Shown here: positions 1 through 62,968 of the stretch, one piece after another
Position numbering within the stretch: position 1 is the first letter of the stretch
Layout of the letters: every line of letters begins with the position of its first letter
Source of the DNA: Pyrinomonadaceae bacterium
GTDB taxonomy: Bacteria > Acidobacteriota > Blastocatellia > Pyrinomonadales > Pyrinomonadaceae
DNA length: 62,968 nt
NCBI GenBank assembly: GCA_036374695.1
Contig: DASUTF010000269.1
Coordinates: 1-62,968 of the forward strand
Reading direction: 5' to 3'
Notes under the pieces: generated by a model
Seen by the model: the letters and a program-made list of their open reading frames with translations, nothing else
The model's database searches: none
What the model was told of the DNA's origin: nothing
Position numbers and translations under genes: made by a program

Positions 1-338
1 TGAATTTTCAGGCCGGGACTAAGCCACTGCGCCGCGTCGCCCAACTCGTCGTCACTCAAGGCAGTTTGGTCGTAGGTCTCTGTGTTCATGAAGTGATGGT
101 GCGAGCCGTCGGAATACAGGTACTCCATTTCGTGCTGTTCGAGCGAAGCGCGCTCGATCGTGTCGGCCGAGCGAAAACGGTGCTCGAAAGACGAGCCGGT
201 GCGGATGTCGCGCAGTTTGGTTTGAATCATCGCGCGCAAGTTTCCGGGGGTGTGGTGCCGAAATTCCATGACTTTGCATGGTTTTCCCTCAAAAACGATG
301 ACCATACCGCGCCGGATCTGGGTTGCTGGAATTGCCAT
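1..338 (-). CDS. efp: Elongation factor P, N-terminal part (gene runs off the left edge)
   Basis: Absent from the ORF track because it is edge-truncated. Reverse complement from the ATG at 338..336 reads [106 protein letters not shown], a typical EF-P N-terminus. An AAGGAG motif (complement of 355..360) lies 16 nt upstream. Confidence 0.9.
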
Positions 339-464
339 TACAGACTTCGAATGCTCCTTAGTTGGTTCGCGCGGCAGATTGTGAACAATCCGCGCAGGTG
401 TACAAACCTTGTAGTCTAGCGAGGCGGTTGCAGGATTGTCCAGCGGCCATAAACAGAACGGAAA

Positions 465-514
465 GTGGCACGGGCGTCCCGCCCGTGAAATCACGCACAG
501 GATGCGCGTGCCAC
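465..514. repeat. Family A double-hairpin repeat, copy 1 (GTGGCACGGGCGTCCCGCCCGTGAAATCACGCACAGGATGCGCGTGCCAC)
   Basis: Outer arms GTGGCACG/CGTGCCAC; inner hairpin CACGGGCG-TCC-CGCCCGTG. Related copies at 15931..15981 (inverted), 48144..48192 (inverted) and 62731..62777. The surrounding 461..529 segment is flanked by the identical 10-mer AAACAGAACG at 451..460 and 530..539. Confidence 0.85.
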
Positions 515-689
515 CTCATGAACGCGCGGAAACAGAACGAGCAACCCTTACCTGAGTAAGTCTGACGACTGGCTCAAGCTCGGGTTGCTCGCTCTCAGGA
601 GGAGCCCACCTACCTGTATTGAATAAACGTGAGCGCAGCTCATTAGTTCCGAAATAATCCAACCCGCGAGAAAGGAGTCAAAGGTGAAC

Positions 690-2474
690 CTAATACGGGA
701 AGGGTTGACCGAAATACGGCGAGCGTTTTGGCGGGCCAGTGAGGACTCCTTGCGCTAACTTCAGTTGCGCCATTAGCCGTATCTCAGGTCTTTCGAATTG
801 AGCCGCGAGGTTGACTGCCCGGTCGAAATCACACCAGGCGAAGTGTGCGGCGTTCTGAGCCAAGCCAGTCAACAGGCTGCCGACGGCGCCTTCACTACTC
901 ATGTTCCATTCGCCATCGCGAAGATAGTGATTCTCGTAGCTGTTCAGCTTGACGGCCGCAGCAACAAGGTCATTGAATCTCGGCATCAAAGACGCCATCA
1001 TTTCCAATCCCTGGTCACTTTGTTCAAGGCAATACAGCGTGGCAAGATCTACCTGCATTTCAGTCTGTTCTTTGCCGGGTTTCATCGCACCGACTATTTC
1101 GCGTGCTTCATTGAGTAGCTTGAGCGCGGCCTTGCGATCCTTTGTGCCGATCTGGCGGGCAAATCCCATCAACCGCCTGACGCGTTCTTGCGTGCTTGGG
1201 GCTTCACTAATCATTCGCTGAATTTCCGCCATCGTGTCTTCATCAAGTGAGGCCCGTTTTTCGGCGGCTCCGATTTGCAAAAGGAGGTACTGTCGATCTT
1301 CCGGATCTGGTTCATAATCCGTGACAATCTTTCGCGCTCTTTCGATATCGCCCTGGATCATGGCTCGTCCCAACGCCTTCAGGTAAATAGGCTGGGTCAT
1401 TTGTGGATATTTCGGTACTAATTCGAGAATCTGATCGACAGTCGCGCCCTCAGAAAGATCGTCTAACTCAGCCTCTAACTCAGCATATCTCTCATCCGAC
1501 CACTGTGACTCAGAATTATCTTCGGGTGCCCACTGCTTGAGTCTGGCCGCGCCAGATGGATCAACGCTTTGCATTTCCGGTAGGAATGCTGCCAGCTGAG
1601 AGCAAAACCAACCTTTTTCATCCTCCACAGATGCCTTGTTGCCGCATCCATTCGCCAGGGCGCTGGCGATGAACAGATTGATAAGCTCTCGATAAGTCGA
1701 CCCGTCGGAGGCTGGCGGTTTGAATGACTTGGCCAGTCCCAGCGCAAAGGAAAAAGCCATCGAATCCTCCAGGAGATTGCTATCTCTTAATTTCGCAACA
1801 ATCTCTTTGTACAGAGTCACGGCCTGTTCCTTGTGCTTTTTGTTCAGCAGCCGAAGCAGCGGCTGAAGCTCATAAATGAACCCGCGCGCCAAAATCCTTC
1901 GCGCGATTTTAAGCGTCAGCTCCGGACTCTCCTGAGCGACCTGTTGTGCCAGTCTCAATTCGAGCCGGCGGTGCATTTCGGCGAATTCGTTTGTAGTCGG
2001 CTTGTCAGAAGGCGGTTCGGTTGCTTTAAAGAAATCGACCGCCAAGACAGCGTCATGCTTGGCAATCCTCTCAACTATATCCACTCGCAATTGTAGGAAG
2101 ACCATGCGGGTCTTTGTTTCGGTCACCTCATCATCAGCGGGATTCTGGAGACCGCTGTTGATATCACTCTGGACAGAACCAAAAAGCCTTCGAGCGCGGT
2201 TTTCGTCGTGGCTCCAAAGTGCCGCGGCGATATTTGATCCAAGCCGCGCACGATTTTCGGCAGACTGTAAGGTGCCGATCTGATCGGCCAGCGTCTCCAG
2301 TAGATCAAAGGCTCGCTCGCGCAGCAACGCATTGCCGCCTTCGGGGGGTTGTGCCGGTGTTTTCGTTGGTTGCCCGTATGCCTGTTGGCAGCAAATCATC
2401 GTCACCAGAATTACGCATAATGTAGAGAGTTGAGAGCGGGTCGAAGAACGAAGTGAGGTGAATACACGCGTCAT
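690..2474 (-). CDS. Hypothetical exported alpha-helical repeat protein
   Basis: 594-aa ORF with a hydrophobic N-terminal signal-like segment (LSTLCVILVTMICCQQAYGQ). Coding-like composition throughout. No family recognised. Confidence 0.6.
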   Translation of the reverse strand: MTRVFTSLRSSTRSQLSTLCVILVTMICCQQAYGQPTKTPAQPPEGGNALLRERAFDLLETLADQIGTLQSAENRARLGSNIAAALWSHDENRARRLFGSVQSDINSGLQNPADDEVTETKTRMVFLQLRVDIVERIAKHDAVLAVDFFKATEPPSDKPTTNEFAEMHRRLELRLAQQVAQESPELTLKIARRILARGFIYELQPLLRLLNKKHKEQAVTLYKEIVAKLRDSNLLEDSMAFSFALGLAKSFKPPASDGSTYRELINLFIASALANGCGNKASVEDEKGWFCSQLAAFLPEMQSVDPSGAARLKQWAPEDNSESQWSDERYAELEAELDDLSEGATVDQILELVPKYPQMTQPIYLKALGRAMIQGDIERARKIVTDYEPDPEDRQYLLLQIGAAEKRASLDEDTMAEIQRMISEAPSTQERVRRLMGFARQIGTKDRKAALKLLNEAREIVGAMKPGKEQTEMQVDLATLYCLEQSDQGLEMMASLMPRFNDLVAAAVKLNSYENHYLRDGEWNMSSEGAVGSLLTGLAQNAAHFAWCDFDRAVNLAAQFERPEIRLMAQLKLAQGVLTGPPKRSPYFGQPFPY

Positions 2475-2538
2475 AGTATTTGGGTGTCACCAGGCGCCGC
2501 GACAACTATATTCACGTTTTTGGATTTGTCGAGAACTA

Positions 2539-3492
2539 TCAAGCCGCACGGGCCCTTAGTTCATGATTCTTGCGCACTACGCGATCCAGCCACTCCTGGG
2601 ACGCCTGATACCGCGGAAAGCGTTGTTCTTCAGAACGAAATGCGGGCGTGTGATAGTAGCGGCGGCCGTTGATAATCTTGGCCGGATGCTTGATGTGCAG
2701 CATCTCGTGATAAAGGATGTACTCGACGAACCACTCAGGCACGTCGCGCGCGTCCAAGGCTTTGCTGATCGTGATGGTGTTGTGTACAGCGTCGTGATGC
2801 CCGAGGATTCGCTTCGCCCGCCGCTTTGACCAAGTGAGTACAGGTTTCTCAATCTCGCCGTCGAAATACCGCCGGTTGATCCGCTCGAACAATTCAGTTA
2901 GGTCGTAAACTTTGCCGCGCGCGGAGGAAATTACTTTCCGGCCGCGCTTTTGCCGCGCGATATCTGAAGCGCGCAGAACGTTCGGGCTGTAAGCGTAGGC
3001 GCGATAGGCCTTCTCATGAGCCGCCGGTGCTTTGCGTGAGAGCAAACGCGCGACGAGCAGAAAAGCCAGAGCGCGCATGACCTCAGGGGGCGCAGACTCG
3101 AAGACATCCGAAAGCCGAACATAGACGCGACCCGAACGCACTCGAATCGTGTGATGAAGCCCGGCGTACGGATAAAAACGTACTTCGATATCGGCGTTGT
3201 CGAGCCGAAAGCGGCGACCCTTTGGGTCGAGTTGCCGAAAGGCCTCGCCAAAGACTCGCTGAAGCTGAAGGGTATTTTGGGCCATGTCCCGGAGTGTCTG
3301 ACCGAGCCATCTTATGGGCCAGTTGAAACGGGCGTCAAACCCGCTGCGAGAACGTGCCAAAACCTTCGAAAATACGCCCGTAAGCCGGGCCGGCGGGTGA
3401 GTTTCTTCATCATTCAGCGCGAGGCCGAAACCCAAGTCAAAGCCCCACAGCAACTTACGGTGAACAGGGTGGCTAACCGAACCGCGGTACAC
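2539..3492 (-). CDS. SprT-like / DUF45-type HExxH zinc metallopeptidase-like protein
   Basis: C-terminal region INRRYFDGEI...LTWSKRRAKRILGHHD...ITISKALD...ILYHEMLHIKH...HTPAFRSEEQRFPRYQASQEWL matches the SprT/YgjP-type layout with an HEMLH motif. Start codon uncertain. Confidence 0.6.
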   Translation of the reverse strand: MYRGSVSHPVHRKLLWGFDLGFGLALNDEETHPPARLTGVFSKVLARSRSGFDARFNWPIRWLGQTLRDMAQNTLQLQRVFGEAFRQLDPKGRRFRLDNADIEVRFYPYAGLHHTIRVRSGRVYVRLSDVFESAPPEVMRALAFLLVARLLSRKAPAAHEKAYRAYAYSPNVLRASDIARQKRGRKVISSARGKVYDLTELFERINRRYFDGEIEKPVLTWSKRRAKRILGHHDAVHNTITISKALDARDVPEWFVEYILYHEMLHIKHPAKIINGRRYYHTPAFRSEEQRFPRYQASQEWLDRVVRKNHELRARAA

Positions 3493-3531
3493 CGGCGCGC
3501 GCTATCTCGCGAAAGCTTGAAATTAAAGGGT

Positions 3532-3560
3532 TTGCGGCACTTTTCGTTCTTGGCTATACT
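3532..3560 (+). promoter_or_regulatory. Candidate sigma-70-type promoter of the hrcA operon
   Basis: TTGCGG (3532..3537), 17-nt spacer, TATACT (3555..3560), about 50 nt upstream of the hrcA start. Motif match only. Confidence 0.3.
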
Positions 3561-3607
3561 GACCCGACGGTTGTCTCTCACAAACGATCGGCCCGTCGGT
3601 TGGCTGC

Positions 3608-4729
3608 GTGGCGGGGACAAAGAACATGGTTAACAGAAGTTTCAAATCAGGGTCCTCAAGGCCGAGCGCGGAATCGCGCCGCCAGGCGGTACTCGCAGCA
3701 ATCATTCACGAGCATCTGCGCACCGGAGACGCGATTGGCTCGCACACCGTGGCGGAGAAGTTTGCGCACGCGACGGGGTGGAGCTCCGCGACCATCCGCA
3801 ACGTGATGGCTGAGTTGGATGAGTTTGGGTTACTCGAACAACCGCACACGTCCGCTGGTCGTATTCCGACGGATCGAGGGTACCGTTACTACGTCGATAA
3901 CATTATCAGCAGCACGCGCCTGTCGAAATCAGATCTGAAAGCGATTGAGGACATTGGTAAGGTCGAGCAACTGACGGCGCGACCGGATCGATTGATGGAG
4001 CGCGCGTCACATGTGCTTTCCGAGCTGTCCGAGAACGTAGGGATCGTGGTATGGCCGTCGCTTGCGGACAATGGACTGCAACACATTAGCTTTGTGAATC
4101 TTCCGGACAGCCGGATCCTGGTGGCGATAGTTTCAACGCCAAACGTCGTGCAGGACAAAGTCATTAGAGTGGACGAGAAATTCACGCAGGACGAGTTGGA
4201 TGGAATCGCGCGTTATCTCAACACCGAATTTCACGGCAAGAACCTGCGTGCCATCCGTGCCGAGATGGTTCGGCGCATGAAAGAAGAAAGAGCTTTGTAC
4301 GACGGGTTGCTGCGAAACGCTGTCTTGTTGTGCGAGCGAAGCCTGGAAGGCGAAGAGAGTGACGGTGGAGAGGTTTACATCGATGGCGCTTTTAATATCC
4401 TGACCAAACCTGAGTTCGCCAATCGCGAAGAGCTGCGCGAACTTTTGCGAACGCTTGAAGAAAAATCACGGCTGGTGAAAATCCTGACGGAATGTCTTGC
4501 CAGCGATCCGATCCATCGTAAGGTGAAAGTGATCATCGGCAACGAGAACGTCATGCCCTCAATGAAAAGTTGCGCAGTCATCACGGCATCGTACCGGTTG
4601 GATGGTGAAGTCTCAGGCACATTGGGAGTCGTTGGCCCCACGCGAATCGAGTATGGCCGCACAATGGCTGTGGTAAACTACCTTGCACGGTTTATCGAAC
4701 GTGCACTGTCGAACGACGCGGCGCCCTAA
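3608..4729 (+). CDS. hrcA: Heat-inducible transcription repressor HrcA
   Basis: N-terminal winged-helix segment IGSHTVAEKF...SSATIRNVMAELDEFGLLEQPHTSAGRIPTDRGYRYYVD. Heads a grpE-dnaK-dnaJ cluster. Start is either GTG 3608 or ATG 3626. Confidence 0.9.
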   Translation: MAGTKNMVNRSFKSGSSRPSAESRRQAVLAAIIHEHLRTGDAIGSHTVAEKFAHATGWSSATIRNVMAELDEFGLLEQPHTSAGRIPTDRGYRYYVDNIISSTRLSKSDLKAIEDIGKVEQLTARPDRLMERASHVLSELSENVGIVVWPSLADNGLQHISFVNLPDSRILVAIVSTPNVVQDKVIRVDEKFTQDELDGIARYLNTEFHGKNLRAIRAEMVRRMKEERALYDGLLRNAVLLCERSLEGEESDGGEVYIDGAFNILTKPEFANREELRELLRTLEEKSRLVKILTECLASDPIHRKVKVIIGNENVMPSMKSCAVITASYRLDGEVSGTLGVVGPTRIEYGRTMAVVNYLARFIERALSNDAAP

Positions 4730-4782
4730 CGAAGGGTTCGGTCCGTATCGATTCCCTGAAAACCAGGAAAACACGAAGATTT

Positions 4783-5445
4783 ATGGCATCAGACCGAAAA
4801 TCACAGGCCGGGAACCGCATTCCGATTCATTTCGAAGGCGAAGACGTGGGAGGAGAAGAATTTGCCACAGATGCCTTGACGGCTGAAGATGACGATTTCG
4901 TAGAGCTTGAGTCGAAGGCGGCAAGTGACGCGGAAGGCGGTCCGGCCGTGGCAGAGTTAGTGGCGACGCGCGCTGAGTTGAAGCGACTGCAAAATGCGCT
5001 GGCTGAAGCGCAGGAAGCGGTACTTCGACGACAGGCGGATTTCGAAAATTACCGCAAGCGGGTCGAGCGCGAGCGCGGTGAAACCCACAGCCGACTTGTC
5101 GGCGACGTCGCGAAAAAATTGCTGCCCGTCGTGGATAATCTTTCGCGCGCGCTGGACGCTGAGCGTTCTGTTGAGACCAGCGAGTCGGCAGAGTTTCGCC
5201 ATTTCCTGCACGGAGTTGAGTTAATCAACAAACAACTTACAGAGGTGCTGGAGTCCTTCGGCGTCGAGCCAATCGCCGCAGTTGGTGAACCTTTCGATCC
5301 TCACGTGCACGAGGCGGTGGTTACCGAACCCTCCGATGAACACGAACCTGACACAGTGATTGAAGAACTCGCCCGCGGTTACCGAATCGGCGACCGCTTG
5401 CTGCGACCTTCGATGGTCAAAGTCGCGGCACACAAAGACGGCTAA
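4783..5445 (+). CDS. grpE: Nucleotide exchange factor GrpE
   Basis: [58 protein letters not shown]. Confidence 0.93.
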
Positions 5446-5456
5446 CCCTTTTTCTT

Positions 5457-7283
5457 ATGGGGAAAATAATTGGAATCGATTTAGGAACGACCAATTGCTG
5501 CGTCGCCGTCCTGGAGGGCGGCACGGTTCAGATCGTTCCTAACAAAGAAGGCGGCCGCACTATGCCGAGCGTTGTCGGTTTTACCGACAAGGGCGAACGG
5601 CTGGTCGGACAAATCGCCAAACGCCAGGCTGTCACCAACTCAGCCAATACAGTCTATGCGGTCAAGCGACTAATCGGCCGTAAGCTCGATTCAGCAGAAG
5701 TGAAACGGATGTGCGCCACGGTGCCGTTCGAGATTGTGAATTCACCGAACGGCGACGCGCGCGTGCAAGTCCAGGGGAAGGTTTACAGCCCGCCGGAACT
5801 TTCCGGGATCGTGCTGCAGCGTTTGAAGGCCGCCGCCGAAGACTTTCTGGGTGAAGCGGTCACGGACGCGATAATCACGGTTCCCGCTTACTTCGACGAC
5901 ACCCAGCGGCAGGCGACAAAAGACGCGGGCAAGATCGCGGGCCTGCTGGTCAACCGCATCATCAACGAGCCCACCGCGGCCGCACTGGCGTATGGCCTGG
6001 GCAAGTCCGAAGCCGAGAAGATTGCGGTGTATGACCTCGGCGGCGGCACCTTCGACATTTCGATCCTCGAAATGAACAACGGGGTGTTTGAGGTCCTTTC
6101 CACGGCCGGAAACACGTTCCTCGGCGGAGAAGATTTTGATGAGGCGATCATGAACTGGATGGCGGAACAGTTCATGGAGGACACCGGCATCGATCTTCGT
6201 AAAGACCGTTTGGCACTCCAGCGTTTGAAGGAAGCGGCCGAACGCGCCAAATGCGAACTTTCGTCGGCCTCGGAAACAAGTTTCAATCTTCCGTTTATCG
6301 CGGCCGACGCAACCGGCCCCAAGCACCTGAACAAGACGCTCACGCGCGATAAGTTCGAGGAGTTGGTCGGCGGACTGGTTGAGCAAACCGTTGAGCCGTG
6401 CGAGCGCGCTTTGCGTGATGCAAAACTCGATGCCGCGCAAATCGACAAAGTGATTCTGGTCGGCGGGCAGACGCGTTCGCAGATCGTCGAGCGCACCGTC
6501 GACAAGATTTTCGGAAAGAAACCGTCAACGGAGATCAATCCCGACGAAGTGGTCGCCATGGGCGCGGCAATTCAGGGCGGCGTGCTGACCGGTGACGTGA
6601 AAGACATCGTGCTGCTGGACGTGTTGCCGTTGAGCCTTGGCCTGGAAACGCGCGGAGGGTTGTTCACGAAAATCATCGAACGCAATTCGACGATCCCGCT
6701 GCGCAACAGTCTGAACTTTACAACCGTTGTCGATAATCAATCGTCGGTAGAAATTCACGTGCTCCAGGGCGAGCGCGACGTCTCAACGGGTAACCGAAGT
6801 CTCGGAAAGTTTGAATTGGTTGGCATTCCGCCAGCGCCGCGCGGCGTGCCGCAGATCGAAGTTTCATTCGAGGTCGATGCGAATGGAATCGTGTCAGTCT
6901 CGGCGACTGACAAAGCGACAGGCCGCGAACAGCAGATGCGCATCACGCCGACTTCCGGTCTTTCTCAGGAAGAGATCGACCGCATCATCAAAGAAGCCGA
7001 CACGATGGCCGAAAGCGACCGCTCACAGCGAGATAAGATCGCTCTACAGAACAAGCTGGCGAGCCTGGTCCGGAACACCCACCGTTCGTTCATTGAGTTC
7101 GGGGGGCTGCTGGAAGCCGAGCAACAGGAAGCCGGCGAGCGCGTTTTGGCGGAGGGCGAGGCGGCCGCGAGGGCCGAGGAGATCGGGGAAATCAGAATGG
7201 CTCTCGATGCGGTTGAGCGGCTGGGCCGACAGCTGACGGCAGCGATGATGAAATCAGCCGGTGTCGACCCGAAAGACGATTGA
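5457..7283 (+). CDS. dnaK: Molecular chaperone DnaK (Hsp70)
   Basis: [55 protein letters not shown]. Confidence 0.98.
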
Positions 7284-7382
7284 GCAAGTAGCGCACTTCG
7301 GGATAGAATTTCCCTGCGGTCAGTGGCTTTGCCGTACAGTCGGCACATCTGCTGGCCGCTCGTTTCGATAAATACGAATTTC

Positions 7383-8504
7383 ATGGCAAGCAAACGCGAT
7401 TATTACGAGGTTCTGGGCGTCAGCCGCAACGTCACCGAGCAGGAGTTGAAGAGCGCTTACCGCCGGCTCGCGCACCAGCATCATCCAGACAAGAATCAGG
7501 GCGACTCGGAGGCCGAAGACAAATTCAAAGAGGCAGCCGAGGCGTATGCCGTGCTGTCCGATCCCGAACAGCGCAGCCGCTATGATCGTTTTGGTCACGC
7601 CGGCGTTTCGAGTGCGGCCGGCGCGGCATGGGGAGCACCGGGTTTCGGCGGCATCGAAGACATTCTCGGCGATTTGTTCGGTTTCGGCGATGTGTTCGGC
7701 GCGGCAGGCCGGAGCGGCGCGCGCCGCTCAACGCAGCAGCGCGGCGCGGATCTACGTTACGACCTCGAGATTTCTTTGGAGCAAGCCGCAACCGGCATGA
7801 CGGCGCAGCTTCGCATCCCGAAACTCGAGGCGTGCGAAGCGTGCGATGGCGCCGGCACGGCTCCGGGAACAAAACCGGAAGCGTGCCAGACCTGCGGCGG
7901 CGCCGGCCAGGTTCGTTTTCAGCAGGGCTTCTTTTCGGTCTCGCGCACCTGCGGCAATTGTCGCGGCGCGGGACAAATAATCACTTCCCCCTGCGATAAA
8001 TGCCGGGGCCATGGGCGGGTTGAGCGCGAGAAACAGATTGAAGTGAAGATTCCCGCCGGCGTCGAGACTGGTTCGCGACTCCGTTTGCAGAGTGAAGGCG
8101 AGTCGGGAGCGTATGGCGGTCCGGCCGGCGATCTGTACGTGGTAATTCACGTCGCTGAACACGAGTTGTTCGAGCGGCAGGGAAACAATCTCTATTCGGC
8201 CGTTCCGGTGACGTTTGCGCAGGCCGCTCTCGGAGCTGAAATTCAGGTTAAGACGCTGAGCGGCGAAGACGCGCTGAAAATTCCCGCCGGCACTCAGACA
8301 GGCACTGTGTTCCGCGTGCGCGGCCAGGGAATGCCCGTGCTGGGCGGCCGGGGCCGTGGCGATTTGTTCGTCTCAGTCTCAGTCGTGACACCCACGATGT
8401 TAACGCGCGAACAGCGCAAGCTTTTGGAACAGCTTGAGCGGATCGAAACAAAGGATTTGGAAGACAAGAAGCTGTCCGAAAAAGTTCGAGATATCTTCGG
8501 CTGA
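7383..8504 (+). CDS. dnaJ: Co-chaperone DnaJ
   Basis: J domain MASKRDYYEVLGVSRNV...HHPDKN, G/F-rich linker, and four CxxCxGxG zinc-finger motifs (CEACDGAG, CQTCGGAG, CGNCRGAG, CDKCRGHG). The track ORF starts at 7323, but the J domain begins at ATG 7383. Confidence 0.95.
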   Translation: MASKRDYYEVLGVSRNVTEQELKSAYRRLAHQHHPDKNQGDSEAEDKFKEAAEAYAVLSDPEQRSRYDRFGHAGVSSAAGAAWGAPGFGGIEDILGDLFGFGDVFGAAGRSGARRSTQQRGADLRYDLEISLEQAATGMTAQLRIPKLEACEACDGAGTAPGTKPEACQTCGGAGQVRFQQGFFSVSRTCGNCRGAGQIITSPCDKCRGHGRVEREKQIEVKIPAGVETGSRLRLQSEGESGAYGGPAGDLYVVIHVAEHELFERQGNNLYSAVPVTFAQAALGAEIQVKTLSGEDALKIPAGTQTGTVFRVRGQGMPVLGGRGRGDLFVSVSVVTPTMLTREQRKLLEQLERIETKDLEDKKLSEKVRDIFG

Positions 8505-8540
8505 TGCGGCCCCGGGGCGGCCTGCGCGTTTAGTTTTATG

Positions 8541-8626
8541 CCCTCTCCGCTGCGCGGAGAGGGGATCGGGGAGAGGTTGGCACGGCCGTAACCCCGCCCT
8601 TTCCCCCTCCCCACTTGTGGGGAGGG
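8541..8626. repeat. Pair of perfect 10-bp-stem hairpins downstream of dnaJ (CCCTCTCCGC-TGC-GCGGAGAGGG and CCCTCCCCAC-TT-GTGGGGAGGG)
   Basis: Both stems were read directly at 8541..8563 and 8605..8626. There is no T-tract, so these are REP-like rather than a canonical terminator. Confidence 0.75.
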
Positions 8627-8682
8627 TAATAGCGACGCGCAAAACGATTCGTCGTCGCCGTCTATTCTCCGAGAGGTTACCC

Positions 8683-9843
8683 ATGAAATCCCCTTTCCAA
8701 TTGCGTAGTTTGATTTCGTTAATACTTCTGTTGGCGGCTTCCTCAGTCGCGGTGGCTCAGGATAACTACCCCGAGATGAAGCAGTGGGAGTCCTTTGACT
8801 TTGCTTCAAAGCGTATCTCGGCGGCGGATGTCGCAAAGGTAAAGCCCGAAAACCTGCAGTTGATGCGCGGCGTCGTGTTCGGCAAGCACGGCCGCATCTT
8901 TAAAGACTGGGAAATCAAGACCTACCTGCAATCCCGTGACTGGTACAAGCCGAATCCGAACTTTACGAACTCAACGCTGAACGATACCGAGCGAGACAAT
9001 CTCGACGTCATTCGTATCGCTGAAGCCGAACACCACGAGACGGTGCAGCCCGGCGATATGCGCCTTTATCAGAATCGTCTGTTGACACGGAGGAAGCTGG
9101 GCACGCACACCAACGCGGAGTGGACGGTGTTGGCAGCCGAAATCGAAGCCATCCACGGAAAGCGTTTCGACGATCAGCCCTGGCTTCAGCAGTACCTGGA
9201 AGAGAGGTACTGGTACAAGGCGGCCGATAACTACAAGCCGAATCTTAACGCGATTGAGCAGAAGAACCTGAAGTTGATCGACACGATTCGCCGACAGCAA
9301 CGACGCGTGGCGCTTCAGCCGGGCGACATGGAGTTGTTTGAGAACAAGCTGATCAGCGAGGCGATGCTGCGTGGGTTAAGCCTGCACGAGCTGCGCTTGC
9401 TGCGCAACGAAATCTACGCGCGCCACGGCCGCGTTTTTAAGACGCTCTGGCTCCAGCAATACTTCGGCAGCCAGATGTGGTACGACCCGAACGAGAACTT
9501 CAAGGACGAAGAGCTTTCGGGTCCTGACAAGACAAACGTCGAGACGATCGTCGCGTACGAAAACAAACTGCACAATCAACTCAGCACGAAGCCAATCACG
9601 CGCGCCCTGTTGCAGGGGCTGTTCATCGAGGACGTTCGCAAGATGCGTGACGAGATTTACGCTCGTCGCGGCAAGACGTTCACCAATCGCTGGACGCAGA
9701 AGTATTTCGAGAGTCTGGACTGGTACAAGGCCGATCCGAAATTCAGCGACGCGTCGTTGACTCCGATCGAGAAAAGGAACGTGGCGACTATCGCCGCTTA
9801 CGAGAAACGGGCCGTAAGCGCGATGAGCGTCATAGAAGGTTGA
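8683..9843 (+). CDS. Secreted protein with four YARHG-domain repeats
   Basis: Signal peptide MKSPFQLRSLISLILLLAASSVAVAQ, then four repeats of the type MRGVVFGKHGRIFKD...WYKPNPNF / EIEAIHGKRFDD...WYKAADNY / LRNEIYARHGRVFKT...WYDPNENF / MRDEIYARRGKTFTN...WYKADPKF. The track ORF start 8434 lies inside the upstream hairpin repeats; ATG 8683 is preferred. Confidence 0.85.
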   Translation: MKSPFQLRSLISLILLLAASSVAVAQDNYPEMKQWESFDFASKRISAADVAKVKPENLQLMRGVVFGKHGRIFKDWEIKTYLQSRDWYKPNPNFTNSTLNDTERDNLDVIRIAEAEHHETVQPGDMRLYQNRLLTRRKLGTHTNAEWTVLAAEIEAIHGKRFDDQPWLQQYLEERYWYKAADNYKPNLNAIEQKNLKLIDTIRRQQRRVALQPGDMELFENKLISEAMLRGLSLHELRLLRNEIYARHGRVFKTLWLQQYFGSQMWYDPNENFKDEELSGPDKTNVETIVAYENKLHNQLSTKPITRALLQGLFIEDVRKMRDEIYARRGKTFTNRWTQKYFESLDWYKADPKFSDASLTPIEKRNVATIAAYEKRAVSAMSVIEG

Positions 9844-9898
9844 TAAGGCCAACTTTGGGCGCCGCGTGACGGCGCCGAGAAAAAAGGCAATAAGCAGT

Positions 9899-9937
9899 GG
9901 GCAGTGAGCAGATTATCTGCTACTGCCCTTTGCTTTT
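9899..9937 (+). terminator. Rho-independent terminator after the YARHG gene
   Basis: Stem GGGCAGTGAGCAG / CTGCTACTGCCC with loop ATTAT, followed by TTTGCTTTT. It overlaps the stop codon of the convergent amidohydrolase gene. Confidence 0.6.
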
Positions 9938-11318
9938 AGAGGCTCTCGATTTTCCGGCGAGTGGTTTGTAGCTGCGACTGGAATTCGAATTCATCTACGG
10001 TAGTGACCTTATCGTTCCGATAGACTTCTTTTCCCGCCACCATCGTCATTCGAACATCGCGTCCTGAAGAGGAAAAAATGAGCGTATCCACCGGATTCGT
10101 GGGCGGTTGCTGATGAGCGCTGTCGAGCGCCACGGCAATAATGTCAGCCTGCATTCCTTCTGCCAGCGAGCCAATCTGACGATCAAGTCCCAGGGCCCGG
10201 GCGCCGCCGAGCGTGGCCGCGAAGAGGGCATCAGTGGCACAGACTTCAGTCTGTGGTGCACTCGAGTCACGACTCAGACTGAAGTCTGTGCCACAAACCC
10301 GCGCCAGCAACGTCGCAAAGCGCGCTTCTTCGAGAATGTCACAGTTGTTGTTGCTGGCCACCGAATCGCTGCCCAGGCCAACATTCAAATTCGCCCTGAG
10401 AAACCCGGGGAATGGCGCTCGCCCATGGCGCAGCTTCGCGTTCGATTTGGGACAATGAGCGACGCCCGCGCCCGCGCCGCGAATCGTTTCAATATCCGCG
10501 TCGTTGACAGTTACGCAATGGGCAAGCAACGGCCGCGTTTCCAACACGCCGTGCCGGGCCAAATACTCGATCGTCGATAGCTTCTGTGGTTCCCAATCAA
10601 TGCCGCGCGCGCGCAAGCCCTCGGCGAATGGTCCGGTCCCCTCAAGCATGAACAACGCTTCTGCTTCAGATTCGGCTGCATGCATCATCAGCGGCAGTTT
10701 TTCGTCGAGAGCCAGCCGCGAAATTAATTCGAGTTGTGCCGCGCTGACAGTGTAGGGCGCATGCGGCGACACGCCGGCGCGTACATTCGCTGATGCCAGA
10801 GCGCGCAATTCCTCAAGTTGCGCGCCTAGCGTCGAAACGTTCTCGGCCGCGAGCAGCGGATCCGGCCCAAACGACTCCTGGTACACAATTCCGCGCAGGC
10901 CGATCTTGCGCAAAGCCTTCATCGACTGCGCCGCGGCTGAACTTGAATCGCCGACGCACGTTATTCCGGCGCGCGCCGCTTCGATCGCGCCGCAGGCGGC
11001 TGAAACAAAAAGATCGGCGGCGGTCATCGACAGACGCGCGACGGTCAACTTCCGCAGCCATGCGAAAAAGTCAGTCTCCACGCTTTCCAGAAAGCCGCGC
11101 ATGACCGTCAACTCGAGGTGCGAATGGGCGTTGACCAGTCCCGGCAAAAGAACGCTGGCGCCGAAATCCGTGACCACCGCATGAGGGAAACGCGCGCTGA
11201 GAGCTTCCCGGGCGCCGGCACCGACGATCATTTCGCCGGCCACGGCCACCGCTCCATTCTCAATCGGCGGTGACGCGATTGGCAGCACCCAGCGCGCTGA
11301 ATAGATCGCCGTCATCAA
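9936..11318 (-). CDS. Amidohydrolase-superfamily deaminase/chlorohydrolase (MtaD/SsnA/TRZ-ATZ-like)
   Basis: LLPGLVNAHSHLELT metal-binding motif, HAAES, HCV, GLGSDS. Carries an in-frame palindromic insertion (see 10234..10294). Confidence 0.8.
   Translation of the reverse strand: MMTAIYSARWVLPIASPPIENGAVAVAGEMIVGAGAREALSARFPHAVVTDFGASVLLPGLVNAHSHLELTVMRGFLESVETDFFAWLRKLTVARLSMTAADLFVSAACGAIEAARAGITCVGDSSSAAAQSMKALRKIGLRGIVYQESFGPDPLLAAENVSTLGAQLEELRALASANVRAGVSPHAPYTVSAAQLELISRLALDEKLPLMMHAAESEAEALFMLEGTGPFAEGLRARGIDWEPQKLSTIEYLARHGVLETRPLLAHCVTVNDADIETIRGAGAGVAHCPKSNAKLRHGRAPFPGFLRANLNVGLGSDSVASNNNCDILEEARFATLLARVCGTDFSLSRDSSAPQTEVCATDALFAATLGGARALGLDRQIGSLAEGMQADIIAVALDSAHQQPPTNPVDTLIFSSSGRDVRMTMVAGKEVYRNDKVTTVDEFEFQSQLQTTRRKIESL
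10234..10294. repeat. Perfect 20-bp inverted repeat embedded in the amidohydrolase CDS
   Basis: GTGGCACAGACTTCAGTCTG (10234..10253) and CAGACTGAAGTCTGTGCCAC (10275..10294) are exact reverse complements separated by 21 nt. Translated in frame as ...CGTDFSLSRDSSAPQTEVCAT... Confidence 0.9.
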
Positions 11319-11924
11319 TTATTCGTGACGCCACTCAAAGGGCGGCGCCAATCTTCCTCTGGCGGATTTCACTTCGCGATAACGGCGGAGAATTGAGGTG
11401 ACGTAGGCGCGCGTCGACGGAATGTCGATGCGCTCGATGAACTGTTGTTCGTTAAGCGGCGGCGCGCCCTCGGGCACGCGAGCCCATTCGACCACGCGGC
11501 TGTTTCCTGCGTTGTAGGCGGCGAGCATGCGCGCTTCGCTCCCCGGTGTGTTCTTGTATTGCTCCCCGAACTTGCCGAGATACCAGGAACCTATTTGCAC
11601 GTTTCGTTCGGGTGCGGCCAATAAGCTCTCGGGATCAGCTGCATTTGCGGGCGGCGCTTCCGGCGCGCCGCTTTGGGCGACCCATTCGCGCGCCACCGTC
11701 GGGGTGACCTGCATCAATCCAATCTCGCCTTTGTCGCCTCTCTTCCACGGACTGAAATACGTCTCTTCGTACATGATGCTCCACACCAGATCAGGATCGA
11801 CCTTGTGTCGCGCCGATTCGCTGGCAATTAACGAGTCGTATCGATGAATCCAGTACTGATCGAAAAGGTAAGCAGCGCCGGCCAGCAGAATTACTGCGAA
11901 GAGAATGATGACGACGCGCTTCAT
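11319..11924 (-). CDS. Membrane-anchored lytic transglycosylase (SLT domain)
   Basis: N-terminal TM helix VVIILFAVILLAGAAYL. SLT motifs MYEETYF...GEIGLMQVTP...AAYNAGNSRV. Confidence 0.85.
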   Translation of the reverse strand: MKRVVIILFAVILLAGAAYLFDQYWIHRYDSLIASESARHKVDPDLVWSIMYEETYFSPWKRGDKGEIGLMQVTPTVAREWVAQSGAPEAPPANAADPESLLAAPERNVQIGSWYLGKFGEQYKNTPGSEARMLAAYNAGNSRVVEWARVPEGAPPLNEQQFIERIDIPSTRAYVTSILRRYREVKSARGRLAPPFEWRHE

Positions 11925-11948
11925 TGAATCCGGGTGGTGAGACTCAAG

Positions 11949-12743
11949 CTAGTTGCGCCGTGAGAAATGTGCCCAGAGATCGGCAGTGGCATACGCCTGA
12001 TCGACACCTTCGTAGTGCATTCGCATCGCGCGCGAATCGAGCACGTGTCCCTGCAACCAGACTTCGGCTGAGAGTGTCGCGCCCACTTCCAGTTTGCCGC
12101 CGGTCAGCGCACGCGCGTTCACCAGCACTTCGAGTTTTAGCCGATCGAGCTGCACGTAGATCCAGTAAAGTTCGGTACCTGAAAGAGGGTTGATGAGCGG
12201 CTTGAACGCGATGACGCGGCCGCGAAGGATCCAATCGTTCTCATGCGCGGCGCGTGAAGGAGCGGCACGCTCAAGCGGCAGCCAGCGCGGATCCATCTCG
12301 CGCGAACACACGCGGGCGCGATACGCCAGGCCGCACAGGCCGACATGCAACTCCGGCGCGCGAAATCCCGACACGCCGACTTCGGTAAGGTTTTGCAATT
12401 CGAAAAGGACTTCGGTCTCGGTGCCGTCGCAGTAGCCGTGGACCACTGCCTCGCCGGCTTCGTCGTACTCAGTCAAAGCCCACGGCGCAATCCTTTGTGA
12501 GTAGCGCGCGCGAAATCCAGGACGGCAGTTTGCGTAAAAAACATCGCCGGTGCCTGATTCATATAGCACGGTCCAGACTTCGAGACCCTCGCCGAGCTTC
12601 CAGCAGCGGCCGTGAAGCACTCCGCCGCGTCGCGAGAGCTGGCTCGCCTCGCCCTGGTTTTCGGCGCGTTCGGCGAGAAAGTTGATGGCCTTCTCAGTCG
12701 GTACTTCGAGCCCGATGGTTTCGAAAGTGGCGTCCATCGTCAT
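11949..12743 (-). CDS. Hypothetical protein (264 aa)
   Basis: Long ORF with coding-like composition. Its ATG overlaps the stop of the upstream 73-aa ORF (ATGA). No family recognised. Confidence 0.55.
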   Translation of the reverse strand: MTMDATFETIGLEVPTEKAINFLAERAENQGEASQLSRRGGVLHGRCWKLGEGLEVWTVLYESGTGDVFYANCRPGFRARYSQRIAPWALTEYDEAGEAVVHGYCDGTETEVLFELQNLTEVGVSGFRAPELHVGLCGLAYRARVCSREMDPRWLPLERAAPSRAAHENDWILRGRVIAFKPLINPLSGTELYWIYVQLDRLKLEVLVNARALTGGKLEVGATLSAEVWLQGHVLDSRAMRMHYEGVDQAYATADLWAHFSRRN

Positions 12744-12961
12744 CGCGCAGCCCGTTTCGGCTTGGGCAAAGTTTCGTCGTCGTGAGTTTCTTCCCGTGGC
12801 GCACGCTTCCGGAAGCCGCGAATGTTGCGCACGCTTCCATGCTGCGGTTGCACTCCGGAGCGGACCATTTCGGTAAACAGATCGACGTCGTAATCAGCTT
12901 CGCGCGACATGGTCTCGCGAATGCGAATCAGGACGGTTAAGAATTTGGGTCGTCGGTACAT
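12740..12961 (-). CDS. Small hypothetical protein (73 aa)
   Basis: MYRRPKFLTVLIRIRETMSREADYDVDLFTEMVRSG... with a basic C-terminal tail. 4-nt ATGA overlap with the next gene suggests translational coupling. Confidence 0.45.
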   Translation of the reverse strand: MYRRPKFLTVLIRIRETMSREADYDVDLFTEMVRSGVQPQHGSVRNIRGFRKRAPREETHDDETLPKPKRAAR

Positions 12962-12964
12962 GAA

Positions 12965-13066
12965 AGCAGAAATCAGATTTCAAGTCTCAAATCTCAATCT
13001 CAGATCTCAGAAGCAGATTAACTTGTTCCAAACTACACTCATCAAACTCTAAGACCAAAGACCAAA
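12965..13066. repeat. Oligo-word low-complexity tract (TCTCARA words, AAGACCAAAGACCAAAAA)
   Basis: tcaagtctcaaatctcaatctcagatctcag ... taagaccaaagaccaaaaa. The AAGACCAAAGACC word recurs at 56780..56843. Confidence 0.7.
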
Positions 13067-13069
13067 AAT

Positions 13070-13549
13070 CTAGGCCGTCTTTTTCTCAGAGGCTTCAGAA
13101 ACCAAAAACTCCGGCGTTACGATCATGGGAACAAAAAATCCGGCGGCTGTATTGAACAATCGAATGCGTGCTTGCCGCCGCACGTTCGCAAGATGGCCGA
13201 AGTTCCATGTAACTAGATAGTCGATTTTGTGAAACGAAGCAACTGCCACGTGTAAAGCGTCGGCGATGTACTTGCGATGAAAGATCCCGCGCGACACGTA
13301 GCCCTCGGCCAGGATCGCGCACTCTTCCGTCAGTTCAACCTGCTCGAGACCGCGGATCAATTTTAAATATGCGGCGCGATGCGGTTCTTCGGTGCGCTCA
13401 AGCTCGCGCACGACGATCTGCGAGATCACCGCGCGATACTGCGACAGCTCGTGTTCCCACCAACGAATCGTCAGATCGCGACGGAATGGCTCGCCGTTGT
13501 CGAGGTATGCTCCGATGATGGATGTTTCAAGATACGCGCTCGGTTTCAT
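13070..13549 (-). CDS. PIN-domain-like protein (VapC-type fold), no adjacent antitoxin
   Basis: N-terminal YLETSIIG, central DALHVAVA, C-terminal DYLVTWNFGHL resemble the acidic-residue layout of PIN nucleases. The start overlaps the stop of the upstream protease gene (ATGA). Confidence 0.5.
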   Translation of the reverse strand: MKPSAYLETSIIGAYLDNGEPFRRDLTIRWWEHELSQYRAVISQIVVRELERTEEPHRAAYLKLIRGLEQVELTEECAILAEGYVSRGIFHRKYIADALHVAVASFHKIDYLVTWNFGHLANVRRQARIRLFNTAAGFFVPMIVTPEFLVSEASEKKTA

Positions 13550-15171
13550 GGGGCGCTGGTTTCCTGTGGCAGAGGCTCACCGGCAGGCCGGGGCGCCTCG
13601 AGCGGCTCGAAGCGCACGATGGCGCGGCGAAAATCGAAAATCACGCGAAAGTGGCGGAGGAAATTTCCGCCCAGGATGCCACTTTGCTGAAATCCCGCCG
13701 TCTCGTTGATCGGTTCGAGGTCGAGCACCGCGGCGCTGATCTTTTCCCGCGAGTAACTACCCACGACGACCTTGGGCAGCAGGGCAACCTTTACGTTTTC
13801 GGCAATACCAGCGGCCCCGAAAACACGCATTCGATCGTCCTGAATGAAAGCAGTCGCGTCGTCGAGTGCGGCGGCCCGCTCAGAAAGCACGCTCACAGTT
13901 GCGCCAGTATCGATGATGAAATTCAGAGGCTTTTTGATCCCTTCGATTGTGACTTCGCCGCTGAGAAAGCCGCTCGCCGTCGTGCGTACGGCAACGTCAA
14001 CTCCGGGACGGGTGGTGCCTGGTGTAACATCTCGCCAGCTCAGCCCGCCAACTGCGGTGTCCAGGTTCAGAGCATTCCGCGGCTTTACTAATGTCATCTT
14101 GCGGCTTCCGTAATCGACGGCGGTTACCAGCCGGGCCAGCGCGGCAATTCCCAGGTAGCCGTCAACGCGCGTTTGCATGTCATGAAAATGCCGAATGTAG
14201 ACCGGAATGTTTTCGACCCGAATGTCGCCAATATCCATCGAGTTGATGAAGCCGTACACGATCTCAAAACGTCCGCCGCCGCCCACGGCCCGCGCCAACC
14301 CACCACGCGCAACCGACCTGATGCCCAGCTTGCGTGCTGTCTCTTCAGAGAGGACGGACATCCCTGAACCCGTATCCAGGACGAATCGGAGGGGAGTCTT
14401 CGATCCATTGACTCGAATATTGAGGATCGGCCGGTTGTCGAAGGCTTCGAAAGGCACCACCGCGCGTTCACCGCTGACGTCATAGAGCGAGTTTTGTTGT
14501 CCAATGTAACGCAGAAAATCGATCAACCCACGAATCCGGGCGCGACGGTCAGCGTCAGTGCTGGGCGCGATCATCAGAAAGCGCTCATACGCGTCGGCAG
14601 CTTCTCGGTACCGTTCGGAGCGCGCGGCCGCCTGGCCTAAACTGAAAAGATAATCCGGCTCGTTCCCGTCGATGCTGGCGGCGCGCCGAAGTTTCGCCAG
14701 CGCGTCAAGCGTCCGATTCTCATAGAAATCAACCATGGCCAATCCGGCGATGGCCATCGCCTCTCCGGCATCGAGTGTCAGCGCGGTGCGAAACTCTTCG
14801 ATCGAAAGTCGAAAATCTCCCGAAGCCAGAATGGCCGCGCCCAATAGCGAATGCGCGCGAGCGGACTGCGGATCGATGGCAATCACGCGGGCCGCGTGAT
14901 CGAATGAATCCTGCAAGCGACGTTGTTTGAGCAAAGCCTTGCTCAACCCGAGCCGTGCCTCAACGTCGCGATCGTCCTTCTTGAGGATGTCACGGTAGAG
15001 CTGCTCAGCGCGTGCGAAATCTCCAGAGCGCAAAGATTTCAGGGCCTTTTCACGATCCTTTTTGCTGTCCGCGAACGCAGGAGCGGAAAGGATTAAGAAG
15101 AGCAGCAGTAGGGAAACACGACGAATGAGCGGATGGAATGAAGTTATTTGGGGGGTTGCGGTTAGTTCCAT
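13546..15171 (-). CDS. Secreted TPR-repeat protein with two retropepsin-like aspartic protease domains
   Basis: Signal peptide LLLLFLILSAPAFA. TPR-like repeats in the N-terminal half. Two D-T-G active-site motifs (FVLDTGSGMSVLSEE and FIIDTGATVSVLSER). Confidence 0.75.
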   Translation of the reverse strand: MELTATPQITSFHPLIRRVSLLLLFLILSAPAFADSKKDREKALKSLRSGDFARAEQLYRDILKKDDRDVEARLGLSKALLKQRRLQDSFDHAARVIAIDPQSARAHSLLGAAILASGDFRLSIEEFRTALTLDAGEAMAIAGLAMVDFYENRTLDALAKLRRAASIDGNEPDYLFSLGQAAARSERYREAADAYERFLMIAPSTDADRRARIRGLIDFLRYIGQQNSLYDVSGERAVVPFEAFDNRPILNIRVNGSKTPLRFVLDTGSGMSVLSEETARKLGIRSVARGGLARAVGGGGRFEIVYGFINSMDIGDIRVENIPVYIRHFHDMQTRVDGYLGIAALARLVTAVDYGSRKMTLVKPRNALNLDTAVGGLSWRDVTPGTTRPGVDVAVRTTASGFLSGEVTIEGIKKPLNFIIDTGATVSVLSERAAALDDATAFIQDDRMRVFGAAGIAENVKVALLPKVVVGSYSREKISAAVLDLEPINETAGFQQSGILGGNFLRHFRVIFDFRRAIVRFEPLEAPRPAGEPLPQETSAP

Positions 15172-15176
15172 GATCG

Positions 15177-15842
15177 TTACTTCAGAACTTTTCCCGTTCT
15201 CATCGACCAGAGTACCAGATCTAACTCGTCAAAGTTGATGCCGACTTCGTCAGCGAAACTTTTCATCCGCTGCTCGGCTTCAAGATAGCGATTACGGGTC
15301 GTAGGCGGCTTCGGCGAATCGATGACGCCCAGCTCTGACAGGCAGCGCACAATGTGCTTGTCCAGAATCCCGTACCCTTTGAAGCCAATATTACGCAAAA
15401 AGTGGCTTGCTTCTTTGTAGCCGAGTCCTTTAATGCCTGGCGTCCGCGCCAGCCAGTCGCGCCGATCGTGTGGGTCGCGAAACTCATTCAGACGATCACG
15501 CAGCCGCATCGATACAGTCTGGCGCAAATAATCGCGCGTGCAAACTATGTGCGCCGCTCGTACATTGTGAAATCGATATGCCGGAGGTTTCTTGAGCGCG
15601 CGCGTGATTGCCGCGCGACTGCCACTGCCGAGTAAGGGCCTGATCGCGTCCACCGCAGTTGCACCCATCGTGGCGGAAGAGCCGGCAGTGAAAATGCAGT
15701 ACACCATTTCTTCCCACAGGCGGGCATCAGAACGGCTTCGCCAGACAGAGTCGAACTCACGAAGCCGGGCACGAATTTCTCGGCGACGCGTGTGATGCGT
15801 AATGCGGAGTCGATCGATGGTGACAGGTTCCTGAACGCGCAT
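15177..15842 (-). CDS. ogg: Archaeal-type 8-oxoguanine DNA glycosylase/AP lyase (Ogg2 family)
   Basis: HhH-GPD signature PGIKGLGYKEASHFLRNIGFKGYGILDKHI. The track ORF extends to 16046, but that extension (..WHGRRTRENHAQDSRAT..) is translated from a family A repeat, so ATG at 15842 is preferred. Confidence 0.8.
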   Translation of the reverse strand: MRVQEPVTIDRLRITHHTRRREIRARLREFDSVWRSRSDARLWEEMVYCIFTAGSSATMGATAVDAIRPLLGSGSRAAITRALKKPPAYRFHNVRAAHIVCTRDYLRQTVSMRLRDRLNEFRDPHDRRDWLARTPGIKGLGYKEASHFLRNIGFKGYGILDKHIVRCLSELGVIDSPKPPTTRNRYLEAEQRMKSFADEVGINFDELDLVLWSMRTGKVLK

Positions 15843-15930
15843 GTGTCGTACTCGCGGAGAGACGGCGTTAAATCTGCCTGCGATTCTAGGAGCGGGAAAA
15901 TTCGCTGTCAATAAATTCACCCTGGCAGGC

Positions 15931-15981
15931 GTGGCACGCGAATCCTGCGCGTGATTCTCACGGGTGCGACGCCCGTGCCAA
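15931..15981. repeat. Family A double-hairpin repeat, copy 2 (inverted orientation)
   Basis: Reverse complement TTGGCACGGGCGTCGCACCCGTGAGAATCACGCGCAGGATTCGCGTGCCAC aligns base for base with copy 1, with a few substitutions. Confidence 0.85.
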
Positions 15982-16060
15982 GGACATGCATCCGCGGGGT
16001 ATGCGGCTCGCATCAAAGGTGGGCGCTTTCGTTCGCGGAAGCGCACGCGGTATTCGTGTT

Positions 16061-17500
16061 ATGATCGGTTACGACACCATGCCAGTTGATTCCCACAAGC
16101 GGCGAACGCGAGATCGGAAGTGGTTACGCAGTATAGCGGCGCTTTTCGCGTTGGCTCTTTTCGCGTTCAGCGGTTCCATTTCGCAAGCCCAGCCGACCGC
16201 GCCGCCTACCGCGAATGGCGCGTCACCAAAGCTCGATTCGCGCGTTAACGGGAACGTTCAGCACGCGCCGGCGAACGCTTCGGTCGCGCGGACGGCGCCG
16301 GCAATCGCACTGGAAGAGTCTCTAACGCCGATTCAAGGCTACCAGGGTGTGCTGGCTGAGACCCTCGACGGGACCACGATTGCCGCTCAAGCAATCGAGA
16401 ATAAATTCAATCCGGCGTCCGCTGTCAAACTGGGAACGGCTTTGGCGGCGCTGAGAAGTTTCGGGCCGAATCATCGCTTTGTCACATCGGTTTGGGCGGC
16501 CGGCACAATTGATCGCGCCACCGGGACGTTGAATGGCGATCTCGTAATCAGCGGCCGCGACCCGTCGTTCCGTTACGAACACGCGGTGATGCTGGCGCGG
16601 CAGTTGAACGAACTGGGAATTAAGACGGTCACGGGAAATCTGATTGTCGCGCCCAGCTTTACGATGAATTTTGACTGGTCGGCCAAACGATCCGGTGAAG
16701 AGTTCGCCGACTCGATTGATTCGGCGACGCGTTCCGGCGCCGCGACACGGGCGTGGCTCGATGATCGATTGCTGATCGGTGACAAGCAGAGCCTCAGCTC
16801 AGTGCCGAGTGTGGCGATCGGCGGAGAGATCGTCATTGGCTCGGCTCCGCCGCATGCGACGCCGCTTGTCACGCGCAGATCGAGCAAGCTGGTCGACATT
16901 CTCAAAGCATTGCTGTGCTACTCGAACAACTTCATGGCCGATCGCCTGGGCGAGACATTCGGAGGCCCGGAAGCCCTGCGCACGCTTCTGATCAATTGGC
17001 TGAAGCTGAATCCGGATGAAGTGTGGTTGGCCACTGCGAGCGGCCTCGGCGTCAATCGCGTCACGCCGCGCGCGATGATGGCGATTCTCCGCGGCCTGCG
17101 TGACGAACTGCGCAAACACAATCTGAAGTTGTCTGACATCATGCCGGTGGCGGGAATCGACCCCGGCACCCTCGAAGATCGCTACACCGATGCTTTTACG
17201 CGCGGTAGTGTCGTCGCAAAAACCGGAACGCTCATCAGCACTGATGGCGGCGCCAGTTCGCTGGTCGGACAGATGAATACGAAGAGCGGCCGAGTCGTTC
17301 TGTTCGTCATCATGAACCAGCGCGGCAGCGTGATTCGTTTCCGCGACAATCAGGACGCGATCGTGACCGCGATTCAAAACACACTCGGCGGGCCGGCGCC
17401 ATTCACTTATCGTCCGGTAGGGCTTTCGATGCGACTCGCGAACTCAAACTACGAAGCTGCAAAGGCGGCCGGCGAATACGAACCACACGAGCAGCAGTAG
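16061..17500 (+). CDS. dacB: D-alanyl-D-alanine carboxypeptidase/endopeptidase, PBP4 (S13) family
   Basis: SxxK (NPASAVK), SxN (YSNNFMAD), KTG (VAKTGTL). Signal-anchor LRSIAALFALALFAF. Start uncertain (ATG 16061 or 16079; track ORF 15986). Confidence 0.85.
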   Translation: MIGYDTMPVDSHKRRTRDRKWLRSIAALFALALFAFSGSISQAQPTAPPTANGASPKLDSRVNGNVQHAPANASVARTAPAIALEESLTPIQGYQGVLAETLDGTTIAAQAIENKFNPASAVKLGTALAALRSFGPNHRFVTSVWAAGTIDRATGTLNGDLVISGRDPSFRYEHAVMLARQLNELGIKTVTGNLIVAPSFTMNFDWSAKRSGEEFADSIDSATRSGAATRAWLDDRLLIGDKQSLSSVPSVAIGGEIVIGSAPPHATPLVTRRSSKLVDILKALLCYSNNFMADRLGETFGGPEALRTLLINWLKLNPDEVWLATASGLGVNRVTPRAMMAILRGLRDELRKHNLKLSDIMPVAGIDPGTLEDRYTDAFTRGSVVAKTGTLISTDGGASSLVGQMNTKSGRVVLFVIMNQRGSVIRFRDNQDAIVTAIQNTLGGPAPFTYRPVGLSMRLANSNYEAAKAAGEYEPHEQQ

Positions 17501-17524
17501 GTTGTTTCGCGGCCAGCGTCAAAC

Positions 17525-18196
17525 ATGCTCAAGGCGCTCACTTTGACGATTGCTTCACTCGCCATCTTTTTTGGTTCGTGCGCCCTACTTCACTCAGACG
17601 TCAATTTTGATAAGAAGTCGCCAAACGGTACCTATCGTGCCAAGGTCCACGTCTGGCAGGAAAGACATGAAACCGGCTATCTGGATCACATTAAGGTTGA
17701 GGTCTTCAAAGGCCAGGAAAACATCCTGGCGTACCATAATCGAGATGAAGATCAATATGAGCGGTCCACCCGTACAAGAGCACAAGTCGTTGAGTGGCTT
17801 AGCGATAATGTTTTACTCATGGGAAGAGATCGCTCCGACCAACCGTTTAGTGACGAACTGAGCGTTACAAACAACACTGACGAGCACGTGGAGTTGTTGG
17901 GAATCGGCTTCGGAAAATATCAATCGCTAAACGTCTTTGACTTAACTCCCAACAGCAAGTTAACGGTTTATGTGTCCCCTGAATTCAAACCAGATGGAAC
18001 ATCTTCCGATTCTCTTGGTTACAGCGGCCAGACTCAAAGCGGAATATCCTTCCAGGGCTCGATAAAACGGACGCAACGAAAGTCTCCTTCCGAGGGACCA
18101 TTCAAGTTTGAGATTATAATTAATCCCAGCGACGTGCCGCGATTTCGATCCAAGATCGCGCCATCCCCATCCTTGGGGAAGAGTTATCAAAACTAA
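17525..18196 (+). CDS. Hypothetical lipoprotein, AT-richer than its neighbours
   Basis: Lipobox-like LAIFFGSC. No family recognised. Visibly lower GC than flanking genes. Confidence 0.55.
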   Translation: MLKALTLTIASLAIFFGSCALLHSDVNFDKKSPNGTYRAKVHVWQERHETGYLDHIKVEVFKGQENILAYHNRDEDQYERSTRTRAQVVEWLSDNVLLMGRDRSDQPFSDELSVTNNTDEHVELLGIGFGKYQSLNVFDLTPNSKLTVYVSPEFKPDGTSSDSLGYSGQTQSGISFQGSIKRTQRKSPSEGPFKFEIIINPSDVPRFRSKIAPSPSLGKSYQN

Positions 18197-18320
18197 TAAG
18201 TGCTTGACACACTCTCGGCGTAAGCAGTAAGCAAGCTCTCCTGACTCATTGCGCAGTCTGATCGCCGGTTGCAATTAACTGACTGCTCACTGCACACTGC
18301 TCACTGCCCACTGACGCAAC

Positions 18321-19685
18321 ATGCCTGACATCCTTCTGGTCGAAGACAAAGAGAGCCTGCGCCGCGTCTTGCGCATGACGCTGGAAAACGCCGGCTACTC
18401 TGTGACCGAGGCCGCGGATGCGCGCGCGGCCATCGACGCGATCGGACGCGTTCCTCATAAAATTGTCTTGACCGACCTGCGCATGCCGAACGGCTCAGGC
18501 ATTGAGGTGTTGCGCGCCTCAAAGAATGCCGACAGTGATGTGCCCGTAATTGTAATGACCGCGTACGGCTCGATCGATGAAGCGGTGCAGGCGATGAAGG
18601 ACGGCGCGCACGACTTCCTGCAAAAGCCTGTCGACTCCAACCATCTGCTGTTGCTGGTCGAACGCGCGCTCGAGCAAACGCGTTTGCGGACTGAGAACCT
18701 TCTGCTGCGCGAAGAGTGGTCCAAGCGTTATGGCTTTCCACGCATCATCGGCGAGTCGGAGGCGATTAAGCGCGCAGTCGGTGAAACTCAGCGGGTTGCG
18801 ATGACTGACGCCACCGTTCTATTGCTCGGCGAATCGGGCACGGGCAAAGAGCTGTTCGCGCGCGCGGTGCACCATCTTTCCAATCGCCGCGACAAACCCT
18901 TCGTGGCGATCAACTGCGCGGCAATTCCCGAGACGCTAATCGAAAATGAGTTGTTCGGCCACGAGCGCGGCGCCTTCACCGGAGCCGGCGAGCGACGGCT
19001 CGGGAAATTCGAATTAGCGTCAGGCGGCACAGTATTCCTCGATGAGATTGGCGAACTGCCACTCGCCGTGCAGGGAAAACTTCTGCGCGCGATTGAAGAG
19101 AAGTCGGTGGATCGCATCGGCGGCAAAGCCCCCATTCCGGTCGATGTGCGCATCGTGGCCGCGACGAACAAAGACTTGCGCGCGGCGGTCGATCAAGGAG
19201 AGTTTCGCGGCGATCTGTTCTTTCGGCTCGCCGTGTTTCCGATCGAAATTCCGCCCCTGCGCGATCGTGGCGAGGATATAGTTCTGCTCGCTCATCACTT
19301 TGCGGCCCAGCTTGGGAAAGAGTTGCGGGGCAGGGAAGCAACGCTCGGCGACCGGAGCCTGGCAGCCTTGCGCGCGCACAGATGGCCCGGAAATGTTCGC
19401 GAGCTCGAGAATGCGATCGAGCGGGCGTGCATTCTGGCGGATGGCGCCAGCCTCGAACCAACTGATCTCGGATTCGGCAGCGAGCAATCATGGGATGTAA
19501 AAACGCTCGGCTTCGACACCTCTGGAACTCTGGGCGAGGTGGCTGATCGTGCGGTGAGATTGGTTGAGCGACAGAAGATCAAAGAGGCTCTCGCGGCTCA
19601 CAATGACAACAAGACGGCGACTGCCGAAGCGCTCGGGGTAAGTTACAAAACGCTCTTGACGAAGATTAAGGAGTACGGCCTCTGA
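18321..19685 (+). CDS. Sigma-54-dependent response regulator (NtrC family: REC + AAA+ + Fis-type HTH)
   Basis: REC domain (ILLVEDK..., LTDLRMP), Walker A GESGTGKE, sigma-54 contact motif GAFTGA, C-terminal HTH ATAEALGVSYKTLLTKIKEYGL. No histidine kinase adjacent. Confidence 0.92.
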   Translation: MPDILLVEDKESLRRVLRMTLENAGYSVTEAADARAAIDAIGRVPHKIVLTDLRMPNGSGIEVLRASKNADSDVPVIVMTAYGSIDEAVQAMKDGAHDFLQKPVDSNHLLLLVERALEQTRLRTENLLLREEWSKRYGFPRIIGESEAIKRAVGETQRVAMTDATVLLLGESGTGKELFARAVHHLSNRRDKPFVAINCAAIPETLIENELFGHERGAFTGAGERRLGKFELASGGTVFLDEIGELPLAVQGKLLRAIEEKSVDRIGGKAPIPVDVRIVAATNKDLRAAVDQGEFRGDLFFRLAVFPIEIPPLRDRGEDIVLLAHHFAAQLGKELRGREATLGDRSLAALRAHRWPGNVRELENAIERACILADGASLEPTDLGFGSEQSWDVKTLGFDTSGTLGEVADRAVRLVERQKIKEALAAHNDNKTATAEALGVSYKTLLTKIKEYGL

Positions 19686-19907
19686 TTGGGTACGCGGCCC
19701 TCAGGCCGCAACCTCCCGGCGCGCGGTGGAATCAAGAGCAGGCCAGGAGGCCCGCGTACCGTTGTCCCGCAGGGACGAAAATGTCTATAGTCCGAATCCG
19801 TTACCATGACGAAAAGCTCCTTTAGGAGCGCGATAGTTTCGCTCCTTGAAGGAGCTGGTTTTTTGTGTAACGCGCTTCTATAAACATGCTGCTCCGCCGG
19901 AGCGATG
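19686..19907. repeat. Cluster of family D-like and family J hairpin units
   Basis: GGGTACGCGGCCCTCAGGCCGC ... GGCCAGGAGGCCCGCGTACC. GTCCCGCAGGGAC + ATGTCTATAG. GCTCCTTTAGGAGC and GCTCCTTGAAGGAGC. CTATAAACAT + GCTCCGCCGGAGC (inverted J unit) overlapping the 19886 ORF start. Confidence 0.8.
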
Positions 19908-19918
19908 CGATCGTTAGG

Positions 19919-21694
19919 ATGAACGACGTGCCCGAGCAAACGCCCAAGCCTCCGCTTTCGAGTGCCAACTCTGAGGGCGACGCGTCTGCAGCTTCTTCAA
20001 ATCACGACACCGAGAATGCGGGTCGTAGGTCACCGGGTAACGCCGCTGAAATAGCCGGCGCGACTGTTGACGTTGTCGGCGAGGCGACGGGGCGGTTTCC
20101 GCGCGTGCCGATCGCAAAGAGCGAGAGTACGGGAAGGTCAGCTCTTCTGGTGGGCGCAGGAATTCTGCTGAGTAGAATTCTCGGCGTCCTCCGCCAACGC
20201 GCGTTCGCGCATTATCTGGGTACGTCTGACGCGGCCGGGGCTTTTGATGCGGCGTTTCGCATTCCTAACTTCTTACAAAACGTTTTTGGTGAGGGCGCCC
20301 TGTCGGCTTCGTTTATACCTGTGTATGCGAAGTTACTGGCTAAGGGCGAGGACAAGGAAGCCGCCCGAGTCGCCGATGCAGTCTTGACGCTGCTGGCGTT
20401 GATAACGTCAGTGATTGTCCTGATCGGCATTCTGACAACTCCGTACTGGATCGTTCTATTTGCCAAGAGCTTTGACGACGCCACCCGCGAATTAACGATT
20501 CGTTTAGTGCGCATCTTGTTTCCGGGCGCGGGACTGCTGGTTCTATCCGCCTGGTGTCTGGGTGTTCTCAATAGCCACCGCCGTTTCTTCCTTTCTTACA
20601 CGGCGCCGGTTGCCTGGAACCTGGCAATCATCGCCACCCTGATTTGGTTTGGTCCGCGCGAGGAACAATTTCGCCTGGCCGAGATCGTGGCGTGGGGATC
20701 GGTTGTCGGCAGTGCACTGCAATTCGGAGTGCAATTGCCCACCGTTCTGAAATTGGTTCGGCGCTTGCGACCCGTTCTGGATATCGCGAGTGAAAACGTG
20801 CGCACGGTCCTGCGGAATTTCTTTCCGGTCTTTATCAGTCGCGGAGTGGTCCAGATTTCGGCCTTTGTGGACGGCATCCTGGCAGGCCTAATCAGCACCC
20901 AGGCGGTAGCGTCACTGACCTACGCTCAAAGCCTCTACACCTTACCGATCAGCCTGTTCGGAATGTCGGTATCGGCGGCGGAACTGCCCGCCATGTCCAG
21001 CGCGGTGGGCACCAACGCGGAGATCGCGTCCCAGCTGCGGACCAGACTTGATCAGGGTCTGCGGCGTATCGCGCTTTTCATTGTGCCTTCGATCGTGGCC
21101 ATCCTGGCCCTGGGCGATGTGATGATAGCCGTGCTTTATCAGACTGGCCGATTCGGCCCTGAGGCCACTCGCTATGTCTGGGCGATCCTGGCCGGCTCAA
21201 CTATTGGTTTGTTGGCTTCGACGCTGGGGCGTCTTTACGCGTCGACGTATTATGCGCTGCGCGACACGCGCACCCCGTTACGATACGCAATTCTGAGAGT
21301 GACGTTGGCGATGGGCCTTGGCTATATCGTCGCGATTCATGGGCCTGTGCTGATCGGCGTCGATCCCAAATGGGGCGCCGCCGGTCTCACAGCGTCGTCG
21401 GGAGTTGTCGGCTGGATTGAATTTGCCTTGCTGCGGCGGACCATGAATCGAAGAATTGGTTGGACTGGCTTGTCGGCCGGCTACGTGGCCCGGTTATGGC
21501 TGGCCGCAGTGACTGGCGCCGGCCTCGGCTGGCTTATCAAACTAACCATCGGCATGCGGCATCCGGCCATTATCGCGTCACTGGTGCTGATACCGTACGG
21601 GCTCACGTACTTTGCCCTGGCGTGGCTGTTGCGCGTTCCGGAAGCCGCCGCCGTTATCAATCGAAGTCTTCGCGTGCTTCGTTTGAAGACCTAA
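19919..21694 (+). CDS. murJ: Lipid II flippase MurJ (MviN)
   Basis: Multi-TM protein with MurJ-type N-terminal region LLSRILGVLRQRAFAHYLGTSDAAGAFDAAFRIPNFLQNVFGEGALSASFIPVY. Long low-complexity N-terminal extension. The track start 19886 lies inside a J repeat, so ATG 19919 or later is preferred. Confidence 0.88.
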   Translation: MNDVPEQTPKPPLSSANSEGDASAASSNHDTENAGRRSPGNAAEIAGATVDVVGEATGRFPRVPIAKSESTGRSALLVGAGILLSRILGVLRQRAFAHYLGTSDAAGAFDAAFRIPNFLQNVFGEGALSASFIPVYAKLLAKGEDKEAARVADAVLTLLALITSVIVLIGILTTPYWIVLFAKSFDDATRELTIRLVRILFPGAGLLVLSAWCLGVLNSHRRFFLSYTAPVAWNLAIIATLIWFGPREEQFRLAEIVAWGSVVGSALQFGVQLPTVLKLVRRLRPVLDIASENVRTVLRNFFPVFISRGVVQISAFVDGILAGLISTQAVASLTYAQSLYTLPISLFGMSVSAAELPAMSSAVGTNAEIASQLRTRLDQGLRRIALFIVPSIVAILALGDVMIAVLYQTGRFGPEATRYVWAILAGSTIGLLASTLGRLYASTYYALRDTRTPLRYAILRVTLAMGLGYIVAIHGPVLIGVDPKWGAAGLTASSGVVGWIEFALLRRTMNRRIGWTGLSAGYVARLWLAAVTGAGLGWLIKLTIGMRHPAIIASLVLIPYGLTYFALAWLLRVPEAAAVINRSLRVLRLKT

Positions 21695-21703
21695 TCGGCA
21701 AAC

Positions 21704-21732
21704 AAAAAAAGGCCCCACCGAAGTGGAGCCTC
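21704..21732 (-). terminator. Rho-independent terminator of the subtilase gene
   Basis: The minus strand reads GAGGCTCCAC-TTCG-GTGGGGCC followed by TTTTTTTG, about 25 nt after the stop at 21757. Confidence 0.75.
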
Positions 21733-21756
21733 ATGAATTCCGCATGGTCGTGGTAG

Positions 21757-24315
21757 TTATTTCTCCACTGCCATGCCCTCGGTGTTGTCGCCAGGGAAGT
21801 AGCGCGTGGCATCGGCAACAAGTACGCCGTCGGCAACGAGCACGCCGCGACCGTCGGCAATGAGCACGCCGCGGCCGTCGGCTAATAGAGTGCCATCTGA
21901 CAAGAGAACGCCGTCGCTAATCAGCACGCCATCGCCGATGAGAACGCCGTCGCTGAGCAACACGCCGTCACTGAGGAGAACGCCGTTCGTCATGAGCACT
22001 ACGCCGTTACTCATCGCCATGCCGGTGCTAATCATGATGTTGTCGCTGAGCAGCACGCCGCTCGACAGCATGGTGTTGTCGCTCAACAGGACGCCATCAG
22101 AAATCAGCACGCCATCCGACAACAGGACGCCCTGACGGTAAATGGCCTGGTACTTGGTGATCAGCGCCGCGCCCGTGGCCCAGTTGTGATTGAAAATCAC
22201 TCCCTGCGACCATTCGAAGGTTTCGCCCGCGATGGTTGTCTTCGAGAGCGGTGCCGAACTGGTCAAGAGCGGCGAACCGACGGCAGTAGTGCCGTTGAAA
22301 TCTGTGCGCATGGCCTTCGCCAATCGCACAGCGCCTTCCAGGTTTACCTCTCCCGCGCCCTGCTCCAGCGTGTTGTAGCCCTTCAAAGACTGCGCCGTGT
22401 ACATGAGAATCATCTTCACCATGTTCGGCGTTAGCCGCGGATTGGCCTCGAGCATCACCGCCACTGCACCCGCAACGATCGGAGCTGACACCGAGGTGCC
22501 GCTCAGACGCATGGTGCCTTTGCCGCTAGGCGATCTGCAATCCGACACACAGAGTTCGGGATTTTTCGCTACCAGGTTGTTGACCGGCGCGGCCGCTCCG
22601 ATAATTTTGTTACCCGGTGCGACGACGTCCGGCTTGATCAGGTTGTCGTAATGCTTCACGCCCTGAGCATCTGTCCAGAAGCTGCGGGTGGGACCTCTCG
22701 AACTGAATGTCGCGACTACATCATCGCTGCGCGCATCACTGCCGAAGGTGTTCACCGCGCCAACGGTGAGCGCCGATGGCTCGTTACCGGGAGAGTGAAT
22801 CCGGCCGTACAGTTTCGCGTGGGTATTATCCTTGCCCTCGTTTCCGGCTGCGGCGACCACCACGATGCCCGAGTTCACCAGCCAGCGGACCGTGCGACAG
22901 ACTGGATCGTTCTTATACGAATCCACAGCCGCTGTTCCCAGGCTGAGATTCACGACGCGGATGTTATACGTATTCCGGTAATACCAAACGGTGTAGAGGG
23001 CGTACAGCAAGCCTGATGTGGAACCGACACCCTGCGAGTTCAGCACGCGTAGGTTTAACAAGTTAGCACGGCCGGCAATGCCGCCGTACGGGCCATCCGG
23101 CGCGGCAATCATCGAAGCGACGAACGTGCCGTGGCCGTAACGATCTTCTGTAGTGCCTTCACCGGTAAAGTCACGGCTGTAAACGATGCGTCCAGCCAGG
23201 CTCTTTTGCCTCGGCGAGATTCCTGAATCCAGGACTGCGATACCAATGCCGCTTCCGTCCATACCCTTATTGCGCGGATTAGCCAGCATGGCTGTTTCGC
23301 CGATCGTGGTTTCGACGTGGCCCAGGCCTTTAAGCGGCCGATCGAGCGAAACGTACTTTGCCCACTGACTGGACGCCAGCTCAAAAACTCCCGTGGTCGG
23401 AATCTCGACCGCAAGAGTCTTGAAGGCAGCGAGCTCGGTGCTGGGTTTAACACCCCACTCCGCCAGCTTGGCGCGCAGTTCAGGGTTGTTAAGGTCGCTG
23501 ACTTGAAGAATCACTTTGACGGTTGCCGGCCCGCCGGGAGTCTCAATGACCTCGCGCAAGTCATCTGAAATCTTTTCGCCGGTAAACTCTTCAGTGTCGG
23601 CGGTTTCGGCGTTGGCCTCTTCGTTGTTCGTTTCGTTAGCAGCGGTCGCTTCCGTAACTTGGATTGTGGTAAACAGCGACGCCAGCTTCTCGTCGCCGGC
23701 TATCGCGTCCTCGAATGTGCCGTGGGTCGAAGCGCCGATGCACTTGAACTTGCCGGCCGCGATCGCTTCGCGCACAAATTCGGAAACAGTCGCGTCAAAC
23801 GCGGCTGACGTGCCGACGAGAGAGTGAAGGGGATCGATAACGAGGATGACTTTGGTATCTGAATTTTCGATTTCGGACAGAACCGCCGCCAGCGTGGTTT
23901 TGAGTTGTTCTGCATTCTTTGTGTCGTGGAAGAGCTTGTCCAGGTCGAGTTTCAACACGCGGCGGCCCATCAATTCTTCCGGCCCTTGTCCGCGAGCAAT
24001 CTGACGGGCTACTCCGGCGATGACGACGTTGCGCTCAGCCTGCGAGTCGGTCAGCAGGACAGGATTGTTTTGCTCGGCCAGAATCGCCAATGCGCGGGTG
24101 ATCTCTTTGGCTTGATCGCTAAACGAATCGAATTTCCCCTGTTCGGCTGCGGCAGTAATGTCGCGGGTGTATCGCGCCAGAGCGGTGGGGGCGGCTGGCT
24201 CATTAACCTGCGCCTGAGCGGTGTCGCTGACCAGGATTCCCAGCAAGAGGGAAACGGCTATCGTGGCCGCTGTCAGCGACCGCCAGGTAATCGGGGGTAG
24301 GTTTGTGTGTCTCAT
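21757..24315 (-). CDS. Secreted subtilisin-like serine protease (S8) with N-terminal degenerate Clp/Hsp100 NBD1-like module and C-terminal hexapeptide array
   Basis: Signal peptide (..LGILVSDTAQAQ). Residues about 45-220 are Clp NBD1-like. Acidic linker, then I9-like propeptide. Catalytic motifs IAVLDSG (D), HGTFVAS (H), SGTSVSAP (S). Residues 729-835 form the hexapeptide array. Confidence 0.9.
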   Translation of the reverse strand: MRHTNLPPITWRSLTAATIAVSLLLGILVSDTAQAQVNEPAAPTALARYTRDITAAAEQGKFDSFSDQAKEITRALAILAEQNNPVLLTDSQAERNVVIAGVARQIARGQGPEELMGRRVLKLDLDKLFHDTKNAEQLKTTLAAVLSEIENSDTKVILVIDPLHSLVGTSAAFDATVSEFVREAIAAGKFKCIGASTHGTFEDAIAGDEKLASLFTTIQVTEATAANETNNEEANAETADTEEFTGEKISDDLREVIETPGGPATVKVILQVSDLNNPELRAKLAEWGVKPSTELAAFKTLAVEIPTTGVFELASSQWAKYVSLDRPLKGLGHVETTIGETAMLANPRNKGMDGSGIGIAVLDSGISPRQKSLAGRIVYSRDFTGEGTTEDRYGHGTFVASMIAAPDGPYGGIAGRANLLNLRVLNSQGVGSTSGLLYALYTVWYYRNTYNIRVVNLSLGTAAVDSYKNDPVCRTVRWLVNSGIVVVAAAGNEGKDNTHAKLYGRIHSPGNEPSALTVGAVNTFGSDARSDDVVATFSSRGPTRSFWTDAQGVKHYDNLIKPDVVAPGNKIIGAAAPVNNLVAKNPELCVSDCRSPSGKGTMRLSGTSVSAPIVAGAVAVMLEANPRLTPNMVKMILMYTAQSLKGYNTLEQGAGEVNLEGAVRLAKAMRTDFNGTTAVGSPLLTSSAPLSKTTIAGETFEWSQGVIFNHNWATGAALITKYQAIYRQGVLLSDGVLISDGVLLSDNTMLSSGVLLSDNIMISTGMAMSNGVVLMTNGVLLSDGVLLSDGVLIGDGVLISDGVLLSDGTLLADGRGVLIADGRGVLVADGVLVADATRYFPGDNTEGMAVEK
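21811..22131 (-). repeat. 18-nt periodic coding repeat (G-V-L-[LIV]-[SA]-D hexapeptides, about 17-18 units)
   Basis: GVLLSDGVLISDGVLLSDNTMLSSGVLLSDNIMISTGMAMSNGVVLMTNGVLLSDGVLLSDGVLIGDGVLISDGVLLSDGTLLADGRGVLIADGRGVLVADGVLVAD. Confidence 0.9.
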
Positions 24316-24386
24316 TTTTTGGAGCGTCTCTCCGCTTTTTCGTGTTCAACTGCGCGGAATGCAGAATTCCCGCACCGGGCTGTAAA

Positions 24387-24401
24387 CCAAGGCGCGTGCC
24401 A
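24387..24401 (-). promoter_or_regulatory. Sigma-54-like -24/-12 element with a non-consensus -12 (TGGCAC-N5-TTGG)
   Basis: The minus strand reads TGGCACgcgccTTGGt. TGGCAC begins 86 nt upstream of the subtilase ATG, the same spacing as the consensus element upstream of the paralog. The -12 GC is GG. Confidence 0.3.
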
Positions 24402-24451
24402 TGACGGAAAGTGCAGTTTTTAGGCGGTTTTTGTAGAATTCCGGCAATTGG

Positions 24452-24509
24452 CGAATCGGTCAAGTCGGTCAGTCTGAAAGCTTTTTTTTCAGTCTGACCG
24501 ACGGATTCG
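24452..24509. promoter_or_regulatory. Long imperfect palindrome in the divergent S8 / nnr intergenic region
   Basis: CGAATCGGTCAAGTCGGTCAGTCTGAAAGC / TTTTTTTTCAGTCTGACCGACGGATTCG. Contains three GACCGAY words (24455..24461 and 24464..24470 on the minus strand, 24496..24502 on the plus strand). Confidence 0.4.
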
Positions 24510-24794
24510 GCGAGAAAACGGGGCGTCACGAAAATATTTTTGGAGAAGGGCGGGCATTGTTTCTTTAGTTAGGCATCCCGGAAAGACGGATCGGTTGGTG
24601 CAGCGGCAAGCGGCGGGGAAACCCCTGGCCGCTCGTTTTGTTTTTAACGGCCGCCGGGGCGCGGGCATCCCAGTTCCAGAATTCCGATAGGGCGGCGAGC
24701 AAGAGCGGAGGAGAGCGCCAGGCATTAATCCAATGACCCCTCACCGGATGTTCCTCGATTGACCCTCCTCTAAACTTCTACTTATCATCGCCGC

Positions 24795-26444
24795 GTGCAA
24801 CCCGTTCTGAGTTCAGCGCAAATGCGCGAAATCGACCGCGTGACGACCGAGCTTTACGGCATCCCTTCGCTCGTGTTGATGGAGAACGCCGCCGCCGCGA
24901 CCGCGCGAGTCATCGCCTCGGCGACGCCCGAAATCGCTAACAGCTCAGTCCTGGTGTTGTGTGGCCGAGGCAACAACGGTGGCGACGGTGCGGCGACCGC
25001 GAGGTTGCTTGCACACGCCGGCGCGAACGTGACTGCAATTTTGTTCGGCAACATCGCGGACACGAAAGGGGACGCGCGCACGAACTTCGAAGCGTTGGCG
25101 AGCCTGGCCCAGGACAGCTCAGCAGCAAAGGGCGTGGTTCGCCTGATTGAGTGTGCGCGCGACGATGATTGCCAAAGTTTAGTCAATGAGCGACTGGATG
25201 AGTCGCCGGATGTAATCGTAGATGCAGTGTTCGGTACGGGTCTGACGCGTCCGCTTCAGGGAGTTCATGCTGAAACCGCGCGACGCGTCAACGCGCAGCG
25301 AGATCTCGCTGCCAGTAACCCGCTGGTTGTTTCGATTGATGTGCCTTCCGGATTGAGTTCCGACTCGCCGGAACCGATTGGCGAAGCCCTTCAAGCGGAC
25401 ATCACCGTGACGATGACGGCCCCGAAGATCGCGAACGTTCTGCCCCCAGCTTCGAGCTACAACGGTCGGCTCATCGTTGCCGACATCGGCTCGCCTGCTG
25501 ACTTCATCTCGAAAGCACCGACCGATTTGTTTCTCACCGATGAGGCCGACGCGCGACGTTGGCTCGTCGAAACGCGCTACACGCCGGCATCCTACAAGAA
25601 TACTCACGGTCACGCCGTAGTTGTTGCCGGTGCGCGCGGCTTTACCGGCGCCGCGGCGTTGTGCGCCAACGCGGCAATGCGTTCCGGCGCCGGGCTTGTG
25701 ACAGTGGCGACGCCCGCGTCGGCCCAGGCAATCGTCGCGACACAGGTCATGCCGGAAGTCATGACAGCGGCCCTGGCGGAAACAGATCGCGGTGCCGTCA
25801 GCGATGAAGCCTTCGATTTCTTTTCCAAGTTCAGCGAGAAAGCCGACGTGATTGCGATCGGGCCCGGCCTTTCATCCGAAGATGACCGGACGAGAAAGTT
25901 CGTCCGTCAGGTTGTTGAACATCGACGCGTGCCGGTCGTCATCGATGCTGATGGATTGAATTGTCTCTCTCCGTGGCCGGAAGATTTGCGCGGTTCGGCA
26001 GAACTGCCGATCGTCTTGACGCCTCATCCGGGCGAGATGCTTCGGCTGATGGGATCCGATGAGGCGGCTTTGAACGATCGAATCGCGGCGGCACGTAAGT
26101 TCGCGACTGAACACGAAGTGATCCTATTGCTGAAGGGTGGTCGTTCACTGGTCGCTGCACCCGACGGCCGCGTTTTCCTGAACTCAACCGGCAACGCCGG
26201 GTTGGGGACGGCAGGCGCGGGCGACACGTTAACTGGCGTCATCGCGGGATTCCTGGCACAGGCGCAAAGCAGTGAGAGCGTAAGTGCGCTCGATACCGCG
26301 ATCGCCGCGCTTTACGTCAGCGGTCTCGCCGGCGATTTAGCCGCGCGCAAACTCGGCATGCGCTGCATGGTCGCGTCAGATATTCGTGAACACCTGAGCG
26401 CTGCCATTGGTTCAATTGATCCGCGCGGAGAACAACCGGGATGA
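24795..26444 (+). CDS. nnr: Bifunctional NAD(P)H-hydrate repair enzyme Nnr (epimerase + ADP-dependent dehydratase)
   Basis: N-terminal YjeF_N (SAQMREIDRVTTELYGIPSLVLMENAA, GRGNNGGDG) and C-terminal carbohydrate-kinase-like domain (GPGLS, GNAGLGTAGAGDTLTG). GTG start. Confidence 0.92.
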   Translation: MQPVLSSAQMREIDRVTTELYGIPSLVLMENAAAATARVIASATPEIANSSVLVLCGRGNNGGDGAATARLLAHAGANVTAILFGNIADTKGDARTNFEALASLAQDSSAAKGVVRLIECARDDDCQSLVNERLDESPDVIVDAVFGTGLTRPLQGVHAETARRVNAQRDLAASNPLVVSIDVPSGLSSDSPEPIGEALQADITVTMTAPKIANVLPPASSYNGRLIVADIGSPADFISKAPTDLFLTDEADARRWLVETRYTPASYKNTHGHAVVVAGARGFTGAAALCANAAMRSGAGLVTVATPASAQAIVATQVMPEVMTAALAETDRGAVSDEAFDFFSKFSEKADVIAIGPGLSSEDDRTRKFVRQVVEHRRVPVVIDADGLNCLSPWPEDLRGSAELPIVLTPHPGEMLRLMGSDEAALNDRIAAARKFATEHEVILLLKGGRSLVAAPDGRVFLNSTGNAGLGTAGAGDTLTGVIAGFLAQAQSSESVSALDTAIAALYVSGLAGDLAARKLGMRCMVASDIREHLSAAIGSIDPRGEQPG

Positions 26445-26935
26445 CTGTCGCGTCTCAATCCATTCCCACCGGCGAGTTCGTCTCAAACAACGAGGAGGAG
26501 ACCTTTGACCTCGGCGTGCGCATCGGTCAACGGCTCGTCGGCGGTGAGATTCTTCTGCTGAACGGCCCACTGGGCGCGGGGAAAACTGTTTTCGCCAAAG
26601 GGATCGCGCACGCGCTCGAAGTCGATGAAGACGATGTCAGCAGCCCTTCGTTCACGCTGGTCAACCCGTACCAGGGGCGACTGCTCCTCTATCACATCGA
26701 TCTCTACCGCCTCGACGAAGGCGCGTCAGCCGCGCATGCCGTCGATCTCGACGAACTTCTTTCTGACGAGCAGGCGGTGATAATCATCGAATGGGCTGAA
26801 CGAATGGGCAGATATCCATTACCCCCCACGGCTTGGAGCATTTTATTCAAGGGTGATGGCGCCGCACCGCGGAAGATCTCGATCTGCCAGAACAACCAGC
26901 CAGGCATGGTCCTTTCAGAGCGATATTCGCATTAG
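26441..26935 (+). CDS. tsaE: tRNA t6A37 biosynthesis ATPase TsaE
   Basis: LLLNGPLGAGKTVFAKGIAHAL, SSPSFTLVNPY, YHIDLYRL, IIIEWAERM. ATGA overlap with nnr. Confidence 0.9.
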   Translation: MTVASQSIPTGEFVSNNEEETFDLGVRIGQRLVGGEILLLNGPLGAGKTVFAKGIAHALEVDEDDVSSPSFTLVNPYQGRLLLYHIDLYRLDEGASAAHAVDLDELLSDEQAVIIIEWAERMGRYPLPPTAWSILFKGDGAAPRKISICQNNQPGMVLSERYSH

Positions 26936-27024
26936 GAACTTCAGCTCCGCTGCTTCCGCATCTCAGCGCGTCCGATGCTAACTCGCCGCGGACTGTGTCA
27001 GTCAAATGGACGTGGAATACCTTC

Positions 27025-27057
27025 AGCTAGACCGATCCACTCTAGCTTAGACCGATC
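27025..27057 (+). promoter_or_regulatory. Direct repeat AGCT(T)AGACCGATC x2, candidate activator-binding site
   Basis: agctagaccgatc (27025..27037) and agcttagaccgatc (27044..27057), 75-105 nt upstream of the sigma-54 -24 element. Confidence 0.35.
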
Positions 27058-27130
27058 TCTCCTTTTGAAATAGCCATAAATCCGCAGCCCTTACCGTTCA
27101 ATGTCAACAACTTAACTACAGCCGGGAAGT

Positions 27131-27146
27131 TGGCACAATGCTTGCC
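27131..27146 (+). promoter_or_regulatory. Sigma-54 (-24/-12) promoter upstream of the second subtilase
   Basis: TGGCACaatgcTTGCc matches TGGCAC-N5-TTGC exactly, with GG and GC separated by 10 nt. TGGCAC begins 87 nt upstream of ATG 27218. Confidence 0.55.
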
Positions 27147-27217
27147 ACCCCATGGCCGACTGTGAAGTGACAGTTTTTTCCGAAGAATTGGAAAGTTAAG
27201 GCAAGGGCACGGATTAA

Positions 27218-29236
27218 ATGAGAAGAATCAGAATCCATCGAGTAGCCGCGTGGCTAACTTGTTTCTCAGTTTTGGTTTCATTGTCGGCTGGGATTCTCGT
27301 GGGGGAACGGGCTCATGCAGCATCTCATGAGAACTCGCCGCAAGCCACAAAGGTATCTTCGGACCTGGCTGAGAAGGCACGCGGACCAAAAAACACGGAT
27401 CCGGTGAAAGTGATTCTCCAACTCAACGGACCCATGAGCGGGCAACTGACTGCTTTGCTTAATAAGAATGGCGCACATATCAACAAAACATTCAAGAATC
27501 TTGGTGCACATGCTATTGACCTGCCCGCCGCCATCGTCGACCAGATAGCCGCTTTTGACGAGGTGGCCTATATCTCTGTTGATCGAGAAACCCGTGCGAC
27601 TGGCCACCTGACTGCCACCACTGGAACAGACTTAGTACGTACCCAGAGTAACCTCCTGGGTGGTACACAGACATTGGATGGAACCGGAATTGGCATTGCC
27701 GTTATAGACTCAGGGTTAGATCTCGGACACGTGGCCTTCCAGGACAAGTATGGTTATAGGCGAATCGCAGTAAGCAAAGATTTTACCGGCGAGAATCGCG
27801 TTGATGATCCCTATGGTCACGGAACACATGTGGCCGCGATCGCAGCCGGTAACGGCAAGGTGGCAAGTGGGGCGTACACAGGTGTGGCTCCGAATGCGAA
27901 GCTTGTAAATCTCCGCGTCCTGAATTCAACGGGAACTGGAACTGTCTCCGCTACTCTCGCTGCGCTGGATTGGGTATTGACGCATCGAAGCGATTACAAC
28001 ATTCGTGTGGTCAACATCAGTCTTGGTACAGCTGCCATTGATTCGTATAAATACGATCCAATTTGCCGGGCTGTGCGCCGGCTTGTCGACGCGGGCGTGG
28101 TGGTGGCTGCTGCGGCCGGAAATGATGGAAAGAACAGTGCCGGGGAGAAGGTCTATGGACTAGTTCATTGCCCCGGCAATGAACCATCGGCGATTACCGT
28201 TGGAGCGGCAAATACGTTTGGCACTGACGCACGCAACGATAATGGGGTCACGACTTATAGCTCGCGCGGCCCGACCCGTAGTTACTGGACTGACGCCAAC
28301 GGACTCAAACATTACGACCACTTGATGAAGCCGGATTTGGTCGCACCTGGCAACAAGATTATCGGTGCTGAAGCTGACGATAACCTTTTGGTGACTGAGA
28401 ATCCGCAACTGGACGCCGGTGTTAGTAACTACGAGAATCGCAAATACATGTACCTCAGCGGTAGCTCGATGGCGACGCCAGTCGCCGCCGGCGCCGCGGC
28501 CCTGCTTTTTCAGGCCAATCCCACCCTCACGCCGAACATGATTAAGGCCCTCCTGATGTATACGGCACAACCGCTGCGAGGCTTCAATACCCTCGAGCAG
28601 GGCGCGGGCGAACTCAACGTTGAGGGTGCCGTCCGCGTGGCTCGGTTGGTACGTACGGACTTTGGAAACACCAAGCCGATCGGAGCACCTCTCCTGAACA
28701 CACTACTCCCGCCCGCACCTTTTACGACAATCGCCGGACATACGTTTACGTGGTCCCAGGGAATTCTCCTGGGCCACCGCTTCGCGACGGGTACGAGCCT
28801 GATCACCAAGTATCAGCCTGTTTATGTCAGCGGCGTTCTATTGAGTGAGGGAATTATCGTCAGCGATGGCGTCCTTCTGAGCGAGGGAATCATTGTTAGC
28901 GATGGCGTTCTTCTGAGCGAAGGGATCATCGTTAGCGACGGTATTATCGTCAGCGATGGCATCATTGTCAGCGACGGTATTATTGTCAGCGATGGCATAA
29001 CGATTAGTGACGGGGCGCTTTTCGTCAGCATGGGCATCATTGTCAGCGATGGCATCATCGTTAGCGATGGCTATGTACTGGCTGACGGGATAATTGTTAG
29101 CGACGGGATCATCGTCAGCGATGGCATCATCGTTAGCGACGCCTTCGTTCAGGCGCAGACCGCGATGGTCGCCGGCGATCTTGGCCCGGCTTGCCCGGTG
29201 GTGGTCGACAATGGCGTGGACTACACCGAAAACTGA
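27218..29236 (+). CDS. Secreted subtilisin-like serine protease (S8) with I9-like propeptide and C-terminal hexapeptide array
   Basis: Signal peptide (LTCFSVLVSLSAGILVGERAHA). IAVIDSG (D), HGTHVAA (H), SGSSMATP (S). Long stretches nearly identical to the 21757..24315 paralog (e.g. GNEPSAITVGAANTFGTDAR / SSRGPTRSYWTD / APGNKIIGA). Residues 539-641 form the hexapeptide array. Confidence 0.92.
   Translation: MRRIRIHRVAAWLTCFSVLVSLSAGILVGERAHAASHENSPQATKVSSDLAEKARGPKNTDPVKVILQLNGPMSGQLTALLNKNGAHINKTFKNLGAHAIDLPAAIVDQIAAFDEVAYISVDRETRATGHLTATTGTDLVRTQSNLLGGTQTLDGTGIGIAVIDSGLDLGHVAFQDKYGYRRIAVSKDFTGENRVDDPYGHGTHVAAIAAGNGKVASGAYTGVAPNAKLVNLRVLNSTGTGTVSATLAALDWVLTHRSDYNIRVVNISLGTAAIDSYKYDPICRAVRRLVDAGVVVAAAAGNDGKNSAGEKVYGLVHCPGNEPSAITVGAANTFGTDARNDNGVTTYSSRGPTRSYWTDANGLKHYDHLMKPDLVAPGNKIIGAEADDNLLVTENPQLDAGVSNYENRKYMYLSGSSMATPVAAGAAALLFQANPTLTPNMIKALLMYTAQPLRGFNTLEQGAGELNVEGAVRVARLVRTDFGNTKPIGAPLLNTLLPPAPFTTIAGHTFTWSQGILLGHRFATGTSLITKYQPVYVSGVLLSEGIIVSDGVLLSEGIIVSDGVLLSEGIIVSDGIIVSDGIIVSDGIIVSDGITISDGALFVSMGIIVSDGIIVSDGYVLADGIIVSDGIIVSDGIIVSDAFVQAQTAMVAGDLGPACPVVVDNGVDYTEN
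28832..29140 (+). repeat. 18-nt periodic coding repeat (G-I-I-V-S-D / G-V-L-L-S-E hexapeptides, about 17 units)
   Basis: GVLLSEGIIVSD x3, then GIIVSD runs, one irregular GITISDGALFVSM segment, then GIIVSD..GYVLAD..GIIVSD x3. Confidence 0.92.
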
Positions 29237-29282
29237 CATCTTCATCATAGTCTTCCATACCCTCGGATAATCGGAGCAAGCG

Positions 29283-30167
29283 ATGCAACCAGGAACTGAA
29301 AACCTACGCTCATTGGCTGTGCCAAGCATGGCTCAGTCGATTCAGTCCTTGCGCAACAGGCACAAGACAGAGGTGTTGGATTTTCTCTCCGCTCGTCCCC
29401 TGCACACCTTCATCATGACTGGTTGGATACGCGACAATGGTCTCACTAGCCCTTTGAATCGCGGTATGTTCTACGGCTACCGAAACCAGCAGGGCCACCT
29501 TCAAGGTGTCGCATTGATTGGCCACGTAACTCTATTCGCAACCGACTCTGAAGACGCTTTGTCAGAATTCAGCAGGCTGACACAAGATTGTCCCACGGCC
29601 AATGCGGTGATGGGCGAGGAAAATAAAGTGGCACGATTCCTTGCTTACTATACCGCTGGGCGACCTGCACCTCGTCTGGTTTGTCGCGAGTTGCTGTTCG
29701 AGCGGCGCTCAAAGCAACCATCGGATGAACCACTGCCTAATCTACGTTTGGCGACGCGGGCCGAAGTCGAGCTCGTTATCAAGGTGCATGCTGAAAGGGC
29801 AGTTGAAGAGACGGGCGTGAATCCATTAGATGTGGATCCGGTCCGGTTTCGCCAACGGTGCACCCGCCGAGTTGACCAAGAGCGTGTGTGGGTTGCCGTT
29901 GAAGACAACCGGCTGGTATTCAAGGCCGACGTGATTTGTGACTTGCCTGAGGTTACTTATCTTGAAGGTGTCTACGTTAGCCCGGAGCGACGCGGCAATG
30001 GATTTGGCACGCGCTGCATGCGCCACCTAACTAATCTACTGCTGAGTCGCAGCAAGTCAGTATGCCTCTCAATAAAAGAACACAACTCAGCGGCGAAAGC
30101 CTGCTACCAAAGAGCCGGCTATCAAGTGCGCGACTATTACCAGACCGTCTTTCTTCATCGGAACTAG
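29283..30167 (+). CDS. GNAT-family N-acetyltransferase with an N-terminal accessory domain
   Basis: C-terminal acetyl-CoA binding region LEGVYVSPERRGNGFGTRCMRHL...NSAAKACYQRAGY. Confidence 0.75.
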   Translation: MQPGTENLRSLAVPSMAQSIQSLRNRHKTEVLDFLSARPLHTFIMTGWIRDNGLTSPLNRGMFYGYRNQQGHLQGVALIGHVTLFATDSEDALSEFSRLTQDCPTANAVMGEENKVARFLAYYTAGRPAPRLVCRELLFERRSKQPSDEPLPNLRLATRAEVELVIKVHAERAVEETGVNPLDVDPVRFRQRCTRRVDQERVWVAVEDNRLVFKADVICDLPEVTYLEGVYVSPERRGNGFGTRCMRHLTNLLLSRSKSVCLSIKEHNSAAKACYQRAGYQVRDYYQTVFLHRN

Positions 30168-30217
30168 CGCAGATCGCAAGGGTGAACCTGCCGCTGGGAG
30201 TTTGGAAAGGGCACGCC

Positions 30218-32689
30218 ATGAACAAGCAGCATTACCTGAAACCATTTGTTGCCGTGGTCGCCGCGGTTGCGGTAGCTATAATGGTGTCAAGTCTACTAAG
30301 TTTCCCAGCGTCCCAGCTCAATGTTCGCTTTCTGATGTTGTTTCTGTTAACGGTCTTGATCGGCCGTTTGGTCGTTCATATCCCGAGCATAAAGGGAGAG
30401 TTAACCGTTTCGGACACTTTGATCTTTCTCACCATGCTGCTCTGCGGGGGTGACGCGGCGGTCATTGTCGCTGGGGTGGCAGGGGTCTGTTCTTCATTAA
30501 AAGTGACCCGGAAAGTCTCAGTTCATGTTTTTAATTTTGCGGTGATGACGTGTTCTACGTTTCTCACTGTAATCATGCTACGCACCCTTTTCGGGCCCAT
30601 CGGAATGCTGGGTTCGCGCAGTCTCTCTGTTCTTTTGATTACAACGATGGCGATTGTTCAATACATCGCCAATAGCGCCTTGGTGACGATTTATACCGGT
30701 TGCAAAGCTGACATGCCTTTTTGGCAGACCTGGCGTAGATATTATTTGTGGGCCTCGATTACTTACCTTGCCGGCGCTTCGGCCGCCTTTCTCATCGTCA
30801 AGTTAATGGCTGTCATCGGTTTCTATGGGATGATTGCCACGTTTCCGGTAATAGCGATTGTCTATATCACCTACAAGACTTATCTGAAGAACGTTGAAGC
30901 CTCGGTTGCGCAGGCCGAACAAGCCAAACTTCACGCGGAACTTCTGCAGGAAAGTGAAGAGCGTTTCAGAAGTGCTTTCGATTATGCAGCGGTCGGGATG
31001 GCGCTCGTTTCTTCCGAAGGCCGCTTTCTGGAGGTAAATCATTCCCTGTGCCGGCTTGTGGGCTATTCCGAGGCGGAATTGCTGGAGAGCGATATCCAAG
31101 GAGTGATACATCCTGAAGATCTTGGGGACGTCCTCGTGCAACAGACTCGGCTCAGCAAAGGGCAGGTTGCTGGTTACCAAACAGAGAAACGATACATCCA
31201 TAAGTCCGGTCATGAGGTTTGGACCTTGGTGAGTGTTTCACGTGTTCGCGACCCCGAGACGCACTCGCTGCGCTTCATCTTTCAAATTCAAGATATCACC
31301 GATCGTAAGCATGCTGAGGCCCAACTAGTCCACGACGCCTTTCATGACGGTCTGACCGGTTTACCTAACCGAGCTCTGTTTATTGATCACCTAAAGCTTG
31401 CGGTCGCTCGAAGTGCGCGGAAAGAATCTGCGCTGTTCTCCGTCCTGTTTCTCGATTTGGATCGTTTCAAGGTGGTGAACGACAGCCTTGGTCATCTGGT
31501 CGGCGATCAACTGTTAAAGGCGCTGGCGCTGAGATTGAAAGAATGTTTGCGACCGGGAGATTCGATCGCGCGGTTCGGCGGAGATGAATTCACCATCCTG
31601 CTTGAGGATCTCAACAGCAATAACGAGGCGATTCATGTTGCCGAGCGCATCCAACGTGCCCTGGCGCAGCCGTTCGAGCTTGAGGGCCGCCAGGTTTTTA
31701 CTACCGCGAGCATAGGCATCGCCCCAAGCATCACCGGCTACGAGCGTCCCGAAGACATTTTGCGCGATGCCGACACCGCGATGTATTACGCCAAGTCGTT
31801 GGGCGGCAGTCGTCATCAAATATTCGATCGTAGCATGCACACTCGCGCCGTAAAGTTACTGCAAATGCAGACCGATCTGCGGCAAGCAATCGAACGACAA
31901 GAATTGTTCGTTGAATATCAGCCGATTGTGGAACTGGACAGCTTTCAGATCCTCGGCTTCGAGGCTCTTGCGCGTTGGAGACACGCAGAACATGGGCTGA
32001 TCTCCCCCGCGCAATTCATACCTGTCGCGGAAGAAACCGGTCTAATCATTCCGATCGGCGAATGGGTGCTCAGAAAGGCATGCGCCCAAATTCGGGAATG
32101 GCAGAAACTGTTTCCCAGAGAGACTCCTTTGACAATAAGCGTCAATATTTCAGGCGCTCAGTTCGCCCAGCCGAACCTTATAGAAAACATAGAGCGAATC
32201 CTTGAGGAAACGAATCTGGATCCACACAGCTTGCGGCTGGAAATCACCGAAAGTGTCGTAGTCGAAAACGTAGAGGCCGCCAGCGAAATGCTCAAACGGC
32301 TGCGCGTCCTTGGAGTCGGCTTAAGCATCGATGATTTTGGCACCGGTTACTCTTCCTTGAGTTCGTTGCATCGTTTTCCGATCTCCACTTTGAAGATTGA
32401 TTCGTCATTTGTCAGCCGGATGGATGGCAACAGTGAAAACACCGAAATTGTCCGCACGATTATGGCCCTCGCCGGCAATCTCGGCATGGACGTCACCGCC
32501 GAGGGCGTGGAGACGCTGGAACAAGTTACCAAGTTAAGGACTTTTGGATGTGAAAAAGGACAGGGATTCTTCTTCTCCCGACCACTTGCGGCCCCGGAAG
32601 CCGGAGAGCTACTGAAAGAAACTCCGCTGATTTCGATGCCTCACTACGGCGACAACGTGCAATCACTAGTCGACAGGTTAGTGGCATAA
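30218..32689 (+). CDS. Membrane-bound PAS-GGDEF-EAL c-di-GMP signalling protein
   Basis: About 7 N-terminal TM helices, PAS (SEERFRSAFDYAAVGMALVS...), GGDEF (RFGGDEFTILL), EAL (GFEALARW, DDFGTGYSS, EGVE). ATG 30218 preferred over the track start 30062. Confidence 0.92.
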   Translation: MNKQHYLKPFVAVVAAVAVAIMVSSLLSFPASQLNVRFLMLFLLTVLIGRLVVHIPSIKGELTVSDTLIFLTMLLCGGDAAVIVAGVAGVCSSLKVTRKVSVHVFNFAVMTCSTFLTVIMLRTLFGPIGMLGSRSLSVLLITTMAIVQYIANSALVTIYTGCKADMPFWQTWRRYYLWASITYLAGASAAFLIVKLMAVIGFYGMIATFPVIAIVYITYKTYLKNVEASVAQAEQAKLHAELLQESEERFRSAFDYAAVGMALVSSEGRFLEVNHSLCRLVGYSEAELLESDIQGVIHPEDLGDVLVQQTRLSKGQVAGYQTEKRYIHKSGHEVWTLVSVSRVRDPETHSLRFIFQIQDITDRKHAEAQLVHDAFHDGLTGLPNRALFIDHLKLAVARSARKESALFSVLFLDLDRFKVVNDSLGHLVGDQLLKALALRLKECLRPGDSIARFGGDEFTILLEDLNSNNEAIHVAERIQRALAQPFELEGRQVFTTASIGIAPSITGYERPEDILRDADTAMYYAKSLGGSRHQIFDRSMHTRAVKLLQMQTDLRQAIERQELFVEYQPIVELDSFQILGFEALARWRHAEHGLISPAQFIPVAEETGLIIPIGEWVLRKACAQIREWQKLFPRETPLTISVNISGAQFAQPNLIENIERILEETNLDPHSLRLEITESVVVENVEAASEMLKRLRVLGVGLSIDDFGTGYSSLSSLHRFPISTLKIDSSFVSRMDGNSENTEIVRTIMALAGNLGMDVTAEGVETLEQVTKLRTFGCEKGQGFFFSRPLAAPEAGELLKETPLISMPHYGDNVQSLVDRLVA

Positions 32690-32866
32690 GTCGCACCTTG
32701 TTTCTCCTTCATTCTCCATCAATCACTCGCCTTGAGGCGTGTTCCAACTCAAGAATCCACCCTCACCTGTTTCGCGTTGACAGGTGCGAACGGATACACT
32801 TCCGAGTGTGATGATCGGATACTTGATCTGCTGTCGCGATGCATCGCCCGCATGGAGCGAATTACC

Positions 32867-32943
32867 GCAGATATCCACTACCGCCGGCGGGGCTGGAACG
32901 TTTCAATCACTGGTGATGGCGCCGCGCCGCGTAAGATTTCAAT
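32867..32943 (+). pseudogene. Degenerate duplicate of the tsaE 3' end
   Basis: Aligns by hand to tsaE 26808..26883 (identical runs gcagatatcca and ggtgatggcgccgc; roughly three quarters to four fifths identical, one indel). Encodes ...GWNVSITGDGAAPRKISI versus tsaE ...AWSILFKGDGAAPRKISI. No tsaE N-terminal part precedes it. Confidence 0.7.
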
Positions 32944-32981
32944 AAATGAACTAGAATAGGGTCCAAGGAGAACTAATAATA

Positions 32982-33431
32982 ATGCAGTATCCAGAAGAGT
33001 TTATTAAACCATTCCGCGAAGAACTGACGCGGCTTGGAGTCGAAGAGTTAAGAACGCCCGAAGCGGTTGATGCGGCCGTCCAGCAATCCGGCGGCACGCT
33101 GATGATTGTAGTTAACTCGATTTGTGGATGTGCGGCCGGCAAGGCGCGTCCGGGAGTGGCGCAAGCTTTGAAGCACGAAGTAAAACCTGATCGAGTGGCA
33201 ACAGTTTTCGCCGGCGGCGATGTGGAAGCCACGGCCAGAGCCCGCAGCTACTTTACCGGTTATGCACCTTCGTCGCCGTCAATTGGAATTCTCAAAGACG
33301 GTAAGTTGGTTTACATGATGGAGCGCTGGCAGATTGAAGGAAAGGGTCCGGCCGATATCTCTTCCGAGTTGGTCAGGGCCTTCGAGGAATTTTGCGGAGA
33401 CCCAGCGAAGTCTTCGGTAGCAAGTCTTTAA
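32982..33431 (+). CDS. Bacilliredoxin (BrxA/BrxB, YphP/YqiW family)
   Basis: VVNSICGCAAGKARPG (CGC redox motif), TVFAGGDVEATARARSYFTGYAPSSPSIGILKDGKLVYMMERWQIEG closely parallels Bacillus YphP/YqiW. Confidence 0.88.
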   Translation: MQYPEEFIKPFREELTRLGVEELRTPEAVDAAVQQSGGTLMIVVNSICGCAAGKARPGVAQALKHEVKPDRVATVFAGGDVEATARARSYFTGYAPSSPSIGILKDGKLVYMMERWQIEGKGPADISSELVRAFEEFCGDPAKSSVASL

Positions 33432-33472
33432 TCTTAAAGGCGTTAACGATGGCTCGACGCGCAGCGGTTTTA

Positions 33473-33663
33473 TGTAGCCCAGCCGTTTACGGCTGGGTTT
33501 CGTAAAGAAAACAAGAACCTAACCGCCTTCAGGCGGCTTGGTCACGGCTTCAGCCAATCATCATCATTCGTTTCAAACGTCTCAAGAACATCCGATAGTT
33601 TTCCGCGCCGATGATGTTCCTCTTGTCTCACGCATTGTACCCGGCCGTAAACGGCTGGCTACA
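33473..33663. repeat. Family L hairpin units in inverted orientation (TGTAGCCCAGCCGTTTACGGCTGGG ... CCCGGCCGTAAACGGCTGGCTACA) plus a CCGCC-TTCA-GGCGG hairpin
   Basis: Left unit 33473..33497 and right unit 33640..33663 are near reverse complements. Small hairpin at 33523..33536. Confidence 0.8.
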
Positions 33664-33770
33664 GAAAGGTTTTTTACATAGCCGTAACCTTGTAAAACAA
33701 CATGCCGCCGCGTCGATTCTACTTCGCCGCGGCGGTTTTCATGCGCGAAGAGTGGCAGAATCCCTGTGCT

Positions 33771-35996
33771 ATGATCGCGCCAATGGCGCTTAGATCTTCC
33801 ATCTCTCTCGACACGCGCATACTGGATTTGCCCCCGAGCATTGCCCGGCTAGGTTCGCAGGGAGCACGAAACCTGGCGCTCGGCCTGGCCGAACTTTCCC
33901 GCGGAAAAGACCTCAACTCAGTCACCGTCGAAGATCTTCTGCTCTATCTGCCAACGCGTCATGAAGATCGTTCGCGCATGCTCGAGATTCGCCAGCTGCA
34001 GAACGATCAAGAAGCGTCACTTGACCTGAATGTGCGCATCGCCAAACCGCGTTACATAGGCAGGTCTCGTTTCATTTTTTCGGTCTCCGCATGTGACCAG
34101 AACAACACGGGCCCTCAGGTCCTGATCGAATGGTTTATCTCCGGTTCACGGGCCAAACAGATTGTCGAGTTTTACACGAAGAGATTCGTCCGCGGAACGC
34201 GCTTCATCGCCTTCGGAAAATGGCAGCTCGATAAACTGGGAACCTTCTGTCTGAAAGTAAACAAACCCGATGAGCTTGAGGTGATCTCGGGTGATGAAGG
34301 AGACGGCGATCCGCTGCTCTCCGCCATTCATGTCGGCCGTTGCGTTCCGGTGTACCGAAGAATCGGCGATGTCCGTCCCAAGCAGTTGCGTGAAATTCTT
34401 CATCGCGTGCTTGCCGATCTTCCCGACGACGCGATTAAGGAAAATCTGCCCGGCGATTTGCGCCAGCGACAGAAGTTAATCGGACGCGCCCAGGCTTTGC
34501 GGCAAATCCATTTTCCACCGGGTGAAGCGTCGCTTGATGAATACGAGCGCGCGCGCAGTCCGGCCCACCACCGCCTGATATTCGAGGAACTGTTTTGGCT
34601 TTCACTCGCGTTGTCGGTAAAGCGGGAACATCGAACAAAAGAAAGCAAAACCGCGGCGATCAGGATCGACGACGCAATCAAACGCCGTATCAAGTCGGTC
34701 CTGCCGTTCACTCTTACCGAAGCGCAGCGGAAGGTCGTCAAGGAAATCTTCCGCGACATGAAATCCGACGCGCCGATGAACCGTCTGCTGCAAGGCGACG
34801 TCGGTAGCGGCAAAACAATTGTCGCGCTGATCTCGATGCTGACCGCCATGGAGAACGGCTATCAAACCGCGCTCATGGTGCCCACTGAAATTCTCGCTGA
34901 GCAACACGCGCGAAATATCAAACGGATCCTGGCGAAGTCGCCTTACCGCATCGAAGTCCTCATTGGTTCGTTGAAAACCGGCGAGAAACGCGCCCTGCAC
35001 GCGGCCATTGCGGCCGGCGAAGTTCACGCCTGCATTGGCACGCACGCGCTGATTCAGGAAAACGTCCGGTTCAAGAACTTCGGGCTGGCGGTCATTGACG
35101 AGCAGCATCGCTTCGGTGTCATGCAGCGCGCCGAGCTGCGCGAGCGTGGCTTGAACCCGGACGTGCTCGTCATGACGGCGACGCCGATTCCGCGTTCGCT
35201 GGCGATGACTGTGTACGGCGATCTTGATGTTTCGATCATCGATGAAATGCCGCCTGGTCGGACGCCGATTGTGACCAGAGTGTTCGCGGACAATGCCGAC
35301 GATCGAAAAGATGTGAAGCGACTTTTGACGCAGGAGCTTCGCGCAGGCCGGCAAGTGTACGTGGTGTATCCACTTGTCGAGGAATCCGAAAAGCTCGACC
35401 TGCGCGATGCGACACGGCGATTCGAATATCTGCGCGACCAGGTCTTTCCCAAATTCTCAGTCGGCTTGCTGCACGGCCGGATGAAGGCGGAAGAAAAAGA
35501 GGAGGTGATGCGCGGGTTTGGCAGAGGCGAAATTCAGATCCTGGTTTCGACGACGGTCATTGAAGTCGGCGTCGATGTGCCGAATGCGTCGGTGATGGTC
35601 ATCGAGCATGCGGAGCGGTTCGGCTTGTCGCAGCTGCATCAGTTGCGCGGGCGCGTTGGTCGCGGAGCGGAACAGAGTTACTGCGTGCTGCTCGCTTCAG
35701 ACAAACGAACTGAAGTTGCGCGTGAGCGGCTGGGCATCATGGAAGAGACCAACGACGGATTCAAGATCGCCGAGAAGGATTTAGAGATTCGCGGCCCGGG
35801 CGAAATCATGGGCACGCGCCAGGCGGGCCTGCCGGAGTTCCGCATAGCGAACCTTGTGCGAGACCTCGAAATTCTGCAAGCCGCACGCAAGGAGGCTGAG
35901 GAGTATCTGAACCGACGGAATTACTCCCTTGACGCTGCCGAGCTCGTAAAGCGAATCGAAAAAGATTCACGCTTGAAGTTAGCTATGGTGGGGTGA
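33771..35996 (+). CDS. recG: ATP-dependent DNA helicase RecG
   Basis: Walker A GDVGSGKT, Walker B VIDEQHRFG, N-terminal wedge/OB region, C-terminal helicase motifs LSQLHQLRGRVGRG. Start uncertain (33702, 33771 or 33783). Confidence 0.93.
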   Translation: MIAPMALRSSISLDTRILDLPPSIARLGSQGARNLALGLAELSRGKDLNSVTVEDLLLYLPTRHEDRSRMLEIRQLQNDQEASLDLNVRIAKPRYIGRSRFIFSVSACDQNNTGPQVLIEWFISGSRAKQIVEFYTKRFVRGTRFIAFGKWQLDKLGTFCLKVNKPDELEVISGDEGDGDPLLSAIHVGRCVPVYRRIGDVRPKQLREILHRVLADLPDDAIKENLPGDLRQRQKLIGRAQALRQIHFPPGEASLDEYERARSPAHHRLIFEELFWLSLALSVKREHRTKESKTAAIRIDDAIKRRIKSVLPFTLTEAQRKVVKEIFRDMKSDAPMNRLLQGDVGSGKTIVALISMLTAMENGYQTALMVPTEILAEQHARNIKRILAKSPYRIEVLIGSLKTGEKRALHAAIAAGEVHACIGTHALIQENVRFKNFGLAVIDEQHRFGVMQRAELRERGLNPDVLVMTATPIPRSLAMTVYGDLDVSIIDEMPPGRTPIVTRVFADNADDRKDVKRLLTQELRAGRQVYVVYPLVEESEKLDLRDATRRFEYLRDQVFPKFSVGLLHGRMKAEEKEEVMRGFGRGEIQILVSTTVIEVGVDVPNASVMVIEHAERFGLSQLHQLRGRVGRGAEQSYCVLLASDKRTEVARERLGIMEETNDGFKIAEKDLEIRGPGEIMGTRQAGLPEFRIANLVRDLEILQAARKEAEEYLNRRNYSLDAAELVKRIEKDSRLKLAMVG

Positions 35997-36016
35997 GCAG
36001 TGGAACCCAAACACGA

Positions 36017-36508
36017 TCACTTAACCTCGTCGAGATACAACCTGATCGTATCGTCTCGGGACCGTGTAGTTCGACTAAGCTGCGATTCTGCACGGATTCT
36101 GCCGCGATAGGCCTCTGCAATAATCGCTTCAATCTCCGCTGGCTTGAGCTTAGAAATGGTCGTTTCAATTGTCGCGCGCTTCTCGCGCACCTCGGTTAAC
36201 ATGGTTCGTGATTCCGCAAGAATTCGTTGGGCCTCTGAGAGAAGGTGATCCCGCACGTCGCCCAATTTCTCGAGGTTTGACCGGATGAGCAGGTGTAGCG
36301 ATTCACATTCGGTTCTGACTCGCAACAAAGCGAGTTCTTCGTCGCTCAGGCAATTCAATGCCAGGGTCCTGCGTGACGCTTTTGCTAATCGATTTGCCTC
36401 TCGAATACTGCGAACGTGCAAGACGATTCCAGTAATCGACGTAACTCCTGAGATTGCCAACGCGATAACAGCTATCAGGGTTTTGGGGTCCATGGCGAAT
36501 TCGGGCAT
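36017..36508 (-). CDS. Hypothetical membrane-anchored coiled-coil protein
   Basis: One N-terminal TM helix (LIAVIALAISGVTSITGIVL) followed by helical heptad-like sequence. No family recognised. Confidence 0.5.
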   Translation of the reverse strand: MPEFAMDPKTLIAVIALAISGVTSITGIVLHVRSIREANRLAKASRRTLALNCLSDEELALLRVRTECESLHLLIRSNLEKLGDVRDHLLSEAQRILAESRTMLTEVREKRATIETTISKLKPAEIEAIIAEAYRGRIRAESQLSRTTRSRDDTIRLYLDEVK

Positions 36509-36551
36509 ACGATAGCACAGCCCGATTCAGCCGCGTTGATGACATGAATCG

Positions 36552-37151
36552 ATGATGCGAATCATTGCCGGGAAATATCGCGGGCGTCGATTGAAGAGTC
36601 CGCCCTCTGCGCAAACGCGGCCCACCTCGGATCGCTTGCGCGAGACTCTGTTCAATGTGCTCGCGCCGCGAATTGAAGGGGCGCGGTTCCTGGACCTGTG
36701 CGCCGGCACGGGCGCGGTCGGCATTGAGGCATTATCGCGCGGAGCCGAACACGTGACGTTCGTCGATCAGTCGCGCAAGATGTGTGGGTTGATTGAAGCG
36801 AACCTCAGAGCGCTTAAGATCGAATCAGAGAGCATCGATGTTGTGAGCGCCGACGCGACGGCATTTCTGAGAAAGTTTAGAAAGGGCCGAGAACCCTCCC
36901 CCACGGTCGGGCTAATGCCCCGGCTTCCGGAGCCGTTCGACATCATGTTTTTCGATCCGCCTTATGCGGCAGATTACGAGGCGGTATTGTCTTTCATCGC
37001 TCAGCACCGGCCCCAACTACTGTCCGGCGAAGGCATCGCGGTCGTCGAACATCACAAGAAGAAAGATTTGCCCGAAGAATTTGGTTCGCTGAAATGCTAC
37101 CGCAGGTTGAGGCAGGGCGACTCGGTGTTGAGTTTCTATGAGGCAACGTGA
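36552..37151 (+). CDS. rsmD: 16S rRNA (guanine966-N2)-methyltransferase RsmD
   Basis: MRIIAGKYRGRRLKSP, RPTSDRLRETLFNVL, LDLCAGTGAVGIEALSRGA, FFDPPY. Confidence 0.88.
   Translation: MMRIIAGKYRGRRLKSPPSAQTRPTSDRLRETLFNVLAPRIEGARFLDLCAGTGAVGIEALSRGAEHVTFVDQSRKMCGLIEANLRALKIESESIDVVSADATAFLRKFRKGREPSPTVGLMPRLPEPFDIMFFDPPYAADYEAVLSFIAQHRPQLLSGEGIAVVEHHKKKDLPEEFGSLKCYRRLRQGDSVLSFYEAT
36894..36922. repeat. Family K repeat unit inside the rsmD CDS
   Basis: CCCTCCCCCACGGTCGGGCTAATGCCCCG resembles the intergenic units GCCCTCCCTGACGGTCGGACTGCTGCCCCG (40756..40784) and GGCCCTCCCTGACGGTCGGGCTTCTGA (50023..50053). Translated in frame as EPSPTVGLMPR. Confidence 0.65.
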
Positions 37152-37152
37152 A

Positions 37153-37309
37153 CTGGGAGCGCGGGCGCCCCGCCCGCTCATGATTGTGGTGGAAAATGAT
37201 TGCGGACGAGGGCGTCCGCGTTCCCAACTTTCTGCATGAGCGGATGGGACTCAATCCTCACGTCGAAAGTTGGATCGCCGACCCACCCGCTAACGCGGGT
37301 GGTACTGAC
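37153..37309. repeat. Family C double hairpin (GGGAGCGCGGGCGCCCCGCCCGCTC ... GCGGACGAGGGCGTCCGCGTTCCC) plus a CCACCCGC-TAAC-GCGGGTGG hairpin
   Basis: Outer arms GGGAGCGCGG/CCGCGTTCCC. Inner hairpins GCGGGCG-CCC-CGCCCGC and GCGGACG-AGGG-CGTCCGC. Second hairpin at 37283..37302. Confidence 0.8.
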
Positions 37310-37334
37310 TTCATCACTCCGCTAGAATCCTTCA

Positions 37335-38408
37335 ATGCTCGTTCTCGGAATTGAAACTTCCTGCGATGAAACTGCCGCGGCCGTGATCCGCGACGGCCAC
37401 GAGATTGTTTCGTCCGTAATTGCCTCGCAGATCAAGACCCACGAGAAATTTGGCGGAGTCGTGCCGGAGCTGGCTTCACGCGAACACCTCGACAAGATTG
37501 TGCCGATCGTCGAAGAAGCGCTGGCGCGTGCCAAGACGACGAAAGAGCAAATCGATGGCATCGCTGTGACCAATGGCCCGGGATTAATCGGGTCCCTGCT
37601 GGTCGGTGTCTCGTACGCGAAGGCAATGGCCTACGCGCTGAACAAGCCTTTGGTCGGTGTGAATCACATCGAAGGCCACATCTACTCGGTCTGTTTCGAA
37701 AATCCGCCGGTGGAACATCCCGCGTTGGCGCTCATCGTTTCCGGTGGGCACACGAATGTTTTCTTCGTGCCCGAGCCCGGCAAGTACAAAGTCGTCGGGC
37801 GCACCCGCGACGATGCCGCCGGCGAAGCGTTCGACAAGGTGGCGAAGCTGCTCGGGCTGGGTTATCCGGGGGGCCCCGTCATCGAACGGCTGGCGAGAGA
37901 AGGGAATCCGAAAGCGGTGAAGTTCGCGGTTCCGCGGATGGGCGACAACCGTCCGGATTTCAGCTTCAGCGGCTTGAAGACGGCCGTGCAAAAGTATGTG
38001 CGGGAATCGGGTCTGCAACCCGTGAGCAACGGCGGGGAACCTTCGCAGGGGATCAAAGATCTTGCGGCGAGTTTTCAAAGCACGGTGATTCGTTCACTGG
38101 TTTCGACGATGGAGAGAGTCGCGGAAGAGTACCGGCCCAGAACTTTGATCGTCGCCGGTGGCGTGGCGTGCAATCGTGCTTTGCGCGAAGCGTGCAGCCA
38201 AGCGGCTGGGCGATTGGGAGTGCCAGTTTACTTTCCTTCGCCGCACCTTTCGACCGACAACGCCGCGATGATCGCGGCGGCTGGGGCGGTGAAACTGCAA
38301 TCCGGGGAACGCGCCGGCTGGGATTTGAATGCCGACGTGATGATGCGGCTTCAGAACATCGAATTGGAAGAGGTCGAGTTAAGGAAGCGAGTCAGGTACC
38401 GCCTGTGA
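37335..38408 (+). CDS. tsaD: tRNA N6-adenosine threonylcarbamoyltransferase TsaD (Kae1/Gcp)
   Basis: [44 protein letters not shown]. Confidence 0.95.
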
Positions 38409-38422
38409 TTCTGTTCAGATCA

Positions 38423-38538
38423 ACCACAAAGACACTAAGACGCAAAGAAAGAAATCAGCCACAGACGGACACGGATACACACTGATCTGAATCTCAATCT
38501 GTGTGTATCGGTGTTTATCTGTGGCAGTTCTTCAGTGG
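38423..38538. repeat. Family F inverted repeat between convergent tsaD and the MOSC gene
   Basis: GCCACAGACGGACACGGATACACAC (38458..38482) versus GTGTGTATCGGTGTTTATCTGTGGC (38501..38525), preceded by CACAAAGACACTAAGACGCAAAGAAAG words. Confidence 0.8.
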
Positions 38539-39000
38539 CTAATCTTTCGCTTCTGATACCGTCGCGCCGACGCGAATGGTGCCTTCGGTCAAAATCTGCG
38601 CGCGCAAGCCGGCGCGATGAACCAATCCCGGGAGAACCTGTTTGACGGTAAGCTTTTGCAGATGCGCGCACGGCTCACACAGCATGACGCCGCGCGCTTT
38701 TACTTCGCCGACCCAGAACTCTTTTCCCACCAGGTGATTTAGCGGCACGCCGCGCGTCACAATGTTGCGGCGGGTGTCGCTCAAACCGTAATCCACGTCG
38801 AGTTCGCGCCTGAACGCTTCAATAGCTTCAGCCTCTATCAGCGTCAGTTCACGTTTAACTTCCGGCGCGCGCCCCTTGTTGTCGAAGTAGCGATCGCCTT
38901 CCAGTCCGCGCCCGGGAATGGCGCGCACTTCATCGACGGATTGCATGGGCGCTTCCGCCTGCGGTGTGATGTTGATTGAGACTACCGTTCCTTCGAACAT
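38539..39000 (-). CDS. MOSC-domain protein
   Basis: MFEGTVVSINI...IPGRGLEGDRY...RRNIVTRGVPLNHLVGKEFWVGEV...GVMLCEPCAHL. ATG at 39000 with GGAG upstream. The longer track ORF (to 39186) is translated from repeats. Confidence 0.82.
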   Translation of the reverse strand: MFEGTVVSINITPQAEAPMQSVDEVRAIPGRGLEGDRYFDNKGRAPEVKRELTLIEAEAIEAFRRELDVDYGLSDTRRNIVTRGVPLNHLVGKEFWVGEVKARGVMLCEPCAHLQKLTVKQVLPGLVHRAGLRAQILTEGTIRVGATVSEAKD

Positions 39001-39026
39001 GTTCGCTAGCTTTCTCCTTCGGAAGT

Positions 39027-39133
39027 TTAGAGGCGGTCTACCGCCCGCCTCTAAGTCGGGCAGTAGCCCGACTCTAAACGGCCAGTCGGTACGCATGCGC
39101 CTCGCATACTGCACGCCGGAGGCGTGCGTACCC
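39027..39133. repeat. Cluster of three hairpin units including family D copy 1
   Basis: TTAGAGGCGG...CCGCCTCTAA (39027..39054). AGTCGGGC-AGTA-GCCCGACT (39054..39073). GTCGGTACGCATGCGCC...GCACGCC-GGA-GGCGTGCGTACCC (39086..39133). Confidence 0.8.
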
Positions 39134-39136
39134 AAA

Positions 39137-40492
39137 TTAGATTGACGCTGCGATTGCGTCGTCAAAAATCTCGAGCGCCACGTCAACGTGTTCCTTCGTT
39201 AAAATCAATGGCGGTGACCAGCGAATGGTGTTCGTTCCGCAGCCCAGCAGAATCAATCCGCGTTCGAACACGGCCATTTCCACGCGATCGCGCAGCTCCG
39301 GATCGGGCGTGCGGCTGGTCTTGTCTTTCACGAACTCGACCCCGAGCATGAAACCCCGCCCGCGCACGTCGCCGATGCACTCGTGCTTTGCCATCAGCTT
39401 TTTTAAACCGCGTTTCAGGTAATCGCCGACGTCGGCTGCGTTCGCGACCAGTTCCCGCTCAAGCAACTCAATCGTCTTCATCGCCGCCGCAATCGCGACC
39501 GGATTGCCGCCGAACGTCGATGCATGCGCGCCCTTTTTCCAATCCATCAAATCCGCGCGCGCGACGCACGCGCCGAGCGGCAACCCGGAAGCGATGCCTT
39601 TCGCGATGCAGATGACATCGGGCTGCACTTCGTCGTGCTCGCAAGCGAACATTTTGCCGGTGCGGCCCATGCCACTCTGCACTTCGTCAAAGACGAGAAG
39701 GATCCCGTGTTCATCGCAAATCCGGCGCAGTCCTTTCAGAAAACCTTTCGGCGCCGGCACGTAGCCGCCTTCACCCTGAATCGGCTCGACGACAATGGCG
39801 GCAACTTCTTCAGGCGGCGTAGTCGTCTTGAACAGACGGTTTTCTATCCAATTGAGCGCGCCCTGGGAGGCCCCGCCGGTGCCGCAATCTTCAGCACTGA
39901 ACGGATTGCGATAGTCATTCGGATAAGGCACATGCACGACGTCGAGCGCTTGCCGTTTGAAACCTGATCGTTGCGCCACCTTTGACGACGTCAGCGACAG
40001 CGAGCCCAACGTTCGTCCGTGAAAGCAGCCAAAGAACGCGATGAATTTTTCACGTCCGGTGGCATGCATTGCGAGCTTCAAAGCGGTTTCGACGGCCTCA
40101 GTTCCGCTGTTGGCAAAATGCGTGCGGGTCGGACTCGGCACCGGCGTGATTGCATCCAGCGCTTCTGCCAGGTCAGGCATCAGCCGGTAGTAATAATCGG
40201 TGCCGCAGATATGAATCAGTTGCGCCGCTTGATCCTGAATGGCTTTGACGACTTCAGGGTGACAATGTCCGGTAGAACACACGGCCACGCCGGCGTTGCA
40301 ATCGAGAAAGACGTTGCCGTCAACGTCTTCGACCCACACGCCCTGGGCGCGTTCGGCCACGAGTTTGAAATCGGGACGCGGATACGCTGGATTAACGTAT
40401 TGCGCATCGGCGGCGATAATCTTTCGCCCCTTGGGACCCGGCAAGTCGGTCTTGATGTCAGGTCGTTTTACAGCTAATGCGGTTGCCATCAT
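39137..40492 (-). CDS. Class III PLP-dependent aminotransferase (GabT / acetylornithine aminotransferase-like)
   Basis: DVDGNVFLDCNAGVAVCSTGHCHP, NSGTEAVE, DEVQSGMGRTG, ICIAKGIASGLPLGA (PLP lysine region). Specificity cannot be assigned by eye. Confidence 0.85.
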   Translation of the reverse strand: MMATALAVKRPDIKTDLPGPKGRKIIAADAQYVNPAYPRPDFKLVAERAQGVWVEDVDGNVFLDCNAGVAVCSTGHCHPEVVKAIQDQAAQLIHICGTDYYYRLMPDLAEALDAITPVPSPTRTHFANSGTEAVETALKLAMHATGREKFIAFFGCFHGRTLGSLSLTSSKVAQRSGFKRQALDVVHVPYPNDYRNPFSAEDCGTGGASQGALNWIENRLFKTTTPPEEVAAIVVEPIQGEGGYVPAPKGFLKGLRRICDEHGILLVFDEVQSGMGRTGKMFACEHDEVQPDVICIAKGIASGLPLGACVARADLMDWKKGAHASTFGGNPVAIAAAMKTIELLERELVANAADVGDYLKRGLKKLMAKHECIGDVRGRGFMLGVEFVKDKTSRTPDPELRDRVEMAVFERGLILLGCGTNTIRWSPPLILTKEHVDVALEIFDDAIAASI

Positions 40493-40755
40493 CTCTTTTA
40501 CTCCTTGAAAGAAAAGCCTCGGTTTGACACTTTCGGGAAGTGCCGTTTCGAACGAGATGTTGATGGATGAGTACTAGTCCGCGAAGAGATTGACGCGGTT
40601 GTCGAGAGGTCTCAGATGAATCGAACCTTGAAACATTTTCGGTGGCGGGATGATATCACCGCCGGGAAATGAAGGCCAGAGCTCCGGTTGGGCACGGCGG
40701 GGTGTGCGGTGAGTCGGCCCGCCGCTAGGAGGGTTCATCAAGTCCCCCATCAGAG

Positions 40756-40784
40756 CCCTCCCTGACGGTCGGACTGCTGCCCCG
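40756..40784. repeat. Family K repeat unit
   Basis: GCCCTCCCTGACGGTCGGACTGCTGCCCCG. Confidence 0.7.
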
Positions 40785-40795
40785 TTTCTCCGACG

Positions 40796-41449
40796 CTACG
40801 CCGAGTACCAGAGCACCGCGAAAAAGTGACAGGTGGTGCCGGCAATTACAAAAAGGTGCCAGGCGAAGTGGCTATAGCGAATTGAGTGCATTCTGAAGCA
40901 GATGGTGCCGGCGGTGTAAGCGAGACCGCCCGCCAGTATCCAAATCAGCGCCGCCCAGGGCATGCTGAACAGAATATGCGGCGCGGCAATGACCGCGAGC
41001 CAGCCCATCAGAAGGTAAAGAGGAACAGTCAACCAGCGATGCTGCGTGCCGAAGATGGCTTTCATCGTTAAGCCGAAAACGGCCAGCGACCAGACCAGTC
41101 CAAACAAAGTCCAGCCCCAGGGTCCGCGCATTACTCCCAGCGTGAACGGCGTGTACGTGCCGGCGATCAAGATGAAGATTGCCCCGTGATCGAGGAGGCG
41201 AAAGACGCGCTTGGCGCGATCGTCGGGAATGGCGTGATAGAGCGTTGAAGCGAGGTAAAGCAGCATCATCGAGGTCGCGAACACGCTGACGCCGACGATG
41301 TTCCAGATGCTGCCCGCGCGCGCGGCGGTAATGATTAAGAACGGCGCCGCGGCAATCGCGAGCAGCAGACCAATTCCATGGCTGATGCTGTTGGCGATTT
41401 CTTCGCTGACTGTTTGGCGCCGTTCGGTAACGGCCGCGACCTCGCTCAT
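40796..41449 (-). CDS. Hemolysin III / PAQR-family membrane protein
   Basis: Seven predicted TM helices, EEIANSISHGIG, LDHGAIFILIAGTYTP, FAWHLFVIAG. ATG 41449 preferred. The overlapping 254-aa alternative frame is rejected. Confidence 0.85.
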   Translation of the reverse strand: MSEVAAVTERRQTVSEEIANSISHGIGLLLAIAAAPFLIITAARAGSIWNIVGVSVFATSMMLLYLASTLYHAIPDDRAKRVFRLLDHGAIFILIAGTYTPFTLGVMRGPWGWTLFGLVWSLAVFGLTMKAIFGTQHRWLTVPLYLLMGWLAVIAAPHILFSMPWAALIWILAGGLAYTAGTICFRMHSIRYSHFAWHLFVIAGTTCHFFAVLWYSA

Positions 41450-41495
41450 ACGCCGATTGTAAACGAGGCGCGCAGAAATCACCACGGCTTTGTTG

Positions 41496-41570
41496 ACTGG
41501 AGCGCAAGCGTCCCGCTTGCTCGCAGCAGTACGAACCTTCGTTTGCAAGCGAGACGCTTGCGCTCCAGTC
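41496..41570. repeat. Family B double-hairpin repeat, copy 1
   Basis: ACTGGAGCGCAAGCGTCCCGCTTGC ... GCAAGCGAGACGCTTGCGCTCCAGT. The arms are reverse complements with one mismatch. Each arm also folds locally (GCAAGCG-TCC-CGCTTGC). Confidence 0.88.
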
Positions 41571-41586
41571 CTTGCTGGATAGTTGG

Positions 41587-41678
41587 ACTTTGCGATGCTG
41601 TGCGTCTTTGCGCCTTGGCGTGAAGGCCTTCCTCAAAAACCATTCACGCCAAGCCGCAAAGACCGCAAGGAAAAACGC
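41587..41678. repeat. Family E inverted repeat, copy 1 (TTTGCG words ... TCACGCCAAG..CGCAAAG)
   Basis: ctttgcgatgctgtgcgtctttgcgccttggcgtgaagg ... cattcacgccaagccgcaaagaccgcaagg. Same architecture as 45152..45247 and 52508..52603. Confidence 0.8.
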
Positions 41679-41699
41679 ATAGAGGAAACGGCCCGCCGG

Positions 41700-42314
41700 T
41701 TACTTCCGCTTGAGAATCTTCGCGGTAAACGAACCTTTGATGGCGCTGTCGCCGGCCGTCACATCGATGTCGCCGGAGATTGAATCGTCCGTGACCGAGG
41801 TGAGGGTGACTTGTCCGCTCAGACTGCTTCGGTCGAACCAGGTTTTCGTGTCGGCGCTGCCTTTGCGCGTGACGATGCCGACCGTTTCGACTTTCATGTA
41901 CTTGTCGGCTTTAGCGGAATACGTGCCGGTTTTGAGCGGCGCAGGATCCTTCGTGCCTTCCTCGCCCACCAGGCTGAAGACCACGCGCATCTGATCTTCC
42001 GACGTCATCGGCTTCTCGAGCGTCATCCCGAAATTAGTCCCGTCGAGATCGTAATCCGCCGTAAAGACGTTGTAGACCACGGCCGTCGTGATCTTCTGAT
42101 TGATGTCGGTGAATGACTTGGTGACCGCGAAGGCGAAACCCGACTTCACGGGAACATCCTTTTCGCCGGCGGCCGGTGACTTAACGTGCAGGCTGTTGCC
42201 GCCGCTGCCTTTGCTGCAGGCCGAGAGCGACAGTGCGACGACGCTGACTAGCAAGAAGAACGAAATGAAAGAACGACGTGAAGGGTGCAGGGGCATAATT
42301 CTTTCTCCAATCAA
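41700..42314 (-). CDS. Hypothetical lipoprotein
   Basis: Lipobox LSLSAC after a hydrophobic signal (FISFFLLVSVVA). Start 42314 or ATG 42296. Confidence 0.6.
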   Translation of the reverse strand: MIGERIMPLHPSRRSFISFFLLVSVVALSLSACSKGSGGNSLHVKSPAAGEKDVPVKSGFAFAVTKSFTDINQKITTAVVYNVFTADYDLDGTNFGMTLEKPMTSEDQMRVVFSLVGEEGTKDPAPLKTGTYSAKADKYMKVETVGIVTRKGSADTKTWFDRSSLSGQVTLTSVTDDSISGDIDVTAGDSAIKGSFTAKILKRK

Positions 42315-42451
42315 AGAATTGACAGAGCAGAGTGTGCGCGGGCGAGGCTTTGCGCAGTGATTTTGTACGGGAAACGGGGAACGACGTCAACAGCCGACAA
42401 TTTGGGCGGCTCGTTTTCGGAGGTTTTTGACTAACAGATTCTCCGGACGGT

Positions 42452-42910
42452 TTACCGGTGACTGATTTTCTTTACCTTGACGATCTGCGGAGGTGAGGCG
42501 GTTTCGGGAATCTCAATTGGTTTCCAGTCGCCCGTCTTCAGCGCTCGCTTTCGGTACTCATCAAGGATTATGTGTCCTTCCGGATTGAAAACCGCGGCGG
42601 CAACTTGAAAATCCCAACTGATATCGTCTTCACTACCAAACGTGACGCCGACCCGCCATTCCTTCGTGATGGGATCGATTTTCGCCTCACCCTGTGGCCA
42701 CCAAACACCTTCGAAATCGGTGCGCCGAACGAGGATCCAGAGACGGTAACCGCCAGGTATCTTCGCCGTGCCGGTTATGGGCATGCCTTTGCCAACCGGC
42801 AGACCGTCGCGATCTGGATCTTTGATCGTAACTGCGAATTCCTGAGCGCGTGTGTCAAGGCACATGACTAAGAGAAGACCAAAGGCAAGTGCCGCTGCTA
42901 GTTGTTTCAT
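42452..42910 (-). CDS. Hypothetical secreted protein
   Basis: Signal peptide MKQLAAALAFGLLLVMCLDTRAQ. No family recognised. Confidence 0.55.
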   Translation of the reverse strand: MKQLAAALAFGLLLVMCLDTRAQEFAVTIKDPDRDGLPVGKGMPITGTAKIPGGYRLWILVRRTDFEGVWWPQGEAKIDPITKEWRVGVTFGSEDDISWDFQVAAAVFNPEGHIILDEYRKRALKTGDWKPIEIPETASPPQIVKVKKISHR

Positions 42911-42958
42911 TGTGGGGCCTCCGTTTCTTGCCGACCAGAGTCATTCTGGCGCGAGTGC

Positions 42959-43705
42959 TTATTTGTTTTGACAGAGTCTCAAGACGGCTTTGTATCTTTC
43001 GAATGCAGTGTCGTAATTCTGATTGGCGTATGCATCGTCAGCTTCCTTCAACAAATTTCGCGCATTGTCATCACAACCGGGTCGCTTAATCGTGGTTCGA
43101 AATAGGTCAAGGGCTTTCTGTTTATCCCGCGGATTACCGGATTGGTTCCAGCCTTCGCCGCGCTTCAGTGTCTCGCCCACGTCGGGGCTCGGTGGTGTTG
43201 CCTTGTTGTTAGGAGTCGCGACAACTTCAGTCGAAACAGTTCGATCACGATGCGATGTGCTTTCTGACGGCTCCGTTGGTGTCGCAGAAGGGGAGTGAGT
43301 CACCGCGGGTGTTTGAGTCGCAGGCGGTGATTGAGTCGCAGCCGGAATAGGCCCCGGCAGCGCCGTAGAAGAGCGCGCCGGCAGGACTTGAAATGGATCG
43401 AACACAAACTGGATGAGAATGAACAGTGCAATTCCGCCAGCAGCCGAAAACGCAATTCCCCTGAGCGTGCCATGCAGGATGATGCCTCCTACGAAAAACG
43501 TGGCGAAGAAACCGGCTGAAAGTGCCATTAGGAAGCGGACGATCGGAAACTTGATGGGATCAATATCGACAAAGACGATCAGCATGAGAAATAGCAGGAT
43601 CAACCCCCCGAAAATCCACGAAGCAATGCCGGCAGATTCCTCGAAAGGCCTGCCTTTCCTGGCAAGTTTTTCTTTCGCAGGGGATGTGCGTCCCGGCTTT
43701 TCCAC
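42959..43705 (-). CDS. Hypothetical membrane protein with Pro/Thr-rich linker and helical C-terminal domain
   Basis: Three predicted TM helices, PATQSPPATQTPAVTHSPSATPTEP linker, TPR-like C-terminus (DDAYANQNYDTAFERYKAVL). Confidence 0.55.
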   Translation of the reverse strand: MEKPGRTSPAKEKLARKGRPFEESAGIASWIFGGLILLFLMLIVFVDIDPIKFPIVRFLMALSAGFFATFFVGGIILHGTLRGIAFSAAGGIALFILIQFVFDPFQVLPARSSTALPGPIPAATQSPPATQTPAVTHSPSATPTEPSESTSHRDRTVSTEVVATPNNKATPPSPDVGETLKRGEGWNQSGNPRDKQKALDLFRTTIKRPGCDDNARNLLKEADDAYANQNYDTAFERYKAVLRLCQNK

Positions 43706-43840
43706 GTGCTGCCAACATCCGAACAGGACAGCCTGAGCGGCGGGATGCCTGTCGGGGGATTAGTAAGTTGGGACTGATCCTAGAACCAAACGGCAAACAG
43801 TGCAACGTTTTTGCTACAACTGATAAGACGCAGAGCCGGG

Positions 43841-44392
43841 TTAAGGGCGGGGCCTGAAATCGACTGATAGCGGTTGCCAAGTGGGCGATACGCCGACAAC
43901 TCCTTTGTTGATGTTCACAACTTCGAGCCGTTCCGGCGTAACTTTGATCAGCAGATAGCTCTTATCGCGATCGGGATAGAAAGCTTTCCAGTCGTCCTTC
44001 CAGCGGCGCGCCTTTTCCGCCTTATCGTTTACCAGTCGCGCGGTTCCGTAAATTGTGACGTAAGCCGCACTCTCTTTATCGAAGTAATAGAGCGTCACCT
44101 TTGGGTTGCGCCGGATTTCGGTGACTTTGCGACTGCGCGGATTCGTGGCCAGCCACACAGTCATGTCTGTTTCAGGAGCGAAAGCGTCCATCGTTCGGGC
44201 TTGGGCCCGACCGTTGCGGCCCGTTGTGATCAACGCGCAATAACGCGTGGTGGTCATGATTTCGCGTGCGGCGGAAATCAGCGCGTCGCGTGAGAAGGTT
44301 GGCTGTTGGGACAAGGCACCTGGGCTCAGCGCGGCCGTGCTAATTAGCAAAACACCTGCGCAGACCTTCAGTTTGATTTCCATAGACTTCAT
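43841..44392 (-). CDS. Pyridoxamine 5'-phosphate oxidase-like (FMN-binding split barrel) protein with signal peptide
   Basis: YCALITTGRNGRAQARTM...VWLATNPRSRKVTEIRRNPKVTLYY...YVTIYGTARLV. Confidence 0.7.
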   Translation of the reverse strand: MKSMEIKLKVCAGVLLISTAALSPGALSQQPTFSRDALISAAREIMTTTRYCALITTGRNGRAQARTMDAFAPETDMTVWLATNPRSRKVTEIRRNPKVTLYYFDKESAAYVTIYGTARLVNDKAEKARRWKDDWKAFYPDRDKSYLLIKVTPERLEVVNINKGVVGVSPTWQPLSVDFRPRP

Positions 44393-44409
44393 GAGTGCTC
44401 GTTCGTTCC

Positions 44410-44523
44410 TGGCTCCGTTAGGAGCGCGATGTCTCTAGAACAGCGAGGTAAAGCAATAGCCAACTCCGTGGGAGTGAAATTTCAAAACGACTGATCGAAA
44501 CATTCCGCTCCTATGGAGCTTGC
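44410..44523. repeat. Family J hairpin units (GCTCC-GTTA-GGAGC + ATGTCTCTAG; ACTCC-GTG-GGAGT; GCTCC-TAT-GGAGC)
   Basis: Three small hairpins read directly. The first is followed by GCGATGTCTCTAGAA, as in other J units. Confidence 0.8.
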
Positions 44524-45137
44524 TAGATGTCTTGTTCGCGCGGAGCTATAAACATTCCGTCCCCACCGGACTGCGCCAGGGAAATCTCCGGCACAACCCG
44601 TGCAAACGATTGTCGAATCGATTCTTTCGGTGGCGGCTCAGGCCAAATCGGTAAACGTCGCCCGATCGCGTGCCGCAACACCTGCGCGCGAAAATATTTT
44701 TCGTGGTCCCACTCGACTTCAGCCATCTCGAGCAGGCAATCGATCAGTTCGGTTTGACCGGAATCGCGCGCGAAACGCGCAGCGGTTTCGTACTCGACGA
44801 TGTTCCGGCTCTCCAGTTTGCCCGCGCCGTACATCGGCGCGAGCCACCCCGTTACATGACACAGAAATCCTAAGGTCCGGCCGATGACGGTCGCTCGTGT
44901 CTCGCGCGTTTTGTTTGGCGCGCTGCCGAGCGCCGCCAGCATTTCACCGACCAGCTTCCGGTGCCGCCATTCATCTTCTTCAATTGTGCGAATCGATTCG
45001 CGTTCATCGGCGGCGTTAACGGAATGCCAGTGACCGCGATAGGCGTACGCCGCGGCCAACTCGCCCGAATACGCGAGCTGAAGAATGGCGATGAGTTTCT
45101 GACGGTTATCGTCTGACTTAGACATACCCGAAATCAA
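44523..45137 (-). CDS. Ferritin-like di-iron domain protein
   Basis: Two E..ExxH-type segments (LAYSGELAAAYAY...EEDEWRHRKL and EYETAARF...EVEWDHEKYF). The last ~10 codons (..GMFIAPREQDI) contain the J-repeat word ATGTTTATAG. Confidence 0.65.
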   Translation of the reverse strand: MISGMSKSDDNRQKLIAILQLAYSGELAAAYAYRGHWHSVNAADERESIRTIEEDEWRHRKLVGEMLAALGSAPNKTRETRATVIGRTLGFLCHVTGWLAPMYGAGKLESRNIVEYETAARFARDSGQTELIDCLLEMAEVEWDHEKYFRAQVLRHAIGRRLPIWPEPPPKESIRQSFARVVPEISLAQSGGDGMFIAPREQDI

Positions 45138-45151
45138 ATGGCCGCGTATTT

Positions 45152-45247
45152 AATCTTTGCGATCCTTTGCGCCTTTGCGCGAGGGCTCTTTTCAAAGAGT
45201 CGGTTCACGCAAAGGCGCAAAGCCTGCGAAGAAACGCAAAGTACGAC
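45152..45247. repeat. Family E inverted repeat, copy 2
   Basis: tctttgcgatcctttgcgcctttgcgcgaggg ... ggttcacgcaaaggcgcaaagcctgcgaagaaacgcaaag. Confidence 0.85.
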
Positions 45248-45256
45248 ATCCCGAGA

Positions 45257-46653
45257 TCACTTTCTGCGCACCGGATGAGCCTCGGTGTTGAAGATGACTC
45301 CATCAAAATTCAATTTCGTGCGTGGCGCGAACAATAGATAGAAATACTTGAACGTCTCGGCAAAAAGGAAGCTCTGCATGGAATCGTTCTTTTCTTTCGT
45401 TACAACGCTTTTCAGCGCTGCATACGCTTCGTCTGTGCGGCAGTGCGCCACGAAATCCTTCCACATCTTCTCACCCATCCGCAGATAAGCCGGGTCGCGC
45501 GTGAAGTGGTACAGAAAGTAAGTTGATTCGACAATCTCCGGTCGCAGAGGGTAACCGGCGCTTACAACTTCTCCCTTTTCATAGTCGAACTCTTCAGGCT
45601 CGATTCCATGTTCCTCCCACATCGCGAAGGACGATCGTTGAAGGCGTCGCGCGCGGTTCAAATCACCGGACAGTGCGAGGACAGCAGGAAAGAACGCGTC
45701 GAGGGCGCCGTACGTTGTAGCGCCGCGTTTGCCGGTGTTCATGTCGGCGTGACCGTACCAAAGAGTCCATACTCCGCGTCCCATTCTCCAATTTGGCCCT
45801 CTAGTATCAATAAAAACTTCAGAGAAGGATTCGTCAGCGAGATACTTATTGATGGCGACGATGCTGTCTTTCCACATCCGCCGGCAGTCTTTGTCATTAA
45901 AAAGGATCGCGCACTTCAGGAGATATTCGTAATAGCTGTCGATTGCGCCGCTGATGTACTGTCGGTGTTCGTCCATTGTCCGGTCTCGACATTGATCCAC
46001 GTGCCGACCAGACCAATCGGTGAGCGGCGATTGTAAGTCTCGACGAGCGCGCGCTTGGCTTTATCAAAATAGATTCGTTTGCCCGTGTGTTTAGCCAACG
46101 TGCCAAATTCGATCAGGAGCGTGCCGGTTTCCGCCGGATTGGAAACATTTCCGCGAATCTTTCCGGTTCTTAGATTGACGTACCGATAGGGCAGACCCGT
46201 CGGCGATTCGAAAACCGGCAACAGACGATTTCCCAGGTCGTCCGCCAGCGTCAACAGCCGCTTGTCGCCGGTCATTTCATAACCGGTCAACAATCCGCCC
46301 AAAAGGCGAATCGTGATCTCGAAGTTCTGAACGTAGATGTCTTTGTCGAACGAAAGATGAGTTGCGATGTATTCGCGGGTCGCCTTCGCCTCGTCGTTCA
46401 GGCCCATCAGGATCATCGTGTCGAGTGAGTCGACCGGCGTCATCAAAAGCGAGGTGTCATACCAGTCGCGACAAGTCTTGCTGATCGGCTTTAACTCGTC
46501 GTGTCCCCAGCAGTGTTTCTTATAACCGTTCCAGGCGTGCAGGAACTCTGTGCGGACCCGGGCGGCGAGCGCGCGCCTGGTTGTTCGGCGCTGTGCTGCA
46601 ACGAGCGATGCAGACGTAAGCGCAATCAGCACGATGGCGGCAAACTGTTTCAT
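45257..46653 (-). pseudogene. Glycoside hydrolase family 47 (class I alpha-mannosidase-like), split by a frameshift
   Basis: ORF 45916..46653 encodes the signal peptide and GH47 N-terminal half (WNGYKKHCWGHDELKP..., RLLGGLL, GTLLIEFGTLA). ORF 45257..46000 in another frame continues with ISGAIDSYYEYLLK ... PLRPEIVESTYFLY ... SFLFAETFKYFYLLF. The frames switch between about 45956 and 45975. Confidence 0.8.
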
Positions 46654-47072
46654 GCGGTCATCTCAGTGATGATAATTGGCGAGGTGAGGGTCTTGTGTAC
46701 CGGACATTTGTGGGCAATCTCCTGAAGCCGCGCCTGTTGTTCTTCGGTGAGATTTCCTTCGACAGTCACGTTTCGCTCAATTCGGTGAACGAAGCCTTCG
46801 GGCTTCTCTTCACATTCCGCGCAGTCCTTGCCGTGAATTCTCTGTTGCCGCAGGCGCACCGTGACGCGTTCGACCGGCCAGGCTTTCCGGCGCGCGTAAA
46901 GCGTCACGGTCATCGAAATACAACTGCCGAGCGCGCCGAGCAGAAGCGTGTACGGATCAGGTCCCGCGTCTTCGCCTCCCGCAGCGACCGGTTCGTCCGT
47001 AATTAACGAATGTACGGCGCCGGTCACTTCATTTCGCAAGTTTCCGAGAGATGTAACGATGACTTCACTCAT
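46650..47072 (-). CDS. OsmC/Ohr-family peroxiredoxin-like protein
   Basis: GPDPYTLLLGALGSCISMT...IAHKCPVHKTL. ATG 47072 preferred; the upstream track extension is repeat-derived. The stop overlaps the GH47 start (ATGA). Confidence 0.82.
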   Translation of the reverse strand: MSEVIVTSLGNLRNEVTGAVHSLITDEPVAAGGEDAGPDPYTLLLGALGSCISMTVTLYARRKAWPVERVTVRLRQQRIHGKDCAECEEKPEGFVHRIERNVTVEGNLTEEQQARLQEIAHKCPVHKTLTSPIIITEMTA

Positions 47073-47089
47073 TGGTTCTCCTGTTAAGC

Positions 47090-47152
47090 GGTGCGCACGC
47101 CTCAGGCGTGCTTTGTCTCGCGAGGTAGCACGCCAGAGGCGTGCGTACCGAC
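47090..47152. repeat. Family D double hairpin, copy 2
   Basis: GGTGCGCACGCC-TCA-GGCGTGC ... GCACGCC-AGA-GGCGTGCGTACCGAC. Matches the reverse complement of 39086..39133. Confidence 0.82.
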
Positions 47153-47169
47153 TAAAAAATGCGCCCGCT

Positions 47170-48087
47170 TTATTCGGCGCGAATGCACACCTGCGTCGCG
47201 GGAAACGCTTCCTGTTTCGCTGACCGCGCAATCCATACCACGACCGTGTAAATTCCCGGCTCTTTTCGGTTCAGGAGGATTGGAACCTGGAACCTGCCGC
47301 GCCCCTGGAGCTCGATCGATCCTTTCGAACGGTCTTCATAAATCTGGTTGGGCCCGAGTTTGGGGAGCAGCGTCTCTCGCTCCGGCGGCAAACTGTAGGG
47401 ACGCGGAATACGAAGCCAGGCCCGGTCCGGCGGCGTGGGCAGTGGTTCATAAAAGACGTCGATGCACTCGAGCGAATAAGTCGGTTCCAGAAGCCGCCCG
47501 CTCAAAACAATCCGATTGCGAGGTGAAGTAGTCGTGGCGTACGGGTCGATCGATACATACCGCGCGACGTACAACTCGCACAGCCGCACGCAAAAACCGT
47601 AATCCGCGTAGCCGAAACCGACGTGGGTGTGCACTGGATTGAGAATCGCCTTGCGATGTCCGTCGTCAGGCGGGACTTCATCGTGCATAGATCTGTGCAT
47701 CGACAGCAAATGAATCGGGACTTCGGCCGAAGCGATGGGCGTGCTGGTGTCAATCGCGCCGTCGTTTTCCTGAATTGCTGCCACGCCACCGGCAAAGGAA
47801 TAGCGGTGATACGGCTTCCGGCCGTCAAGCCCCCAGTGACTGAGGAAGTTGTGGCGAGCCATCTCAGTTGCGTGCTTCTCAGCAACTGTGCAAGCCAGCG
47901 AGTCGAGTTTCAGCGGTCTCACCCCCGCCTCAGCCCGCTCAAAATTCACCTGGTTCAGCAAATGATTAGTCATCGCCGGAAACTCCGGCGCGTTCAACGA
48001 CGCCGAGACGCTGCGCGGCATCGCCGCACCCAAACGCAAAGCAACAGCTGACAAGGCTGCTCCTGTTAAAAATACGCGGCGGTCCAT
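47170..48087 (-). CDS. Tat-exported CAP/SCP-domain protein with a C-terminal extra domain
   Basis: Twin-arginine signal MDRRVFLTGAAL. CAP region NFERAEAGVRPL...EKHATEMARHNFLSHWG... Confidence 0.7.
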   Translation of the reverse strand: MDRRVFLTGAALSAVALRLGAAMPRSVSASLNAPEFPAMTNHLLNQVNFERAEAGVRPLKLDSLACTVAEKHATEMARHNFLSHWGLDGRKPYHRYSFAGGVAAIQENDGAIDTSTPIASAEVPIHLLSMHRSMHDEVPPDDGHRKAILNPVHTHVGFGYADYGFCVRLCELYVARYVSIDPYATTTSPRNRIVLSGRLLEPTYSLECIDVFYEPLPTPPDRAWLRIPRPYSLPPERETLLPKLGPNQIYEDRSKGSIELQGRGRFQVPILLNRKEPGIYTVVVWIARSAKQEAFPATQVCIRAE

Positions 48088-48143
48088 TTCAGTTTGCGAG
48101 TCACTCAGATGAATCCGGGAGCGTGTCGGGTTGCAGTTTGATG

Positions 48144-48192
48144 GGGGACGCGCATCTTGCGCGCGAGTTCACGGGCGAAACGCCCGTGCCAC
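48144..48192. repeat. Family A double-hairpin repeat, copy 3 (inverted)
   Basis: Reverse complement GTGGCACGGGCGTTTCGCCCGTGAACTCGCGCGCAAGATGCGCGTCCCCC. Confidence 0.85.
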
Positions 48193-48307
48193 GTGCCGGT
48201 TGCGAGCCGGTCGGCGGCTCGGTAAACTGATTCGGTTTTACAAACTCAAATTTGAGCACAGCGACGGTGACGGTTCGGCTGGACCGAACTGCCGGAATTT
48301 TAATGCG

Positions 48308-49468
48308 ATGAAGATACACGAGTACCAGGGCAAAGAGTTACTAAAAAAGTTCGGCGTGCCGGTGCCGCGCGGGATTGTCGCGCGCACGGCCGATGAAGCG
48401 TTCGCGGCGGCGCAGGAACTCGGCACGACGCCCGTTGTCGTCAAGGCACAGATTCATGCGGGCGGCCGCGGGAAGGGCGGCGGCGTGAAGCTGGCGAAGA
48501 CTCCTGAGGAAGCACGCGAGATCGCGGAGAAAATGCTCGGGATGCAGTTGGTAACACACCAGACCGGACCGGAGGGCCGTGAAGTGCGCGTGCTTCTGGT
48601 TGAAGAAGGCTTGCCCATCGATCGAGAGTTCTATCTCGGGATCGTTCTGGATCGGGCGACCGGCCGGCCGGTATTCATGGCCTCAGCCGCGGGCGGCATG
48701 GACATCGAAGAAGTCGCCGCAAAAACGCCGGAGAAGATTTTCAAAGAGACGATCGATCCGTCAGTTGGCTTTCGGCCGTTTCAGGCGAGAAAACTGGCGT
48801 TCGCGCTCGGCTTGCCAGGCGAATTGGTTTCGCCGGCCGCCAAGTTCATGCAGTCGCTCTACACCGCGTCCGAAGCGATGGACGCGTCACTTCTCGAAAT
48901 CAATCCGTTTCTCTTGACGAAAGATAATCGGCTGATCGCGCTCGACGCGAAGGTGAACTTTGACGACAACGCTTTGTTCCGTCATCCGGACTACAAAGAA
49001 CTGCGTGACTTGAATGAAGAAGAACCGCTGGAGATCGAGGCCTCGAAGTTCGATCTGAACTACATCAAGCTCGACGGTAACATCGGCTGCATGGTTAACG
49101 GCGCGGGCCTGGCGATGGCCACGATGGACATCATTAAACTCGCGGGCGGCGAGCCGGCAAACTTTCTCGACGTCGGCGGCGGCGCTTCGCAGGAACGCGT
49201 CGAAGCCGCTTTCAAGATTCTGCTCGCCGATGAGCACGTGCGCGCCGTGCTGGTAAACATCTTCGGCGGTATTGTGCGCTGCGACATGGTGGCGCGCGGC
49301 GTAGTCGGCGCCGCGAAGAGCTTGAATCTGAAAATACCTGTCGTTGTGCGGCTGGAAGGCACCAATGTTGAAGAAGGCCAACGGGTAATTCGCGAGTCAG
49401 GAATGAACTTCTCCGTGGCGAGTGGAATGAAAGACGCGGCAGAGAAGGTGGTGGCGTTAGCGGCGTAG
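48308..49468 (+). CDS. sucC: Succinyl-CoA synthetase beta subunit
   Basis: [58 protein letters not shown]. The upstream part of the track ORF (from 48131) is repeat-derived. Confidence 0.95.
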
Positions 49469-49476
49469 TGGAAGAT

Positions 49477-50019
49477 ATGCAAATCAACGCGGAGATTGGC
49501 ACACAGGGAGCACCGGAGAAAGTCGCAGCGTCTCCGCGTCGCCGCGTCTCCCCATCAGCTCTTAAATGGCTCGTCCACGTTAGCCGCTTCGGCCTGGCGG
49601 CTCTTTTCCTTTTTACCGCCGGGGCGAAGCTTTGGATTCTCACTGCGTTTGTCGGCAAAGTTGCCGAGCTGCTCAGCTCAATGAAGTTCAATTACGAACG
49701 TTGGCAATGGCCGGCAACAATCGCGGTGATCGTGCTTGAAATTGTGATCGCCGCGCTGTTGATTGTGCCGCGGACGGTTCGATTGGGAGCAGTGGCGGCG
49801 GGGCTTCTGCTGATCGGTTTCAGCGCCTTCGCGCTGTACTACACGTACGGCTTACAGGGAGAAGCCCTCGAGTGCGGTTGCTTTGGCAACATCATCGGCA
49901 GCCAGTTGGGAGTGAAGACTGCGCTTCGGAATCTCGGGTTCCTGATTCCGGTGCTGATTGTTTTCTTCGGCTACCCGCGTGTCAGAAGCCCGCGCGTCAG
50001 CAAGGGCGATGTTGTTTAG
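49477..50019 (+). CDS. MauE/DoxX-family membrane protein
   Basis: Four predicted TM helices and the CGCFG motif typical of MauE-like proteins. Start 49468 (GTG) or ATG 49477. Confidence 0.6.
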   Translation: MQINAEIGTQGAPEKVAASPRRRVSPSALKWLVHVSRFGLAALFLFTAGAKLWILTAFVGKVAELLSSMKFNYERWQWPATIAVIVLEIVIAALLIVPRTVRLGAVAAGLLLIGFSAFALYYTYGLQGEALECGCFGNIIGSQLGVKTALRNLGFLIPVLIVFFGYPRVRSPRVSKGDVV

Positions 50020-50022
50020 AGT

Positions 50023-50053
50023 GGCCCTCCCTGACGGTCGGGCTTCTGATACC
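50023..50053. repeat. Family K repeat unit
   Basis: GGCCCTCCCTGACGGTCGGGCTTCTGATACC between convergent genes. Confidence 0.7.
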
Positions 50054-50889
50054 TAACCTCTTCGAATCCTCGCAATCTCATAACGCGTATTATCGATGCG
50101 CTCCTGCACGTCGGGATGATCAGAAAACAGACTGCCGAGCAGATCCGGCGTTTGTCCCTGGACTCGTTGCAGCTTTTGAAACATGGCAACCATGCCCTGC
50201 GGATCGAATCCTGCCTTCGACATGCCGCGCACACCAAGATAGTCCGCCTCGCGTTCTTCGTCGCGTGAGTGAATAGTCAGAAAGCCTTCGCCGACCATTT
50301 GACCAAAGATTACCCCCAGGTCTCTGCCGATATCTCCGGCCACGCCGGTCAATTCGCCGATTGATTTCGCGATATCGTTGTACTCCTGCCGCTTCTTCAA
50401 AGTCTTCAGACTGTGCCGCGCCGCGATGTGACCAACCTCGTGCGCCAGCACGGAAGCGAGCTCGCCATCGCTGGCGATCTTTAGCAGACCGGTTGTGATG
50501 TAGATGTGTCCCCCCGGCAGAGACAGGCCGTTGATTTCGCGGCTTTCGATCACGTGGAATTTGTAAAGCAGGTTCGGCCGCACACTGACGCGCGCGACGC
50601 GCTGGCCAATCCTTTCCACGCGATCAAGGCCGACGTCAGTAAGACGAAACTTCTTCGTCGCCTGTCGATGCAGTTGCGTGCCGAGCTTGATTTCATCGCG
50701 CTCATTCAGCAATCCGGCGTTCGTATGACGCACGTTCCGGAAATCCGAATAGGGATCGCCGTATTGTGCTGTAGACGTTTTGGCTGGCGTCGACGAGCGT
50801 TCAGCCGAGGCTACTGAAGACGTGATGAGACACGTTGCTGTAAAAACAGAAAGAAGAACGGAAGTTAAGCGAAGGGACAAAACATTCAT
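50053..50889 (-). CDS. M48-family zinc metallopeptidase (secreted/periplasmic)
   Basis: Signal peptide MNVLSLRLTSVLLSVFTATCLITSSVASA. HEVGHIAARH. Downstream glutamate region REEEREADYLG. Confidence 0.85.
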   Translation of the reverse strand: MNVLSLRLTSVLLSVFTATCLITSSVASAERSSTPAKTSTAQYGDPYSDFRNVRHTNAGLLNERDEIKLGTQLHRQATKKFRLTDVGLDRVERIGQRVARVSVRPNLLYKFHVIESREINGLSLPGGHIYITTGLLKIASDGELASVLAHEVGHIAARHSLKTLKKRQEYNDIAKSIGELTGVAGDIGRDLGVIFGQMVGEGFLTIHSRDEEREADYLGVRGMSKAGFDPQGMVAMFQKLQRVQGQTPDLLGSLFSDHPDVQERIDNTRYEIARIRRG

Positions 50890-50960
50890 TGATACACTCC
50901 CCGGAAACCTTTGATAGCGTGGCATGATAAGCGAGCGCGGCTCTTGCGCAAAGCGATCAT

Positions 50961-51040
50961 GACTGGAGCGCAAGCGTCCCGCTTGCTCTTTTCATAAACA
51001 AAAGACTGGGGCGGCAAGCGAGACGCTTGTGCTCCAGTCG
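50961..51040. repeat. Family B double-hairpin repeat, copy 2
   Basis: GACTGGAGCGCAAGCGTCCCGCTTGCTC ... GGCAAGCGAGACGCTTGTGCTCCAGTC. The left arm is identical to copy 1. Confidence 0.88.
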
Positions 51041-51087
51041 ACCACCACACTCGCGGTTCTGACACTCATCAGCTACCATCTTCAGAA

Positions 51088-52479
51088 ATGCCATCACTTT
51101 CATTTTGGGGCGCGGCCGGAACCGTCACCGGCTCGAAGTACCTGATCGAATCGGATCGCGGACGTGTGCTGATTGATTGCGGACTGTTCCAGGGCGGGCG
51201 CGAGTTGCGCGAACGCAATTGGCAAGAGCCGCCTTTCAATGCTGCTTCAGTTGGTGCGGTGCTGTTGACGCACGCGCACATCGACCACACCGGTTACCTG
51301 CCGCGTTTGGTGCGCCACGGTTTTCGCGGACCTGTCTATTGCTCGCGCGGAACTGCCGATCTGGCGAAGATACTTTTGCCTGACTCCGCGCGTTTACAGG
51401 AAGAAGAAGCCGACTATCGCAACCGGCACAAAATCACCAAACACACACCGGCGCTGCCGCTTTACACCGAGCAGGATGCGCGCGAGGCTTTGAAGCTGCT
51501 TGAGATAGTGCCCAACGACGGCGCCCCGGTTCGCGTCGCGAAGGATATTCACGCTGAGTTCCGCATCGCCGGGCACATACTCGGTTCGAGTCAGGTGCTC
51601 GTTAAAGTCGCGAACGGGGGCGAAGAACGTCGCGTGCTTTTTTCGGGCGATCTCGGCAAATATGACCAGCCGATCATTCGCGATCCTGAGCCGCCTCCGG
51701 CTTGTGACGACGTAGTCGTTGAGTCTACTTACGGCGATCGCGCGCACGCCACTGAACATCCGAAAGACGCTCTTGAGCGCATCATCAACGGGGCGGCTGC
51801 GCATAACGGGCCGGTGCTAATTCCCGCGTTTGCCGTGGGACGCGTACAGGAAATCGTCTATTTCCTGCGCGAGCTGGAGAATGAAAACCGAATTCCCGTG
51901 CTGCCTGTGTGTGTGGACTCGCCGATGGCCGCCGCGGCGACGCGCGCGTATGCCGCACGCAAAGAAGAACACGACGAAGAATACGCGCTGGCGTTGAAGA
52001 CCGATCCGACGCCGCTGGAGACGCGCCGGATGCTCGCGTGCAATACGCGCGATGAATCAAAGCGCATCAACAACATGGAGGGCGCTAAAGTCGTCGTCGC
52101 GGCGTCGGGCATGATGAACGGCGGACGTATTTTGCATCACGCGCTGCGGATTTTGCCTGACGAAAACGCGACAGTTATCTTCGTTGGTTATCAAGCGGCA
52201 GGCACTCTGGGCCGTCGTGTCGCTGACGGTGAGAAGCAGGTCAAGGTGCTGGGCCAATGGATCCCTGTGCGCGCTCAGATCGAAAAGGTCGGAGGCTTTT
52301 CAGCGCACGCGGACTGGAAAGAAGTGCTGCGCTGGTTTGAGGGCATGCCGGCACCGAAGCGAGTGTTCCTCACGCACGGAGAACCGGACGCCGCCGAAGC
52401 CATGGCCAATCGCATTCGCGAGCGATTCGGCTGGCACACCGAAGTGCCGCAGTACGGCGAGCGATTCGAACTCTCATGA
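51088..52479 (+). CDS. MBL-fold beta-CASP family RNA-metabolising hydrolase
   Basis: FWGAAGTVTGSKYLIE, LTHAHIDHTGYLP, ESTYGDR, C-terminal GFSAHAD. Confidence 0.85.
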   Translation: MPSLSFWGAAGTVTGSKYLIESDRGRVLIDCGLFQGGRELRERNWQEPPFNAASVGAVLLTHAHIDHTGYLPRLVRHGFRGPVYCSRGTADLAKILLPDSARLQEEEADYRNRHKITKHTPALPLYTEQDAREALKLLEIVPNDGAPVRVAKDIHAEFRIAGHILGSSQVLVKVANGGEERRVLFSGDLGKYDQPIIRDPEPPPACDDVVVESTYGDRAHATEHPKDALERIINGAAAHNGPVLIPAFAVGRVQEIVYFLRELENENRIPVLPVCVDSPMAAAATRAYAARKEEHDEEYALALKTDPTPLETRRMLACNTRDESKRINNMEGAKVVVAASGMMNGGRILHHALRILPDENATVIFVGYQAAGTLGRRVADGEKQVKVLGQWIPVRAQIEKVGGFSAHADWKEVLRWFEGMPAPKRVFLTHGEPDAAEAMANRIRERFGWHTEVPQYGERFELS

Positions 52480-52507
52480 GCGCGTGGTGTCCTGTCTTGC
52501 CTGGCGA

Positions 52508-52603
52508 TTCTCTGCGCCTTTGCGTCTTTGCGTGAGACCGCCTCTTTGACGACGGGCTCGTTCACGCAAAGGCGCCAAGACGCAAAGACACGCAAAGAGC
52601 GAC
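52508..52603. repeat. Family E inverted repeat, copy 3
   Basis: ttctctgcgcctttgcgtctttgcgtgagacc ... cgttcacgcaaaggcgccaagacgcaaagacacgcaaagagcgac. Confidence 0.85.
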
Positions 52604-52624
52604 GCTCCCCTAAGCGCGTTCGTT

Positions 52625-52653
52625 TTGGTGAGTCAATGTTGAGTTGTTATACT
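52625..52653 (+). promoter_or_regulatory. Candidate sigma-70-type promoter for sucD
   Basis: TTGGTG (52625..52630), 17-nt spacer, TATACT (52648..52653), 58 nt upstream of sucD. Motif match only. Confidence 0.3.
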
Positions 52654-52710
52654 GCGCGCTCGCTTTTCAACTTCTGAAATCTGACACCCGACACCTGACA
52701 CCTGTTTTCA

Positions 52711-53595
52711 ATGAGCGTACTCGTCGATAAATCAACGCGCCTGGTCGTGCAAGGCATCACCGGCAAAGAAGGAACCTTCCATACAAAGCAGATGGTTGAG
52801 TATGGAACGAACGTCGTGGCCGGCGTGACGCCCGGCAAAGGCGGAACGAAGCATGAAGCCATTCCCGTTTTCAACACTGTCGCCGATTCGGTTAACGAAG
52901 CGGGCGCGAATGCTTCAGTGATTTATGTCCCGCCGGCGTTCGCGGCGGATGCGATTATGGAGGCGGCCGACGCAGGCATTCCGGTAGTGGTCTGCATTAC
53001 CGAAGGCATTCCAACGCTCGACATGGTGAAGGTGAGGGAGTACCTCCGCGACAAACAGACGCGGCTGATTGGGCCGAACTGTCCGGGAATTATTTCGCCC
53101 GGCAAATGCAAAATCGGAATCATGCCCGGTCACATTCATCGTGAAGGACGGGTCGGTGTTGTCTCGCGTTCGGGAACCTTGACCTACGAAGCGGTCGGGC
53201 AACTTACATCGCTCGGTTTGGGGCAATCGACCGCGATTGGCATCGGGGGCGATCCGATTGTCGGCACGACCCACGTTGATGCTTTGAAGCTTTTTCAGGA
53301 AGACGAAGAGACTGACGGCATCGTGATGATTGGCGAGATCGGTGGCACTGCCGAAGAAGAAGCCGCCGCCTTCGCGAAAGAACACGTTACGAAGCCAGTC
53401 GTCGCGTTTATTGCCGGCCAGACCGCGCCGCCGGGACGGCGCATGGGCCACGCCGGCGCAATCATCGCAGGCGGGAAGGGGACTGCGGCCGAGAAGATGG
53501 CCGCGCTCGAAGACGCGGGCATTCATGTCGTTAAATCCCCGGCGGACATTGGCGCGGCGATGATGGAAGCACTCGGCGTTTCGGTTGGTTTCTAA
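52711..53595 (+). CDS. sucD: Succinyl-CoA synthetase alpha subunit
   Basis: [22 protein letters not shown], phosphohistidine loop [10 protein letters not shown]. Confidence 0.96.
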
Positions 53596-53626
53596 ATTCA
53601 TCTCCATAGATGAGAACCTAATAGTT

Positions 53627-54289
53627 ATGGAGGTGCGCAAAAAGTTTTGCCGAGTCTTCGCACTAGTAATTCTGCTAGTTGGTTGCGTTTCCTCAGCGAG
53701 AGCTCAGGCAGATTGCATGTATGGACACAGGATTTACATTCGCGACAGCTCTGGTAATTCAATCACAAGCGCGAAGCTTGAAGTGTTTGGTGTCAGCAAA
53801 CGAGACAGGCTTCCCAATGCTTTCCAGAACTACTTTACAAGAGGAGCTTACTTTGTCGGGTTCATTATGTACGGTTGCGCGTACTCGGGCGATTTCGTCT
53901 TGAGAGTTTCGGCCGAAGGTTTTCAAACTTATGAACGGCCGATTAGTTTTACCGAGGGACTGGCCGCATGTGAATTGAGGCTACGGCCCAAAGGCTCAAC
54001 CATGCAGGCTGATTTCGAAATACTGGCAACTCTGCGTGGAAAGGTGGTTGACCAGAAAGGACGGCCGTTTAGCGGCGGGCAAATTTCGGCAAGGAATGTT
54101 CACGGAAAAGTCTATCAGGACAATTCAAATGAATATGGCTATTACAGTCTTGATTTGCCAAAGGGCACCTACACTGTTCGCTTATCCGGGACTGAAATAG
54201 CGCCCGTTGTTTTCGAAAACTATAGGATTGAAGACAGGGACACGACTTTGAACTTCAGTACTTGCCGAAAGTGCACGCCGGCCAAATGA
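53627..54289 (+). CDS. Secreted CarboxypepD_reg-like (prealbumin-fold) domain protein, AT-richer
   Basis: Signal peptide VFALVILLVGCVSSARA. C-terminal LRGKVVDQKGRPFSGGQISARN...SNEYGYYSLDLPKGTYTVRLSG pattern. Confidence 0.55.
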   Translation: MEVRKKFCRVFALVILLVGCVSSARAQADCMYGHRIYIRDSSGNSITSAKLEVFGVSKRDRLPNAFQNYFTRGAYFVGFIMYGCAYSGDFVLRVSAEGFQTYERPISFTEGLAACELRLRPKGSTMQADFEILATLRGKVVDQKGRPFSGGQISARNVHGKVYQDNSNEYGYYSLDLPKGTYTVRLSGTEIAPVVFENYRIEDRDTTLNFSTCRKCTPAK

Positions 54290-54316
54290 AATCGCCGGCG
54301 TATCTTCACGCAAACA

Positions 54317-54739
54317 ATGACAATTAACAATCAAACATTCGCCATCATTAAGCCCGACGCAGTTGCGGCGGGCAACACCGGAAAGATTATCGATCGGATC
54401 ATCGGCGGTGGCTTTCGTATCCGCGGAATGAAACTGATTCACCAGACACGCAAACAAGCTGAAGGCTTCTATGAAGTGCATCGCGGCAAGCCGTTCTACG
54501 ACGGCCTGACGGAATTCATGTCGAGCGGCCCCTGCGTCGTCATGGTTTTGGAGAAGGAGGGCGCGGTGAAAGCCTGGCGCGATTTGATGGGCGCCACCGA
54601 CCCCGCGAAGGCCGACGAAGGAACCATCCGCAAAGAATTCGGATCGTCAGTCGGCGAGAACGCGACCCATGGTTCCGATTCGGACGAGAATGCAGCGATA
54701 GAGATTGCTTACTTTTTTAGTCGACTCGAGATCGTTTGA
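54317..54739 (+). CDS. ndk: Nucleoside diphosphate kinase
   Basis: TFAIIKPDAV, GPCVVMVLE, NATHGSDS (active-site His). Confidence 0.96.
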   Translation: MTINNQTFAIIKPDAVAAGNTGKIIDRIIGGGFRIRGMKLIHQTRKQAEGFYEVHRGKPFYDGLTEFMSSGPCVVMVLEKEGAVKAWRDLMGATDPAKADEGTIRKEFGSSVGENATHGSDSDENAAIEIAYFFSRLEIV

Positions 54740-54744
54740 AATCC

Positions 54745-54830
54745 GTCAATTGTCAGTGGTCCGTGGTCAGTGCACATACGTGTAAGCTGTCTTGCGGAGT
54801 TCAACTGACAAATGACCACTGACCGTTGAC
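54745..54830. repeat. Family I oligo-word inverted repeat (CAGTGGTC / GACCACTG words)
   Basis: GTCAATTGTCAGTGGTCCGTGGTCAGTG ... CAACTGACAAATGACCACTGACCGTTGAC. Confidence 0.8.
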
Positions 54831-54839
54831 CCCCCTATT

Positions 54840-55370
54840 ATGAAACGTTGCCCAACCTGCAACCGCACCTTCGACGAAGAATGGCTGGCTTTCTGCACGG
54901 ACGACGGAAGCACGCTAATTGAGACGACATCAGCGCCGCTTTCGAACGAGCCGCCACCCACGGTCTTTATTCCGCCCGCCGCCAATACAGATCCTGGCGC
55001 GCCGAAGCCGTTTGATTTGCCCGGCAGTTATAACCCGCCGCAGCCGGTTGCACCCGCATGGCAGCCGCCACCGCCGCCGCCCATACGACCCGGAACAAAT
55101 CAGAAGCAGGGTTTGGCAGTTGCCTCTCTGATTCTCGGGATCGCTAGCATAACCATCGGCTGGTGTTGCAGCATTGGTTTGCTTTCAGCTCCGGTAGGAG
55201 TTGTACTGGGGATTATCTCCCTTGTTCAAATCAAGAATGATCCGGTCACCAACACGGGAAAACCGTTGTCCATTATCGGAATCGCGTTGAGTGGCTTTTA
55301 TATTGTCGTGTGGTTCCTGATTTTCATGCTCTATGGAATGGCAATCTTTATGGGGAGCCTGAGCCAATAG
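54840..55370 (+). CDS. CPxC-knuckle + Pro-rich linker + DUF4190-like two-TM membrane protein (paralog 1)
   Basis: MKRCPTCNRTFDEEWLAFCTDDGSTL; PPPPPP linker; GLAVASLILGIASITIGWCC...GVVLGIISLVQIK. Confidence 0.7.
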   Translation: MKRCPTCNRTFDEEWLAFCTDDGSTLIETTSAPLSNEPPPTVFIPPAANTDPGAPKPFDLPGSYNPPQPVAPAWQPPPPPPIRPGTNQKQGLAVASLILGIASITIGWCCSIGLLSAPVGVVLGIISLVQIKNDPVTNTGKPLSIIGIALSGFYIVVWFLIFMLYGMAIFMGSLSQ

Positions 55371-55393
55371 TCCGGCAATGACCGGCCGCAGAC

Positions 55394-55900
55394 ATGAAGC
55401 GTTGCCCCACGTGCAATCTGACATTTGAAGAAGACTGGCTCAGCTTCTGCACACAAGACGGAACGACGCTGACTGACGACGCGGTCGGAGCGAGTGAGCC
55501 AACGCCTACGATCATGGCGCCGGCCCCGCCTGCCGCCCCGGCGTGGAATACCCATTGGGCTGAGCTGCCTCCGTCTTCTCCAGAATGGCGACCGCCGCAG
55601 CGCCCCGTGCAGGAGTGGCGACCGCCCCCGCCGCCATCCGTTCAACCTCAAACCAAGGGCCTGGCGACGGCGTCAATGATTCTCGGCCTTATCAGCATCA
55701 CGGTGGGTTGGCTTTGTATGGGACCGCTCCTCGCAATTGCTGCCATTGTTATCGGCGCGGTGGCGCTGTCTCAGATCAAAAACACCCCTGAACGTGTCGG
55801 CGGAAAGCAGATGGCCTGGACTGGCGTGATTACTGGAAGCCTGGCACTTATCGGCATCATAATCTTCTACGTCTTTGTGATCGTTGCAGGCAATCTGTGA
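55394..55900 (+). CDS. CPxC-knuckle + Pro-rich linker + DUF4190-like two-TM membrane protein (paralog 2)
   Basis: MKRCPTCNLTFEEDWLSFCTQDGTTL; GLATASMILGLISITVGWLC...IGAVALSQIK. Confidence 0.7.
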   Translation: MKRCPTCNLTFEEDWLSFCTQDGTTLTDDAVGASEPTPTIMAPAPPAAPAWNTHWAELPPSSPEWRPPQRPVQEWRPPPPPSVQPQTKGLATASMILGLISITVGWLCMGPLLAIAAIVIGAVALSQIKNTPERVGGKQMAWTGVITGSLALIGIIIFYVFVIVAGNL

Positions 55901-55911
55901 GGGAAACGACG

Positions 55912-56700
55912 ATGAAGGCTTGTCCGACATGCAAACGCGAGTTTGAAGATTCGATCACGTACTGCCTGGACGATGGTAGTCCGCTGGTCACGCAATCGCG
56001 CCCCGATGCGGACGCCACTCTGGTAAGTCTTTCGCCAAGTGGTCGCGACATTCCAACGACTGAGTACGGGCCACTTGGGGGCAAACCGACTGTCGCCGGT
56101 TCAATGGCGGATCTACCAGTGATGCCGTATTACGGCGCGACTAATCATAAACGGCAAGTCTGGCCGTGGGTGGTCGCGGGCCTGGCGATCCTGTTCCTTT
56201 TCGGAATTGTGATCGCGGCGGTCATTGCAATTCCCAAAATCCTCAACCGGCCAAATCCGAATCCCGCCGTGGCAACAGAATCGCCGTCATCTTCCGTTCC
56301 GGATGCACGGACACCGTCCGAGCCCGGTTCGGCCACCGGCGCCCCGACCGACGAGAAAGTCGTATTGTCACAGTTGACTGAGCTCGAGAAGCAGTGGACA
56401 GTGGCGAATCTGGAAGCCGACAAGGATACGCTCGACCAGATCCTCGCCGATGACTATCGCGGGGGTAATCCTGTTCACAACAAGCAGCAGTACCTCGACG
56501 AGATTAGGCCGGATTCAACGGTGAAGTCCTGGGAGTTCCAGGACCTGCGACTTAACCTCGAGGGCGACCGCGCCACACTCGATGGCTACTTAAGGAACGA
56601 GACGACGCGCGGCACAGAAGTCTATAGTTTCACAGATGAGTTTGTTTGGCGCGATGGTCGCTGGCAGGCTACGGCGTCGCGCACCACTCGTGTAAGATAA
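55912..56700 (+). CDS. CPxC-knuckle + single TM + NTF2/SnoaL-like (DUF4440-like) domain protein (paralog 3)
   Basis: MKACPTCKREFEDSITYCLDDGSPL; TM VVAGLAILFLFGIVIAAVIAI; C-terminal LEKQWTVANLEADKDTLDQILADDY...FVWRDGRWQA. Confidence 0.7.
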   Translation: MKACPTCKREFEDSITYCLDDGSPLVTQSRPDADATLVSLSPSGRDIPTTEYGPLGGKPTVAGSMADLPVMPYYGATNHKRQVWPWVVAGLAILFLFGIVIAAVIAIPKILNRPNPNPAVATESPSSSVPDARTPSEPGSATGAPTDEKVVLSQLTELEKQWTVANLEADKDTLDQILADDYRGGNPVHNKQQYLDEIRPDSTVKSWEFQDLRLNLEGDRATLDGYLRNETTRGTEVYSFTDEFVWRDGRWQATASRTTRVR

Positions 56701-56708
56701 GGCGAAGC

Positions 56709-56843
56709 TGATCTTTGGTCTTTGATCTTTGGACTTTGTCCCTCTTGGCAACGATTGTGGTCGGCGGCAGCCTGAGTTAGAAGTCAAAGACCAAAGACCA
56801 AAGACCAAAAACCAAAGACCAAAAACCAAAACCAAAGACGAAA
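56709..56843. repeat. Family G oligo-word inverted repeat (TCTTTGGTC ... AAGACCAAAGACC)
   Basis: gatctttggtctttgatctttggactt ... aagtcaaagaccaaagaccaaagaccaaaaaccaaagaccaaaaaccaaaaccaaagac. Confidence 0.85.
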
Positions 56844-56847
56844 ACTT

Positions 56848-57369
56848 ATGTCTGTAATCACCGAAGTAATCCAGTCGACCAAAGCCATCATTCAGGGGAT
56901 GGCCGTGACGTTATCCTATATTCCCAAACGAAAACAGACGGTCGAATATCCGGACGAGCCCATCACAGTGCAGCCGCGTTATCGCGGTCAACACCTCCTG
57001 CATGTGGACGAGCTGGGCCGCGAAAAATGCGTCGCCTGTTTTCTGTGCGCCGCGGCCTGCCCGTCCGAATGCATTTACATCGAAGCCGACGACGATCCGC
57101 GGGCTGCGGAAGCACGCATCGGGGTCGATGAGCGCTACGCCAAGGTTTACAACATCGATTACGGCCGCTGCATCTTTTGCGGTTTCTGCGTTGAGGCGTG
57201 TCCGAAAGACGCGATCACGCACGGCTACAACTTCGAACTTTCCGTTTACAACCGCGCCGACCTGTTGAAGACCAAAGACGACCTTCTAATCACCAAGCAG
57301 GTACAGTCAAAGAATTATCGCGTGGCGTTTTCAGATGAAGATGTCGATTCGGAATACAAAGTGGTTTAG
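56848..57369 (+). CDS. nuoI: NADH-quinone oxidoreductase subunit I (2x[4Fe-4S])
   Basis: CVACFLCAAACPSECI and CIFCGFCVEACPKDAI. N-terminal GMAVTLSY...TVEYPDEP typical of NuoI. No other nuo genes in the window. Confidence 0.88.
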   Translation: MSVITEVIQSTKAIIQGMAVTLSYIPKRKQTVEYPDEPITVQPRYRGQHLLHVDELGREKCVACFLCAAACPSECIYIEADDDPRAAEARIGVDERYAKVYNIDYGRCIFCGFCVEACPKDAITHGYNFELSVYNRADLLKTKDDLLITKQVQSKNYRVAFSDEDVDSEYKVV

Positions 57370-57712
57370 AAGCCGGCGGCTGTTCCGCCTCGTCATCCTG
57401 TCAGGATTACTGTGCCTGCTGGTCATGGCGTGCTCATCAAGCCGCAAAGTCGGCAAGGTGAAGAGTCACCTCACAATGGTGGAAAACAAGGCCTATTCTT
57501 ACAAGACTCCGGACGGAAAATCTGGCACCACTAATATGGTTGCGTTTGTGGTTTTGGAGGATGGAAAAGAGGTGCCGGCACTGCCGTACGCCAACTTCAC
57601 CACCGCTGACGGTACCCACCATTCGCAATTAACGAAGGCAGGCCAACGGGTAGAGATGGAGCCACCGTTGGACAATACCGAGTTGTGGAGGATGGGAAAG
57701 ATACTGGAATAG
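57335..57712 (+). CDS. Small hypothetical lipoprotein
   Basis: Basic n-region plus LLCLLVMAC lipobox. Overlaps the nuoI 3' end by 35 nt. Confidence 0.5.
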   Translation: MKMSIRNTKWFRSRRLFRLVILSGLLCLLVMACSSSRKVGKVKSHLTMVENKAYSYKTPDGKSGTTNMVAFVVLEDGKEVPALPYANFTTADGTHHSQLTKAGQRVEMEPPLDNTELWRMGKILE

Positions 57713-57746
57713 GAAACCGGCTAATCATTGTTCAGTTGCCGCTCAG

Positions 57747-57892
57747 ATTTCGCTCCGTTAGGAGCGACATGTTTATAGAACTCGCCACTCATTGACCATT
57801 CTGCGCTCGGCGCAACATCGATGATGTTGCGCCGAGCGTTATTTACTACACAAATCGGTGCTATAAATATCGCGCTCCTAACGGAGCGACGG
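57747..57892. mobile_element. MITE-like composite: inverted family J units flanking a perfect central palindrome
   Basis: Left CGCTCCGTTAGGAGCGACATGTTTATAG. Right (reverse complement) CGCTCCGTTAGGAGCGCGATATTTATAG. Centre GCTCGGCGCAACATC-GAT-GATGTTGCGCCGAGC (57801..57840 region). No coding capacity. Confidence 0.6.
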
Positions 57893-57897
57893 TCGCC

Positions 57898-59715
57898 ATG
57901 CCTTTCAAGGAATTTCACTATCGCTGGGAATTCGACCTCCAGTCGTCCCCGGAACAACTCTGGCCACTGGTCGCCGACACCAACCGGTTCAATCGCGACA
58001 CGGGTGTGCCCGCAGTCAGGAATGTCGGAGAGCCAGGCGAGAACGGACGACGACTGCGGTTGACCAGTTTAGGAATTCCAATCGAGTGGGAAGAGCAACC
58101 GTTCGAGTGGGTGCGGCCGCAGCGCTTCGGTGTTGTCCGTCGCTACAGCAAAGGGCCGATGGAAGAATTGAGGGTGCGTGCTGAGCTGGAGCCGCTTAAC
58201 GGCGGCACGAAATTAGTTTACGAACTCTGGGCCAGGCCGAAGAACCTCCTCGGCGCGATCGCGATACCAGTTCAAATCGGAATCATCAGCGCGCGCAACT
58301 TCGCGCGCACCTTTCGCGAATATGACCAGACAGCGCAGGCCGTACGTTCGCCCGCGATTGAATCCACGGCCGAGGTCGAATTCACTCCCGGCGGTCGCGC
58401 GCGACTGATCGCGCTGGGCGAGAGACTGGTGCGCGAAGGCATCGACGAACAGACTGTCGCTTTGCTTGTCGATCACATTGAGAACGCAGATGAATTCGCC
58501 CTCTCGCGCATCCGGCCGTATCGACTCGCCGACGAGCACGGCCAGCCGCGTCGCCAGATGCTTGAGGCGTGTTTGCAGGCCACACGCGCCGGCATGCTCG
58601 ATCTGCAATGGAACCTCATCTGCCCAATGTGTCGCGGAGGCAAAGCGAAAGATTCGCTCGCGGAGCTTTCTTCAAAAGTGCACTGCGACGGCTGCAACAT
58701 CGATTTCAATGTGAACTTTGAGCAGTCGATCGAGCTGACCTTCCGTCCGAATCCTTCGATCAGACAAATCAACGTGGAAACATTTTGCGTTGGCGGCCCG
58801 CAGGTCACGCCCCACATTGTCGCGCAGCAAATTCTCAAGCCGCGGTCGCGGCGCGCGATAGACATTCAGCTCGAGGAGGGCCGCTATCGCCTGCGCACGA
58901 CCGGCCTGCCGGGATGGCAACACGTTTCGGTTACGGACAAGGGAGTGTGCGGAGCATTGTTGTCCGCCTCGCCGGAGGGTTGGACGAACGGCGAGATCGA
59001 GCTGTCGAAAAGTTGCAGTTTGAACCTGGAGAATGCTCTGGACGAGGAACAGCTTTTTGTCCTGGAGCGGACCGCGTGGTCGGATGAAGCGGCGACGGCC
59101 GCTGAGGTGACGGCGCTGCAAACATTTCGCGATCTGTTCGCGCGCGAAGCGCTCAGGCCCGGCGAACAAATTTCAGTCGGAACGCTGACGGTGCTGTTTA
59201 CGGATCTGAAAAACTCGACTCAGTTGTATCGAGAGATCGGCGATGCGACGGCATTCGGCCGCGTGATGAATCACTTCGATGTGCTCAAGCAGGCAATTGC
59301 CGCCGAGGACGGCGCGCTTGTCAAAACGATCGGCGACGCAGTGATGGCGGTGTTTCGACGACCGGCAAACGCTCTGCGCGCCATGATCGAGGCGCAACAG
59401 CAATTAGCTGCGCCGCCTGACGGGATGCTGCCGTTGACGTTGAAAGGCGGGCTGCACACCGGGCCGTGCATCGCCGTGACGTTGAATGACCGGCTCGATT
59501 ATTTTGGTTCGACCGTGAACCTGGCCGCCCGCCTGGAAGGCCAATCGAATGGCAATGACGTGGTCATCTCGAATATTGTGTACACGGATCCGGAAATCAG
59601 AGAGATGTTGCTGAACCCTGCGAACCAACTCGTCGCCCAGCCGTTGGAGATGAGGTTGAAAGGGTTCGCGGAAGAACGCTTTGAATTGTGGCGCGTAACG
59701 CGCGGAAGGGCTTAA
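57898..59715 (+). CDS. Class III adenylate/guanylate cyclase with a large N-terminal sensor region
   Basis: C-terminal cyclase domain LTVLFTDLKNSTQLYREIGD...VKTIGDAVMAVF...GLHTGPCIAV...DYFGSTVNLAARLE. N-terminal ~400 aa includes a Cys cluster (CPMCRGG...CDGCN). Confidence 0.88.
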   Translation: MPFKEFHYRWEFDLQSSPEQLWPLVADTNRFNRDTGVPAVRNVGEPGENGRRLRLTSLGIPIEWEEQPFEWVRPQRFGVVRRYSKGPMEELRVRAELEPLNGGTKLVYELWARPKNLLGAIAIPVQIGIISARNFARTFREYDQTAQAVRSPAIESTAEVEFTPGGRARLIALGERLVREGIDEQTVALLVDHIENADEFALSRIRPYRLADEHGQPRRQMLEACLQATRAGMLDLQWNLICPMCRGGKAKDSLAELSSKVHCDGCNIDFNVNFEQSIELTFRPNPSIRQINVETFCVGGPQVTPHIVAQQILKPRSRRAIDIQLEEGRYRLRTTGLPGWQHVSVTDKGVCGALLSASPEGWTNGEIELSKSCSLNLENALDEEQLFVLERTAWSDEAATAAEVTALQTFRDLFAREALRPGEQISVGTLTVLFTDLKNSTQLYREIGDATAFGRVMNHFDVLKQAIAAEDGALVKTIGDAVMAVFRRPANALRAMIEAQQQLAAPPDGMLPLTLKGGLHTGPCIAVTLNDRLDYFGSTVNLAARLEGQSNGNDVVISNIVYTDPEIREMLLNPANQLVAQPLEMRLKGFAEERFELWRVTRGRA

Positions 59716-59800
59716 CGGGTCAGAACCGCGAGTGGTAGCGACTGGATCGGAGAACAATGTTGAGTTTGGATCCGATCGTCACCCCGACTTGGCGACCTCT

Positions 59801-60472
59801 ATGTTAATCGAAACTCACGAAGTCACCCGGCTCTATCAGATGGGCACGAACGAGGTCGTTGCGCTGGATCGCGTGACGATGGGAATTGAGGAAGGCGAGT
59901 TCGTGGCCATCCGCGGAACGTCGGGTTCGGGCAAGTCAACTTTGCTGAATCTGCTCGGCGGGCTCGATCGGCCGACGAGTGGCGAGGTCTTGTTTGATTC
60001 GAAGCCGCTGGGTCCGCTGACGAAAAAACAGATGGCGCGTTACCGGCGCTTCTCAGTCGGGATGATCTTTCAAAACTTTAATTTGATTCCGACGATGACG
60101 GCGGCTGAGAACGTGTGGCTGGCGCTGGCGTTTGGCGGAGTCCGCGGTGGCGAGCGACGTAAGCGGGCGGCGGAACTCCTGAAACGCGTCGGGCTGGGAG
60201 ATCGCATGGAGCACCGGCCGGCGGAACTCTCAGGCGGCGAACAGCAGCGGGTGGCGATCGCGCGCGCGCTGGCAAATCGCCCACGCCTTCTGCTTGCGGA
60301 TGAGCCGACCGGAAATCTAGACTCGACCCGCGCGCACGAATTGCTTTCTCTGTTGCGTGAAATGGTCGCGAGCGACCGGCTCACGGTTTTACTGGTCACG
60401 CACGATCATGAACTGGCCAGCAGCTTTGCGGATCGAATAGTCATGATGAAGGACGGAAAGGTGATTGATTGA
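59801..60472 (+). CDS. ABC transporter ATP-binding protein (LolD/MacB/FtsE-like), no permease adjacent
   Basis: Walker [10 protein letters not shown], signature [15 protein letters not shown], Walker [16 protein letters not shown] 59801 preferred over track start 59732. Confidence 0.9.
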
Positions 60473-60599
60473 GCCATTGAACCATTGAACCATTGAATCA
60501 TTGACTCATTGATGCATTGACTCAATCCCGGCTCTCAATGAATCAATGAATCAAATGAATCAATGAGCCAATGACCAATGGATCAATTGAGGTAATTTC
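60473..60599. repeat. Family H oligo-word inverted repeat (CATTGA x7 ... TCAATG/CAATGA x7)
   Basis: ccattgaaccattgaaccattgaatcattgactcattgatgcattgactcaatcccggctctcaatgaatcaatgaatcaaatgaatcaatgagccaatgaccaatggatcaattg fills the whole ABC-to-cNMP gene spacer. Confidence 0.88.
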
Positions 60600-61475
60600 A
60601 TGACCACCCCCAAACCAATGACGGTCGAGGCCATCCGTTCGGTGACTCTGTTTGCGTCACTGCATGACGAAGAGGCTGAGGAATTAGTAACCCTGCTTCA
60701 AAGTCGTCCGGTGCCGGCAGGCACGCTTCTGTTTCACGCAGGTCAAAACGGCGATGCGATGTACTTGATCCAGAGTGGTCGCGTGCGCATCGCGGTTGAC
60801 GATGCCGACGGCCAGCAAATCGTTCTGGCCGAACTCGCGCAGGGGGATTTCTTCGGCGAGATGTCGCTCATCGATGGCAAGCAACGCTCCGCCGATGCTC
60901 ACGTGATCGAGGACGCGCAGTTGTCAGTCTTGTCCCGAGAGAATTTCCTGCGCTACATCAATACGCACCCGGGGGTCGCGCTTGAGATGCTCAGCGCCGT
61001 CTTCCAACGCCTGCGCCACACCGACCGGTTGTTGCAGCAGCGCGTTTCGCGGAACGTCAACGAAGAACAGGAAAAGCGGATGACCTTGGCGGATCGCGCC
61101 GCGGATCTTCTGGCAGAGTTCGGCGGTAGTTGGAAATTCATCGGCATGTCGTTGGCGTTAATCGCATTCTGGATTTTTCTCAACTCGTACATCCTGATCC
61201 GCGGATTCGATCCGATGCCTTATCAGATGTTAAATCTCACACTTGCGGTGATTGCGGGTTTGCAGGCGCCCATCATCATGATGTCGCAGAATCGCCAGGG
61301 CTCGAAGGATCGCCTGCGCGCCGATTTGGACTATCAGGTGAACCTGAAGAATGAACTAGCCTTATCTGAAGTGTTGAGAAGACTCGACGTGCTCGAGAGC
61401 GAGCGTCTGCCACTTTTGTTCGCGGAACAAAATGAGCGGCTGGGAGAGAGCAAGAAGACCAGCACGAGTGCGTAG
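60600..61475 (+). CDS. Cyclic-nucleotide-binding domain fused to a DUF1003 membrane domain
   Basis: CNB: LFHAGQNGDAMYLIQSGRVRI...GDFFGEMSLIDGKQRSADA. DUF1003: FGGSWKFIGMSLALIAFWIFLN...PYQMLNLTLAVIAGLQAPIIMMSQNRQ. Confidence 0.85.
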   Translation: MTTPKPMTVEAIRSVTLFASLHDEEAEELVTLLQSRPVPAGTLLFHAGQNGDAMYLIQSGRVRIAVDDADGQQIVLAELAQGDFFGEMSLIDGKQRSADAHVIEDAQLSVLSRENFLRYINTHPGVALEMLSAVFQRLRHTDRLLQQRVSRNVNEEQEKRMTLADRAADLLAEFGGSWKFIGMSLALIAFWIFLNSYILIRGFDPMPYQMLNLTLAVIAGLQAPIIMMSQNRQGSKDRLRADLDYQVNLKNELALSEVLRRLDVLESERLPLLFAEQNERLGESKKTSTSA

Positions 61476-61538
61476 ACCTGTCGAATCGAAGTTTACCAAG
61501 GGTTTGTGCTGAGAACCTGGAAATCCGGAGAAAAATAG

Positions 61539-62009
61539 ATGAAGTACTTTATTTCACTCTTTCTCTTGCTAATGTTCTCGTTGTCTTCATTCGCGCAGAG
61601 CATTCGCGTCACAGGAACCATGTTTGATCCCAGCGGGGCTCTCGTCCCCAACGCTCAGATCAAGGCTGTTGACGAGAAAGGACACTCGCTCGTGGGCGCT
61701 TCGAACTTTGAAGGACAGTTCGAGATCAAGTTGCTTCCCGGCCTCTATTCGCTTGAAGTCTCGCGTGCCGGTTTTTTGACCATCGAACACCGGGAATTCT
61801 TAGTGATTAATTCGACAACCGGCAAGATGGCGATCGATTTTATCCTGTTTGGGAGTAAGTATCATGAACCTCATGGCTACTCCGGAGCAGACCGCCTTCC
61901 TGAAAAATCGCTTATTCGTTCGTATGAGGTCTCATACTCGCCGAAACTCAAAGAAATTCGGGACGAGTTTGCCCCGATTAAATCAAAAGGAACGAAATCG
62001 ATTAATTAG
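61539..62009 (+). CDS. Secreted CarboxypepD_reg-like domain protein, AT-richer
   Basis: Signal peptide LFLLLMFSLSSFA. IRVTGTMFDPSGALVPNAQIKAVDEKG...FEIKLLPGLYSLEVSRAGF. Confidence 0.6.
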   Translation: MKYFISLFLLLMFSLSSFAQSIRVTGTMFDPSGALVPNAQIKAVDEKGHSLVGASNFEGQFEIKLLPGLYSLEVSRAGFLTIEHREFLVINSTTGKMAIDFILFGSKYHEPHGYSGADRLPEKSLIRSYEVSYSPKLKEIRDEFAPIKSKGTKSIN

Positions 62010-62024
62010 AATCCCAACGCATTC

Positions 62025-62738
62025 ATGTCCCTCGTCAAAGCAATCCTATTCGACTTTAACGGCGTGATCATCGATGACGAGCGCATTCACTTGCGCGCGT
62101 ATCGTGAAGTGCTGCAAGCGTACGGCGTCGAGCTTAAGGAAGAAGATTATTTTCAATGTCTCGGCATGGATGACGTCGCGTTCACCCGCGCCGCCTTCGC
62201 CCGAGCGGGTCGCCAGGTTGACGACCAAACGACGCGCGACATTATCGATCGGGAGCACGAACTGCACCGTTCGATCATTGAAGCCGAAGTTCCTTTCGGC
62301 GCCGGCATTGCCACGTTCATCAAAGAGGCCGCACGGAAGTTTCAGCTTGGAATTGTCAGCATGGCCGAGCTGGCTGAGATCGAACACGTGCTCGGCCCGG
62401 CAAATTTGCTGCAGCACTTTTCTGTCATCGTCACTGCGCAGCCGGGTCTGAATCACAAGCCGGCGCCCGATTGCTACCTGCGCGGGCTTGAGTTGCTGAA
62501 TGCGAAGCGGCGGGCCGATAGACAACTGCCGCTGCTGCCGAAGGAATGCCTGGTGATCGAAGATGCGCCGCCGGGAGTCCAGGCCGGGCGCGGGGCCGGC
62601 ATGCGAACATTGGGCGTGACGAACACTGTAGCCGCGCCGCTGCTGCGCGCGGCCGGCGCCGACGTGGTGACGGCGAGTCTTGCCGACTGGAACACAGACG
62701 CAGTGCAGCTCGTCTTTGCTAACTCCGAAGGGGCCTAG
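62025..62738 (+). CDS. HAD-superfamily hydrolase (subfamily IA, beta-phosphoglucomutase-like)
   Basis: Motif I ILFDFNGVIIDDE; motif IV-like VIEDAPPGVQAGRGAGM. Confidence 0.85.
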   Translation: MSLVKAILFDFNGVIIDDERIHLRAYREVLQAYGVELKEEDYFQCLGMDDVAFTRAAFARAGRQVDDQTTRDIIDREHELHRSIIEAEVPFGAGIATFIKEAARKFQLGIVSMAELAEIEHVLGPANLLQHFSVIVTAQPGLNHKPAPDCYLRGLELLNAKRRADRQLPLLPKECLVIEDAPPGVQAGRGAGMRTLGVTNTVAAPLLRAAGADVVTASLADWNTDAVQLVFANSEGA

Positions 62739-62777
62739 GCGTCCCGCCTGTGATCCACGCGCAGGATGCGGTGCCAT
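62731..62777. repeat. Family A repeat, copy 4 (degenerate left arm), overlapping the HAD stop codon
   Basis: GGGCCTAGGCGTCCCGCCTGTGATCCACGCGCAGGATGCGGTGCCAT aligns with copy 1. The TAG stop (62736..62738) lies inside the left arm. Confidence 0.75.
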
Positions 62778-62968
62778 CTCAAAATCGTGCTCCATTTGGC
62801 GCAGCTCAAGACACTTACTGGACTAAACACATTCCGAAACGCTTGGCGGCGTGGCGCGAAATAGTACAATTAGGTTGCGCCTATTTTCTGACTCTGTTCT
62901 AGCCCACCTATCTCACTCCAAAAAACAACGATTCACTCACATTCGGCTTCTGAACGTCACCCCTCGGA

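Follow-up and report, generated by a model that had tools for sequence, protein, structure and literature searches.

AAA+ domains act as motors that are driven by ATP, either in the cytoplasm or in organelles that contain ATP. A locus of a soil bacterium of the Pyrinomonadaceae raises the question of what a sequence resembling the first AAA+ module (NBD1) of ClpB does behind the signal peptide of a subtilase. The window, i.e., the whole stretch of DNA that was analysed, spanned 62,968 nucleotides (contig DASUTF010000269.1), and the gene occupied positions 21757..24315 of its minus strand, on which all features of the gene given below are located.

Identity of the module and layout of the precursor

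The gene was complete and encoded, in an intact ORF, an 852-residue S8 protease precursor with a pseudo-NBD1, predicted to be secreted; neither a stop codon nor a frameshift occurred between the module and the S8 domain. The positions of the original prediction were exact on the translation, with 23656..24183 corresponding to residues 45-220 (ALARYTRDIT...TTIQV), 24028..24051 to TDSQAERN and 23830..23835 to DP.

As displayed by phmmer searches of residues 36-240 against PDB sequences, the module was most similar to the NBD1 of Plasmodium ClpB (2p65, E 6e-28) and of E. coli ClpB (1jbk, E 7.4e-28), followed by ClpC, ClpA and Hsp104, and its alignment to ClpB NBD1 was colinear across about 180 residues at ~33-36% identity. 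The NCBIfam ClpB model TIGR03346 was matched with E 1.1e-33 at model positions 154-338 of 853. Residues ~45-220 had been proposed to be colinear with an Hsp100 NBD1, and both searches agreed. The module extended over residues ~41-225 (23641..24195) and corresponded to one part of a ClpB-type NBD1, its large alpha/beta subdomain, while the lid subdomain, Clp_N, the M-domain and NBD2 were absent, the ClpB model match ending at position 338. This homology was visible through whole-protein models (NCBIfam) and PDB sequences rather than through Pfam alone, which left the module of the window protein below threshold (AAA_25 and NBD_SMAX1 as best matches) and gave no AAA_lid, Clp_N or AAA_2 on it. 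The NBD_SMAX1 model (PF23569), whose matches to the window module and to several relatives were weak or fell below threshold, is shared with the SMAX1/D53 plant proteins, which also carry a ClpB-derived NBD1; these are cytosolic or nuclear signalling repressors with the full double-NBD, neither exported nor fused to a protease.

An AF2 model of the module built on a 30-sequence alignment reached a pLDDT of 89.1 and a pTM of 0.85, and leaned toward the NBD1 fold because the alignment included active ClpB NBD1 sequences; it was used instead of an earlier model on a 6-sequence alignment, whose pLDDT was only 64. The suggested superposition on ClpB NBD1 was obtained with Foldseek, in which 1jbk was the best match (E 2e-14, TM 0.78/0.82, rmsd 2.2 Å).

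Residues 1-35 (24211..24315) displayed the features of a Sec-type (SPase I) signal peptide in a manual, rule-based analysis of n-, h- and c-regions: an n-region MRHTNLPPITWR with R2 and R12, an h-region SLTAATIAVSLLLGILV and a c-region SDTAQA/Q, with neither a lipobox Cys nor a twin-arginine motif. The same features were found in 41 of the 42 complete N-termini of the family, which agrees with the proposal that a Sec-type signal peptide directly precedes the module, and on these features the protein is very likely extracytoplasmic. The Cys pair CVSDC of the window S8 domain recurred as CVSNC, CVSEC, CVADC and CVSSC in four full-length orthologs and would fit an oxidising compartment.

Behind the module, an acidic low-complexity linker (residues 222-243, 23587..23652; 7 D/E, no K/R) separated it from a propeptide-like segment, as had been described. 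The AF2 pLDDT fell below 50 where this linker starts; its length and sequence varied across the family, and it is probably protease-accessible. The propeptide-like segment (residues 244-333, 23317..23586), conserved in the family and in a module-less paralog, consisted of an FxGxK[VI]SxDLRE helix and, behind it, an I9-like pattern up to SLDRPLKGLGH. Its position upstream of S8 and the register fitted an I9-like propeptide, but the scores stayed below significance, residues 231-353 matching no Pfam model at E <= 10. PF26036 (Peptidase_inhib_put) was weakly matched on ortholog P0001, the family profile gave weak, same-register matches to prosegments in the PDB (1scj_B, E 0.16; 1spb_P, 0.21; 8c4z_A, 0.44; 3whi_A, 1.0), and hhalign to an approximate BPN' prosegment sequence returned a probability of 13%.

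The S8 catalytic domain (residues 354-652, 22360..23256; PF00082, E 3.1e-43) harbored D363 (VLDSG), H395 (HGTFVA), the oxyanion N492 (AAAGNEG) and S608 (SGTSVSAP) in D-H-S order, the intact subtilase core that had been claimed. Its closest solved relative was 3afg ("Subtilisin-like serine protease", E 5.5e-36), the Tk-SP precursor of Thermococcus kodakarensis with its propeptide; the alignment set in near the end of the pre-catalytic segment and continued from there. An assignment to the anti-phage S8 system (IetS/IteS) was rejected, as the PADLOC and NCBIfam matches covered the generic S8 core only (56.9 bits vs a cut-off of 900) and the module gave no match. The protein ended in an array of ~14 hexapeptide repeats (GVLLSD-type; residues 729-835, 21811..22131), detected by TRF as 18-nt periods and matching the Pfam models Hexapep and LbH_EIF2B below threshold. 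Left-handed beta-helices often trimerise.

Residues lost and kept in the module

The nucleotide-binding signatures of functional AAA+ domains were degenerate. At the Walker A position (residues 89-96, 24028..24051), TDSQAERN stood for GEPGVGKT, and the motif GxxGxGK[ST] was absent from all ~55 relatives too. The P-loop glycines, lysine and threonine were all substituted, often with acidic residues, and the P-loops of relatives had degenerated in differing ways. The lysine position was occupied by Arg here (R95), as in 76% of non-redundant members. This Arg and the conservation of the ex-P-loop inside subfamilies (e.g., GESDLDRDA) together suggest a remodelled pocket and not mere decay. The Walker B remnant (residues 156-162, 23830..23850) read VILVIDP instead of hhhhDE, the Asp (D161) being retained and the catalytic Glu replaced by Pro; most relatives displayed DQ and a minority retained DE.

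The elements for threading and inter-protomer contact were affected as well. The ex-pore loop 1 (residues 130-137, 23905..23928) was HDTKNAEQ for AGAKYRGE, and the aromatic of the KYRGEFE motif, a Tyr, was absent family-wide. In the ex-arginine-finger segment (residues 212-215, 23671..23682), ERRF was replaced by ASLF here and by AKLF in most relatives; the two Arg-finger positions were S213 and L214, one being variable in the family and the other Leu in 79% of non-redundant members. In the sensor-1 region (residues 194-197, 23725..23736), GATT had become GAST in the window protein, a conservative change; most relatives read GGAS. The catalytic substitutions first noticed at Walker A, the Walker B Glu and the ERRF segment were borne out, with two refinements, D161 being kept and sensor-1 changed conservatively.

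Scaffold motifs of ClpB/Hsp104 NBD1 (class I Hsp100; 1jbk, 2p65) were kept, namely L..Y..DLT..A..GK, NNPV, G.A..I..G.(V)PE.L, ILxID and IGA(S/T)T. When 38 non-redundant family members were compared by column with 83 active NBD1s, 33 scaffold columns held the same residue in both sets, 34 columns conserved in active NBD1s varied freely in the family, including nucleotide, pore-loop, sensor and Arg-finger positions, and just 4 columns were conserved in the family alone. No family-wide, newly conserved surface patch pointing to a binding function was found in this comparison.

The identity and homology of the module, as the large alpha/beta part of an NBD1 from a ClpB-type Hsp100, and its loss of catalysis can be regarded as practically certain. 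With high confidence, the module has kept the Hsp100 scaffold residues but neither nucleotide binding, hydrolysis, substrate threading nor inter-protomer activation. Unlike ClpB/Hsp104, it is placed behind a signal peptide and fused to a subtilase, without Clp_N, lid, M-domain and NBD2, and it cannot be an ATP-driven unfoldase.

Distribution, selection and origin of the family

Intact full-length orthologs of 846-857 aa were found in four other GTDB species-level genomes (L002-L005), with the gene order MurJ, the protease gene and Nnr-TsaE conserved. A homolog search by word index yielded just 10 close fragments, and the wider family was seen through an exhaustive HMM search. There, in at least 38 non-redundant relatives, the signal peptide was followed by module, linker, propeptide-like segment and S8 domain as in the window protein, down to module identities of ~30%. 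The feature marks a whole Pyrinomonadaceae protein family and is not a one-off, which strengthens the finding. These four independent genomes and dozens of distant metagenomic relatives also excluded the chimeric assembly or frameshift that the original prediction had considered. The database entries P0001, P0002 and P0008 were truncated or frameshifted, the truncated ones lying at contig ends or in assemblies in which other genes were also split, and the contig search found no contig encoding relative P0005.

Among the five species, conservation along the protein was highest in the module, at a nucleotide identity of 0.90-0.92, against 0.71-0.85 across S8. The dN/dS ratio was similar in both parts (0.14 for the module vs 0.13 for S8), while dN (0.043 vs 0.142) and dS (0.31 vs 1.12) were lower in the module. 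A nucleotide-level anomaly was rejected as the cause of the low module dS, the module being, in the identity profile, as conserved as the best-conserved flanking housekeeping genes and the S8 part and murJ evolving faster; no RNA element was found with Rfam. In all likelihood the module is functional rather than decaying. In the clade of the window, it was more constrained than the protease domain, which is more than expected of a merely bulky pro-region appendage.

The paralog at 27218..29236 did lack the module, as had been reported, matching the family profile at positions 207-310 only, but was not close, being 48% identical over residues 209-836. Its mature part opened with the KVSxDL helix of the family, immediately behind a signal peptide of its own, and the paralog was about equidistant from all module-bearing subfamilies. 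No clp gene adjoined the window gene as a possible donor, the module being the sole Hsp100-like sequence in the window. A distant relative, L007, adjoined a ClpC-type gene, possibly by coincidence.

All taxonomic labels seen among relatives were Pyrinomonadaceae, a lineage assembled from many metagenomes. In a NJ tree the family was monophyletic in 47 of 60 bootstraps, for a dead-module set sorted by hand with 8 active or unrelated Hsp100 variants left out, a support that could be inflated by possible long-branch attraction among degenerate sequences; its nearest neighbors were ClpB-type NBD1s. With high confidence, an ancestor within the Pyrinomonadaceae (Acidobacteriota) captured the NBD1 subdomain a single time.

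Possible roles of a nucleotide-free Hsp100 scaffold

The gene encodes, with high confidence, a Sec-exported S8 precursor. Most probably, if with modest confidence, its pseudo-NBD1 is one part of a bipartite pro-region, an accessory domain that would act without nucleotide. The precursor would cross the inner membrane unfolded, and its signal peptide would be cleaved behind AQA. Once exported, the ~20-kDa pseudo-NBD1, the ~22-residue acidic flexible linker and the I9-like propeptide would form a bipartite pro-region of ~300 residues, whose I9-like part would help the S8 domain to fold and transiently inhibit it, as in characterised subtilases. The pseudo-NBD1 may keep the zymogen soluble or latent, or may offer a binding surface, and autoprocessing could free the module either together with the propeptide or by a cut at the linker. 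That its role is that of a pro-region accessory removed at maturation is more tentative, with a little under an even chance. The layout resembles that of pro-subtilases (subtilisin E / BPN'; 3afg) in its signal peptide, N-terminal pro-region, S8 D/H/S core and C-terminal accessory region, whereas their known pro-region is a single I9-like domain of ~70-110 residues and the one described here has in addition a pseudo-ATPase domain of ~185 residues and an acidic linker.

The pseudo-NBD1 could instead stay on, or bound to, the mature protease as an exosite for substrate proteins, cell-envelope components or a partner, the nucleotide-independent platform being an ATP-free remnant of the protein-binding ability of the chaperone. 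This is unlikely, yet it has the most in its favor among the alternatives, since the module is as conserved among the five species as a specific interaction surface would be, the order of domains persists at low module identities, and the consistent Arg at the Walker A Lys position goes with ex-P-loops conserved within subfamilies. It is weakened by the position of the module N-terminal to the propeptide-like segment, with which it would leave. In characterised subtilases the propeptide is cleaved off. The linker is also acidic, variable and probably accessible to proteases, the pore-loop Tyr and the neighboring conserved residues by which Hsp100s contact substrates are lost, and the column comparison displayed no new family-wide patch.

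More doubtful is a reading in which the module is an ATP-independent holdase-like or substrate-capturing domain derived from a disaggregase motor, which in the ATP-free space outside the cytoplasm would chaperone its own precursor or present substrates to it. If true, an AAA+ motor would have become, in one bacterial lineage, a passive chaperone or exosite outside the cell, and the empty nucleotide pocket would have been reshaped to bind a new ligand or cation, with Arg for Lys and an acidic ex-P-loop.

An oligomerisation scaffold, by which AAA+-like rings or an AAA+-like partner would give a multimeric protease outside the cytoplasm, is very unlikely, even though the large subdomain of AAA+ proteins has a fold that forms rings and the C-terminal hexapeptide repeats hint at multimerisation. 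The luminal domain of LAP1 has an AAA+-like fold without canonical nucleotide-binding motifs, acts outside the cytosol and pairs with an ATPase (PMC4358337); LAP1/LULL1, sharing fold and loss of nucleotide motifs with the module, offers the best precedent in concept for a pseudo-AAA+ domain outside the cytoplasm. LAP1/LULL1 is, however, eukaryotic (ER/perinuclear) and not derived from an Hsp100 NBD1, and donates a strictly conserved Arg finger to its active partner ATPase, Torsin, in a compartment containing ATP. That Arg is missing from the module (S213, L214), which has lost both Arg-finger residues and most of the columns conserved in active NBD1s, as well as the lid subdomain, half of the AAA+ protomer interface; its protomers would have no bridging nucleotide, and the neighborhood genes encoded neither an exported active AAA+ partner nor a partner ATPase.

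It is highly improbable that the protein is cytoplasmic, or that its bulk faces the cytoplasm behind an inverted anchor, with the protease regulated by a module that still binds nucleotide non-canonically. In favor of it, the h-region runs to 17 residues, which is rather long, and the Walker B motif retains its first Asp and reads DQ in many relatives, DQ matching the classical ATP-trapping E-to-Q mutation. Against this stand the positive charges before the hydrophobic stretch and the AxA/Q after it in 41 of 42 members, the replacement, often by acidic residues, of all P-loop glycines, lysine and threonine, the signal peptide shared by the S8 subfamily and the module-less paralog, and the Cys pair of CVSDC type. 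A non-functional relic, or an assembly or gene-calling artefact in which a fragment of a cytoplasmic clp gene was joined by accident to a protease gene or the N-terminal part is a gene of its own, is the least probable reading: the truncated or frameshifted entries and the names ClpA or ClpB given by JGI to some fragments would fit it, but the intact ORFs of the window gene and of its orthologs in four independent species genomes, the dN/dS of 0.14 and the domain order kept by at least 38 non-redundant relatives do not.

Lon and FtsH also combine an AAA+-type module and a protease domain in one polypeptide. Unlike the AAA+ of both enzymes, which is active, cytoplasm-facing, hexameric and substrate-feeding, the one described here is dead, predicted to be exported, lid-less and fused to an unrelated S8 domain. 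The architecture had been put forward as a candidate novelty, and no published description of an NBD1-subtilase protein, nor any subtilase pro-region with an AAA+-derived domain, was found in the searchable literature; a 2008 survey of serine-protease domain architectures paired AAA with Lon only (LON-AAA-S16) and not with S8.

Gene fragments of this family are publicly named ClpA or ClpB, and full-length copies only "S8 family serine peptidase", which is a warning for annotation. For protease biology, the family adds to the S8 enzymes of Pyrinomonadaceae a kind of pro-region or accessory domain that had not been annotated before. Strong purifying selection has maintained, in a radiating group of proteases predicted to be exported, an Hsp100 NBD1 scaffold that stands behind a signal peptide and has lost the residues for nucleotide handling, threading and ring activation. 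This indicates that the fold has a use independent of nucleotide, and the family is a natural setting in which to ask what an AAA+ core can do without ATP.

Homology, fold and motor residues of the N-terminal module

The protease gene (21757..24315, minus strand) formed an unbroken ORF of 852 residues, and translation placed the segments named in the original prediction exactly where it had put them (23656..24183, residues 45-220; 24028..24051, TDSQAERN; 23830..23835, DP). Pfam recognized only Peptidase_S8 in this protein (residues 354-652, E 3e-43), with no significant match in the N-terminal 240 residues. Among PDB sequences, residues 36-240 best matched isolated first ATPase domains (NBD1) of ClpB (2p65, E 6e-28; 1jbk, E 7e-28), followed by ClpC, ClpA and Hsp104, and the match to NBD1s was colinear over ~180 residues. 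The NCBIfam ClpB model (E 1e-33, model positions 154-338 of 853) scored above the ClpA and ClpV models. The closest PDB structure to an AlphaFold2 model of the module (30-sequence alignment; pLDDT 89, pTM 0.85) was 1jbk, the ClpB NBD1 crystal structure (TM 0.78/0.82, rmsd 2.2 Å), and an earlier model from a shallower alignment left the PDB ranking unchanged. The predicted NBD1 homology was thus borne out by sequence, by profile and by modeled structure, and the module is a member of the Hsp100 NBD1 fold family by homology. The match went no further than the large alpha/beta subdomain, and the protein had no Clp_N, lid subdomain, M-domain or NBD2.

Aligned to active NBD1s, the window protein displayed TDSQAERN (residues 89-96) in place of the Walker A GEPGVGKT, VILVIDP (residues 156-162; Asp retained, catalytic Glu gone) in place of the Walker B ILFIDE, HDTKNAEQ for pore loop 1 (AGAKYRGE), GAST for sensor-1 (GATT) and ASLF for the arginine fingers (ERRF). 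The module does not qualify as an AAA+ ATPase by any functional criterion, and the claim that it is catalytically dead, made from the TDSQAERN, DP and ASLF substitutions, held in this alignment.

An alignment of 184 columns was used to compare 38 non-redundant members of the module-bearing S8 protease family with active NBD1s (83, non-redundant). The same residue was conserved in both sets in 33 columns, corresponding to Hsp100 scaffold motifs (e.g., L..Y..DLT..A..GK, NPV, G.A..I..G.VP..L, ILF.D and IG). Another 34 columns were conserved in active NBD1s and variable in the family, including the adenine-contact DPVIGR segment, the Walker A glycines and Thr, the pore loop, the Walker B Glu, sensor-1, LKPALARG and one Arg finger. 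Four were conserved in both sets with a changed residue (Walker A Lys to Arg in 76% of members, Glu to Ala twice, second Arg finger to Leu), and only four were conserved in the family alone. At the level of alignment columns, this pattern reads as a scaffold kept with its motor sites relaxed, without any evident active site newly shared across the family. The former P-loop was conserved inside subfamilies (e.g., GESDLDRDA or SESDVNRAA), where Walker B read DQ.

Export signal and remaining parts of the precursor

Under classical n/h/c-region rules, the N-terminus of the window protein harbored an n-region with positive charges (R2, R12), a hydrophobic core of 17 residues and an AQA↓Q site. All three features were present in 41 of 42 complete family N-termini, typically with A-x-A↓Q, the exception being a truncated gene call. 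These features point to Sec export of the precursor with cleavage of the signal peptide. Export would bring the protein to a place free of ATP, as the bacterial periplasm and exterior are established to be.

Downstream of the module, an acidic linker (residues 222-243) contained seven D/E and zero K/R. The segment between linker and catalytic domain (residues 244-333) was conserved in the family and in a module-less paralog. Its profile gave four weak matches to subtilisin prosegments, all in one register (E 0.16-1), hhalign against a prosegment returned a probability of 13%, and Pfam gave no match for this segment of the window protein. Given weak scores with fitting position and register, the segment is termed propeptide-like. 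The nearest solved structure to the catalytic part was 3afg (E 5.5e-36), and the triad D363/H395/S608 and oxyanion N492 were unaltered. The S8 domain also contained a Cys pair, CVSDC (22537..22551, minus strand; residues 589-593), which recurred as CVSNC, CVSEC, CVADC and CVSSC in the full-length orthologs from four other species; such a pair would fit a disulfide formed in an oxidizing, extracytoplasmic compartment.

The paralog (27218..29236, plus strand; 672 aa) lacked the module as originally described, while its supposed closeness did not hold (48% identity). It possessed its own signal peptide, and its mature part began at the KVSxDL helix, so that module and linker look like an insertion between signal peptide and pro-region. 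It was roughly equidistant from all module-bearing subfamilies, and adjoined tsaE in the window genome only, being missing at the corresponding flanks of five related loci (L001-L005).

About 14 C-terminal hexapeptide repeats of GVLLSD type were found in the main gene (21811..22131, minus strand), as were terminal GIIVSD-type repeats in the paralog (28842..29139, plus strand) and GIMFSD repeats in a distant relative (locus L008, 9272-10510). TRF reported 18-nt periods for these arrays, and Pfam Hexapep and LbH_EIF2B matches were sub-threshold; the arrays may form a left-handed beta-helix for multimerization or surface attachment. Past the repeats, the C-terminal extremity (21760..21792, minus strand) displayed the motif GDNT.[CG]M..E in 5/5 orthologs. 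This motif may serve in sorting or anchoring; we know of no described signal that matches it. Several ORFs of 100-130 aa antisense to the protease gene (23516..23827, 23905..24300 and 21806..22135, plus strand) are most likely spurious; the minus-strand gene that they overlap is under clear purifying selection.

Distribution, constraint and origin of the family

When one genome from each GTDB species was scanned with a pattern, the module turned up in four further species (89-93% identity), from Pyrinomonadaceae or Acidobacteriota MAGs. The ORF was intact and full length in 4/4 (846-857 aa), and the gene order murJ - protease gene - nnr-tsaE was kept across the orthologs' loci, which excludes the chimeric join or frameshift that could have undone the original prediction. 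Database entries that were cut off early lay at contig ends or came from one assembly in which other genes were split as well.

A profile run exhaustively against 1.84 billion representative proteins yielded a graded series of more distant relatives, with the module starting 36-57 residues from the N-terminus and the P-loop broken. All of these that were long enough shared the order acidic linker, conserved FxGxK[VI]SxDLRE segment, propeptide-like segment and S8 domain; a domain order first noted in a single protein is thus common to a family of exported proteases. A second search with the family profile added ~35 relatives. The only names that relatives bore were 'S8 family serine peptidase [Pyrinomonadaceae bacterium]' and 'hypothetical protein', with ClpA or ClpB given to fragments. 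JGI labeled five protease fragments (P0009, P0183, P0189, P0208, P0210) 'ATP-dependent Clp protease ATP-binding subunit ClpA/ClpB', and full-length copies carried 'S8 family serine peptidase' only; public annotation of these genes is systematically wrong or incomplete. The most divergent member (L008; contig GC 44%) was frameshifted and otherwise full length, and the adjacent gene had its best named matches in Pyrinomonadaceae, so that every available taxonomic label pointed to Pyrinomonadaceae.

Across five orthologs, dN, dS and dN/dS were 0.043, 0.31 and 0.14 for the module and 0.142, 1.12 and 0.13 for the S8 domain. Sliding-window nucleotide identity was 0.90-0.92 in the module, 0.71-0.85 in the S8 part, 0.73-0.79 in murJ and 0.87-0.93 in the best-conserved flanking genes. 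Constraint within the protein is thus strongest on the module, which is no decaying relic. Over the same five species, region 22170..23360 (S8) was far more divergent than region 23660..24260 (module). Some orthologs (L003; fragments P0010 and L001) belonged to a clearly distinct class by the N-terminal sequence of S8, which suggests that the protease part is an allelic mosaic or has recombined.

A neighbor-joining tree built from 55 family modules plus 55 active NBD1s recovered the family as monophyletic (47/60 bootstraps), and the nearest active NBD1s had the ClpB-type pore loop AGAKYRGE, in agreement with the higher ClpB scores in the PDB and NCBIfam comparisons. The simplest reading is that the large subdomain of a ClpB-like NBD1 was captured once and the family then radiated, subject to long-branch attraction among degenerate sequences. 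At locus L007 (4100-6700, minus strand, and 7166-9376, plus strand), the gene of a distant member (P0217, former P-loop GESDLARDA) lay 1.2 kb from a divergently transcribed ClpC-type Hsp100 gene, apparently active and frameshifted in the assembly; this neighbor could be there by chance or be a remnant of the donor locus. In the window, no Hsp100-like sequence was found besides the module, and the main gene was not adjacent to a ClpC-type gene.

Proposed role and relation to known systems

Homology, fold, loss of all motor residues, domain order, purifying selection and family-wide conservation are established. After Sec export and signal-peptide cleavage, the pseudo-NBD1, the flexible acidic linker and the I9-like propeptide would form a bipartite pro-region, the propeptide helping folding and inhibiting transiently, as in characterized subtilases. 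The pseudo-NBD1 itself would serve independently of nucleotide, either by keeping the zymogen soluble or latent or by offering a binding surface, and, given its position ahead of the propeptide, would be removed at maturation. This role as a removable pro-region accessory is put forward tentatively. Its main rival, a module retained as an exosite or for anchoring, draws on the unusually strong constraint in the window's clade and appears possible though doubtful. A ring or partner scaffold is very unlikely because lid and Arg fingers are missing. Hardly credible are an artifactual or relict module, given intact orthologs and low dN/dS, and a cytoplasmic protein.

The nearest conceptual precedent is the luminal domain of LAP1/LULL1, an AAA+-like fold without nucleotide outside the cytosol (PMC4358337). 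Its conserved arginine finger acts on a partner ATPase, whereas the module lacks arginine fingers. In Lon and FtsH, an active AAA+ module faces the cytoplasm and is combined with another protease class, while here the module is dead and sits on an S8 protease. In a 2008 survey of domain architectures among serine proteases of prokaryotes, AAA was listed with Lon only, not with S8 (PMC2605481). The searchable literature yielded no account of a secreted subtilase with a domain derived from ClpB, although its incomplete coverage makes this no proof, and some family proteins are probably marked in automated domain databases already as having a P-loop NTPase-like region.

Overall, the original observation was confirmed and its interpretation supported. 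The novelty lies in the joining of a subtilase precursor to a pseudo-AAA+ domain, each of a kind already known, in an architecture that is surprising to specialists, well supported and experimentally tractable. Accessory-domain shuffling is common among secreted proteases, and this architecture marks out a whole family of exported Pyrinomonadaceae proteases.

What the first reader, a model, noticed from the sequence alone, without database searches (positions are those of the whole stretch)
21811..22131. About 107-aa C-terminal array of G-V-L-[LIV]-[SA]-D hexapeptides on subtilase 1
Residues 729-835 are an almost uninterrupted 6-residue (18-nt) periodic array: GVLLSD GVLISD GVLLSD ... GVLIGD GVLISD GVLLSD GTLLAD GRGVLIAD GRGVLVAD GVLVAD. 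It ends 17 aa before the stop codon. The pattern is Gly, three aliphatic residues, a small residue, then an acidic residue. It does not fit the classic left-handed beta-helix hexapeptide rule ([LIV]-[GAED]-x2-[STAV]-x), pentapeptide repeats, or RTX nonapeptides. The strict period and alternating hydrophobic/acidic character suggest a beta-solenoid or an amphipathic surface- or cation-binding tail. I cannot assign it to a named repeat family.
Basis: seen in the sequence. Interest (0 to 1): 0.65.

Follow-up and report, generated by a model that had tools for sequence, protein, structure and literature searches.

The report
Left-handed beta-helix tail on secreted subtilases
The 107-residue G-V-L-L-S-D array is real and conserved, and by sequence it is a Ser-substituted form of the well-known bacterial "hexapeptide / isoleucine-patch" repeat, here used as a non-enzymatic C-terminal tail on exported proteases of soil Acidobacteria, so it is a known repeat in an undescribed setting rather than a new one.

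Summary
Residues 729-835 of an 852-aa exported S8 subtilase (window 21757-24315, minus strand) form a period-6 array ending 17 aa before the stop. A paralogous subtilase (27218-29236, plus strand) carries a GIIVSD version.

Read in the register L-[S/G/A]-D-G-V-L, the unit is the classic left-handed beta-helix (LbH) hexapeptide with Ser at the usual Gly/Ala position.
- Subtilase 1 scores just below Pfam Hexapep (22.2 bits against a cut-off of 27).
- 34 of 73 relatives match Hexapep (best E = 4e-18).
- All 19 PDB profile hits are LbH proteins.
- The family profile reaches real hexapeptide acyltransferases at E = 4e-9.
- Order-scrambled control arrays lose the match.

The array is not an assembly artefact, because independent contigs span it without indels. 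Its length is constrained: 44 of 85 relatives span exactly 85 aa. Identical units use scrambled codons, so the peptide itself is under selection.

AlphaFold2 failed twice (array pLDDT about 40-70), so the fold is inferred and not shown. The function is also inferred. It is probably a rigid acidic oligomerisation or attachment stalk.

Verdict: a new variant of a known kind, of modest interest.

The parts
21757..24315 (-). Subtilase 1 gene (852 aa plus stop). It encodes an exported S8 peptidase carrying the array.
   Evidence: ORF. Peptidase_S8 E = 3.1e-43. Catalytic motifs DSG363, HGT395 and GTSV606 are present.
24211..24315 (-). Sec-type signal peptide (aa 1-35, ...LLLGILVSDTAQA).
   Evidence: Read directly from the sequence. 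The assignment is an inference from its n-h-c layout and AxA site. No predictor was run.
23644..24183 (-). ClpB/ClpC NBD1-like pseudo-AAA+ segment (aa 45-224) with degraded Walker A and Walker B motifs.
   Evidence: TIGR03346 E = 1.6e-32. PDB 2p65 and 1jbk E about 1e-27, with the alignment showing GDPGVGKT replaced by TDSQAERN and IDEIH by IDPLH.
22360..23256 (-). S8 catalytic domain (aa 354-652).
   Evidence: Pfam PF00082.
22132..22359 (-). Conserved linker domain (aa 653-728) ending in the entry motif W-S-Q-G...TKYQ..Y.
   Evidence: Conserved in alignments A1 and A2. This was the only confidently modelled part in AF2, with pLDDT 76-89.
22042..22131 (-). Array block A (aa 729-758): 5 hexapeptide units, GVLLSD GVLISD GVLLSD NTMLSS GVLLSD.
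   Evidence: Aligned with family block A.
21985..22041 (-). Degenerate middle of the array (aa 759-777): NIMIST GMAMSN GVVLMTN. It contains the family-wide single extra residue.
   Evidence: Array span modulo 6 equals 1 in 58 of 85 relatives. The position is conserved.
21811..21984 (-). Array block B (aa 778-835): 6 regular units, then two 8-residue units (GRGVLIAD, GRGVLVAD) and a final GVLVAD.
   Evidence: Insertions among orthologues fall only between D and G, at the predicted corner.
21760..21810 (-). C-terminal 17 aa (ATRYFPGDNTEGMAVEK) carrying the family motif G-D-x-T-x-x-M. It may cap the array.
   Evidence: A motif of this type follows the array in 72 of 85 relatives. The cap role is an inference.
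21709..21732 (-). Intrinsic terminator hairpin plus T-run, immediately after the stop codon.
   Evidence: 10-bp stem, 6 GC pairs.
27218..29236 (+). Subtilase 2 gene (672 aa), a paralogue with the same tail architecture but without the ClpB-like segment.
   Evidence: ORF. Peptidase_S8 E = 9.5e-53.
28832..29140 (+). Paralogous hexapeptide array of subtilase 2 (aa 539-641), made of GVLLSE and GIIVSD units.

Best explanation
The array is a translated, selected protein domain built from the bacterial-transferase hexapeptide ('isoleucine patch') repeat. It most likely folds into a left-handed parallel beta-helix (LbH) with three units per 18-residue turn. That gives about 6 turns in subtilase 1 and about 4.7 turns in the typical 85-aa family array.

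In the register L(i)-S(i+1)-D(i+2)-G(i+3)-V(i+4)-L(i+5), the expected layout is:
- The last aliphatic residue and the Val point into the prism.
- Asp-Gly forms the corners.
- A second aliphatic residue and Ser line the outer faces.

The array has no catalytic loops or residues, so it is not an acyltransferase. My best guess is that it serves as a rigid, strongly acidic stalk on an exported S8 protease. That stalk would oligomerise the enzyme (LbH domains characteristically pack as trimers) or attach it to a partner or surface.

What is shown and what is inferred:
- Shown: the repeat type, its conservation, its constrained length, and selection at the peptide level.
- Inferred: the LbH fold, at about 0.65.
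- Weakly inferred: the stalk, oligomerisation or attachment role, at about 0.3.
For: Sequence identity of the repeat:
- The subtilase 1 tail matches Pfam LbH_EIF2B (25.6 bits) and Hexapep (22.2 bits against a cut-off of 27).
- 34 of 73 family tails match Hexapep (best E = 4e-18) and 45 of 73 match LbH_EIF2B (best 2.4e-11).
- phmmer against the PDB gives almost only LbH proteins, with QdtC 3fs8 best at 1.5e-4.
- The family profile against the PDB gives 19 of 19 LbH proteins, with LpxD 3eh0 best at 1.7e-5, and the alignment pairs l-s-D-g-v-l with L-G-D-N-V-I.
- The family profile against 5.8 billion proteins reaches DapH/DapD/GlmU-type acyltransferases carrying PF00132/PF14602 at E = 4e-9 to 1e-5.
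- hhalign against those acyltransferases gives 98.6% probability and E = 1.4e-15 in the same register.

Control for period and composition: idealised (GVLLGD)x12 scores 52.9 bits on Hexapep, while three permutations with the same composition and period give no LbH hit.

Solenoid-like behaviour:
- Insertions among orthologues occur only between D and G.
- The array span is exactly 85 aa in 44 of 85 relatives.
- Gly is 100% and Asp 92% conserved over 793 units.

Selection on the peptide: identical units in subtilase 1 share 0.72 nucleotide identity against 0.72 expected from codon usage, and 0.47 against 0.40 at third positions.

The sequence is real: independent contigs span it without indels, and the family is present in 77 Acidobacteriota MAG loci.
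Against: AlphaFold2 did not produce an LbH or any confident fold for the array in two attempts. These used 34 and 60 sequences, and the second alignment included real LbH acyltransferases. Array pLDDT was about 40-70, while the adjacent linker domain reached 76-89 with the same alignments. Foldseek found nothing significant for either model.

Subtilase 1 and subtilase 2 themselves fall below Pfam's gathering thresholds and fail the strict PROSITE-type pattern, because Ser replaces Gly/Ala. Idealised (GVLLSD)x12 keeps only a sub-threshold LbH_EIF2B match.

The hhalign partner set was chosen by the family profile, so that comparison is not independent. HMM matches between periodic, low-complexity sequences can be inflated.

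No evidence of any kind bears directly on oligomeric state, localisation, or whether the tail is retained in the mature enzyme.
Confidence: 0.6

Rival explanations
1. The array forms a different beta-solenoid or an intertwined homotrimeric beta-helix or fibre, of the kind seen in VgrG, T4 gp5 and phage tail fibres. Such a structure would exist only as an oligomer, and the resemblance to LbH hexapeptides would be convergent.
For: Monomer AF2 failed twice although the neighbouring domain folded. The non-significant top Foldseek hits of the second model were VgrG spikes and phage tail fibres, which suggests AF2 drew an extended beta ribbon. Some orthologues carry runs of 8-residue units, for example DRAGVLVA x6 in L009, which recalls octapeptide triple beta-helices. 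The outward-facing aliphatic position is always hydrophobic.
Against: Every significant sequence and profile match is to single-chain LbH proteins, in a consistent register. The Foldseek hits have E > 2. No Pfam model for trimeric beta-helix domains matched the native sequence.
Confidence: 0.15
2. The array is a cation-dependent acidic module. It would fold or bind through Ca2+ or another metal, or bind mineral surfaces through its Asp ladders, in the manner of an RTX beta-roll. This would retain the protease on the cell envelope or on soil particles. This rival is compatible with an LbH scaffold and differs mainly in function.
For: Asp is 92% and the following Gly 100% conserved across 793 units, which is far more than canonical LbH corners require. 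Net charge is about -11 over 107 aa. The protein has a signal peptide and comes from soil organisms. A related canonical hexapeptide array sits next to Ca-binding thrombospondin type-3 repeats in P0211.
Against: The period is 6, not 9. There is no GGxGxD motif and no Pfam RTX (HemolysinCabind) hit. A Sec signal peptide is the opposite of the type I secretion pathway used by RTX proteins. No direct evidence of metal binding exists, and Asp-Gly may simply be the best corner-forming pair.
Confidence: 0.12
3. The tail is a C-terminal pro-sequence or export aid that is removed after secretion, as described for some other secreted subtilases, or it is a largely disordered spacer. It would not be part of the working enzyme.
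For: Low AF2 confidence. C-terminal extensions that assist secretion and are later cleaved are known for secreted subtilases such as aqualysin I (my own knowledge, not tested here). Endings after the array vary: bare, fn3 domain, T/S-rich plus basic, or D-x-G-x-D-Y-L-G-Y.
Against: The strict conservation of period, length (85 aa in 44 of 85) and residue identity, together with scrambled codons, argues for a folded structure under strong selection rather than a spacer. In several relatives an fn3 domain follows the array, so the array is internal there. No known sorting signal matched.
Confidence: 0.1
4. The array is an artefact: a collapsed or expanded tandem repeat from assembly, or a non-coding DNA repeat that happens to be open.
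For: Short-read assemblers do break in this region in some samples. In runs X2 and X3 contigs end inside the array, and one low-depth contig in X1 shows a 50-nt back-joint.
Against: Two independent contigs span the whole array without indels. The array is conserved in-frame in 77 loci from different MAG projects, some of them complete long-read chromosomes. The DNA is only about 72% identical between units that encode the same peptide, so it is a poor substrate for collapse. The ORF ends at a terminator.
Confidence: 0.01

Closest known systems
Bacterial transferase hexapeptide repeat / left-handed beta-helix domain (Pfam PF00132 Hexapep and PF14602; LpxA, LpxD, GlmU, DapD, QdtC, gamma-carbonic anhydrases)
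   Same: It shares the 6-residue period and the register: aliphatic, small residue, x, x, small or Val, x. Profile matches are significant at family level. Insertions are tolerated only at the corner position.
   Different: Ser occupies the Gly/Ala position in about half the units. The units are almost idealised, with invariant Asp-Gly. There is no catalytic His, no substrate loops and no CoA-binding C-terminal extension. The domain is exported behind a signal peptide and fused to a protease. Subtilase 1 and subtilase 2 themselves fall below Pfam's cut-off.
Non-catalytic LbH domains (eIF2B epsilon/gamma LbH PF25084, GMPPB C-terminal domain PF25087, carboxysome CcmN, dynactin p25/p27)
   Same: These are LbH arrays used as scaffolds or protein-protein docking modules rather than as enzymes. 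PF25084 is the most frequent Pfam match for the family tails, 45 of 73. CcmN and the eIF2B subunits appear among the PDB hits.
   Different: Those domains are cytoplasmic and sit in unrelated protein contexts with irregular units. The scores here are below the PF25084 gathering score of 54 bits for subtilase 1. A docking role is assumed here by analogy only.
RTX nonapeptide beta-roll (GGxGxDxUx)
   Same: It is a Gly/Asp-rich, strictly periodic extracellular solenoid in which turn Asp residues do the work. It is a possible functional analogy for the invariant Asp-Gly corners.
   Different: The period is 9, not 6. RTX proteins use type I secretion without a signal peptide. No Pfam match was found.
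C-terminal accessory domains of secreted subtilases (P-domain, PPC, beta-jelly-roll, fn3, C-terminal pro-sequences)
   Same: The position is the same, directly after the S8 domain of an exported enzyme. Some relatives add an fn3 domain after the array.
   Different: None of these is a hexapeptide-repeat beta-helix. I found no paper describing an S8-LbH architecture.

Membership tests
Hexapeptide-repeat / LbH family (PF00132, PROSITE PS00101-type rule) | Tandem 6-residue period with an aliphatic residue at position i and a small residue or Val at i+4. | tested here: met
   In the register L-S-D-G-V-L, 13 subtilase 1 units and 17 subtilase 2 units fit once Ser is allowed at i+1. Family composition is G100 | V66 | L62 | L60 | S44/G44/A7 | D92. 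The same register appears in the PDB and hhalign alignments.
Hexapeptide-repeat / LbH family (PF00132, PROSITE PS00101-type rule) | Strict pattern [LIV]-[GAED]-x2-[STAV]-x repeated. The full PS00101 pattern was recalled from memory. | tested here: not met
   Subtilase 1 has only 3 strict hits and subtilase 2 has 1. Neither matches the full pattern, because Ser replaces [GAED]. 23 of 85 relatives do match the full pattern.
Hexapeptide-repeat / LbH family (PF00132, PROSITE PS00101-type rule) | Pfam HMM score above the gathering threshold. | tested here: inconclusive
   Subtilase 1 scores 22.2 bits against a cut-off of 27, and subtilase 2 gives no Hexapep hit. 34 of 73 homologous tails match at E <= 1e-3, with the best at 4e-18. 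Idealised GVLLGD scores 52.9 bits and its permuted controls give no hit.
Hexapeptide-repeat / LbH family (PF00132, PROSITE PS00101-type rule) | Left-handed parallel beta-helix three-dimensional fold. | tested here: inconclusive
   Two AF2 runs gave array pLDDT of about 40-70. Foldseek found no hit with E <= 0.001.
Hexapeptide-repeat / LbH family (PF00132, PROSITE PS00101-type rule) | Trimeric assembly of the prisms. | not testable with these tools
   No multimer prediction or experiment was available.
Hexapeptide acyltransferases (LpxA/LpxD/GlmU/DapD-type enzymes) | Catalytic residues or loops and an acyl-CoA/ACP binding extension attached to the LbH. | tested here: not met
   The array contains only G, V, L, I, M, S, A, T, N, D and R. 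It has no His and no loops. Only 17 aa follow it. All NCBIfam enzyme models score far below their cut-offs, 9-22 bits against cut-offs of 130-500.
RTX calcium-binding nonapeptide repeat | 9-residue GGxGxDxUx period and no N-terminal signal peptide. | tested here: not met
   The period is 18 nt or 6 aa. No Pfam RTX hit was found. A signal peptide is present.
Pentapeptide repeat | 5-residue period A(D/N)LXX. | tested here: not met
   The period is 6. No Pfam pentapeptide hit was found.
C-terminal sorting or anchoring signals (PEP-CTERM, LPXTG, T9SS CTD, autotransporter barrel and similar) | A recognisable signal motif plus a TM helix or barrel at the C-terminus. | tested here: not met
   No NCBIfam or Pfam sorting-domain hit was found on either tail. 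The last 17 aa are polar with no hydrophobic helix.
Peptidase S8 (subtilase), the host protein | S8 domain with the Asp-His-Ser triad. | tested here: met
   PF00082 E = 3.1e-43 and 9.5e-53. DSG, HGT and GTS(V/M) or GSSM motifs are present.

The most novel reading that the evidence does not exclude
The tail defines a distinct extracellular class of idealised, strongly acidic beta-helix module, with invariant Asp-Gly corners and uniform residue ladders held by selection rather than by DNA homogenisation. It would fold or self-assemble only outside the cell, perhaps with the help of cations. It would tether or polymerise proteases, and in other lineages lectins and lipases, on the envelope or on soil particles, as part of a subtilase-GNAT-c-di-GMP gene module.
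Probability: 0.15. Interest if true: 0.6.

Novelty: new variant of a known kind. Interest (0 to 1): 0.35.

Why it matters
If the inference holds, a fold best known from cytoplasmic acyltransferases has been recruited as a conserved accessory domain of exported subtilases across a major soil lineage (Blastocatellia/Pyrinomonadaceae). That architecture is absent from the literature I could search.

The family is also a clean natural example of near-perfect peptide repeats kept identical by selection while their codons have drifted to randomness. That is useful for thinking about how solenoid ladders constrain sequence, and for repeat-protein design.

In practical terms, it tells annotators that 'GVLLSD'-type arrays should be read as Ser-variant hexapeptide (LbH) repeats that current Pfam thresholds narrowly miss.

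Tried and rejected
- **AF2 on the 201-aa tail with 34 homologues and on the 166-aa tail with 60 sequences including LbH acyltransferases.** Both gave low confidence in the array. Foldseek against the PDB found nothing significant for either model.
- **Strict PROSITE-type pattern.** It fails on subtilase 1 and subtilase 2.
- **Reversed sequence as a control.** It was of limited use because the unit is nearly palindromic, so I used order permutations instead.
- **Giant proteins (1,200-5,000 aa) found by the exhaustive search.** They carry other acidic period-6 or period-12 repeats, for example SEGAVASEGALD and GYGLIISDSETLSD. I rejected them as family members.
- **Literature searches for subtilase plus LbH or hexapeptide, and for Pyrinomonadaceae or Blastocatellia proteases.** They returned nothing relevant.
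- **RTX, pentapeptide, bactofilin, sorting-signal and autotransporter readings.** I considered and rejected these because there were no model hits and the period is wrong.
- **Recent slippage or gene conversion as the cause of unit uniformity.** I rejected this for subtilase 1, where synonymous sites are at the random expectation. It is not fully rejected for subtilase 2 or for a few lineages (L068, L069, L049, L073), where third-position identity is 0.5-0.8.
Full report
**1. Observation**

The finding lies in the ORF at 21757..24315 on the minus strand (852 aa). Residues 729-835, nt 21811-22131, are a period-6 array:
- GVLLSD GVLISD GVLLSD NTMLSS GVLLSD
- NIMIST GMAMSN GVVLMTN
- GVLLSD GVLLSD GVLIGD GVLISD GVLLSD GTLLAD GRGVLIAD GRGVLVAD GVLVAD

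The array is followed by 17 residues and the stop codon. Tandem Repeats Finder reports periods of 18, 24 and 36 nt over 21812-22131. A six-frame motif scan finds 13 in-frame units inside the array and only two stray matches elsewhere in that frame. A second subtilase at 27218..29236 on the plus strand (672 aa) carries a paralogous array of GVLLSE and GIIVSD units at 28832-29140. The coordinates and the description are therefore correct. The description does gloss over a degenerate 19-aa middle stretch and the 7- and 8-residue units.

**2. Not an artefact**
- A Logan contig from soil run X1 spans 21400-22419 with no differences. A 349-bp contig from an unrelated soil run, X4, spans 21813-22161 with 13 substitutions and no gaps.
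- The ORF ends at a 10-bp-stem intrinsic terminator at 21732..21709.
- Units that encode the same peptide share only 0.72 nucleotide identity. That is exactly the value expected from the gene's codon usage. Third positions are 0.47 against 0.40 expected. The DNA is therefore only weakly repetitive.

**3. Host protein**

Both proteins are S8 peptidases with intact triad motifs and N-terminal signal-peptide-like sequences. I infer that they are exported.

**4. Family**

A scan of one genome per species found 195 relatives. All 77 loci kept come from Acidobacteriota MAGs: Pyrinomonadaceae, Blastocatellia and Chloracidobacterium. The closest has 87% identity. An exhaustive search of 1.84 billion cluster representatives with the tail alone found 324 clusters at E <= 1e-3 and 79 at E <= 1e-10.

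The tail architecture is conserved:
- an entry motif, W-S-Q-G ... TKYQ..YG.G
- block A of 4-7 units
- a degenerate middle of about three units with one extra residue
- block B, usually six units
- a motif of the type ..QA.S...GD.T..M, present in 72 of 85 tails

Some tails then continue into an fn3 domain, a T/S-rich basic end, or a D-x-G-x-D-Y-L-G-Y end.

The array span is exactly 85 aa in 44 of 85 tails, and 90-92 aa in another 16. Span modulo 6 equals 1 in 58 of 85. Subtilase 1, at 107 aa, is at the long end. Its close orthologues differ only by one unit or by 2-4-residue insertions, and these always fall between Asp and Gly.

**5. What the repeat is**

Over 793 units the composition by position is G 100%, V 66%, L 62%, L 60%, S 44% / G 44% / A 7%, and D 92%. 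Rotated to L-[S/G/A]-D-G-V-L, this is the classic hexapeptide rule [LIV]-[GAED]-x-x-[STAV]-x with Ser tolerated at the second position. Subtilase 1 fails the strict rule only for that reason: 3 strict hits against 13 relaxed hits. 23 of 85 relatives match the full PROSITE-type pattern, which I recalled from memory.

Independent model libraries agree:
- The subtilase 1 tail scores 25.6 bits on LbH_EIF2B and 22.2 bits on Hexapep (cut-off 27).
- 34 of 73 family tails match Hexapep (best E = 4e-18) and 45 of 73 match LbH_EIF2B (best 2.4e-11).
- Several database fragments already carry precomputed PF00132, and one is named 'acetyltransferase-like isoleucine patch superfamily enzyme' by JGI.
- phmmer against the PDB returns almost only left-handed beta-helix proteins.
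- The family profile returns 19 of 19 LbH proteins, led by LpxD at 1.7e-5, with l-s-D-g-v-l aligned to L-G-D-N-V-I.
- Against 5.8 billion proteins the profile reaches DapH/DapD/GlmU-type acyltransferases at E = 4e-9 to 1e-5.
- hhalign against those acyltransferases gives 98.6% probability and E = 1.4e-15 in the same register. That comparison is not independent, because the partners were chosen by the profile.

A control shows the signal is not just period and composition. (GVLLGD)x12 scores 52.9 bits on Hexapep, while three order-permuted arrays give no LbH match. (GVLLSD)x12 retains only a sub-threshold LbH_EIF2B match, which explains why subtilase 1 narrowly misses the cut-off.

**6. Structure**

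AlphaFold2 was run twice. The linker domain before the array was modelled at pLDDT 76-89, but the array reached only about 40-70. Foldseek found nothing significant for either model. The left-handed beta-helix fold is therefore inferred from sequence and was not confirmed here. The failure leaves room for an assembly-dependent fold.

**7. Evolutionary behaviour**

Units are 87% identical within a protein and 64.5% identical between proteins. Different lineages use GVVLGD, GVILGD, GILLGD, GMLMSD, GLLISD, GLMISD, GVAIGD or GIIVSD. Synonymous sites in subtilase 1 are at the random expectation, so this uniformity is maintained at the peptide level. I interpret it as selection for uniform residue ladders in a solenoid. 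A few lineages and subtilase 2 keep some DNA-level similarity.

**8. Mechanism proposed**

I propose a non-catalytic LbH prism with a Leu/Val interior, Asp-Gly corners, and faces lined by a conserved aliphatic residue and Ser. It carries a net charge of about -11.

No catalytic residues, loops or CoA-binding extension are present, and the enzyme-level NCBIfam models score far below their cut-offs. By analogy with other LbH domains, the most likely role is oligomerisation or docking, giving a rigid acidic stalk on the exported protease.

The near-invariant Asp and the always-hydrophobic outer position are more conserved than a bare scaffold needs. That keeps cation-binding, surface-binding and self-assembly readings open.

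Period-6 arrays of various kinds also occur next to lectin, thrombospondin type-3, GDSL lipase and CarboxypepD_reg domains in other metagenomic proteins. Two of these, P0211 and P0222, have signal peptides and canonical Hexapep scores of 68-88 bits. Hexapeptide arrays as accessory modules of secreted proteins are therefore not unique to this family.

**9. Comparison and novelty**

The repeat belongs, at family level, to the hexapeptide/LbH kind. It is not an acyltransferase, RTX repeat, pentapeptide repeat or known sorting signal.

What is new is the setting and the style:
- It is a conserved C-terminal domain of exported S8 proteases across Blastocatellia.
- Its units are idealised Ser/Gly-Asp-Gly units.
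- Its length is fixed.
- It is under peptide-level selection.

I found no literature on this architecture. I rate it a new variant of a known kind, with modest interest.

**10. Side observations**
- Residues 45-224 of subtilase 1 are a ClpB NBD1 homologue with destroyed Walker motifs, placed behind a signal peptide. This segment is shared by 52 of 77 loci.
- The subtilase is followed by a GNAT acetyltransferase in 43 of 77 loci and by a PAS-GGDEF-EAL protein in 41 of 77. The pair is sometimes duplicated as a unit.

Noticed in passing
window 23644-24183 (minus strand; subtilase 1 aa 45-224): A clear homologue of the ClpB/ClpC/Hsp104 NBD1 large subdomain (E about 1e-27 to 1e-32) sits directly behind the signal peptide of an exported protease. 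Walker A (GDPGVGKT to TDSQAERN) and Walker B (IDEIH to IDPLH) are destroyed, so it is a pseudo-AAA+ domain. It is present in 52 of 77 related loci. This may be more unusual than the hexapeptide array itself.
   Followed up: partly
window 27218-32689 (subtilase 2, GNAT 29283-30167, PAS-GGDEF-EAL 30062-32689); loci L011-L077: There is a conserved same-strand module: array-bearing subtilase, then a GNAT-like acetyltransferase of about 300 aa, then a membrane PAS-GGDEF-EAL protein. The GNAT is found in 43 of 77 loci and the GGDEF/EAL protein in 41 of 77. The pair is duplicated as a unit in L076, L074, L037, L013, L015, L020 and L029. It occurs with both subtilase types, but not next to window subtilase 1 or its orthologues L001-L008. 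This suggests a functional link to c-di-GMP signalling.
   Followed up: partly
window 28832-29140 (plus strand): The subtilase 2 array alternates GVLLSE and GIIVSD in its first part and shows 36-, 54- and 72-nt DNA periods. Identical units share 0.83 nucleotide identity against 0.73 expected. Unlike subtilase 1, it therefore retains traces of more recent multi-unit duplication.
   Followed up: partly
loci L010, L017, L049, L068, L069, L070, L076 and others: Each lineage has its own near-perfect unit (GILLGD, GVVLGD, GLLMSD, GLMISD, GMLMSD, GLLISD, GVAIGD). Units are 87% identical within a protein and 64.5% identical between proteins, yet codons are mostly scrambled. This points to peptide-level co-variation of all units.
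   Followed up: yes
window 21806-22135 (plus strand) and 28838-29329 (minus strand): Long antisense ORFs of 109 and 163 aa, rich in S/T/P or A/D/N, lie exactly over the two arrays. They are by-products of the repeat's codon periodicity and I do not consider them genes.
   Followed up: no
proteins P0098, P0119, P0126, P0138, P0185: Giant metagenomic proteins of 1,200-5,000 aa carry many stretches of other acidic period-6 or period-12 repeats, for example SEGAVASEGALD and GYGLIISDSETLSD. They score against the tail but are a different repeat.
   Followed up: partly
window about 21904-21953, run X1: A low-depth (2.3x) contig shows a 50-nt 'goes back' joint inside the array, and short variant contigs overlap 21862-22016. 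These probably come from co-occurring related strains or paralogues with slightly different unit order.
   Followed up: no
window 60468-60520 and 60535-60587; also 56785-56843: Two adjacent 8-nt tandem arrays (ATTGAACC x6.6 and TCAATGAA x6.6) look roughly like inverted copies of each other. There is also a 7-nt array, CAAAGAC x8.6. Both are unrelated to the finding.
   Followed up: no
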